Assembly: GCA_046759165.1 (NCBI GenBank) | Contig: JBHIBS010000015.1 | Span: 1 to 39,976 of the forward strand | DNA length: 39,976 nucleotides | Reading direction: 5' to 3' | DNA from: a bacterium | GTDB taxonomy: Bacteria; UBA6262; WVXT01 | The notes under the pieces: generated by a model | Told to the model about the DNA's origin: nothing | Database searches by the model: none | Seen by the model: the letters and a program-made list of their open reading frames with translations, nothing else | Translations under genes and position numbers: made by a program | Shown: positions 1 to 39,976 of the stretch, piece by piece | Position numbering within the stretch: position 1 is the stretch's first letter | How the letters are laid out: every line of letters starts with the position of its first letter

Positions 1-133
1 CCTGCGAGTCGGTGAGCAGGCAGGTCACCGACTGAAGCGAAGCGAAAGGAGGGGCGCTGTTCCGACGAATAAGGAGGAACAATCCTAGCGACGGGCGCGA
101 GACGGCGAGCGCCCCGGGGACAGAGCATAAAGA

Positions 134-1432
134 ATGGCTACTTTAGTTGTGGTAGGTACTCAGTGGGGCGACGAAGGCAAAGGCAAAGTTGTCCACCTTC
201 TCTCAGAGAAGGCCGATTATATTATTCGCTACCAGGGTGGAAACAATGCAGGACATACTGTTGTTTTTAACGGCCGAGAATTCATCCTCCATCTGGTTCC
301 AGCAGGAATCCTCGAGCCAGGTAAGAAATGTATTATTGGAAGTGGAGTGGTAGTAGATCCCCAAGCACTGGTGGAAGAGATTCGCTTTCTCGAGGGCAAA
401 GGAATAAGAATAAAAGGCCGACTCTATGTCAGCGACGCCTGCCATATTATTCTGCCATACCATTGCTGGCTGGACCAGCTCAGGGAAATCCACCAGGGTA
501 AACGGAGGATCGGGACTACTCGAAAGGGGATTGGGCCAGCCTACGCTGATAAAGTGGCGAGAGTGGGCATAAGAATGGCCGATTTCCTTTCCCCACGCCT
601 GTTCAGGGAACTATTGGAGAGGAACTTGAGAGAAAAGGCACCTCTTCTGAGGAAAGTATGCAAGCTCTCTGAGTTGAGGCGAGAGATTCTGGAAAAACGA
701 AAAAAGCAGCTACGGCTAATTAAAGACCTCGTTGTGGATTCAGCGATAATGATTAACCGAATAATTTCTCAAGGAAGGAATGTTATCCTGGAGAGTGCTC
801 AGGGGACGCTACTGGACGTTGATTATGGGAGTTATCCTTATGTTACCTCTTCCAATCCCGTGGCTGGCGGAGCCTGCGTGGGTATAGGTATAGGCCCCAC
901 TCAGATCGACCGAGTTTTAGGAGTTGTCAAGGCATATACTACCAGGGTGGGTGAGGGACCATTTCCCACTGAGTTGACCGATGGGATAGGCAAACTATTG
1001 CAGGAGAAGGGAAAAGAGTTTGGAGCAACTACAGGTCGGCCTCGACGCTGTGGCTGGTTTGACGCATCCATTGTCCGACATGCAGCGAGGATAAATGGTC
1101 TGGGGAGTTTGGCCTTGACCAAGCTCGATGTTCTGGATGGGATCGGCCCTTTAAGAATTTGCGTAGCATATCGCTACCGGGGAAGATTGATCAGAGAGTT
1201 TCCCACTGGCAGAGAAATTTTCAAAGATTGTAAGCCAGTCTATATACAGTTAAAAGGTTGGAAGGAGAAGACTAAAGGCATTCAGAAATTTAATTCACTA
1301 CCCACAAATGCAAAGAGATATTTAAAGGAAATAGAAAGCCTGGTTCAGGCAAAAATCTCTATAGTCTCTATGGGCAGAAGCAGGGAGGAGACAATCGTAA
1401 TAGATAGAGATCTGCTTGATTTTAATTTTTGA
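134..1432 (+). CDS. purA: Adenylosuccinate synthetase
   Basis: QWGDEGKGK, GGNNAGHT, IGTTRKGIGPAY and EFGATTGRPRRCGW signature motifs; 432 aa. Confidence 0.98.
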   Translation: MATLVVVGTQWGDEGKGKVVHLLSEKADYIIRYQGGNNAGHTVVFNGREFILHLVPAGILEPGKKCIIGSGVVVDPQALVEEIRFLEGKGIRIKGRLYVSDACHIILPYHCWLDQLREIHQGKRRIGTTRKGIGPAYADKVARVGIRMADFLSPRLFRELLERNLREKAPLLRKVCKLSELRREILEKRKKQLRLIKDLVVDSAIMINRIISQGRNVILESAQGTLLDVDYGSYPYVTSSNPVAGGACVGIGIGPTQIDRVLGVVKAYTTRVGEGPFPTELTDGIGKLLQEKGKEFGATTGRPRRCGWFDASIVRHAARINGLGSLALTKLDVLDGIGPLRICVAYRYRGRLIREFPTGREIFKDCKPVYIQLKGWKEKTKGIQKFNSLPTNAKRYLKEIESLVQAKISIVSMGRSREETIVIDRDLLDFNF

Positions 1433-1476
1433 TCATAAATATTATTGAGTAGAGACGGATTAATAAGAGGCAGGAA

Positions 1477-1584
1477 ATGGTGCGAGTTGTATTAGAGAAG
1501 GCGACTAAGCTATATGCTGGAGGTGTTATTGGCGCCAAGGATATTTCAAGTGAGAGAATTCCCCAAAGGGAAAAATTTTTATAA
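1477..1584 (+). pseudogene. 35-codon ORF resembling the N-terminus of a MalK/UgpC-type sugar ABC ATPase (gene remnant)
   Basis: Own translation MVRVVLEKATKLYAGGVIGAKDISSERIPQREKFL*, preceded by purine-rich GAGGCAGGAA; the first 24 aa resemble MalK-family starts and the ORF ends before Walker A. Confidence 0.5.
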
Positions 1585-1594
1585 GGAGCGAATT

Positions 1595-2803
1595 ATGGGG
1601 AAGGAAGATTTGGTCAAAAGAATGAAAGGGGTGGGAGAGAAGACCTCGGAGTTGGCCAAGGCCAACGGTAGGCTGATAGAACGCAGGGGAGAGTTGTCAA
1701 GAAAAGTAAGGCAAAAGACGAAGGCGCTATCTTTTCTCTACAAGATAGAAAGAGATGTTTCAACTAAGTTCAAGCTGGAGGAAGTTTTAAAACTGACGGT
1801 GGAAAGGGTGAGTTCAATTCTGAACGTGAAAATATGTTCTATCCTCTTAATGAATGATAAAACTGGTAAGTTGTCAATTGAATGTGCTAAGGGACTGGAA
1901 CAGAAAATTATGAGGGAGACAGAACTTGAGGTGGGAGATAAGATTTCAGGGTGGGTAGTAAAACATAATAAGGCAGTTTTGGTGAGAAATATTGAGAAAG
2001 ATATTCGCTTTGCTAAGAGGAGTGAAGAGAAATATTATAATAAATCTTTAATGAGTGTTCCTTTGGCCATAAAGGATAAGGTGATAGGAGTTCTCAATGT
2101 CAACAACAAGAAGTCGAGAAGAATCTTTAATCAGGAAGACTTTAGATTGCTCAAGCAGATAGCTGCTCAAATTGCGATAGTTGTCGAAAATGCCAAACTT
2201 TACAAGAGTTTAGGTGATCTTTATATGCGCACTATTACCAGCCTGGCAGCTACTATCGATGCGCGTGACCCTTACACCCGAAGACATTCGGAGATGGTGG
2301 CTGAATATGCTGTAGCTATTGCTGAAGCCATGAAACTCCCTTCTGAGCGAGTAGAGCTTATCAGGCAGGCTTCCCATTTACACGATATCGGTAAGATTGG
2401 AGTGCACGACTTTATTTTCCTCAAGCCTGATAAATTAACTGATGAAGAATGGGAGGAAGTGAAGCTCCATTCGGTTAAAGGTGCTGAAATACTGGAACCT
2501 CTGGTTGTTTTCCTTAACGGAGTAATTGATATGGTCAGGCAACATCACGAGAGATATGATGGGAGAGGTTATCCAGGCCACTACAAAGATGGGGAAATAG
2601 ATGTGGGAGCAAGGATAATGGCTGTAGCTGATGCCTTTGATGGTATGTTATCGGAAAGACCATATAGGAAAGCATATTCTAAAGAGAAAGCAATTGGAGA
2701 ATTGAGAGAAAATAGTGGAACACAATTTGATCCGGAAGTTGTGGAGACTTTTCTTGAGGTGTTAAATAGGGAGCCGGGGTTAATTCAAAACAGATATCGA
2801 TGA
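1595..2803 (+). CDS. GAF + HD-GYP domain protein (probable cyclic dinucleotide phosphodiesterase)
   Basis: GAF region (SLMSVPL...IGVLNV...AQIAIVVENA), LHDIGK, HHERYDGRGYP, VADAFD, RPYR; start moved to ATG 1595 behind AAGGAG. Confidence 0.92.
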   Translation: MGKEDLVKRMKGVGEKTSELAKANGRLIERRGELSRKVRQKTKALSFLYKIERDVSTKFKLEEVLKLTVERVSSILNVKICSILLMNDKTGKLSIECAKGLEQKIMRETELEVGDKISGWVVKHNKAVLVRNIEKDIRFAKRSEEKYYNKSLMSVPLAIKDKVIGVLNVNNKKSRRIFNQEDFRLLKQIAAQIAIVVENAKLYKSLGDLYMRTITSLAATIDARDPYTRRHSEMVAEYAVAIAEAMKLPSERVELIRQASHLHDIGKIGVHDFIFLKPDKLTDEEWEEVKLHSVKGAEILEPLVVFLNGVIDMVRQHHERYDGRGYPGHYKDGEIDVGARIMAVADAFDGMLSERPYRKAYSKEKAIGELRENSGTQFDPEVVETFLEVLNREPGLIQNRYR

Positions 2804-2829
2804 TTAGTTGATAGATTGGCAATATTTTT

Positions 2830-2867
2830 AAACTCACACTGTAGAAGTGTGGGTTTTTTATTTTTTT
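2830..2867 (+). terminator. Intrinsic terminator after the HD-GYP gene
   Basis: Stem AAACTCACACT/AGTGTGGGTTT with loop GTAGA, followed by a T-rich tract. Confidence 0.8.
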
Positions 2868-2868
2868 C

Positions 2869-2897
2869 TTGACAGATACACAGATGTGTGCTATAAT
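2869..2897 (+). promoter_or_regulatory. sigma70 promoter of the lexA operon with a palindromic operator candidate in the spacer
   Basis: TTGACA (2869-2874), 17 bp, TATAAT (2892-2897); palindrome ACACAGATGTGT at 2878-2889. Confidence 0.85.
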
Positions 2898-2917
2898 TAA
2901 AAAGGGAGGGAATTATT

Positions 2918-3508
2918 ATGACTGAAAAGTTAACCCTCAGACAGAAGGAGGTATTAGATTTTATTCTTGAGAGGCTCCATATTCTGGGTTCTCCACCTAC
3001 CATTCGGGAGATAGCCCGACATTTCGGTTTCTCCTCTACAGGCTCTCCCAGAGTCCATCTGAGGGCTCTTGCCAGAAAGGGCTATCTGCGGTTGAATCCT
3101 CAGATTTCGAGGGGAATCGAAGTCCTCGCCCAAGCTGTAGGTATACCCATTGTGGGTCGCGTGAAGGCAGGAGGTCCAGACCTTGCAGTTGAGGATGTGG
3201 AGGGATATCTCGACCTCTCCAGGGTCTTTCCTCACGAGGAAAACATCTTTGCCCTACGGGTGAAAGGAGATAGCATGGTTGGGGCCGGGATAATGGATGG
3301 AGATCTGGCTATTGTGCGGAGGCAACCCTCAGCCGAGGAAGGTGAAATTGTTGTCGCCTTAATTGGAGAGGAGGCCACAGTGAAGTGTTTCTTTAAAGAG
3401 TCCCAGGGAGTGCGTCTGGAACCAGCCAATCCTTCTTATGAACCCATCCTCAGTAAAGAGGCCATAATTGTGGGTAAGGTGATCGGACTGATCCGGGGAT
3501 ATAAATAG
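2918..3508 (+). CDS. lexA: LexA repressor
   Basis: N-terminal wHTH (LTLRQKEVLDFI...PPTIREIA), Ala-Gly cleavage site (VKAGGP), catalytic Ser (GDSM) and Lys (ATVK). Confidence 0.95.
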   Translation: MTEKLTLRQKEVLDFILERLHILGSPPTIREIARHFGFSSTGSPRVHLRALARKGYLRLNPQISRGIEVLAQAVGIPIVGRVKAGGPDLAVEDVEGYLDLSRVFPHEENIFALRVKGDSMVGAGIMDGDLAIVRRQPSAEEGEIVVALIGEEATVKCFFKESQGVRLEPANPSYEPILSKEAIIVGKVIGLIRGYK

Positions 3509-3522
3509 ATAGGAGATGGGGT

Positions 3523-3771
3523 ATGTACGAAGTTATCGAAGAACCTATCCATGTAGGGGCTATCTTTAAGGGTAATAAACTCAGACCCCGTTGGTTCATA
3601 TGGAAGAGGAGAAAGTACTCCATACAGGAGATAACCTTTAGCTGGCAGGATAGGAAAGGAGAAGAGACTCTACTCTATTTCTCGGTCTCCGATGGGATCA
3701 ATACATATGAGATATGCTTTAACCAGAAGAGCCTCAACTGGTTTTTGAGCAAGGTCTCCATTGAGGGATAA
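3523..3771 (+). CDS. Small beta-rich protein, DUF6504/ImuB C-terminal-domain-like
   Basis: RBS AGGAG; pattern P..F.W..R.Y.I..I...W......YFSV.....YEI.....W.L; tightly packed between lexA and the polymerase gene. Confidence 0.7.
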   Translation: MYEVIEEPIHVGAIFKGNKLRPRWFIWKRRKYSIQEITFSWQDRKGEETLLYFSVSDGINTYEICFNQKSLNWFLSKVSIEG

Positions 3772-3773
3772 TT

Positions 3774-5021
3774 ATGAGCAGGGTGATTATGCATCTGGAT
3801 ATGAATGCCTTCTTTGCCAGCATTGAGCAGAAGGCTAATCCCCGCCTTCGGGGTAAGCCGGTAATTGTGGGTGGAAGTCCCCATTCCCGCACGGTGGTGG
3901 CTACTGCCTCTTATGAAGCGAGAGAATACGGAGTGGAGACAGGCATGCCTCTAAATGAGGCAAGAAGACTCTGTCCCCAGGCAATCCTGGTGGAGGGGAA
4001 CTCAGCAAAGTATATAGACACCTCCCTCGAGATTATTAAAATTCTTAATAGGTTCACGGACCAGGTGGAGATCTTCTCCATTGACGAGGCATTTCTCGAT
4101 GTTACTGGAAGCCAGGTTCTATTTGGTAAGCCAAAGGAGATTGCCCGCAAGATTAAAGAATACTTAAGGAAAAATATAGGTCTGTCCTGCTCCATTGGAA
4201 TTGCTCCTAATAAAGTTCTGGCCAAACTTGCCTCAGAAATGGAGAAGCCCGATGGTCTTGTAGAGATAGAGGAAGAAGAAGTACGAAAAATTTTGGCAAG
4301 CCTTCCAGTGGAGAAGTTCTGTGGGATCGGGGAAAAGACTGCCTCCCATCTTTCCCAATTAGGTATAAGGACTGCAAAGGAGCTGGGGAATGCTCCTATA
4401 GACCTCCTCGTTCGGCACTTTGGAATTATCGGACATATCTTAAGCCAGATGGGAAGGGGAATAGATGGAAATTCGGTAGTCTCCTATACTGAGGAAGAGG
4501 AAGTGAAATCGATGGGACATTCCTATACTCTCCCTCTGGATACTTCGGATATGGAGACGATTAGAACAGTACTTTTGAGGCTTTCTGAACAAGTCGGAAG
4601 GCGTTTAAGAAAAGCAGGGTATAAGGGAAGGAAGGTCACCTTAGTTTTAAGATACTCCGATTTCTTCACATTCAGTCGCGACCTCTCTATTCCAGACTAT
4701 ATCGACTACGGACCAGATATCTGCTATGTAGCGTTGAGAATCTTAGAGAGAATCGGACGGCTTGCTAAGCCTGTGAGGCTTGTGGGAGTAAAAGTATCTA
4801 ACCTCATCTCTGATTCTGGACAGATGTATCTCTTAGAGAGTTATAAGAAGAGAGAGGCGCTGATTGGAGCAATCGATAGAATTAACGATAAGTTTGGTGA
4901 ATTTACTATACAGCCCTGCCGTCTGTTAATGGAAACTCCTTACGAAAAGATATTTCCCTACAGGATTAGCCCTTCCCAGGGAAAGCCCCTCTCCCATCTT
5001 ACTCCTTTTTCTCCTGACTGA
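3774..5021 (+). CDS. dinB: Y-family DNA polymerase (Pol IV/DinB-like) with clamp-binding and RecA-NT-like tail
   Basis: HLDMNAFFAS, ASYEAR, SIDEAFLD, GIAPNKVLAKLAS...KPDG; QMYLL clamp-like motif. Confidence 0.93.
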   Translation: MSRVIMHLDMNAFFASIEQKANPRLRGKPVIVGGSPHSRTVVATASYEAREYGVETGMPLNEARRLCPQAILVEGNSAKYIDTSLEIIKILNRFTDQVEIFSIDEAFLDVTGSQVLFGKPKEIARKIKEYLRKNIGLSCSIGIAPNKVLAKLASEMEKPDGLVEIEEEEVRKILASLPVEKFCGIGEKTASHLSQLGIRTAKELGNAPIDLLVRHFGIIGHILSQMGRGIDGNSVVSYTEEEEVKSMGHSYTLPLDTSDMETIRTVLLRLSEQVGRRLRKAGYKGRKVTLVLRYSDFFTFSRDLSIPDYIDYGPDICYVALRILERIGRLAKPVRLVGVKVSNLISDSGQMYLLESYKKREALIGAIDRINDKFGEFTIQPCRLLMETPYEKIFPYRISPSQGKPLSHLTPFSPD

Positions 5022-5033
5022 TTTTCTCGTTTT

Positions 5034-5071
5034 TTGGCTAAAATTCCAAAAGCTTTTCACAAACTATCTTT
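5034..5071 (+). repeat. 38-bp non-palindromic intergenic repeat, copy 1
   Basis: TTGGCTAAAATTCCAAAAGCTTTTCACAAACTATCTTT; gapless 33/38 identity to 15887-15924 and 32/38 to 26866-26903. Confidence 0.85.
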
Positions 5072-5095
5072 ATATTAGCGTTATAATTAAAAAGT

Positions 5096-5124
5096 TTGAC
5101 TTTTGAGACTATTTATGGTATATT
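5096..5124 (+). promoter_or_regulatory. Probable sigma70 promoter of the pyr operon
   Basis: TTGACT, 17 bp, TATATT, with extended -10 TG. Confidence 0.6.
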
Positions 5125-5188
5125 TGAATTCAGAAAAATCCAAAAGTTCATTCGAGGTTTTTATAGGATAGGAAGCAGGGAGGGTCTA

Positions 5189-5731
5189 GTGGTATCTCGA
5201 AAGAAGAAAGTCATTATGGATGCAAAGGAAATTTTCTGGACAACAAAGAGGATGGCTCACGAAATTGTGGAGAAGAGTTATGGAATAAAAGAACTTGTCA
5301 TTGTGGGAATTCAGACCAGGGGAGTCTATCTTGCTAAGCGGATTGCCAGGGAGATAAAGAGTATTGAGAAGAAGGAAGTGCCCGTGGGCTCTCTGGACAT
5401 CACTCTCTACCGCGATGATGTCGACTCAATAGCACATCAGCCTCTGGTTAAGGAAACAAGAATTCCTTTCGATATTACCGATAAGAAGGTAGTGCTTGTT
5501 GACGATGTCCTATTTGCGGGAAGGACTGTAAGGGCTGCTCTCGATGAACTGATAGATTTCGGGCGCCCCAAAGTTATAAGATTGGCAGTTCTAATCGACA
5601 GGGGTCTTAGAGAACTCCCCATCCAGCCCGACTTTGTGGGTAAAATTTATCCCACTTCCAGGAAAGAGGTTGTCTGCGTGAATTTGAAGGAAGTGGATGG
5701 AGAGGATAGCGTGGTTTTAAGAGAGGAGTGA
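5189..5731 (+). CDS. pyrR: Pyrimidine operon regulator / uracil phosphoribosyltransferase PyrR
   Basis: [37 protein letters not shown]; start moved to GTG 5189 behind GGGAGG. Confidence 0.93.
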
Positions 5732-5734
5732 TAA

Positions 5735-6673
5735 ATGCGGTTAAAGCATAAGGATTTGCTCGGCTTGGAATACCTGGACAGAGAAGAGATTAATTTAATT
5801 TTGGAGACAGCGAAACCATTTAAGGAACTGTTCACCCGCTCAGTAAAGAAAGTCCCTCCTTTACGGGGTAAGACCGTGGTACTTCTCTTCTACGAGCCCT
5901 CAACCAGAACCAGAATTTCATTCGAGCTGGCAGCCAAGAGGTTGAGTGCCGATGTTTTGAATATTTCCGCCTCCACCTCCAGTGTAGCTAAGGGTGAAAG
6001 CCTAATCGATACGGCAAAAACTTTAGAAGCAATGAAGGCCGACTTCGTAGTTATTCGCCATTCCATGGCAGGAGCTCCCAAGATTCTTGCCAGAACAATA
6101 AGTGCCTCCATAATTAATGCTGGTGATGGAACTCACGAGCATCCCACTCAGGGATTATTAGATATGTTTACCATCTGGGAGAAGAAAGGAAGACTTTCAG
6201 GCTTGAAGGTTGCTATTGTGGGGGACATTCTTCACTCGCGCGTTGCTCGGTCAAATATCTGGGGATTGAATAAGATGGGAACAAAGGTATATGTGGTAGG
6301 ACCAGCAACTTTGATACCTCCGAGGATTGAGGAGATGGGCGTGAAAGTCTACTACGATCTGGACGAGATAATTGATGAACTCGATGTGATTAACATTTTG
6401 AGAATTCAGATGGAGAGACAGAAAGAGAATCTATTTCCTTCCTTACGGGAGTATAATGAGATTTTTGGCATTACGGATAGAAGATTGAAAAGGGCGAAGA
6501 AAGATCTTCTGGTCATGCATCCCGGTCCAATGAATAGAGGGATAGAGATATCCTCTTCGGTGGCAGAGGGTTCACGTTCTGTAATCACCGAACAGGTCAC
6601 CAACGGGATTGCGGTGAGGATGGCAGTTCTTTACCTTCTGGCTGGTGGAGATAGCCGGGGTATGAAAAGATAG
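5735..6673 (+). CDS. pyrB: Aspartate carbamoyltransferase catalytic subunit
   Basis: [30 protein letters not shown]. Confidence 0.97.
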
Positions 6674-6698
6674 GAATCACAATTATATTGGGAGGAAC

Positions 6699-8000
6699 GT
6701 GTTGAAATTAGTCATTAGAAATGGAAGAGTAATCGATCCTAAGAATAAGATTGATAAGAAATTAGACATCCTGATTGAAAATGGAAAGATAGTAAAGATT
6801 GGAGAATCCTCCCAATTCAGGCCGGGGGATGTTACTAGGTCTACAATAACAATTGATGCCACGGGCAAGGTCGTCACCCCTGGCTTGATCGATATGCATA
6901 CCCATTTACGAGAACCGGGAAGGGAAGACGAGGAAACGATTGCTTCAGGAACCAGGGCTGCCGCGCGGGGAGGATTTACATCTATCTGTTGTATGCCAAA
7001 CACACAGCCTGTTATCGATTCAGTCTCTGGGGTGAAATTTGTTCTCACCACAGCTTCCCAGGAAGGGGTGGTTAATGTTTATCCTATAGGAAGCATAACC
7101 AAAGGACAGAAAGGAGAGGAACTGGCAGAGATAGGGAAGATGAGAATTGCTGGAATTGTGGGGATCTCTGATGATGGCAGACCAGTGATGAATGCTCAGA
7201 TAATGCGCAGGGCATTGGAATATGCTAAGATGTTTAATCTCCCGGTGATCTCTCACTGTGAGGATTTAAACCTTTCTATGGGCGGGGTAATGAACGAAGG
7301 ATTTACCTCCACAATTTTAGGTTTAAAGGGAATACCCAGGCAGGCTGAGGAGATAATGGTGGCTCGGGATATCGCCTTGGCAGAGTTGAGCGGTGGAAAG
7401 CTACATTTGGCGCACATTACCACCCGGCGCTCTGTGGAACTGGTTCGCCAGGCGAAGAAGAGAATAAAGGGAACCTGTGAAACCGCACCCCACTACTTCT
7501 CCCTTTCCGAAGAGGACGTTCGGGGTTATAATACTAACACGAAGATAAATCCTCCCTTAAGGACTAAGGACGACATTAAGGCATTGTGTGAAGGATTGGC
7601 TGACGGCACAATTGATTGTATAGTGTCTGACCATGCGCCCCATCTGGACGTGGAGAAAGATTTGGAATATAATATGGCTCCTTTTGGCATAATCGGACTG
7701 GAGACGATGTTACCGTTAATTCTTACAAATCTAGTAAGGAAGAAAATACTAAGCTTAAATCAAGCAATAGCAAAATTGACTGTAGATCCGGCAAATATTC
7801 TGGGACTGGAGAAAGGGTCTCTCTCAATAGGGGCTGATGCGGACCTCACCATAATTGATTTGAATCTAAAAAAGAAAATTGGCAACAAATTCATTTCCCA
7901 AAGTAAAAATTCTCCATTTATTGGCATGGAGTTGAAGGGTTTCCCAGTGGTTACCATGGTCGGGGGCAAGGTGATAATGAAAGATGGAAAGCTCATTTAG
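6699..8000 (+). CDS. pyrC: Dihydroorotase (type I)
   Basis: DMHTHLREPG, MPNT, KINPPLR, SDHAPH. Confidence 0.96.
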   Translation: MLKLVIRNGRVIDPKNKIDKKLDILIENGKIVKIGESSQFRPGDVTRSTITIDATGKVVTPGLIDMHTHLREPGREDEETIASGTRAAARGGFTSICCMPNTQPVIDSVSGVKFVLTTASQEGVVNVYPIGSITKGQKGEELAEIGKMRIAGIVGISDDGRPVMNAQIMRRALEYAKMFNLPVISHCEDLNLSMGGVMNEGFTSTILGLKGIPRQAEEIMVARDIALAELSGGKLHLAHITTRRSVELVRQAKKRIKGTCETAPHYFSLSEEDVRGYNTNTKINPPLRTKDDIKALCEGLADGTIDCIVSDHAPHLDVEKDLEYNMAPFGIIGLETMLPLILTNLVRKKILSLNQAIAKLTVDPANILGLEKGSLSIGADADLTIIDLNLKKKIGNKFISQSKNSPFIGMELKGFPVVTMVGGKVIMKDGKLI

Positions 8001-8131
8001 GGAAGCCTTCGGGGATTTTCCACTTGAGCCTGCTTTCGCAGGGAGTCCAGAATTTTATGGAGTCCTTCCGAAAGGAAGGGCCTCGTGGGAGGGAAGCCCT
8101 CGATGAAATCGGGAACTCCAGAGGGGCAGGT

Positions 8132-8932
8132 ATGTTACAGATCGACGCGAAGATCTTAATAAATGAAGAGATTGGCCCAGAACGCTATAAGATGGTGCTT
8201 TCTGCTCCCCAAATTGCTCGCCAGGCGAGGCCTGGTCAATTTATTCACGTTAAAGTCTCTGATAGTTATACTCCTCTGTTGAGGAGGCCCTTTAGCGTCC
8301 ATCGTGTGGAAGGTCAAAAGATCGAGCTGCTCTATAAGGTTGTGGGGAAAGGCACAGAAATTTTAAGCCAAAAGAAGAAAGCAGAATATCTGGATATTCT
8401 GGGCCCTTTGGGGAAGGGTTATTGGTTGCCAGCTGCCACAGCCAGGATATCGGATATTATCCTTCTAGCTGGAGGCACAGGGGTAGCCTCCCTTCTCTTC
8501 TTAGCAGAATCGATTGCGGTTCCCAATTCCGAATTATCGGTTCTCGTTCTCATTGGGGCAAAGAATAGAGAGGAGCTCCTGTGCGAAGGAGATTTTAGAA
8601 GATTGGGTTGTCGGGTGCAGGTAGCTACTGAAAACGGCACGAGAGGATATAAAGGTCTGGTCAGTGATCTTTTAGAAAAGTGCCTGCCACTTTCAGGGGA
8701 TCGCTCTAAACGGTTAGTCTTTGCCTGTGGGCCTCCTGAGATGCTTAAAAGGATAGGAGAGGTTTCTAGGAAACATCGATTTGCCTGCCAGGTTTCCTTA
8801 GAGGAACGCTTGGCCTGTGGGGTTGGTGCCTGCCTCGGTTGCGCAGTTAAGGCTAAGGGTTCTACTTACACTTATAAGCGAGTCTGTAAAGATGGCCCGG
8901 TCTTTAGCGCTGGTGAGTTGGTTTGGGAATGA
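8132..8932 (+). CDS. pyrK: Dihydroorotate dehydrogenase electron transfer subunit
   Basis: PGQF, LRRPFS, GPLG, ACGP, CGVGACLGC...CKDGPVF [2Fe-2S] motif; start moved to ATG 8132. Confidence 0.93.
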   Translation: MLQIDAKILINEEIGPERYKMVLSAPQIARQARPGQFIHVKVSDSYTPLLRRPFSVHRVEGQKIELLYKVVGKGTEILSQKKKAEYLDILGPLGKGYWLPAATARISDIILLAGGTGVASLLFLAESIAVPNSELSVLVLIGAKNREELLCEGDFRRLGCRVQVATENGTRGYKGLVSDLLEKCLPLSGDRSKRLVFACGPPEMLKRIGEVSRKHRFACQVSLEERLACGVGACLGCAVKAKGSTYTYKRVCKDGPVFSAGELVWE

Positions 8933-9879
8933 TTCGAAAGGCAAAAGAGAAAGGCCCGAATTTAACAATAGATCTTGCGGGGATTTCTTTGAGAAATCCT
9001 GTAATGGTCGCCTCCGGGACATTTGGCTACGGAGAAGAGTACGCCGAGCTAATAGATTTAAATAGGCTGGGAGCAATTGTTACTAAGACCATTACTCTAA
9101 AGCCGAGGCTGGGAAACGAACCTCCCAGGATTGTGGAGACTGCTTCAGGGATCCTAAATTCAATTGGTCTACAAAATGTTGGTATAAATGCGTTTATTGA
9201 TGAGAAGTTACCGTTCCTAAGGGAATATGATGTTCCTTTAATTGTGAGTATTGCTGGTGAGACCCCCGATGAGTATGTCGAACTGGCGAAGACTTTGAGA
9301 GAAGAGAAGATTGAAGGGCTCGAATTGAATCTTTCCTGTCCCAACATTAAATATGACAGGAAACTTATGTTCGCCCAGGATCCTAAAGTGACTCGTCGGA
9401 TGGTGAGTAGAGTAAGGAAGGCGACGAACCTTCCCCTTATTGTGAAACTTTCTCCTAATGTTACGGACATAGCCTTTATTGCCAAGATGTGTGAGGAGGC
9501 GGGAGCGGATGCAATCTCCCTGATAAACACATTTGTGGGCATGGCAATAGATGTGGAAAGTGGAGAGCCCATGCTACACGAGATTACAGGTGGACTTTCG
9601 GGTCCGGCGATTAAGCCGATTGCTGTCAGGATGGTCTATGAAGTTCATAAATCAGTGGAGATTCCCATAATCGGTATGGGTGGAATTATTACCGCTGGTG
9701 ATGCCTTAGAATTTATTATTGCTGGCGCGAAAGCTGTTGCCATTGGCACAGGTAACTTCGTTGATCCCAGAGCACCGATTAAGGTTATTGATGGAATAAG
9801 AGAGCACATGATAAAGAATAAAATTAAAGATATAGAATTGATGGTGGGGAGTTTGAAATGTCCGAAAGGCTCATTGTAG
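8929..9879 (+). CDS. pyrD: Dihydroorotate dehydrogenase family 1B catalytic subunit
   Basis: ASGTFG, NSIGLQN, ELNLSCPN, VKLSPN, GGLSGPAIKP; ATGA overlap with the pyrK stop. Confidence 0.96.
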   Translation: MIRKAKEKGPNLTIDLAGISLRNPVMVASGTFGYGEEYAELIDLNRLGAIVTKTITLKPRLGNEPPRIVETASGILNSIGLQNVGINAFIDEKLPFLREYDVPLIVSIAGETPDEYVELAKTLREEKIEGLELNLSCPNIKYDRKLMFAQDPKVTRRMVSRVRKATNLPLIVKLSPNVTDIAFIAKMCEEAGADAISLINTFVGMAIDVESGEPMLHEITGGLSGPAIKPIAVRMVYEVHKSVEIPIIGMGGIITAGDALEFIIAGAKAVAIGTGNFVDPRAPIKVIDGIREHMIKNKIKDIELMVGSLKCPKGSL

Positions 9880-10553
9880 CCCTCGATGTCAATGGAATAG
9901 AAAGGGCAGAGAACTTAGTCGATTCTCTGATCCCCTATGCGAAGTTCTTTAAAGTTGGTAGCTTCCTGTTCACTGCCGAGGGCCCAAAAGTTTTAGATAT
10001 GGTAGTAAGAAAAGGAGGGAAAGTATTCCTGGATTTAAAGTATTGTGATATTCCCAATGTGGTGAGTAACTCTGTCAGAACGGCCCAGAGACATGGGGTC
10101 TTCTCCTTGACTCTCTCTATCCTTGGGGGGAGGAAGATGTTGGAGGAGGCAGCTTCGATTCATCCGAGACCCCTCCTTTGGGGAGTTACAATTTTGACCA
10201 GCATAGATTCTCCTGATATGAAGGAACTGGGAATATTCAGAGAGATTGGAGATGAAGTTGTAGCTCTAGCGAGGATGGCCGAAAACGCAGGATTGGAAGG
10301 TGTCGTGGCTTCTCCTCTTGAAGTCGAGCAGATCAGGAAAGCTACCAGAAAAGATTTCATCATAGTGACCCCGGGAATAAGACCTCTGGCGCCAGAGAAA
10401 TCTTTACCTGATGACCAGAAAAGGGTAATGGCTCCCGGCGAAGCTTTAGGGAAGGGAGCCGACTATATCGTCGTGGGAAGGCCGATCATAGAAGCCCCCG
10501 ACCCTGTTGGGGCAGTTAAAGCGATATTGCAGGAGATGGGGGATTTGAGTTGA
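9858..10553 (+). CDS. pyrF: Orotidine-5'-phosphate decarboxylase
   Basis: LIVALD, FLDLKYCDIPN, VTPGIR, VVGRPI. Confidence 0.96.
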   Translation: MSERLIVALDVNGIERAENLVDSLIPYAKFFKVGSFLFTAEGPKVLDMVVRKGGKVFLDLKYCDIPNVVSNSVRTAQRHGVFSLTLSILGGRKMLEEAASIHPRPLLWGVTILTSIDSPDMKELGIFREIGDEVVALARMAENAGLEGVVASPLEVEQIRKATRKDFIIVTPGIRPLAPEKSLPDDQKRVMAPGEALGKGADYIVVGRPIIEAPDPVGAVKAILQEMGDLS

Positions 10554-11137
10554 CCCAGAGAGAGATTCTAGAAATATTTCAGAAATGTGGTGGGCTTCTT
10601 TCCGGACATTTCAAGCTCTCTTCTGGATTACATTCAGGTAAATATCTTCAGTGTGGGCTGGTTCTTCAATATCCGGACCTGGCTGAAAAGCTTTGTAGCC
10701 AACTTGCCTCCAAGTTTGAGCTTCGCGGGTCAAAGATCGATGTTGTCATTTCTCCCGCTATCGGAGGAATAATCGTTGGTCAAGAGGTGGCTAAAGTTTT
10801 GGGCTGTCGAGCCCTATTCTGCGAGAGAGAACAGGGTAAGATGAAGTTACGTCGGGGGTTTGAAATAGGAAAAGGTGAGAGAGTTGTAATAGTAGAGGAT
10901 GTGATCACTACGGGTGGCTCGGTTAAGGAGATAGTAGAAATTGTGAGGGGTATGGGGGGAGAGGTCGAAGGAATTGGAACAATTGTTGATCGTAGCAAGC
11001 CTTCCCTTTCGGATGATCTGGCCACTCAAAATTTACCCTTAAAGAGGTTACTGAGAATAAATATAGAGACTTATTCTCCAGAGGAGTGTCCGATTTGTAA
11101 AAAGGGAATTCCTTTAGAAAAACCTGGAAGCAGATAA
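10550..11137 (+). CDS. pyrE: Orotate phosphoribosyltransferase
   Basis: GHFKLSSGLHS, VEDVITTGGS PRPP-binding motif. Confidence 0.96.
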   Translation: MTQREILEIFQKCGGLLSGHFKLSSGLHSGKYLQCGLVLQYPDLAEKLCSQLASKFELRGSKIDVVISPAIGGIIVGQEVAKVLGCRALFCEREQGKMKLRRGFEIGKGERVVIVEDVITTGGSVKEIVEIVRGMGGEVEGIGTIVDRSKPSLSDDLATQNLPLKRLLRINIETYSPEECPICKKGIPLEKPGSR

Positions 11138-11207
11138 TATTCAGTTATTAGTCCAACGAGAGAATGATTTTCTGACAGGCATTTTAATTACAAATTTGAG
11201 GCGGAGG

Positions 11208-12536
11208 ATGGCCAAGATAGTTCCCTTTCGAGGTATTTTCTATAATCGAGAAAAGATAAAGGAGATGTCGTGGGTCCTTGCTCCACCTTACGACGTCATA
11301 TCTGGTGAGGGACAACAGAGGTACTACGAGATGAGTCAATACAACGTAATCAGAGTCATCTTAGGGAAAGATTTTCCCGGCGATAATGAAGCCAATAACA
11401 GATATACCAGGGCAGCCCAGTTTTTTCAGAGGTGGCTTGAGGAAGGCATACTTAGAAGGGATGATTTTCCCTCTATCTATGTTCTTGAACAGGAGTATGA
11501 ATTGAGAAGCGATATGTTCGGGGAGGTGGAGACTCCTGCAGGTAAAGTAAAAATTATTAAGAGGCGTGGCTTTATAGCTCTTGCCCAATTAGAGGATTTC
11601 TCTAAGGGGATAGTTCGACCACATGAAGAAACAATGGCTGAGCCAAAGAGAGATAGGTTGAATCTTCTCAGAGCCTGCAGGGCGAACTTCTCCCTAATTT
11701 TTACCACTTATGAGGATCCAGAAAATAGAATCGATAGATTGTGGGAAGAGAAGAGGGATGAGACCCCGGTAATCGATCTTATCAATGGAGAAAATATTAG
11801 ACATAGGTTGTGGAGAATAGATGACCAGAAGTCACTTAACTGGATAGTAGAAGCAATGGGAGATAAGAGGTTGTTTATCGCCGATGGTCACCATCGTTAT
11901 GAGAGTGCCCTGGAGTATCGAAATGAGTTAAGGGAAAGCAATTCCAGACATTCGGCCGATGAGGATTATAACTACGTGATGTCATACTTCGTAAACATGG
12001 AAAATGGTGGGCTTAAGATTTTGCCTATTCATCGAGCAATCAGGAGCTTGGAGGGATTTGATGGGAAGAGATTAATTGTAGGAGTCGGGGAATATTTTGA
12101 TGTAAAAATGGTTAGCAACCTAAAAGAACTGTTGAGTCAGATGAAAAACGAGAAAGCAAAACACAGAATAGGAATGTATATGGGCGGAAATGAATTTTAT
12201 CTATTAAGTTTGAGAGAGGAAGGGATTACTGAGGAGTTGATTAAGGGAAGAGCAGAGATTTCCCGTCAACTCGACGTAGTAATATTACATACTTTAATTA
12301 TCGAGAAGGTTTTGAGAATTTCCCCGGAGAGTCGGGAAAGTATCACCTATTCCGAAAAAATTGATGAGACGGTTGCTAAAGTAAGAGATGGCTCGCACTG
12401 TGTAGCCTTTTTCCTTAGGCCCGTAAGGGTATCTGAGTTTAAAGCCATAGTTGAAGCCGGGGAGATAATGCCCAAAAAGTCAACATTTTTTTATCCCAAG
12501 CTGCTGAGTGGTTTGGTAATTAATAGAATTGAATAA
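11208..12536 (+). CDS. DUF1015 family protein
   Basis: PPYDVIS, PHEET, IADGHHRYE, PKKSTFFYPKL motifs; ATG 11208 behind GGAGG. Confidence 0.88.
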   Translation: MAKIVPFRGIFYNREKIKEMSWVLAPPYDVISGEGQQRYYEMSQYNVIRVILGKDFPGDNEANNRYTRAAQFFQRWLEEGILRRDDFPSIYVLEQEYELRSDMFGEVETPAGKVKIIKRRGFIALAQLEDFSKGIVRPHEETMAEPKRDRLNLLRACRANFSLIFTTYEDPENRIDRLWEEKRDETPVIDLINGENIRHRLWRIDDQKSLNWIVEAMGDKRLFIADGHHRYESALEYRNELRESNSRHSADEDYNYVMSYFVNMENGGLKILPIHRAIRSLEGFDGKRLIVGVGEYFDVKMVSNLKELLSQMKNEKAKHRIGMYMGGNEFYLLSLREEGITEELIKGRAEISRQLDVVILHTLIIEKVLRISPESRESITYSEKIDETVAKVRDGSHCVAFFLRPVRVSEFKAIVEAGEIMPKKSTFFYPKLLSGLVINRIE

Positions 12537-12576
12537 AAGCGTAGAAATGGTGTCCTAAACGTGCTCAAGCAGGCAG

Positions 12577-14052
12577 ATGAAGATGAAAAAGATATTTCTA
12601 TTGGTTACTGTTCTTTTGATGATTGGCTCGCTAGCGAATATTTCTCTCAAAGCAACTGAGGTTGAGGAGGAGCCGGTCTTCCACTACCTTTTGGGGAGCA
12701 TTTATTATGAGGACGGGAATATAAGAGCTGCTGCCTCAGAATATGAAAAGGCGGTGAAACTGGATAGTAGTTCACCATTTCTTCACATGGAGCTGGCAAA
12801 AGTATATTATGCTTTAGGTCGGTTCGATGAGGCGGTGGAGGAGTTTTATAGGACTTTGAATCTGGCAGAGAATAATCGTGAGGCTTACCAGTATTTGGCG
12901 GAGATTTACAAAAGGAGGGGTCAGGGTTCGGAAGCCATTGAATTTTATAAAAAGATAGCGGAGTTGAATCCTGAGGATTTGGAAGCCAAGCTCGATTTAG
13001 CGAGAACGTACGAAGAGCTCAAAAGAATTGACCTGGCAATTGATGAGTATAAGAAAATAATTAAGATAGCTCCGGAGCAATGGGAAGCTCGTATCCGTCT
13101 GGCATCAATCTACGAATCCCAGGGTAAATACAGAGAAGCAATAGAAGAGTACTTAAAATGTAGAAAAATCGACCCAGAAAATACCCAAATTTATAATAAG
13201 CTCGCTACTCTCTATTTCTCTATTAAGGATGTCTCCAAAGCAAAAGAAAACTTCTCGAAGACTCTAGAGATTGATCCCCATAATCTAAGAGCTCTCCATA
13301 GCCTAGCTCTAATTTACGAACAGGAGAAAGACTGGGACCAGGCAATTGAATACCTTGAGCGGATTAATCTCCTCCAGAAAGAAGTAGTGGAGACCTATCT
13401 ACACCTTGGAATTATATATTTGGAGAAAGGCGATTATCAGAAAGCAAAGGAAGTTCTGCAAGAAGCATCCGAATTAAAACCGGAGGATGCCAATATCTGG
13501 TATTTTTTGGGACTTTGCCTAGAGGAAGAGAAGAAATATTCTGAGGCAGTAGATGCTTTTTCTAACGCAATAAAATATAACCCGCAGAATGTAGAGGTCT
13601 ATTTCCATCTCGGTATCTGTTATGGCCAGCTAAAAAACTTCGATCTTTGTTACGAAGCTTTGGAAGAAGTAATCAGGATGAACCCCCGCCATGCTCAGGC
13701 GCGCAACTACCTTGGTTATTCCTGGGCTGAACGCGGGAAAAATTTAGAGGAGGCGTTAGAACATATTCAGAAAGCCTTGGAGATCGATCCCGAAAACGGC
13801 GCCTACATTGATAGCCTTGGTTGGGTATACTTTCAGCAAGGGAAGTATGTAAAAGCTCGGGAAGAGTTGACAAAGGCAATAAAATTGAGGAAGGACCCCG
13901 TAATTTATGAACATCTTGGTGATACTTATAGTAAACTGGGTGAAACTAGGAAAGCTCTTGATACGTATCGTAAAGCATTAGAACTGGATGTAGGAAATGA
14001 GAAGTTAATGGAGAAAATAGGAAACTTAGAAGAACAATTGAAGAGAGAATGA
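12577..14052 (+). CDS. Exported tetratricopeptide-repeat protein
   Basis: N-terminal signal-like segment, many tandem TPR helices, NYLGYSWA...YIDSLGWVY motif of the TPR gene often found upstream of ispE. Confidence 0.9.
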   Translation: MKMKKIFLLVTVLLMIGSLANISLKATEVEEEPVFHYLLGSIYYEDGNIRAAASEYEKAVKLDSSSPFLHMELAKVYYALGRFDEAVEEFYRTLNLAENNREAYQYLAEIYKRRGQGSEAIEFYKKIAELNPEDLEAKLDLARTYEELKRIDLAIDEYKKIIKIAPEQWEARIRLASIYESQGKYREAIEEYLKCRKIDPENTQIYNKLATLYFSIKDVSKAKENFSKTLEIDPHNLRALHSLALIYEQEKDWDQAIEYLERINLLQKEVVETYLHLGIIYLEKGDYQKAKEVLQEASELKPEDANIWYFLGLCLEEEKKYSEAVDAFSNAIKYNPQNVEVYFHLGICYGQLKNFDLCYEALEEVIRMNPRHAQARNYLGYSWAERGKNLEEALEHIQKALEIDPENGAYIDSLGWVYFQQGKYVKAREELTKAIKLRKDPVIYEHLGDTYSKLGETRKALDTYRKALELDVGNEKLMEKIGNLEEQLKRE

Positions 14053-14969
14053 GAATTCGAGCTTATGGGAAGATAAACTTGTATTTACAGGTATTGGATG
14101 ATTTCTCGAGTCTTCGAAAGGGATACCATAGACTACAAACAATCTATCAAACTATCGGTCTATATGATGAGGTCATTTTATCCAATACTGAAGGGCATGG
14201 AATAGAGGTTCTCTGCGATCATCCCTTAGTTCCAAAAAGCTCGAAAAATCTTGTCTATAAGGCAGCATCATTGTTGAGGAGATATGCGGGAGTCAAAAAG
14301 GGCGTAAGGATAGAAATTGCAAAGAAGATTCCCGTTGGCGGTGGATTGGGTGGTGGTTCATCCGATGCAGCAGCGACCTTGAAGGGATTGAATAGACTAT
14401 GGAAATTAAGTTATGCCCGCAAGACTCTGCTTCCCATATCAGCACAACTTGGCTGTGATGTCCCTTTCTTTCTTTACAACCATACTGCTTTAGGTGAAGG
14501 GTATGGGGAAATAGTGACCCCTCTTCCTGGGATAAAGAAGAGATGGGTTCTTTTAGTTAAGCCCGATTTTATGCTCTCCACCAGGTGGGTTTATAGACAG
14601 CTTGGTAAAATAAGGTTGACAGAGCCTATAAATATTATTAAAATAAAAATTCCCCGGTCTCAATCGGAAAGAAAAAGAGAGGCTTCTCTTTCAGGAAGCT
14701 CGGTTCTGACTATTGTCCAAATAGGGAAGATTTTGAAAGAAGGCATAGAGAAGTTAATTTATAATCGGTTAGAAGAAGTTGCTATTTCTCGCTATCCAAT
14801 TATTGCTCAAATAAAAAAAGATCTTCTGAAAGGAGGTGCTGATTGTGCTTTAATGTCGGGTAGTGGCCCGACAGTTTTTGCTCTTTTGAGGGACCAGAGA
14901 GTAGGGGAAAAGTTACGGAAGAAGATGGAGAAGTACAAATTTTCTACTTGGTTGGTCAGAACAGTTTAG
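14049..14969 (+). CDS. ispE: 4-diphosphocytidyl-2-C-methyl-D-erythritol kinase
   Basis: KINLYL, GYH, IPVGGGLGGGSSDAA, LGCDVPFF, MSGSGPTVF. Confidence 0.96.
   Translation: MRIRAYGKINLYLQVLDDFSSLRKGYHRLQTIYQTIGLYDEVILSNTEGHGIEVLCDHPLVPKSSKNLVYKAASLLRRYAGVKKGVRIEIAKKIPVGGGLGGGSSDAAATLKGLNRLWKLSYARKTLLPISAQLGCDVPFFLYNHTALGEGYGEIVTPLPGIKKRWVLLVKPDFMLSTRWVYRQLGKIRLTEPINIIKIKIPRSQSERKREASLSGSSVLTIVQIGKILKEGIEKLIYNRLEEVAISRYPIIAQIKKDLLKGGADCALMSGSGPTVFALLRDQRVGEKLRKKMEKYKFSTWLVRTV
14616..14644 (+). promoter_or_regulatory. Internal sigma70 promoter within ispE
   Basis: TTGACA (14616-14621), 17 bp, TAAAAT (14639-14644). Confidence 0.6.
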
Positions 14970-15143
14970 AGCTGCTCAAAGTGAAGGGTGCGATTTTGCA
15001 GTCGGTTTCTCTAGAAATTTGTTTCCAGATTTCCGACTACAATGCTGGCGATGATGGTAATTAATTACCATCGTTTAGCCGTTGCTGGCGCGCGAGTTTT
15101 AACGCTATTGAGCATCCGATGATTGACAAAGGAGGAAGCAAAG

Positions 15144-15485
15144 ATGCAGATTACGGAGGTGCGAGTCTACCCGAGGAACGAGGAGAAGTTAAAGGCCTTT
15201 GTTACCGTGACTTTCGACGACTCTTTTGTGGTTCGTAATCTAAAAGTGATCCAAGGGCAGAATGGGTTGTTTGTGGCGATGCCTTCGAGAAAAATGGCTG
15301 ATGGCAGTCATAAGGACATAGCTCATCCCATAAAGAACGAGGTTCGGAGAATGATTGAGGAGAAAGTTCTGGCTGCCTATCAGGAAAAGATTAAGGAGAC
15401 TCCTCCTCGAACCCAGTTTGGGGGCGGTGAAGAACCAGCAAAAGAACCAGCAAAGGAACCAGCAAAAGAAGAAGAGGAGAAATAA
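15144..15485 (+). CDS. spoVG: SpoVG family nucleic-acid-binding protein
   Basis: MQITEVRV, LKAFVTVTFDD, GLFVAMPSRK, DIAHPI; ATG 15144 behind AAGGAGG. Confidence 0.95.
   Translation: MQITEVRVYPRNEEKLKAFVTVTFDDSFVVRNLKVIQGQNGLFVAMPSRKMADGSHKDIAHPIKNEVRRMIEEKVLAAYQEKIKETPPRTQFGGGEEPAKEPAKEPAKEEEEK
15432..15467 (+). repeat. 3 x 12-bp tandem repeat encoding (EPAK)3 in the SpoVG tail
   Basis: GAACCAGCAAAA GAACCAGCAAAG GAACCAGCAAAA. Confidence 0.9.
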
Positions 15486-15506
15486 ACCCGCTTACTTCTC
15501 ATAGAT

Positions 15507-15577
15507 TGGGGAGTAGCCAAGCGGAAAGGCAGCGGCCTTTGGAGCCGCGACCATAGGTTCGAATCCTATCTCCCCAG
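15507..15577 (+). tRNA. tRNA-Gln(TTG), CCA not encoded
   Basis: Acceptor TGGGGAG/CTCCCCA, anticodon arm GCGGC-CTTTGGA-GCCGC, T-arm ATAGG-TTCGAAT-CCTAT. Confidence 0.96.
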
Positions 15578-15620
15578 TTTACATTTGTATGCACGGTTTC
15601 AAATCCTGCAACCAAAAATT

Positions 15621-15836
15621 TCAGGAATTAAAATATAATTTTAGTCATTGTTGAGGAATTTCTGACAGCAAAAAACTTCGGACTTTGCGAGACGTAAATC
15701 AAAACTCCTTCCTCTGTTTTAGTCGAGGCGTCAGACAATGATTTACTTGAAAGAGGAAAAGTGGAAGCATTCGGATTAAGAATCGGGGTGCGGATCAAGG
15801 AGTTTGTCTTTGCGCATAATCTGTTCCCCAAGGGGA
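15621..15836 (+). ncRNA. Candidate structured non-coding element, copy A (homologous to 21334-21537)
   Basis: Collinear shared blocks with copy B; helices retained through compensatory and G-U changes; family not recognised. Confidence 0.55.
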
Positions 15837-15886
15837 TCTGATAAAATTGGGTGAAGGTCCGGAAGGGAATATCTTGTCCACCTCTT

Positions 15887-15924
15887 TTGGCTAAAATTTT
15901 AAAAGCTCTTTACAAATTATCTTT
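15887..15924 (+). repeat. 38-bp intergenic repeat, copy 2
   Basis: TTGGCTAAAATTTTAAAAGCTCTTTACAAATTATCTTT. Confidence 0.85.
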
Positions 15925-15932
15925 CAAATTTT

Positions 15933-16022
15933 GTATCTAGAGAGCGAAGCTCTGCTAAAGGGAAGCAAAGCTTGCGCTTTGCCGCTACGGGAAAGGAATG
16001 TATTGGCAGAGCAAAGCCCTGC
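15933..16022. repeat. Cluster of three REP-like hairpins (forward, inverted, forward; BIME/REPIN-like)
   Basis: AGAGC-GAA-GCTCT (15941-15953); GCAAAGC-TTGC-GCTTTGC-CG-CTAC (15965-15988, reverse copy); GTAT-TG-GCAGAGC-AAA-GCCCTGC (16000-16022). Confidence 0.75.
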
Positions 16023-16095
16023 GTCAATGCAGGGGTGACACGCAGTTTACCCCGGCCAAGCGGCGTTGTTGCCAGATTATCGGTGGTGGACTATT

Positions 16096-17472
16096 TTGAG
16101 AAATCTTGTCTCCATTATTCTTGCGGCGGGGGAAGGTACGAGAATGAAATCGACCTTGCCCAAGGTGTTACACCAGATATGCGGCCAGCCGATGCTCGTT
16201 TATGTGTTGAAGGTTGTCCTGAAGGTTGGTTGCCGGAAGAATTACTTGGTGGTAGGACATAAAAAGGAGAAGATAATTGAAGTCTTAAGGAATTCTCTAC
16301 CGCTGAAGAAAAGAGGGATTGAATTTGTCAGCCAAACCAAGTTACTTGGCTCGGGACATGCGGTTCTTCAGGTGAAAAAAAATTTGAGAGATTATAGAGG
16401 AGATGTCTTGGTGATTTATGGTGACCTTCCTCTTTTGACTGGAAGAACTCTGAAGAGGTTAATTCAAACCCATTTTAAAGAGGATAACTGTCTGACTATC
16501 CTTGGTGCTCCTTTGGAAAATCCCTCTGGCTATGGAAGAATTATTGAAAATAGTAATGGGAAAGGGATAAGAATAGTGGAAGAGAGAGATGCTACCCCGA
16601 AAGAGAGGAGAATTAATCGAGTTAATGTTGGGGTGTACTGTTTTAAACTGAAAGATCTGTTTAGGGCAATAGATAAAATTAGGCCTGATAATAAAAAAAG
16701 TGAGTATTACCTCACGGACGTGGTGCAGATTTTGGGAGAGATGGGCAAGAAGGTAGGAATTGTTATAACTAAGGATTCCAGCGAAGTTGAGGGAGTAAAT
16801 AATCGAAAACAACTGGCAAACGTTCAGAAATATGTCAATATGAAAAACTTGGAACGTTTGATGTTAACTGGAGTTACAATTGTCGACCCACCTTCGACTT
16901 TTATCGATTCCACAGTAGGGATTGGGAGGGACACGATTATTTATCCTGGTTCGACAATTTTTGGGAAGACGAGAATTGGAGAGAATTGTAAGCTGGGTCC
17001 TTATGCCTTCATTCAGGATTGCCAGATAGAAAAGGGGGTGGAGATCCGAGCTTCCTTTATCTATGGTGCCAAAATTGCTGAAAGAGCGAAGGTTGGTCCC
17101 TTTTCCCACATCCGACCTGGGACATTCGTTGGAGGGGATGCTAGGGTGGGAAATTTTTGTGAAGTGAAAAAATCGAGAATTGGTCAGGGGACAAAGGTAT
17201 CCCACCTCTCGTATATAGGAGATGCCTTTTTGGGGAAGGGTATTAACATAGGTGCAGGAACAATTACCTGTAATTTTGATGGCGTTAGGAAAAACATAAC
17301 CCGGGTGGGAAACGGTACATTTGTTGGTTCGGATACAAAATTTATAGCGCCGGTCAAAATTGGAAAGGGTGCAGTCATTGGTGCTGGCTCAATCATTACA
17401 GAGGACGTACCTGCGGGTAAATTGGCCATTGCCAGAGCAAGGCAAGTAATTAAGAAGAAGAAAAAGATGTAG
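16096..17472 (+). CDS. glmU: Bifunctional GlcNAc-1-P uridyltransferase/acetyltransferase
   Basis: ILAAGEGTRMKS, PKVLH, EYYLTD, hexapeptide repeats, HLSYIGD, ITCNFDG; start moved to TTG 16096. Confidence 0.97.
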   Translation: MRNLVSIILAAGEGTRMKSTLPKVLHQICGQPMLVYVLKVVLKVGCRKNYLVVGHKKEKIIEVLRNSLPLKKRGIEFVSQTKLLGSGHAVLQVKKNLRDYRGDVLVIYGDLPLLTGRTLKRLIQTHFKEDNCLTILGAPLENPSGYGRIIENSNGKGIRIVEERDATPKERRINRVNVGVYCFKLKDLFRAIDKIRPDNKKSEYYLTDVVQILGEMGKKVGIVITKDSSEVEGVNNRKQLANVQKYVNMKNLERLMLTGVTIVDPPSTFIDSTVGIGRDTIIYPGSTIFGKTRIGENCKLGPYAFIQDCQIEKGVEIRASFIYGAKIAERAKVGPFSHIRPGTFVGGDARVGNFCEVKKSRIGQGTKVSHLSYIGDAFLGKGINIGAGTITCNFDGVRKNITRVGNGTFVGSDTKFIAPVKIGKGAVIGAGSIITEDVPAGKLAIARARQVIKKKKKM

Positions 17473-17549
17473 TAGCAGAGCGAAAGTCTGCGTTATAATC
17501 ATGTCACTAGGAGCGAGTGAAAGGAGCGTGGTCCTGATGAATCGGGACT
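17469..17549 (+). repeat. GTAG REP-like hairpin plus partial inverted-repeat-family element
   Basis: GTAG-TA-GCAGA...TCTGC (17469-17491); 17497-17549 is 45/53 identical to 32950-33002. Confidence 0.8.
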
Positions 17550-17612
17550 AAAGGGAAAACAAAGTTTTGCCTCAATTGAGATGGTTAATTTCTAAGGGGA
17601 GGAATTACCATT

Positions 17613-18551
17613 ATGGGAAATGCATTAAAGATATTTACTGGAAGGGCGAATCCTAAACTGGCAGAAGAGATATGTAGATATGTTAGAATCCCTCCGGGGA
17701 AGGCAATGGTTACGAAATTTGCTGATGGTGAATGCAGAGTGAAGATAGAGGAGAACGTTAGGGGGACCGACTGTTTCATAATTCAGCCTACCTGTCCCCC
17801 GGTAAATGACAACCTAATGGAACTTTTGACGATGATCGATGCCTTTTGCCGGGCTTCTGCGAGGAGGATTACAGCTGTTATTCCCTATTATGGTTATGGC
17901 CGACAGGACAAGAAGGACGAACCCCGTGTTCCCATTACAGCTAAGTTGGTCGCCGACTTAATTACAGCAGCGGGAGCCCATCGAGTTCTCACTATGGACC
18001 TTCATGCTACTCAGATTCAGGGTTTCTTCAAAATTCCTGTTGATAATCTCTATGCCATACCCGTTTTGCTCGATTACTTCCAGAAAAAGGGTTTAAAGAA
18101 GTTAGTAATAATTTCACCTGATCCTGGAGGAGTGGAACGCGCTCGTGCTTTTGCTAAGCGGATAAAAGCTTCGCTGGCATTAGTGGATAAACGTCGTCAA
18201 GCGCCCAATGTGGCTTCAGTAATGAATATCATTGGCGAGGTTGGAGGCAGAAGCGTGATTATTCTTGACGACTTGATTGATACTGGTGGAACAATCACAG
18301 GCGTGGTCAAGGCATTAAAGGAGAAGGGTTCTCAGGATATCTTTGCTGCCTGTTCACATGGAGTTCTATCCGCTTCGGCAGTCGAAAAGATTGAAGAGTC
18401 TGAACTGAAGGAGCTGGTGATTACCAATTCAATCAATTTGGAAGATGAAAAGAAATGTAAGAAGATTACTGTCCTTTCGGTTGCCGAGCTTTTGGGAGAG
18501 GCGATTAAGAGAATTCATAAAGAGACCTCAGTTAGTACGCTCTTCGTGTAA
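17613..18551 (+). CDS. prs: Ribose-phosphate pyrophosphokinase
   Basis: KFADGE, PYYGYGRQD, MDLHATQIQGFF, SPDPGG, DDLIDTGGT. Confidence 0.98.
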   Translation: MGNALKIFTGRANPKLAEEICRYVRIPPGKAMVTKFADGECRVKIEENVRGTDCFIIQPTCPPVNDNLMELLTMIDAFCRASARRITAVIPYYGYGRQDKKDEPRVPITAKLVADLITAAGAHRVLTMDLHATQIQGFFKIPVDNLYAIPVLLDYFQKKGLKKLVIISPDPGGVERARAFAKRIKASLALVDKRRQAPNVASVMNIIGEVGGRSVIILDDLIDTGGTITGVVKALKEKGSQDIFAACSHGVLSASAVEKIEESELKELVITNSINLEDEKKCKKITVLSVAELLGEAIKRIHKETSVSTLFV

Positions 18552-18572
18552 TTATTTCTTTGGAGGTTGCAA

Positions 18573-19295
18573 GTGGCTCAGGAAGAAGTAGTCTTAAATG
18601 CTCAACCAAGGGAGAACACCACCAAGGGCAGGACCCATCAACTGCGTCGGGAGGGGAAGCTCCCGGGGGTATTATATGGAGGAAAAGAACCGGCGATATC
18701 TATAGTTATTGACCAGAAGGAATTTTTAAAAGCCCTTCACACAGAGCACGGGGAAAATGTGATTATATCCCTCTATATTTCCGACTCGATATCCAGTCCC
18801 TCCAAGACAAGTGAAAAACCTGTACCAGCGATTATTAAAGAGATTCAAATCGATCCCATAAAGAGGGACTTTGTTCACCTCGACTTGTGTCGGATCTCCT
18901 TGAGAGAGGAAATTCAGGTTAATGTTCCAATTGAAATCTACGGCGAAGCTCCAGGAGTGGAGAAAAGTGGGGGAGTTCTCGACCATGTTGTCCACGAAAT
19001 AGCAGTAAAGTGTTTACCAATGAAAATCCCAGATAAGATCATTTGCGATGTCTCCTCACTGGACGTGGGAGAGACCTTGACCATTAAGGATTTGAAAATG
19101 CCCAGAGGTGTAGAAGTATTAGAGGATCCTGAAAGTATTGTGGTAAGCATTATTGCTCCCACTATAGTGGAGGCGAAGCCGCCTGAGGAGGAGGTTGCTC
19201 CTACAGAGGTTTCAGAGCCTGAGGTTATTAGCAAAGGGAAGAAAGAGGAAGAGGAAAAGGAAAAGGAAAAGGAGGAAGAAGGGGCTAAAGAGTGA
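18573..19295 (+). CDS. rplY: 50S ribosomal protein L25/Ctc
   Basis: LRREGKLPGVLYG, HLDL, C-terminal beta domain and acidic tail; GTG 18573 behind GGAGG. Confidence 0.95.
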   Translation: MAQEEVVLNAQPRENTTKGRTHQLRREGKLPGVLYGGKEPAISIVIDQKEFLKALHTEHGENVIISLYISDSISSPSKTSEKPVPAIIKEIQIDPIKRDFVHLDLCRISLREEIQVNVPIEIYGEAPGVEKSGGVLDHVVHEIAVKCLPMKIPDKIICDVSSLDVGETLTIKDLKMPRGVEVLEDPESIVVSIIAPTIVEAKPPEEEVAPTEVSEPEVISKGKKEEEEKEKEKEEEGAKE

Positions 19296-19909
19296 GGCTT
19301 ATCGTTGGTTTAGGCAATCCTGGGAAGCAGTATGAACATACAAGACATAATCTTGGATTCAGAGTGGTAGATGCGCTCTCCAATCAATGGGGAATAAAGC
19401 TCACTAGACATAAGTGTCTTTCGCTAACTGGCGAGAAAAAGCTCTCCTCAGTTTTTTGCCGCAAAACTTTTAAGCGGACCTCCGATGGTTTAAGTAGAAG
19501 TTTCTCTCTCCAAACTATTGTTCTGGCTAAGCCTCTGACCTTTGTAAATGATAGCGGGCAGGCGGTGAAAGCTCTAGTCGATTGGCTCAAAATAGAGAGA
19601 GAAGAAATCCTGGTTATTTATGACGATTTTAATATACAGAAGGGAAAGTTGAGGTTGAAAAAAAGTGGTTCATCTGGTGGACATAAGGGATTAGAATCCA
19701 TAATCGAATCCTTAGGTTCCGAAGAGTTTCCTCGCCTGAGGCTGGGCATTGGTAGAGGGGAAGAAGATTTCGAACCCGCCGAATATGTCCTCGAGAAATT
19801 TGGTGAAGAGGAAGAGAGTCTTGCGGATGAGATGATAGGAAGAGCATGCCAGGCGGTGGAAAAAATAATTACCGAAGGTATTGATGCAGCAATGAGTAGA
19901 AAATGGTGA
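19292..19909 (+). CDS. pth: Peptidyl-tRNA hydrolase (with an apparent ~20-aa insertion)
   Basis: LIVGLGNPG, TRHNLGF, KPLTFVN, GGHKGL, RLRLGIG. Confidence 0.95.
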   Translation: MRLIVGLGNPGKQYEHTRHNLGFRVVDALSNQWGIKLTRHKCLSLTGEKKLSSVFCRKTFKRTSDGLSRSFSLQTIVLAKPLTFVNDSGQAVKALVDWLKIEREEILVIYDDFNIQKGKLRLKKSGSSGGHKGLESIIESLGSEEFPRLRLGIGRGEEDFEPAEYVLEKFGEEEESLADEMIGRACQAVEKIITEGIDAAMSRKW

Positions 19910-19912
19910 GTC

Positions 19913-19935
19913 GTAGCGGTAGAGAGAAGCTCTAC
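19913..19935 (+). repeat. GTAG REP-like hairpin
   Basis: GTAG-CG-GTAGAG-AGAAG-CTCTAC. Confidence 0.7.
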
Positions 19936-19961
19936 ATGTTAGATTTTCTTAAGGCTGACAG

Positions 19962-21272
19962 GTGAAACTGTTTACCCTTTCTATTTTTGTCATAAGTTAC
20001 TTTTTTTTTATCTGGAAGAAACAATACAAGGCACAGGTATGCTGGATTGCCTGTGCTGTTTTGTTCCTTTTCGGAATAATTGGATTTTTTGACATTTTTG
20101 CCATAATTAATTGGAATGTGCTCGGTATATTCTGGGGAACACTGGTTGTGGCTCAGCTGTTCAGTCTTTCTGGCGTCCCGGCCTATTTGGCTAATATTCT
20201 GGTAGCGAAGGCAAGATATGTTAACTGGGCAATTCTTTTGGTTTGCCTATTGGCGGGAGCCATTTCTGTGTTTGTGGAGAATGTTGCCACTGTCCTCATA
20301 GTTGCTCCCATAGCCCTGGCAATCGCACAGAAGTTGAGAGTGAATCCTGTTCCCTTTCTGATCGCCATTGCCATCTCCAGTAACTTACAGGGGGCAGCCA
20401 CCTTAGTTGGCGATCCGCCCAGTATAATTCTGGCAGGATTCTCTGAGATGAACTTTAATGATTTTTTTCTTCTTTCTGGCAGACCGTCCATCTTTTTTGC
20501 CATTCAACTTGGTGCATTGGCCTCTCTAGGGGTTCTCTATTTTGTTTTTCGAAGAAATAGACAGGGTGTGGGAGTTGTCGAAAAGGCTGGGGTGACAACA
20601 TGGATACCAACCTTTCTATTGGTTTTTATGATTTTAGGCTTGGTGGGAGCTTCCTTTCTGGGAACTTCCATTGGTCACCGTCTTTCAGTTAATCTATCGG
20701 GCATTATTTGTGTGGTCTTTGGTTTTATTGGCCTAATTTGGCACGAGTTGACTGGGTTGAGGCTTAGAAAATCTAATCGAGGAAAATTGGGAAGTACCCT
20801 CTTCAATGACATCAGGATTCTCGATTGGGAGACCTTTTTCTTTCTTGCCGGGATCTTTCTCATAGTGGGTTCCTTAACTAAAGTGGGAATTATTGATGAT
20901 TTGGCCAGTTTCCTTATCGGCTTTGCGGGAGACAATCGATTAATGGCCTACCTTGCAATTGTTTGGGGCTCAGTCTTCTTTTCTGCATTCGTAGATAACG
21001 TTCCCTACGTTCTTGCCATGCTTCCTGTTGTGCGCAGTTTAGCCTTGGGAATAGGAATGAATCCGTACCTTCTCTATTTTGGCCTATTGATTGGCGCTTC
21101 TGTGGGAGGCAATATTACTCCCGTTGGCGCCTCTGCTAATGTAGTTGCCTGTGGAATGTTGAAGAGGAATAACTACACTGTAGATTTTGTCCAATTCATA
21201 CGCATCGGTTTGCCATTCACATTCTTTGCAGTATTGACCGGTTCTATTTTTACCTGGTTAGTCTGGAAATAA
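19962..21272 (+). CDS. ArsB/NhaD/CitMHS (ion transporter superfamily) permease
   Basis: Many TM helices; SNLQGAATLVGDPPS, SAFVDNVP, GGNITPVGASAN motifs. Confidence 0.88.
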   Translation: MKLFTLSIFVISYFFFIWKKQYKAQVCWIACAVLFLFGIIGFFDIFAIINWNVLGIFWGTLVVAQLFSLSGVPAYLANILVAKARYVNWAILLVCLLAGAISVFVENVATVLIVAPIALAIAQKLRVNPVPFLIAIAISSNLQGAATLVGDPPSIILAGFSEMNFNDFFLLSGRPSIFFAIQLGALASLGVLYFVFRRNRQGVGVVEKAGVTTWIPTFLLVFMILGLVGASFLGTSIGHRLSVNLSGIICVVFGFIGLIWHELTGLRLRKSNRGKLGSTLFNDIRILDWETFFFLAGIFLIVGSLTKVGIIDDLASFLIGFAGDNRLMAYLAIVWGSVFFSAFVDNVPYVLAMLPVVRSLALGIGMNPYLLYFGLLIGASVGGNITPVGASANVVACGMLKRNNYTVDFVQFIRIGLPFTFFAVLTGSIFTWLVWK

Positions 21273-21333
21273 GGAAGATGCACGGGGATTTGGTTCGCTT
21301 TTGAAGTCTTTGTTCTCTGGCCGGTGTCAAAAC

Positions 21334-21537
21334 TCAGGAATTAAAAGATAGTTTGTTCCTCGCTGAGGAATTTCTTTACGCCAAAAAGCTCAGGCTTTGC
21401 AGCGCGCAAATCAAAACTCCTGCTCTTGGGTCGTGGAACAATGATTTGCTCGGAAGAGAAGAAGTAAAAGCATCCCGATTAAGGATCAAGATGTGGATTA
21501 GCGGGTTTGGGGGGATAATCTGATTCCCCCAGGGGGA
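21334..21537 (+). ncRNA. Candidate structured non-coding element, copy B
   Basis: Homologous to 15621-15836; also enclosed by GGGATTTGGT/ACCAAATCCC (21285-21294/21548-21557) and TGTTCTCT/AGAGAACA (21311-21318/21541-21548). Confidence 0.55.
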
Positions 21538-21591
21538 GAAAGAGAACACCAAATCCCTCGCACGATAAATCGAAAAGGTAGGTTTGGGAAG

Positions 21592-22215
21592 ATGGCTATC
21601 AATTTTCGAAAGATAATCGAAAGACAATTTTTGGCTGGAATAGCTGTCCTTCTGCCCATAGGACTGACCCTATACATCGTCTGGATTCTGTTTAACCTTG
21701 TGAGTAAAGCTTTCTCGCCTTTACTGATAAGGATTCCTCTTTTACAAGAAATGCCCGTTGTTGTGCTAAGAGTTGTAGGTGTTCTAATTACTTTCCTCAT
21801 CATCTGGATAATTGGTCTAGTAGCCACAAATATTGTTGGTAGAAAAATCCTTAAATTACCAGAAGTTCTCCTACTCAAAGCCCCTGTAGTTAACCGCGTC
21901 TACCAGACTCTAAAACAAATCATTCAGACGATAATTGTTTCCAAGACAGCCATGCGCCAGGTCGTGCTGGTGGAGTATCCTCGCAAAGGAGTCTACACAG
22001 TTGCTTTCGTGACCAACATTTATGAGGAGAAAGGGAAGAAAAGGTTTTCCCTTCTTATCCCCACAACTCCCAATCCCACCTCTGGATTCTTCTTGATCCT
22101 TCCTGAGGAAGAGGTAGTTCCCTTAAACATGACAGTCGAAGAGGGTATGAAATTGGTAATTTCAGCTGGAATTATTACTCCAGAAGACTATTCTATCAAG
22201 ATTCCCGAAAAATAA
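21592..22215 (+). CDS. DUF502 family membrane protein
   Basis: Two N-terminal TM segments, VLVEYPRKG, PTTPNPTSGF, KLVISAG. Confidence 0.92.
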   Translation: MAINFRKIIERQFLAGIAVLLPIGLTLYIVWILFNLVSKAFSPLLIRIPLLQEMPVVVLRVVGVLITFLIIWIIGLVATNIVGRKILKLPEVLLLKAPVVNRVYQTLKQIIQTIIVSKTAMRQVVLVEYPRKGVYTVAFVTNIYEEKGKKRFSLLIPTTPNPTSGFFLILPEEEVVPLNMTVEEGMKLVISAGIITPEDYSIKIPEK

Positions 22216-22227
22216 TACTCGAGATTA

Positions 22228-24324
22228 GTGGAGGATGGAGTGGTTGAATCGCTCAGAGATTTACCCAGTATAGGAGTGGCTTTAGGGTCGGGATTTCTCG
22301 GATTATTGTTTGTGGTCTATCTGTCCATCAAGATTCTCAGAAAAAGTCAGGGAACAAAGAGAATGAGAGAGATTTCGGAAATGATTCACGATGGAGCCAT
22401 GGCTTTTCTTTTCCGTGAGTTTTCAGCGATTATTCTCTTCGTGGTTACTTTGGGTGCGATTCTCTACTTCTTTATGGCTAAAAAGACAGCGATGGCATTT
22501 GTGGCAGGAGCATTCTGTTCGACTCTGGCAGGTTATTTCGGAATGCAAATTGCCACTCGCTCGAATGCCCGCACTGCCCAGGGCGCTACCAAGAGTTTTA
22601 ATGAAGGGCTCGGGATTGCTTTTCCCGGCGGAGCAGTAATGGGGATTAGTGTTGCAGGTCTCGGCTTACTAGGATTATCTTTTGTATTCTTAATCTTTCT
22701 CCACCACGCGGGCCTACATTACGAAAACCTTCTAGATAGGGTCATTGAGGCAACCCAACTTATCGTGGGTTTCAGTATGGGGGCTTCATCTGTAGCCCTT
22801 TTCGCTCGTGTGGGTGGTGGGATCTATACCAAAGTTGCAGACATGGGTGCGGATTTAGTGGGCAAAGTTGAAGCGGGCATTCCAGAGGATGATCCCCGTA
22901 ATCCAGCGGTAATTGCAGATAATGTTGGTGACAATGTTGGCGATGTTACGGGTATGGGCGCAGACCTGTTTGAATCCTATGTAGGCGCAATAATTTCGGC
23001 AATTGTTATTGCGGTAGCTTTTCAAGACATTAAAGGAATAATGTTAGCGTTGCTTCTGCCCGCCTGGGGAATTATCTCCTCCATTATTGGAATCTTCTTC
23101 ATACGAACCGCTGAGGGAGGAGACCCTCAGAGAGCTCTCCGTAAAGGAATGGTTGCCAGCGCTTCTCTTCTCATAATTGGCGCTTTCTTCTTGGCAACTT
23201 TCTGGTATGGGAAAGTCAATGTCTTCTTAGCCGTTCTTTCGGGATTATCTGCGGGAATGGTTGTTGGATTTACTGCGGAGCATTATACATCGGGCAAAGT
23301 TGTGCGAAATATAGCCAAATCATCGCGCACCGGTCCAGCTACTAATATCCTCCAGGGGATATCCTCTGGAATGTTCAGTGTAGCAATTCCTGTAGTAGCC
23401 ATAGGAGTGGCTACTATTGTTGCTTATAGGTTTGCAAATATTTTTGGCATAGCTCTTTCGGCGGTGGGGATGCTATCGATCACAGGGATGACTGTGGCCA
23501 TAGATGCCTATGGACCAATTGCTGACAATGCTTGCGGCATTGCTCAAATGGCTGGAATGGCTCCTGAGGTTAGGTCGCGAGCTGAAAGACTCGATGCAGT
23601 GGGCAACACAACGGCAGCCATTGGTAAAGGATTTGCTATTGGCTCTGCTGCCTTAACTGCGTTGGCTCTTTTCACTGCTTTTGCTCAGACTGTTGGATTG
23701 AGCGTATATGATGAGGTTACCAAGACTTCAACACTTATTCTAAATATAATGAAGCCAGAAGTTGTTGCTGGACTCTTTATAGGCGGTGTGGTTCCTTTTC
23801 TCTTTTCTGCCGCCACAATGCAGGCAGTGGGCAGGTCGGCTTTTAAAATCGTGGAAGAAGTGAGGAGGCAGTTTAGGGAGATTCCCGGCCTTATGGCTGG
23901 TACGGCAAGGCCGGATTCGGCTCGCTGCGTCGATATTACCACTCGGGGAGCTCTGAGAGAGATGGTGGTTCCAGGAATTGGAGCTGTCCTCTTGCCTCTC
24001 ATCCTGGGAACCATTTTGGGAGTCGAAGCACTGGGTGGGTTTTTGGCCGGCTCCCTTGTTACAGGAGTTCCCTTAGCAATATTTCTCGCTAACGCAGGAG
24101 GAGCTTGGGACAATGCCAAAAAATATATTGAGGAAGGTAATTTAGGTGGAAAGGGTTCTGAAGTGCATAAGGCCTCTGTGATCGGTGATACTGTTGGAGA
24201 CCCTTTCAAGGATACAGCGGGTCCCTCCTTAAATATCTTATTGAAGTTGATGGCTGTGGTATCTTTAGTATTTGCTAATGCGATTCTGGCATTCCACAAC
24301 TGGTTAATTAGCCTCTTCATATAA
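22228..24324 (+). CDS. hppA: Membrane-integral pyrophosphatase, K+-dependent, probably Na+-translocating
   Basis: [50 protein letters not shown] and DLFESY. Confidence 0.95.
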
Positions 24325-24406
24325 TCATAAAATTTTCTCTTCCCTAGGTCGCGCACCCTTTCTCGACCTCGCTCCTGTTTCGGGAAAAGCTAAGACGGAA
24401 AAGCAT

Positions 24407-25471
24407 ATGGAATTAGGAATTATTGGTCTTCCAAACACAGGGAAATCCACTCTCTTTAATGCTCTAACTGCGGGTCATGCTTCAGCTTCTAACTATCCCT
24501 TCTGTACTATTGAGCCTAATATTGGAATTGTGGAAGTTCCTGATGAAAGGCTGGAGAAACTGGGGGAGATTTATAAACCCCAAAAGTTGACCTATACTAC
24601 GATAAGGTTTTTAGATGTGGCTGGTCTAGCAAAGGGAGCATCGAAGGGCGAAGGTCTGGGAAACAAATTTCTATCGCATATTCGAGGGGTGGATGCTGTA
24701 GTCCACCTCGTTCGTTGTTTTCGAGATGAAAAGGTGGTTAATGTTATGGGAGATATCAATCCGGTGAGGGATATCGAAGTTGTCAACACGGAGCTTATGT
24801 TGGCAGATCTGGAAGTGGTAGGGCGAAATATTGAAAAATTGAGTGGTCGAGCTAAAAGCGGCGATAAGGAGGCTAAAGAGAAACTGAAATTACTCGAGGA
24901 GATGAGAGAAGGCCTGGAGAAGGGAATTCCCACAAGGAGAATAGAAGTCCCTGAAGATCTACGAGCGTCGTACAACTTACTTACAGCCAAGCCAGTTCTA
25001 TATGTGGCTAATGTGGATGAGAAAGACCCTGGTTTGGGAAAGAGGGTGGAAGAGTATGCCAAGGGAGCAGGGGCTGAGGCTTTGAGTGTGTCGGCAGAAG
25101 TGGAAGCTCAAATTGCTCAATTGGAGAAGGAAGAAAGGAAGAAATTTAGAAAAGAGTTGGGTATACAGAAGAGCGCATTGGAGCGTCTGATCCGATCTTC
25201 TTATAGATTGCTCGATTTAGTTACTTTTTTCACTGTTGTGGGGACCGAGGTGAAAGCCTGGACAGTAAAACGAGGTTCTTCAGCCGTATCGGCAGCAGGG
25301 AAGATACATTCTGATATGAAGAAAGGATTTATCAAGGCCGAAGTCTTCTCCTTTAAAGATTTAGAGAAAGGTGATGAAAAGACGCTACATGAGAGAGGAT
25401 TGGTCAGGATAGAGGGAAGGGATTACGAAATTCAAGATGGCGATATAGCGCGTTTTAGATTCCATGTCTAG
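24407..25471 (+). CDS. ychF: Ribosome-binding ATPase YchF
   Basis: GLPNTGKSTLFN, NYPFCTIEPN, GASKGEGLGNKFL, IHSD TGS domain. Confidence 0.97.
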   Translation: MELGIIGLPNTGKSTLFNALTAGHASASNYPFCTIEPNIGIVEVPDERLEKLGEIYKPQKLTYTTIRFLDVAGLAKGASKGEGLGNKFLSHIRGVDAVVHLVRCFRDEKVVNVMGDINPVRDIEVVNTELMLADLEVVGRNIEKLSGRAKSGDKEAKEKLKLLEEMREGLEKGIPTRRIEVPEDLRASYNLLTAKPVLYVANVDEKDPGLGKRVEEYAKGAGAEALSVSAEVEAQIAQLEKEERKKFRKELGIQKSALERLIRSSYRLLDLVTFFTVVGTEVKAWTVKRGSSAVSAAGKIHSDMKKGFIKAEVFSFKDLEKGDEKTLHERGLVRIEGRDYEIQDGDIARFRFHV

Positions 25472-25473
25472 AA

Positions 25474-25514
25474 CATAGACTATAGACATAGACCATAAAC
25501 TGTAGACTTCAGAC
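25474..25514 (+). repeat. Degenerate heptamer tandem array
   Basis: CATAGAC TATAGAC ATAGAC CATAAAC TGTAGAC TTCAGAC. Confidence 0.7.
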
Positions 25515-25542
25515 AAAAGAACAGGAAATGTGGATTTTTTTC

Positions 25543-25571
25543 TTGCAAAGCCGAGACCGATTTTATATAAT
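25543..25571 (+). promoter_or_regulatory. Probable sigma70 promoter of the rpsF operon
   Basis: TTGCAA, 17 bp, TATAAT. Confidence 0.7.
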
Positions 25572-25613
25572 TCTAATAAATTTTCGTCCTTGAGATAGAA
25601 AGGGATAAGTTTT

Positions 25614-25922
25614 ATGCGTACATACGAAAGTATCTTTGTTTGTCCGCCCGATGTGCCACGTGAAGAACAGGAAGAACTTGCCAGAAAGTTTGAGAAAATC
25701 ATAACCGAGGGGCAGGGCGAGGTAATTTCCTGTGATAAATTGGGACGTAGGAAGCTGCCCTATGAAATAAAAGGTTATAAAGAAGGTTTTATGTATTGCC
25801 TCAATTTTAATTCTCCGCCGACTCTGATCCCAGAGTTGGAAAAGAATTACCGCGTTACTGATAAAGTGATTAGACACTTAATCGTGAAGGTAGATAAGAA
25901 GAAACTGAAAGAGGAAAAGTAA
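25614..25922 (+). CDS. rpsF: 30S ribosomal protein S6
   Basis: MRTYES, LGRRKLPYEIK, VIRHLIVK; rpsF-ssb-rpsR order. Confidence 0.95.
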   Translation: MRTYESIFVCPPDVPREEQEELARKFEKIITEGQGEVISCDKLGRRKLPYEIKGYKEGFMYCLNFNSPPTLIPELEKNYRVTDKVIRHLIVKVDKKKLKEEK

Positions 25923-25997
25923 CGACTGAAGAGTCAAAAGTGGAAGAAGGAAAGGAGAACCCAACTGGCGAAATCTAAATAGAAAGGGGGACCCATA

Positions 25998-26456
25998 GTG
26001 GCTAAAGGGACGGTCAATAAGGTTATTCTGATTGGTCGTTTGGGGAGTGATCCAGAACTTCGGTATACACCGAATGGTGATGCTGTAGCAAATTTTAGAA
26101 TAGCAACGAACAGGGTCTGGAAAGACCAGGAAGGCAATCAACAGGAGAAGACCGAATGGCATAGGATAGTAGCCTGGAGGAAATTGGCAGAAAGGTGTGG
26201 AGAGTACCTCAAGAAGGGAAGCCATGTGTATATTGAGGGGAGATTGGAAACGCGTAGGTGGGAAGACAAGAACGGAAACAAAAGATATGTAACAGAAATT
26301 ACAGCGAATCGGATGCAGATGCTTGAAGCTAAAGCCAAAGTTGGGGCTACTGAGCAAGCTCCTCCAGCAGAAGAGGGGGAAGTTTTTGAAGAGAAGGAAG
26401 CTAAACAAAGGGAAGAGATAAAAGAAAGTGAATCGGAAGACGAAATTCCGTTTTGA
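25998..26456 (+). CDS. ssb: Single-stranded DNA-binding protein
   Basis: [26 protein letters not shown]-terminal DEIPF. Confidence 0.97.
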
Positions 26457-26511
26457 ATTCTTCTTTCGATATTGGCTGAAGAATGCCGACGAGGGGTAGG
26501 TCAGAGAAAAA

Positions 26512-26793
26512 ATGGTTCCTAATGGAGAAAGGAAAAGTAAAGTAAAAAAGAGAGGCCCGGGTTTTGGAAGGAGGCGGTATCAGCCTTTTCGAAAGAAGGT
26601 ATGTCGCTTCTGTGTAAAGAAGATAAATTATATCGATTATAAAGACATAGGAGTCCTTAAGAGTTACATAAGCGATCGAGGCAAGATTCTATCCAGTAAG
26701 GTTACTGGAAACTGTGCTAAGCACCAGCGTACCCTGAGTAGAGCTATAAAGAGAGCAAGAAGTATTAGTTTGCTACCGTTCACCACGAGATAG
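26512..26793 (+). CDS. rpsR: 30S ribosomal protein S18 (zinc-ligand form)
   Basis: [27 protein letters not shown]. Confidence 0.96.
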
Positions 26794-26865
26794 AAGATGT
26801 CAATCTCTCCAGAAATATGCCGTCTGTTCTGGATCAGAATTCATACCTTCAATTTTCCCTATTTA

Positions 26866-26903
26866 TTGGCTGAAATTTAAAAAGCTCTTCACAAATTGTC
26901 TTT
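26866..26903 (+). repeat. 38-bp intergenic repeat, copy 3
   Basis: TTGGCTGAAATTTAAAAAGCTCTTCACAAATTGTCTTT; 34/38 identical to copy 2. Confidence 0.85.
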
Positions 26904-26921
26904 CCAAATGTTGTAGTAAAT

Positions 26922-27036
26922 GTAGGGGTTCGGTTCATCGAACCCGTAAATGAATATAGTCACAGAGCGAAGCTCTGCCTCCCAAGGGTCCGCGTAGGCG
27001 ACTTGCCATTCACTCCTCCCCAAGGAGGCTAGTCGC
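26922..27036 (+). repeat. Cluster of REP-like hairpins
   Basis: GTAG-GGGTTCG..CGAACCC (26922-26945); ATAG-TC-ACAGAGC-GAA-GCTCTG (26956-26977); GCGACTTGCC...GGCTAGTCGC stem. Confidence 0.7.
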
Positions 27037-27090
27037 ACGAATAATTCTGGTGGCCGCAGGCAAGGGAATATTTGGCAAGTAGAGAGAACG

Positions 27091-27534
27091 ATGAGAATCA
27101 TACTGCGTCAGGCAGTTAAAGGTCTCGGTGAGAGAGGAGATGTAATCTTGGTTAGTGACGGTTATGGTCGGAACTATCTCATCCCTAGACGCTTGGCCTG
27201 GGAGGCTAATGAGAAGAACATCCGGACGCTAAAAGAGGCGAAGCGAAGAGAAGAGGAGAAAGACGAGAAGATTTTGAGGACAGCGCTCGCATTTGCCGGT
27301 AAGTTAGATAAAATTTCTTGCACCGTTCCTGTAAAGATCGGAGAGGGTGAGAAGATTTTTGGTGCGGTTACTTCTTCCAATATTAGGGAAGCCCTACTTT
27401 CCAAGGGAATAGATGTGGATAAAAAGGATATACTTCTGGATGAGCCGATCAAGGAATTGGGAGTCTATACAGTGAAAGTTAGAGTACATCCAACAGTTAC
27501 AGGGAGAGTAAAAGTCTGGGTAGTAAAAGAATAG
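27091..27534 (+). CDS. rplI: 50S ribosomal protein L9
   Basis: LGERGDVILVSDGYGRNYLIP, KIFGAVT, PIKELG. Confidence 0.96.
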   Translation: MRIILRQAVKGLGERGDVILVSDGYGRNYLIPRRLAWEANEKNIRTLKEAKRREEEKDEKILRTALAFAGKLDKISCTVPVKIGEGEKIFGAVTSSNIREALLSKGIDVDKKDILLDEPIKELGVYTVKVRVHPTVTGRVKVWVVKE

Positions 27535-27582
27535 ACAGGTTATGACCACCAAGCTTTTCTACTTCCAGAGGAGGGGGAGAAA

Positions 27583-28917
27583 ATGGTCGATTTAATAGAT
27601 AAGATTCCACCACAGAATCTCGAAGCCGAGCGCTCGGTATTGGGAGCGATGCTTATCGAAAAGGAAGCAATTGCTAAGGCTATAGATTTTTTAAGAAAGG
27701 AAAGTTTTTATAGTGAAGCACACCAGACTATTTTCCAGGCAATTATTGACATCTACGACAAGAATAAAGCAGTTGACTTTGTCACTGTTGCTGAAGAGGT
27801 AAGAAAGGCAAAACTACTCAAAGAAGTGGGAGGTGCTACCTATCTGAGTAATCTGATAAATAATGTTGCCACAGCAGCCAATGTTGAGTACTATGCCAAG
27901 ATTGTGCAGGAGAAAGCGGTTCTCAGAAATCTAATTAGAGCAGCGACCCAGATTGTAACCGATAGCTATACCGATACTAAGGATGTCGGTGAAATTCTGG
28001 ACCACGCAGAGCAGGCAATCTTCAATATCACCCAGAGCAAGGTTCAACCAGGATTCGTACCTATTTCTGAAATGGTACATGGAAGTATCGAGACTATTGA
28101 AAATTTATACAAGAAGAAGGAGAAAGTTCCCGGAGTACCTTCGGGCTTTATAGATTTGGATAGAAAGACAGGGGGGTTCTATTCCTCGAATCTAATAGTT
28201 ATTGCTGGACGTCCTTCAATGGGCAAGACCTCATTCTGTTTGACCATTGCTCGTAATGTAGGAATTAATAAATCTGTTCCAGTAGCGATCTTCAGCTTGG
28301 AAATGTCTCGAGAAGAATTAGTTTTGCGCCTTCTCTGTTCACTGGCTAGAGTGAGTCTCCACAAGGTGCGAACAGGTTTCATAGATAAGAAGGACTGGAC
28401 TCCTCTAACCAATGCAGCTTCCATTCTTTCCAACGCTCCAATTTTCATCGACGATTCTCCTGCAATCTCGGTTTTAGAGATGAAAGCCAGAGCCCGACGA
28501 TTACAATCTGAACGGGGACTCTCTTTAATCATCATCGATTACTTACAACTTATGCCTGGCCGCACGGGAAGAGCCGAGTATCGACAACAGGACATCTCGG
28601 AAATTACACGTTCTCTAAAGAATATGGCTAAAGAATTGAAGGTTCCTGTTGTTGCTATTTCCCAGTTGTCGAGGGAGACCGAAAAGAGACAATCGAAAAG
28701 GCCACAGCTTTCCGATTTGAGGGAGTCCGGGGCAATAGAACAGGATGCTGACCTAGTTGCCTTTATTTATCGAGAAGATTATTATGACCCAAAAAATGCT
28801 CCCCCCGGAATTACAGAAGTAATTATTGGAAAACAGCGGAATGGTCCAACCGGTTCAGTAAAGCTGAAGTTCTTAAATGAATATACTTGCTTTGAGAATT
28901 TAGCAAAGCAATCTTAA
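27583..28917 (+). CDS. dnaB: Replicative DNA helicase
   Basis: PPQNLEAERSVLG, Walker A AGRPSMGKT, IDYLQL, LRESGAIEQDAD, KQRNGP. Confidence 0.98.
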   Translation: MVDLIDKIPPQNLEAERSVLGAMLIEKEAIAKAIDFLRKESFYSEAHQTIFQAIIDIYDKNKAVDFVTVAEEVRKAKLLKEVGGATYLSNLINNVATAANVEYYAKIVQEKAVLRNLIRAATQIVTDSYTDTKDVGEILDHAEQAIFNITQSKVQPGFVPISEMVHGSIETIENLYKKKEKVPGVPSGFIDLDRKTGGFYSSNLIVIAGRPSMGKTSFCLTIARNVGINKSVPVAIFSLEMSREELVLRLLCSLARVSLHKVRTGFIDKKDWTPLTNAASILSNAPIFIDDSPAISVLEMKARARRLQSERGLSLIIIDYLQLMPGRTGRAEYRQQDISEITRSLKNMAKELKVPVVAISQLSRETEKRQSKRPQLSDLRESGAIEQDADLVAFIYREDYYDPKNAPPGITEVIIGKQRNGPTGSVKLKFLNEYTCFENLAKQS

Positions 28918-28923
28918 TAGAAT

Positions 28924-30087
28924 ATGCCAAAATCCCATTATCCTCCCACTTATGCGCTCCCCTTTCTCCGACCAACCTGGGCTGAAATCGACTTAGGTGC
29001 CTTCAGACATAATTTCAGAGAGATAAAGAGAAAGTTCAGGAAAGGTGTCTCTTCACTTCCGGTAGTCAAGGCTGATGGTTACGGTCACGGTATGGAAGAG
29101 ATCGCTCGTGCCAGTCTATCCTGTGGAGCGAAGCTTTTGGGAGTAGCCAATATTGAAGAAGGAATATTCTTGAGAAAGAGAGGGATTACAGCACCCATTC
29201 TCATTCTGGGAAGTGTTTACCCCTTATCCAATTTTTCTTATATATTAAGATATAATCTTTCACCCACAATTTGTAGCCTTGAGGCTTCGGAGGAGCTTTC
29301 TAAAATTGCGAAGCGAAGAAGGAGGAAAGTAAGAGTTCACATAAAAGTGGATACTGGAATGGGACGCATCGGCATTTCAGCCCAAAATGCCGTAAGTCTT
29401 GTCAAGAGAGTTGTTCAGTTGCCAGGGGTACTTGTTGAGGGAATCTTCACTCATCTTGCGGCAGCAGATAGCGATTATGAGTTCACTATGGAGCAGATTC
29501 GAAAGTTCCAATCAGTTACCGATGGGCTTAAGCGAGACAATATAAGTATAAAGTATATACATGCGGCTAACTCTACAGCTATTCTCGCGTATCCAGATGC
29601 CCATTTCAACTTAGTGAGGCCTGGTATATCACTTTACGGTCTTGTTCCCTTTGAGGGGGCAGAAAGAGAGATAGATTTAAAACCGGTAATGCAACTTAAG
29701 ACGAGAATCGTATTTATAAAGAGGGTGAAGAAGGGAACGAGCATAAGTTACGGTCGAACTTGGAAAGCAAAGAGGGAATCTATAATTGGAACACTTCCCA
29801 TAGGCTATGCTGATGGATACAGTCGTTTGCTCTCAAATCGAGGCGAGGTCTTGATTTGCGGGAGCAGGGTTCCCATTGTAGGAAGGGTATGTATGGATAT
29901 GTGTATGGTTGATGTTACGCCTCCGCCAGATGTTAAGGTCGGCGAGGAAGTAGTCCTAATCGGTTCTCAAGGAAAAGAGAGGATAACTGCCGATGAGATT
30001 GCTAAACTAACCGGGACCATTACCTACGAGGTAGTCTGCGGGATCAGTAAGAGAGTTCCACGAATCTACTTAAGGAGGGAAGAATGA
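28924..30087 (+). CDS. alr: Alanine racemase
   Basis: VVKADGYGHG PLP lysine, KVDTGMGRIG, PIGYADG, GRVCMD. Confidence 0.97.
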   Translation: MPKSHYPPTYALPFLRPTWAEIDLGAFRHNFREIKRKFRKGVSSLPVVKADGYGHGMEEIARASLSCGAKLLGVANIEEGIFLRKRGITAPILILGSVYPLSNFSYILRYNLSPTICSLEASEELSKIAKRRRRKVRVHIKVDTGMGRIGISAQNAVSLVKRVVQLPGVLVEGIFTHLAAADSDYEFTMEQIRKFQSVTDGLKRDNISIKYIHAANSTAILAYPDAHFNLVRPGISLYGLVPFEGAEREIDLKPVMQLKTRIVFIKRVKKGTSISYGRTWKAKRESIIGTLPIGYADGYSRLLSNRGEVLICGSRVPIVGRVCMDMCMVDVTPPPDVKVGEEVVLIGSQGKERITADEIAKLTGTITYEVVCGISKRVPRIYLRREE

Positions 30088-30845
30088 AGAGAAATAGAAT
30101 AAAGGAAATTATAAAAAAAGGCAAAGTTGCCCTGGGTCCTTTTATGAAATTTACTGATCCAGCTTCAGTAGAGATTGCTGGAACGGCAGGGTTCGATTTC
30201 GTCATAATCGATATGGAACATGGACCGGTGTCGGTGGAGACTGCACAGAATTTGATAAGAGCAGCAGAGTTAGTCGATATCACCCCGATTATAAGAGTGA
30301 CTGAAAACGAGCCTGGATTGATACTCAGAGCTTTAGATATCGGTGCAGGTGGTGTGGAGGTTCCACAAATTGGGAATAGGGATGATGCCTTAAGGTTGAT
30401 TCAATCGGCCAAGTTTGCTCCCCAGGGAAGTCGCGGAGTTTGTCGCTTTGTGAGAGCCGCTGACTATTCTGCCTCGGATCGCTACAGATATTTTCAAGAT
30501 GCGAATAGAGAGACTATAATTATACCCCATATTGAAGGGACCAAGGGAATAAGTAACCTGGAAGAGATATTGTCCGTGAAGGGTCTCGACATTATATTTG
30601 TTGGACCTTACGACCTTTCTCAATCGCTTAATATACCCGGACAGGTGGAAGACCCCAAGGTCGTAAAGAAGATGAGAGAAGTAGTCAGTATCTCCGAAAA
30701 AGCTGGACTTGCCGTGGGAACATTTGTTGACGATGTCAAAGCTGCAAAAAAATGGATTGCTCAGGGGGTTCAGTATATCTCTTTTTCAGTGGATGTCGGA
30801 ATTTTCTACGAAGCCTGTAACAGTGTAGTGAGAGAACTTAAGTAG
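30084..30845 (+). CDS. HpcH/HpaI class II aldolase family protein
   Basis: GFDFVIIDMEHG, RALDIGA, FVGPYDLS. Confidence 0.9.
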   Translation: MKRNRIKEIIKKGKVALGPFMKFTDPASVEIAGTAGFDFVIIDMEHGPVSVETAQNLIRAAELVDITPIIRVTENEPGLILRALDIGAGGVEVPQIGNRDDALRLIQSAKFAPQGSRGVCRFVRAADYSASDRYRYFQDANRETIIIPHIEGTKGISNLEEILSVKGLDIIFVGPYDLSQSLNIPGQVEDPKVVKKMREVVSISEKAGLAVGTFVDDVKAAKKWIAQGVQYISFSVDVGIFYEACNSVVRELK

Positions 30846-30935
30846 CGGCAGAGCGATAGCTCTGCATTATAATTATGTCATTGCGAGACCCCATTGAAGA
30901 TCGGGACTTCGGTCGCTCGCTCCCTCGCATTGAGA
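30842..30935 (+). repeat. GTAG REP-like hairpin plus inverted-repeat-family element
   Basis: GTAG-CG-GCAGAGC-GATA-GCTCTGC (30842-30865); TGTCATTGCGAG...CTCGCATTGAGA, sharing GGGACTTCGGTCG..TCGCTCCCT with the 32955-33030 copy. Confidence 0.8.
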
Positions 30936-30973
30936 CTTGATGCGAAGGTTAACTGCTACAAATGGAGTAATGG

Positions 30974-31984
30974 ATGCCACCTAAGATTGTCGTAACTATG
31001 GGTGATTCTGCCGGAGTAGGGCCTGAGGTTATTGTCAAGGCTTTGAGTCTACCCGATATATATAGGATTTGTCAACCGATAGTAATTGGTGATGGAAGAG
31101 TCTTAGAGTCGATTTTGAAGTTTTCGAAGAGTCTGGGGTCGAAAGGCGAGTTGAGGCTTAATCTGATCAGAGATATTTTACAAGCAAGATTCAATTATGG
31201 GGTTATCGACCTATTCGATCTGGGAAACATAGACATGGATAGACTTAAACTAGGGAGAGTCGACCCTATGTGTGGTAAGGCAACATTTGAATATATAAAG
31301 AAGGGAATCGAAATAGTTCAGACTGGTGGAGCTAAAGCTATGGTTACTGCTCCGCTCTGTAAAAAATCAATGGAAGAAGCGGGATTTTCTTATCCCGGGC
31401 ATACAGAGCTCTTAGCCGAACTTACAGGAACGAAAGATTTTGCCATGATGTTGGTGGGAGGGAATTTAAGGGTAGTCTTAGTGACCCGACATCTCCCTTT
31501 AAAAGAGGTAGCCTCTTCGCTTAGTAAAGAGAAGGTTCTTCTCGCCATAAGATTGGGAGTAGAGACAATGAAGGCTTTCGAAATAGATTCGCCCAGAGTA
31601 GGAGTCTGTGCCTTAAATCCCCATGCTGGCGAATGGGGAGTTCTGGGAAAAGAAGAGATTGAGATAATTATTCCGGCTATAGAAGAGGCGAGAAAAGAAG
31701 GGATTGTCGTTAGTGGGCCCCTTCCCAGCGATAAGGGATTTTATGATACTGCTGGAGGGAGATATGACCTGGCTGTAGCAATGTATCACGACCAAGCGCA
31801 GATTCCCGTTAAGCTTCTATCCTTCACCAAAAGTGTCAACGTTACTCTGGGTTTACCCTTTGTGCGCACTTCGCCATGCCACGGAACAGGTTTTGATATT
31901 GCTGGGGAGGGCAAAGCAAATTCCCAGAGTCTTATCGAGGCAATAAAGCTGGCCGCAAAGTTAGTAGAAAAGGGTAGGATGTAG
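30974..31984 (+). CDS. pdxA: 4-hydroxythreonine-4-phosphate dehydrogenase
   Basis: TMGDSAGVGPE, GHTELLA, LNPHAGE, AMYHDQ, RTSPCHGTGFDIAG. Confidence 0.93.
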   Translation: MPPKIVVTMGDSAGVGPEVIVKALSLPDIYRICQPIVIGDGRVLESILKFSKSLGSKGELRLNLIRDILQARFNYGVIDLFDLGNIDMDRLKLGRVDPMCGKATFEYIKKGIEIVQTGGAKAMVTAPLCKKSMEEAGFSYPGHTELLAELTGTKDFAMMLVGGNLRVVLVTRHLPLKEVASSLSKEKVLLAIRLGVETMKAFEIDSPRVGVCALNPHAGEWGVLGKEEIEIIIPAIEEARKEGIVVSGPLPSDKGFYDTAGGRYDLAVAMYHDQAQIPVKLLSFTKSVNVTLGLPFVRTSPCHGTGFDIAGEGKANSQSLIEAIKLAAKLVEKGRM

Positions 31985-32082
31985 GGATAGTTTTCGGAGT
32001 CGCTCGGTTAGAACCTTGCTCTAATTCCGCCAGTGCTGGGGAGGAACCTGGCGGAATTGAAGCTCCTGTAACTATCCCTACA
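31980..32082. mobile_element. 103-bp MITE/REP-like element with 13-bp perfect terminal inverted repeats
   Basis: TGTAGGGATAGTT (31980-31992) / AACTATCCCTACA (32070-32082); inner 11-bp stem AATTCCGCCAG/CTGGCGGAATT. Confidence 0.6.
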
Positions 32083-32107
32083 ACCTGAAGGTGCTAAAAG
32101 ATAGTGA

Positions 32108-32926
32108 TTGAAGATGATATTGGAAAGATTCAGACCGCGGAAGTGGTGGGGACAGAATTTTTTGGTTGACCATAATATTGCAAAGAAGATAATCTCTTCT
32201 GCCGAAGTGGGTCCCAAAGATGTAGTATTGGAGATCGGCCCTGGAAGAGGAATCCTGACTGGCAAGATTGCTTCCCAGGTCAAGAGGGTTATTGCTATAG
32301 AGATTGATAGAAAATTATGTGATTTTCTTCGAGAAGAACTGAAAAATTACAAAAATGTCGAAATTGTAGAGGGGGATTTTTTAAGATTGGATATTTCTCA
32401 GTTTTTGGGCGCAGGCTTCAGGTCATCTGTAAAGGTTATCGCAAATCTGCCCTATTATATAACTTCACCAATCATTATGAAATTACTAAATATGAAACAG
32501 TGGTCGGAGGCTACCTTTATGCTCCAGAAAGAGGTGGGAGAGAGAATTACAGCTAACCCCGGAGGCAAAGATTATGGGGCATTGTCCATTCTGGTACAGT
32601 ATTATTGCTATGTGGAGAAGCAATTCAATGTATCGAGAAATGTATTTCGCCCCAGGCCAGATGTCGATTCAGTTGTTATTAAGTTGAAGCTGTTGAAACG
32701 TCCCAGAATAAGAGTAAAAGATGAAAAGCTATTCTTTGAAATCGTTCATGCAGCCTTTTCCCAGAGAAGGAAGAAATTGAGTAATTCCATTAGTAATGTT
32801 CTAAAAATAGATAAACATCCCCTAGAAGAGCTCTTGCAAAGATTGAATATCTCCCCAAGTCGGAGAGCGGAGACTTTGAGCATAGAGGAGTTTGCTACAA
32901 TTTCCAACTCCTTCACGAGCAGGTAG
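32108..32926 (+). CDS. rsmA: 16S rRNA adenine dimethyltransferase
   Basis: GQNFL, LEIGPGRG, ANLPYYIT, MLQKEV, QRRK, RRAETLS; exact start uncertain. Confidence 0.96.
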   Translation: MKMILERFRPRKWWGQNFLVDHNIAKKIISSAEVGPKDVVLEIGPGRGILTGKIASQVKRVIAIEIDRKLCDFLREELKNYKNVEIVEGDFLRLDISQFLGAGFRSSVKVIANLPYYITSPIIMKLLNMKQWSEATFMLQKEVGERITANPGGKDYGALSILVQYYCYVEKQFNVSRNVFRPRPDVDSVVIKLKLLKRPRIRVKDEKLFFEIVHAAFSQRRKKLSNSISNVLKIDKHPLEELLQRLNISPSRRAETLSIEEFATISNSFTSR

Positions 32927-32954
32927 CTCGGGATTTGGTTTTGAATTACAATCA

Positions 32955-33067
32955 TGTCATTGCCAGCGACTGAAAGGAGCGTGGTGCCGATGAATAGGGA
33001 CTTCGGTCGGTTCGCTCCCTGGCAATGACAGGACAACCCCATTGTAGGCACAAATTTAATTTGTGCT
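32955..33067. repeat. Inverted-repeat-family element plus GTAG hairpin
   Basis: 12-bp IR TGTCATTGCCAG/CTGGCAATGACA (32955-33030); GTAG-GCACAAAT-TTA-ATTTGTGC from 33044. Confidence 0.8.
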
Positions 33068-33085
33068 TGGTCAGAGCGCCTTGAA

Positions 33086-34327
33086 ATGAGAAAGGTTTAC
33101 ATTTTCTTAGTCTTTTTCTTCCTAATAGGGTCGGTTGTGTTTCTCTCCTTTTTCCGTTCCAAGAGGGTAGCTGTCTCATCTTCAGCGGAAGTCGTGGTCT
33201 CAACGGGGACATTTGCCCGGGGTGATTCGCTGTACAGTTGTTTGAGTAGCCACGGAATTTCTCCCAGGGAAATTCTGGTTTTGGAGAAACTGCTCAATCC
33301 CCTTTTCGATACCAGAAGATGCTACCCGGGTGCCAGGTATGAGATAATTGCTTCTACTGGTGGAGTTCTGGAAGGATTCAATTACTATTTAGGACCTCTC
33401 GATATATATGGGGTTAAGAAATCTAGTTCTGGAGAGCTAATTGCCTTCCACCAGAAAATACCTTTACAGAAACGTACTCTTGGATTAGTAGGAAGAATAG
33501 AAACTTCTCTTTACGAGTCTACGGTGCAGCTTGGGCAGTCTCCAGAACTGATTATGAGGTTTGCCGATATATTTGCCTGGCAGATCGATTTCTTGACCGA
33601 ACCCCGTCCCGGTGATACTTTCAAGTTAATCTGGGAGAAGTATTACAAGCAAGGGGAAGAATTTTCCGACGGTCAAATATTGACTGCTCAATACATGGGT
33701 AAAGAGGGAACTCATACGGCAATACTTTTTGAAGACCCGGAAGGTGGTAAAGATTATTATACGATAAAGGGCGAATCCTTAAGAAAAAGATTCCTACGGT
33801 CCCCCCTGAACTATCGGAGAATTAGTTCATATTTCTCCTACAAAAGGTTCCATCCGATTTTGAAGTGCTATCGTCCGCACTTTGGTATCGATTATGCTGC
33901 TCCTTTGGGTACTCCAGTAGTGAGTATTGGAGATGGAGTGGTAACTTATGTTGGGTGGAAAGGGGACTATGGTAGGTTTGTTAAGGTCAGACATCTCAAT
34001 GGCTACTACTCCACTTATGGTCACCTCTCTCGATATGGAAGAGGAATCAGGAGAAGGGCTAAGGTGAAGCAGGGTCAGGTGGTAGGCTATGTGGGAGCAA
34101 CTGGTTTAGCTACAGGACCACATTTAGACTTCCGGGTAATTCGTAATGAGAAGTTCGTCAATTTTTTGAAGATTCAAATTCCCGCTACCGAATCTGTAAA
34201 AGATAAGTACACGAGAGAATTTGAGATAACAAAGAGAGAACGCTTATACCAGCTGGGAATACTCTCCACCTACCGTTCATTTCCCCACCTAGTAGAGCAG
34301 AAGTTTGAAGTAGCGTCAGAGCGATAG
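33086..34327 (+). CDS. M23 family murein DD-endopeptidase (MepM-like), membrane anchored
   Basis: N-terminal TM, FAWQIDF, RFHPILK, HFGIDYAAP, YGHL, TGPHLDF (HxD variant of the HxH motif). Confidence 0.9.
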   Translation: MRKVYIFLVFFFLIGSVVFLSFFRSKRVAVSSSAEVVVSTGTFARGDSLYSCLSSHGISPREILVLEKLLNPLFDTRRCYPGARYEIIASTGGVLEGFNYYLGPLDIYGVKKSSSGELIAFHQKIPLQKRTLGLVGRIETSLYESTVQLGQSPELIMRFADIFAWQIDFLTEPRPGDTFKLIWEKYYKQGEEFSDGQILTAQYMGKEGTHTAILFEDPEGGKDYYTIKGESLRKRFLRSPLNYRRISSYFSYKRFHPILKCYRPHFGIDYAAPLGTPVVSIGDGVVTYVGWKGDYGRFVKVRHLNGYYSTYGHLSRYGRGIRRRAKVKQGQVVGYVGATGLATGPHLDFRVIRNEKFVNFLKIQIPATESVKDKYTREFEITKRERLYQLGILSTYRSFPHLVEQKFEVASER

Positions 34328-34332
34328 CTCTG
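34310..34332 (+). repeat. GTAG REP-like hairpin overlapping the M23 gene end
   Basis: GTAG-CG-TCAGAGC-GATA-GCTCTG. Confidence 0.75.
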
Positions 34333-34372
34333 TATTATAAACTCTTACCTTCAAAAACACTCCTCCTAAAAA

Positions 34373-34426
34373 TTAACAAAAAATTAACATTTTCTTAACC
34401 TGAACATAACATTGTTGGAGTATACT
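34373..34426 (+). promoter_or_regulatory. Four-hexamer direct-repeat array (Pho-box/OmpR-family-like) followed by a -10 element
   Basis: TTAACA 34373, TTAACA 34384, TTAACC 34395, ATAACA 34406 (exact 11-bp period); TATACT 34421-34426; no -35 consensus. Confidence 0.65.
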
Positions 34427-34471
34427 TAAATTTGGAAGACGAAAGAAGAACAGGGGGATAATTAGGGGGAA

Positions 34472-37400
34472 ATGGTTAAATTTTGCAGAAAGTTATTATT
34501 GTTAAGCTTTCTGATATTGGGTATATATTGGGTATTATGTCTTCTTTTCTATATGCTGACACTTATACAATGTTAAAACTTGACAGCTATCCTGTAGCTG
34601 GAAGCACCGATGTAACCAAGGGGGTCGAGTTCAAAATTAAGGTTACGGCCTGTAATGAGGATGGAGAGAAAATTACAGAGAATACTATTGGCTGGAACTA
34701 TGCTAAGTCTGCCCATATATATTACGAGTCTTCTGACACTGAAGCTCAAATAATGGATGTAGTAGGGAATTGGGTATCGCTTAATGGCTATGCTACACGT
34801 TTAGAAGGAGATGCTGAAAGGATCGATAGAGTTAAACTGAACACCGTCGGAGAAAAACGAATTACTTTTTTTCAAGATGAGAATTATGTATCGGGTATAC
34901 TTCCTGGATATTGCGATTTTTATGTTCATAATCATGTAGACTATTTCGAGATAATTATTCCTTCTGAACAGAAGACGACAGGAGTGCCTTTTGCCATCGA
35001 GATTTACGCTAAGGATATTGATAGAAATCTAGCAAAGACATTTGATGATGATATCCAAATCTGGGCAGTTATGGTGCCAGACTATCCTTCCGAACCAGCG
35101 ATGGTTCCCGACGCCCTTACTGGAGCTTCATTCACCAACGGTAAAGCCACAATCTCAGTTACAATTTATGGTTCCCATCCCGTCTCTCGCCTCGTTAAGA
35201 TAAAATGCGAAAATACAGTTATGCATGGTGGTTATTACGCAAAAGGAGAGAGTGATGACTTCGGGATAGGCCCAAATTCTTATGAAAACATTCTTTTACT
35301 TGCTCCCGGGGAAGAGCATAGACCAGGTACATTGATAGGAGATGGAAAGGAGTATTCTCCAGGTACTCAAACAGCAGGTGAGGCTTTTAATGTAACAGTT
35401 TATACGGTGGACGAATATTGGAATCCAGTGCCTATGCCAGTTGCAATAGATTTTTCTTCCAGTGATAGTGAGGCTACATTGCCCCCTCCGGGCTCGGATA
35501 TGGATACAAATCCTAAAACTTTTTCTATAACTCTGAGGAAAGCAGGCTTAGGCGAACAGTGGATAAAGGTAACCGAAGCTACAAAGGAGAGTGTGAGCAT
35601 AATTCCAGTTCTCCCGGCAGAAATTGACCATTTCGAGTTTGATGAAGATATCGAAAGCCCACAAAAGACTACAGAGGCATTTGAAGTAAAAATGACAGCC
35701 TATGATGCCTATCAGAACGTGACAGACTATGATGGAGAAGCAATTGTCGATTCTGACATAGGACCTCAGTACATAATTCCAGATACCGCATCTTTCACAG
35801 ACGGAGAAGCAACTGTCTGGATGCAGGTAACTAAGATGGGTTACGTCGAGCTTTCAGTTACTGATGGGACCCATATCGGCTGGAGCAACAAATTCTTTGT
35901 TGATTCTGGTGATTTCAGTAGACTTCTGGTGCTTCTCGACGGGGAGATCCACACTCCAGGTCTAGGAGATGGAAAGGACGGTTCCCCGAAACCCATCTAT
36001 GCCGGGTATGTGAGTACAGCGACCATTCTGGCTTGCGATGACTGGTGGAATCCCAAATCGCTCGCGGTAGAAATAACTGAAATTACCTCTGATACTGGAT
36101 ATATCGAGCCCCCGGCGCTTCCGTTTACCTTGGGAAGCGATGGGACCGGTGAATGTTTGGTAAAATTCCGCACTGCTTATGATGTGGCGTTGGGAAACTA
36201 TGAACCACAGACAATAAGTGTTACTGGTGGTGGGATAAGTGGTATAAGCAGCCCAATTACAGTTTATCCTGGACCTTACGAAAAGTTAGTGCTCGCTGCT
36301 CCCAATGAGAAGCTGGATCCAGGCTCATTTGCTTCGGATGGGAAGAGTAGCGGTCCTCCCCTTTCACAAGTTGCTGGCAACCCGTTCACCTTGAAGGTAG
36401 CTGCCACAGATGCTTACTGGAATCCCGTACAGAGCGGGTATCCTGACATCATATATTTTGATTCAGGAGATACTCACGAACTCGTGGAATTTGCAGGATT
36501 GCCTAAGGGACTGCTGTAAGTATGGAAGCCAGAATAAAAGATTTCTCCGCCACTCTAATTACACTTGCTTCTCCTCAGTGGGTGGAAGTAACTGATGGAG
36601 CCAAGGACGACCTTGTTAACATTCCTGTGACGCACGGTCTACTCGACCACTTTGAGTTCGACACCGTTACAGTCAATCCCACTGCCGGTGATACTATTTA
36701 CAATGTCGCCATTACTGCCCAGGACCAATACGATAACACAATGGAAAGCTTCAACGAAACAGCCACGCTATTGTCAACGACTGGAGAAAATACATTTGTT
36801 CCTACAACTGCACCCTTTATTAATGGACAATCTATACTTAATGTAATAATTTATAAGGCACATAGCAATGTAAAACTGACATGTAATTATGGCGGCAAAT
36901 TAGGGGGAGAGCAACCCGTTTAATGTAAATGCAGGACCTTATGCAAAGCTTGTTCTTCTTCTTCCTCCACAAATCCACGAGCCCGGTAACACAGTGACAC
37001 AAGGAAAGAGTGGTACACCATTCCCCTATAAAGTAGGTAATCCTGCCGTAGAAAGCATAGTTTATGCTGTTGACGAATACTGGAATAGGGTTCATCCTCC
37101 CGACCCTGAGCCTAAGGTAGAGATTACCACAGACCATTACCTGAGTGTGGAACCAGCTAATCCTCAGAGAATGAGTAATGGTGAGGTTACTTTCTGGACA
37201 ACCCTTAAAACAGCAGCCACCGGACAGATATTAGTTGCCACAGATATTGGAACTGGCATCAATGATAGTAGTACGATCGATGTAAATCCAGAAGATTTCG
37301 CTAAATTGCAAATAATTGCCCCTGGTGAGATTCCAGACCCCGGAAGCGACCTGGGAAAAACAGGGAGCATTCAATATCAGGCAGCGGGGGTGAGTTTCGA

Positions 37401-39873
37401 CGTAATAGTTAGAGCGGTTGATCAATACTGGAATTTAGTCCCTACCATAAATGGAGAGAGTGTCGATTTAATTTCTCAGACAGACACCGGTCTTGATAGC
37501 AGACACACGCCTAGGCCCTTCGTAGAAGGCATAACAAGCTTTACGATATGGCTTGATGGAAACAATGAAGATATAGACATCACTGCATTAAATCGAGACC
37601 CTCCTCCCTTCGTGGAGGAGGATACAGTAATGATTCATGTCGAGAGAGGCTATAAATATATGATACAAGTACCCACCTTCTGTATAGCCGGAAACCTTTC
37701 CACAAATGTATTTTCCATGACAGTCAAATTGATAGATGAAAATGGGAATACAGTGTCAGATGCCCACAACTGGTTTGAGATGACTCCCTGCTTGGCGAAG
37801 GAGCGCTCTCCTACTACAAATCCAGAAGGCCTGGGAGTGAAAGAGTATAAATTAACCGATGGAGTTGCCACTTTTGACCAGAGTTATGACATAGTAGAAA
37901 GAATCTCTATAGCCGTAAGTGACAGTTTTGGGAGAGGACCTGTGTTCAGCTCTGCCATAGATGTTCGTGAGACGGGGTTGAGGTACAGAGTGGATGTGCC
38001 TTCTCAAGCTACTGCGGGGAAGGTATTTGAGATGAATATAAGCCTGATCGACATCGGAACCGGGAATGTAGTGCCCACCAGGGATAGGGAAGTGACTCTG
38101 GTGCCCGCTTCTAGCGCAGACCCTGCCAGAGGGGGGCGTCTTTATGTCAGTAGGCTGGGGCTATCCAAAGGCACATGCAAGATTATTAATCAGTGGTACA
38201 CAAAGGCAGAAACAATTTCCATAATAGCTTCTGATGCCGAAACTTATGATCCAGCGGCAGAGTCCAATTCGAGCTCTCCTTTCAAGGTTCTACCAGGCGA
38301 ACTGAAGAAGCTGCAGATTTTAGCCCCTGGGGAGGAACCCAGGCCGGGCGAGATAGCCTATATTGAGACTGGTAAGGATAGTAGCAACATTCAGGTTCAG
38401 GGAGCTGAAATCGATTTTCCAGTCACAATCCAGGCTGTGGACCAGTATTGGAATGTAGTCGATTTCGATAGAGGGACTGCTTATCTCTCTTCCGATGGCT
38501 CTTTCAGTTCCAATCCGGTTAAATCTTCGTTTACTTACGGTATGGCGACTTACATCGTTACTCTCCATCAAGTGGGTTCCTCTTTCACTCTCAAGGCGGA
38601 AGCTGAAAGCCCAGCCGGCTTAGAACCCCAATCTGTTACCATTCCAATGGAAGCAGCTATTTACAAGATTGCAAGCACTGCCTCCAGTGCCAGAACCATA
38701 GACTCATTTAAATTGATTATTGAACTTGTTAATCCCGAGACACTTGAGCTTAAAAACGGGGCAAACAACCTATTCACCTTGACTCCCTGTACAGTTGATT
38801 ATGAAGATGCATCCGGCAAATTGACAAAAACGGGAGGGTCATCAGTGTTGGACAACGGGTATGCAGAGATCTGGGTAAACTATGATACAGTGGAAAAGAT
38901 CCGCATCAGGGTAACTGATAGCTTTGGTCGTCCTCCAGCATATACTGACCCTATAGGCGTCCAGCCACTGGGACTATGCTATGACTTAGAGGCTTCTGGG
39001 AAGCTCGAAGCGGATAAAGAATTTCCTCTTACGGTGAAATTAATTGATACCGGAGCCGGAAACCCGGTCACTCCCAAGGAATATGCGAGACAGGTAAAAT
39101 TGGTTTCCTGTTATTCTTTAGATGGGAAGCCGGCTGAGGGAGAATTGAAGAAAAAAAGTCTATACTTAGAAGGAGGGACAACAACTATCCTTGAGAGTTA
39201 TAATCTTGCTGAAGATATCTATATCGAAGCTTCCGACGCCCAAGTCTACAATCCTCCATCTGCAGTCGGGCGAACTGGCGACATTGAAGTTACTGGTGCG
39301 CCAGTAACGGTAATGGAATTGGAAGGGGTCTATAATGAAATAAATGGCGCACTATTTATAAAAGCTAGTACAATTATAATTTTACATTGCGTATCTGTTA
39401 TCAAGGCAGAGGGAATCCGTTTTAGCATTAATGGTGCCGGCTGGGAAACTTATGTGGGCCCATTTGCTCTTCCTCCAGGACGCCAAGTTGTCCGGTATTA
39501 CGGAATAGATAAGTACGGACATAAGGAGGAGATAAATCAGAGCAAGACAATCTACGTCTCTTTCTTCAGCGGTGGCGTGGATGGAGTCCGCAATCGACCC
39601 AATCCGTTCCGTGCAGGTAAAGAGGCTACCCTGATAGAATATAATCTCGAGCAACCTTCCAATGTGACAATTACAATTTATGATCTCCTCGGTCAAGAAG
39701 TCTGGCATAAGAGTTATCCGCAAGGAGAAAATGGTGGTAAGAAAGTGAATAGCGTTCCCTGGGATGGAAGGAACCTCTCTGGGGAAGTGGTGGCAAATGG
39801 AGGTTATATCTGTCGCATCTGGATTGAGAGAGAAAAGAGGCATATAGTAAGGAAGATTGCTGTTGCCAAATAG
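34472..39873 (+). pseudogene. Single ~1796-aa secreted beta-repeat protein with C-terminal FlgD-Ig/T9SS-CTD-like domain, interrupted by three frameshifts
   Basis: ORFs 34483-36519, 36522-36923 and 36994-39873 join into one repeat-continuous frame after removing one copy of an 11-bp duplication (34514-34535), adding 1 nt near 36507-36509 and removing 1 G at 36903-36907; ends NRPNPF...ITIYDLLGQEV...WDGRN..G..VANGGY. Confidence 0.8.
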
Positions 39874-39889
39874 AAAGTAGGGGAAGAGA

Positions 39890-39976
39890 ATGGAAAAGCG
39901 GGTTTTTAGACTATTTCTTGTTTCGGTGTTAATTTTTGGGATAGAGTGGCAACTTGCCAGGGCAGACAATTACTAC
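39890..39976 (+). CDS. N-terminus of another secreted protein (runs off the window end)
   Basis: RBS AGGGGAAG; MEKRVFRLFLVSVLIFGIEWQLARA|DNYY signal-peptide-like; frame open to the window end. Confidence 0.65.
   Translation, partial: MEKRVFRLFLVSVLIFGIEWQLARADNYY

Follow-up and report, generated by a model that had tools for sequence, protein, structure and literature searches.

Two intergenic elements in a bacterial housekeeping gene cluster are probably decaying composites of two lineage-specific repeat families

Results and Discussion

Two diverged elements of ~210 nt, in the following called copies A and B, lie between the genes of the window, i.e., the whole 39,976-nt stretch of DNA analyzed here. 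Comparison with related genomes makes it probable that both are rearranged, decaying composites of two lineage-specific intergenic repeat families of the MITE/REP-like kind. The composite make-up itself was observed directly, as the modules of the elements occupy different spacers of one syntenic gene cluster in six genomes and as empty sites exist. According to the explanation put forward here, the first family would be a MITE-like foldback of ~185 nt, consisting of a left arm plus core (M1) and a right arm (D1), and the second a unit of two hairpins (M2). The corresponding features of the window are:

5026..5071, + strand: solo D1 (right arm only), spacer of dinB and the pyr genes (E 7.5e-08, foldback profile positions 137-182)
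15506..15578, + strand: tRNA-Gln (UUG) (ARAGORN; Rfam tRNA, 62.7 bits); copy A begins ~45 nt downstream
15625..15761, + strand: M1 of copy A, foldback left arm plus core (nhmmer, six-copy M1 profile, E 6.7e-32)
15766..15835, + strand: M2 of copy A, two-hairpin palindromic unit (nhmmer, M2 profile, E 9.5e-17)
15856..15929, + strand: D1 of copy A, foldback right arm (profile positions 114-187, E 9.1e-10)
21285..21294, + strand: outer inverted repeat bracketing copy B, left half (GGGATTTGGT, exact 10-nt match)
21338..21464, + strand: M1 of copy B (nhmmer, M1 profile, E 1.3e-35; synteny)
21469..21536, + strand: M2 of copy B (nhmmer, M2 profile, E 1.9e-17)
21548..21557, - strand: outer inverted repeat bracketing copy B, right half (reverse complement of GGGATTTGGT)
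26857..26905, + strand: solo D1 in the spacer between rpsR and rplI (foldback profile, E 3.5e-05)

Genomic context and similarity of the two copies

All genes of the window are housekeeping genes encoded on the + strand. Their order is purA, lexA, dinB, pyr genes, DUF1015, TPR, ispE, spoVG, and tRNA-Gln, followed by copy A, then glmU, prs, ctc, pth, and a CitMHS-type permease, followed by copy B, and finally DUF502, H+-pyrophosphatase, ychF, rpsF, ssb, rpsR, rplI, dnaB, and alr. A blastn search of the window aligned copy A (15625-15835) with copy B (21338-21536) on the + strand at 70.8% identity over 216 columns (E 8.6e-22), and the next best match of copy A after copy B reached only E 0.03. 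Using nhmmer, the copies were placed at 15620-15840 and 21333-21538. Direct inspection of the sequence, blastn, and nhmmer therefore agree with the original prediction of two equally oriented ~210-nt copies at these positions, and the sequence blocks it had listed as common to A and B were found again by inspection and in a MAFFT alignment, which has a mean column identity of 78% when the flanks are included. A third copy of the element was not found in the window with the nhmmer profiles. Exact runs of 13-14 nt are expected at 71-78% identity, the median longest run being 13-16 nt in 20000 simulations. Four runs of at least 10 nt at the observed column identity of 65% were reached in just 1.3% of the simulations, so that the differences between A and B appear to be somewhat clustered.

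A transposase, TnpB, IscB, IS110 recombinase, or reverse transcriptase next to a copy, for which the original prediction had recommended to look, was not found by Pfam among the 41 window ORFs scanned, and a RAYT transposase domain was absent from these ORFs as well. A blastn search with copy A against plasmid and phage records yielded no match.

Distribution of the modules in related genomes

A search with GlmU gave 11 loci. Five of these (L001-L005) belong to MAGs labelled Clostridia, encode a GlmU 81-88% identical to the one of the window, and show a gene order identical to the window's. At 4-fold degenerate sites, L001-L005 have an identity of 0.60-0.79 to the window, and L001 and L002 one of 0.947 to each other. 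The loci L007-L011, which stem from MAGs of Planctomycetota (Tepidisphaeraceae, Phycisphaerales) with a GlmU identity of 37-42%, have the order glmU-prs-L25-pth-ssb-rplI in common with the window and contain none of the repeat modules.

A profile built from A and B matches the relatives in two separate pieces, namely M1 (~130 nt) and M2 (~70 nt). Searches of the window and the relatives by nhmmer with six-copy profiles of each module located them in the relatives as follows:

M1, + strand (nhmmer): L002, pth/permease spacer; L004, glmU/prs spacer; L004 and L005, permease/DUF502 spacer
M2, + strand (nhmmer): L003 and L005, prs/L25 spacer; L001 and L002, ychF/rpsF spacer

In L001-L005, M1 thus occurs without M2 at four places and M2 without M1 at four places (nhmmer), and among the six genomes it is only in the window genome that M1 is joined to M2. 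All copies of M1 and M2 (12 out of 12) are located on the + strand. The sizes of the spacers vary widely: the one between permease and DUF502 measures 49 nt in L001 versus 319 nt in the window, and the one between prs and L25 is 15-24 nt long in four genomes, 177 nt in L005, and 239 nt in L003. Even L001 and L002 (94.7% at 4-fold sites) differ by a whole element at pth/permease. Overall, M1 was found in four different spacers and D1 in six, with empty sites in close relatives.

The foldback element

In all four M1 copies of the relatives, M1 is directly followed by D1, a 55-nt repeat that was found three times in the window by a repeat-family search. A weak minus-strand match together with a direct comparison of the arms identified D1 as the reverse complement of M1's first 45-60 nt. 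The complete elements span 183-198 nt, and their arms of ~60 nt begin with an inverted repeat of 17-18 nt, AATT-N-AAAAGATAGTTTG. When three complete elements of the relatives were folded, each adopted the shape of a single long imperfect hairpin, with RNA z values of -5.5, -5.7, and -6.7 and a DNA z value of -5.0; the opposite strand of one complete element folds at z -7.5. In a four-copy alignment of the arms, 95.4% of the cells of 38 pairs are paired and four pairs have changed on both sides, with fewer independent events than these cell counts suggest, since two of the four complete copies are orthologous. This pairing and covariation was reached by none of 500 shuffles, and slid controls were at most 56% paired. 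The G-U wobbles that had been read as pointing to a + strand RNA are not decisive, as the arms contain two G-T versus four A-C cells, the latter corresponding to minus-strand wobbles, and wobble counts in the arms hence show no strand preference. In M2, four cells are G-U, and C-A pairs are found among the unpaired ones.

Searching with a profile of the entire element yielded four complete copies, two copies reduced to the left arm plus core, both of them from the window, and ten solo right arms; the terminal motif is confined to the elements themselves across the 11 loci. The solo D1 in the rpsR/rplI spacer of the window is also present in that spacer of L001, L002, and L004. Within copy A, M1 corresponds to positions 3-125 of the foldback profile and to the first two thirds of the element as originally delimited. 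M2 sits between M1 and D1, i.e., inside the foldback, and together with ~20 further bases it separates D1 from M1 by ~100 nt, D1 thereby falling outside the original coordinates. Near copy B, no D1 was found by the foldback profile search, which indicates that it has been lost there. M1 of copy B shares its spacer (permease/DUF502) with complete foldbacks of L004 and L005, and the outer 10-nt inverted repeat around copy B also brackets the orthologous complete element in these two relatives. Furthermore, a third exact copy of GGGATTTGGT is located at 32930-32939 of the window, directly 5′ of a repeat at 32942-33002, and suggests that the outer element is also present elsewhere.

Regarding the sites themselves, a clear target-site duplication was not found around the foldback or M2, where only short or palindromic matches were seen. 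The foldback is flanked by AT/AT at two independent sites, with these bases continuing the palindrome, and a third site deviates from this pattern; short direct repeats next to M2 are not alike in A and B. Comparison of empty and filled sites shows replacement and not clean insertion. An autonomous element with matching ends was not seen in ~114 kb of this lineage. In L004 (11371-11414), the glmU frame enters the foldback at its left end, continues there for a few codons, and is terminated by a TAG in the terminal repeat. glmU of L004 thus ends inside the element, which has replaced the original end of the gene.

The second proposal of the original prediction, a non-autonomous mobile element that moves through a folded intermediate, is supported in a modified form, namely as a mosaic, nested and decayed, in which a MITE-like foldback is combined with a palindromic hairpin unit. 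The foldback, made up of M1 and D1, has inverted repeats at its ends, and its sites are filled in some of the genomes and empty in others. The modules might spread at the DNA level, either by recombination between repeats or with the help of a transposase that acts on the inverted ends in trans.

The M2 hairpin unit and its strings

Hairpin 1 of M2 is a 25-nt palindrome starting with AGCAT. It forms a perfect 10-bp stem in the copies of four relatives and is identical with the proposed hairpin GCATTC/GGGTGC, which is therefore real. In copy A, this hairpin contains one mismatch and two G-U pairs and the 5′ arm of hairpin 2 is decayed. Copy B shows two mismatches and two G-U pairs in hairpin 1 and retains hairpin 2 in the form GGGGGAT/ATTCCCC, which includes one G-U pair. 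Over six copies, including two orthologous pairs, 89.2% of the cells of 19 pairs are paired, a value not attained by any of 500 shuffles, and hairpin 2 shows changes on both sides at four of its nine pairs between lineages. The earlier claim that the differences between A and B keep base pairing thus holds for the two M2 hairpins, as judged by six copies; for the three helices proposed in M1 it does not (see below).

In L001, L002, and L005, M2 is followed by further shared hairpins, resulting in a string of four or five hairpins over ~160-165 nt. Such strings fold at z -4.0 and -7.25 (minus strand -6.2). In L001 and L002, the string is located between a promoter-like site, TTGCAA-17-TATAAT, and the rpsF start codon, with a purine-rich GAGGA just 5′ of the ATG. 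Provided that the promoter-like site is used, the string of these two relatives would lie in the 5′ UTR.

History and decay of the copies

The element between permease and DUF502 is probably old, since it is present in the window, L004, and L005. The element between tRNA-Gln and glmU is missing from all five relatives, and copy A was therefore gained in the window's line. As A and B have an identical M1/M2 junction, the composite had a single origin, after which it was copied along with its arms. At pth/permease, the element is absent in L001 and present in L002, and D1 is kept there in L003 and L004; the difference in L001 reflects a recent loss or replacement. Differential loss and in-place replacement of modules can account for much of the patchy distribution, with only copy A requiring a gain.

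Identity between A and B amounts to 0.82 for M1 and 0.77 for M2, which is near the 0.79 of 4-fold sites between the window and its nearest relatives. Similarly, copy B is 0.77-0.78 identical to the same-spacer copies of L004 and L005, near the neutral expectation. Among the relatives, same-spacer copies reach 0.91 for the foldback versus 0.69 at 4-fold sites, and 0.986 for M2 versus 0.71; the single-copy spacer between ispE and spoVG is conserved to a similar degree (0.86-0.94). Copy A folds at z -0.98 when its D1 is included (15625-15930). Perfect CCGAT-N-ATCGG palindromes are found 5, 6, 2, 5, and 2 times in L001-L005, respectively, with at most 0.2 expected in each case, i.e., 20 times in the 74 kb of the relatives with less than one expected. 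The 40-kb window contains none, but mismatched versions only. Two of these palindromic units are part of M1 in the copies of L004, at the position occupied by GTGATTTGC in other copies. Given the near-neutral identities and the lack of perfect palindromes, repeat families with intact members in the relatives appear to be represented in the window genome by decaying copies. With their near-neutral drift and their lost fold, the window copies probably do little.

Alternative explanations

That each 210-nt copy represents a free-standing structured ncRNA gene on the + strand, with local and long-range helices, is considered very unlikely. The like orientation and common blocks of A and B, the clustering of their differences (four exact runs of at least 10 nt, found in 1.3% of simulations), and the real, covarying hairpins of M2 would all fit such a gene. 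However, M1 and M2 are apart in all five relatives, so that the unit as such is not conserved. Neither can the long-range helix AAACTCCTT/AAGGAGTTT, which formed part of the original prediction and joins M1 to M2, be a conserved feature, since the modules it would connect are separable. When the three helices proposed in M1 were evaluated over six copies, they were 75.7% paired compared to 73.5% in shuffles, with 35 of 500 shuffles as high (80 of 500 for covariation). A hairpin GYAAATCA/TGATTTRC in M1, which shows one double change, has 93.8% of its cells paired, but it hardly varies and was equaled by 166 of 500 shuffles; in both L004 copies, a small CCCCGATTTATCGGGG palindrome takes the place of its 3′ strand. 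Moreover, the window copies fold no better than dinucleotide shuffles, with MFE z values of -0.86 (A) and -0.19 (B) on the + strand; the corresponding minus-strand values are +0.31 and -1.49. A consensus scan and reading of the sequence revealed neither a promoter-like site 5′ nor a T-run terminator 3′ of either copy. The search against Rfam, which had been suggested as a check, gave only tRNA matches for the window and L001-L005 at the gathering score (Rfam 15), and nothing near the gathering score was obtained for 15400-16100 with E values up to 10, leaving the element without a match in Rfam. A unit that splits in the relatives, M1 helices that fail their controls, the lack of an Rfam match, and the absence of excess folding thus all speak against the proposed multi-copy structured ncRNA. 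This removes a candidate for a new RNA class in this window and illustrates that a comparison of two copies can suggest helices that more copies do not support. It is even harder to believe that the copies derive by decay from a small protein gene, with a product of ~50-60 aa if encoded on the + strand or of ~70-80 aa if encoded on the - strand. In L002, an ATG overlapping the pth stop opens a frame of 51 aa across M1, and a similar frame starts from the permease stop in L004, but the most conserved nucleotide block is translated in differing frames from copy to copy and in three of six copies the two conserved "peptide" blocks do not share a frame. Frame 0 of the + strand is stop-free in four out of six M1 copies. 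Copy A contains an in-frame TAA in the + frame that is open in B, in accordance with the earlier statement that no frame is open across both copies, and a reading frame free of stops in all copies was not found. The window's minus-strand ORFs of 67 and 83 aa over the copies have no Pfam match, and on this strand each frame of every M1 copy contains at least one stop. The mismatches between A and B fall on the three codon phases 15, 22, and 25 times, i.e., without periodicity. A HMMER search against 1.84 billion protein representatives yielded two matches, of which one is relevant, a 76-aa ORF that evidently runs across a further copy of M1; the second, P0001, was rejected as a long and unrelated protein of repetitive sequence without an aligned stretch. 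A word-indexed search gave no match. Frames, stops, and protein searches hence speak against a coding origin.

A functional role of the modules has more in its favor. Nevertheless, it is considered rather improbable that they are selected cis-acting RNA or DNA cassettes, i.e., portable leader, processing, or promoter units for the gene downstream, with D1 acting near the promoter or as part of the leader and the M2 string forming a structure in the 5′ UTR. D1 is found shortly upstream of the start codons of prs, permease, DUF502, rplI, pyr genes, and glmU and is kept in the same spacer across several genomes; yet these downstream genes are functionally unrelated, and the corresponding spacer can be empty in close relatives without a visible replacement. 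The location of the M2 string of L001 and L002 between the rpsF promoter-like site and the start codon, with its own Shine-Dalgarno-like stretch, GAGGA, before the ATG, would suit a leader. In D1, by contrast, no -35/-10 pair with normal spacing was recognized on reading, and ordinary sigma-70-like promoters are present nearby. All copies are co-oriented with the genes, an argument that cannot separate a transcription-linked from a replication-linked bias because every gene of the window is on the + strand. Finally, same-spacer copies lie above the conservation of 4-fold sites and the arms covary, whereas the window copies are decayed. Same-spacer conservation and covariation of the arms fit a selected function better than pure junk, with the reservation that the single-copy ispE/spoVG spacer is about as well conserved. 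This leaves some room for a reading, doubtful as it is, in which foldback and M2 string are portable RNA-structure cassettes that punctuate housekeeping operons and are kept by selection on pairing; with the same reserve, they would serve as processing, stability, or translation-control points. The M1 core contains an invariant CUCCU-containing block, which could mask a Shine-Dalgarno-like stretch. If such a cassette system were true, the window genome would represent a lineage that is losing it. As candidates of another kind, D1 and M1 were considered as sigma-70-type promoters and rejected for want of a normally spaced -35/-10 pair, other sigma factors being possible, and resemblances to an integron attC site and a sigma-54 promoter were dropped on reading the sequence.

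Returning to the preferred explanation of A and B as composites of two repeat families, the orientation of the surrounding genes implies that the modules would be read through in + strand operon transcripts. Intact versions are predicted to fold into long hairpins in such transcripts and could, by analogy to ERIC and Correia elements, affect mRNA processing or stability.

Comparison with known repeats

Similarity in sequence of the foldback or M2 to any named repeat family was not found, and a text search of papers for four element motifs returned no paper, subscription journals being outside the coverage of this search. Some ERIC copies have internal insertions at fixed sites, comparable to M2 inside the foldback of copy A, and BOX elements are made up of boxA, boxB, and boxC.

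Bacterial MITEs are described, in the parts of two papers dealing with them (Delihas, 2008, PMC2229807; Delihas, 2011, PMC3184786), as elements of 100-400 bp with terminal inverted repeats around a core, target-site duplications, and no transposase, the transcripts of which fold by pairing of their 5′ and 3′ ends. The foldback shares with them its size of 183-198 nt, the lack of a conserved frame, the terminal inverted repeats, and its presence at multiple non-orthologous sites. An end-to-end stem-loop of the MITE type is formed by the three folded elements of the relatives (z -5.5 to -6.7), but not by the window copies (z -0.19 to -0.98), in which the right arm is displaced (A) or missing (B).

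The ERIC or IRU elements of enterobacteria, as far as they are treated in the same parts of these papers, resemble the foldback in being small, intergenic, imperfect palindromes with pairing between 5′ and 3′ ends, in their location in operon spacers, and in the absence of a transposase. According to these sections, ERIC is co-transcribed and affects mRNA stability, and Correia elements are proposed targets of RNase III (PMC2229807; PMC3184786). Unlike the foldback with its ~60-nt arms and 17-18 nt terminal repeat, ERIC is listed in one table with 7 contiguous pairs (PMC2229807), and the TA ends and target-site duplication ascribed to it in the excerpt concerned (PMC2229807) were not found in the foldback. 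In addition, there is no similarity in sequence, and the hosts differ, with ERIC occurring in enterobacteria and the foldback in an uncultured lineage labelled Clostridia. Correia or NEMIS elements of Neisseria are also similar in architecture: in the relevant portions of the two papers, they are given a core enclosed by terminal inverted repeats of ~20-26 nt, a total length of 100-200 nt, many intergenic sites that vary between close relatives, and long hairpins in their transcripts (PMC2229807; PMC3184786), all of which is similar to the foldback. Their TA duplication, IHF site, and promoter motif, on the other hand, were not recognized here.

For M2 and its string, the closest likeness is to REP or BIME and pneumococcal BOX elements, which also consist of short independent hairpins side by side and whose units occur in varying combinations at different sites. 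The passages of the respective papers define REPs as GTAG- or CGTC-tagged palindromes moved by RAYT (PMC3733652) and BOX as a transcribed, non-autonomous repeat array (PMC3184786). A REP is a palindrome of 20-40 nt with a GTAG or CGTC head, whereas hairpin 1 of M2 carries neither head; GTAG heads are, however, present on other modules of these spacers.

The lineage thus contains rich, fast-changing intergenic hairpin repeats in otherwise frozen housekeeping operons. The intact and decaying copies across species form a natural series that could help to decide between selected RNA structures and parasites as the nature of such repeats, and that could also show what keeps long palindromic arms complementary. 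As the modules create spurious ORFs and extend gene ends, as for glmU of L004, they are also relevant to annotators.

Additional repeats and annotation points

Another intergenic repeat family, consisting of a TATAAT stretch followed by a GTCAYTGCGAGCGA-like sequence, was noticed in the window at 17489-17549, 30840-30887, 32942-33002, and 34308-34340. In the glmU/prs spacer of L001 and L003, a full palindrome GTCATTGCGAGCGA...CGCAATGAC is present. REP-type palindromes with a GTAG head (TGTAGGGGCGAC...GTCGCCC and GTAGGGACAGACCGCCGTGTCTGTCC) fill spacers of the relatives at the following positions:

L001: 12100-12160
L002: 11420-11530, 15530-15620, and 19580-19700
L005: 1960-2080

Two of the REP-type palindromes of L002 stand in tandem after ychF. 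Just 3′ of ychF, the window (25470-25530) has a short run of ATAGAC/TAGAC-like repeats, and REP-type palindromes are found at this place in L001 and L002. In L005 (10500-10730), about a dozen tandem units of ~18-19 nt (GTCAGGATGACAGAGAAA-like) are located between ychF and the rpsF promoter-like site, an array that is absent from the other genomes compared.

It is uncertain whether glmU begins with the TTG listed at 16066 (window 15972-16262 and 16066-17472). When GlmU was compared with the relatives by tblastn, the matches began at residue 4-5, and in the relatives the start appears to be a GTG after ...TATGGGTG/TATCGGTG.
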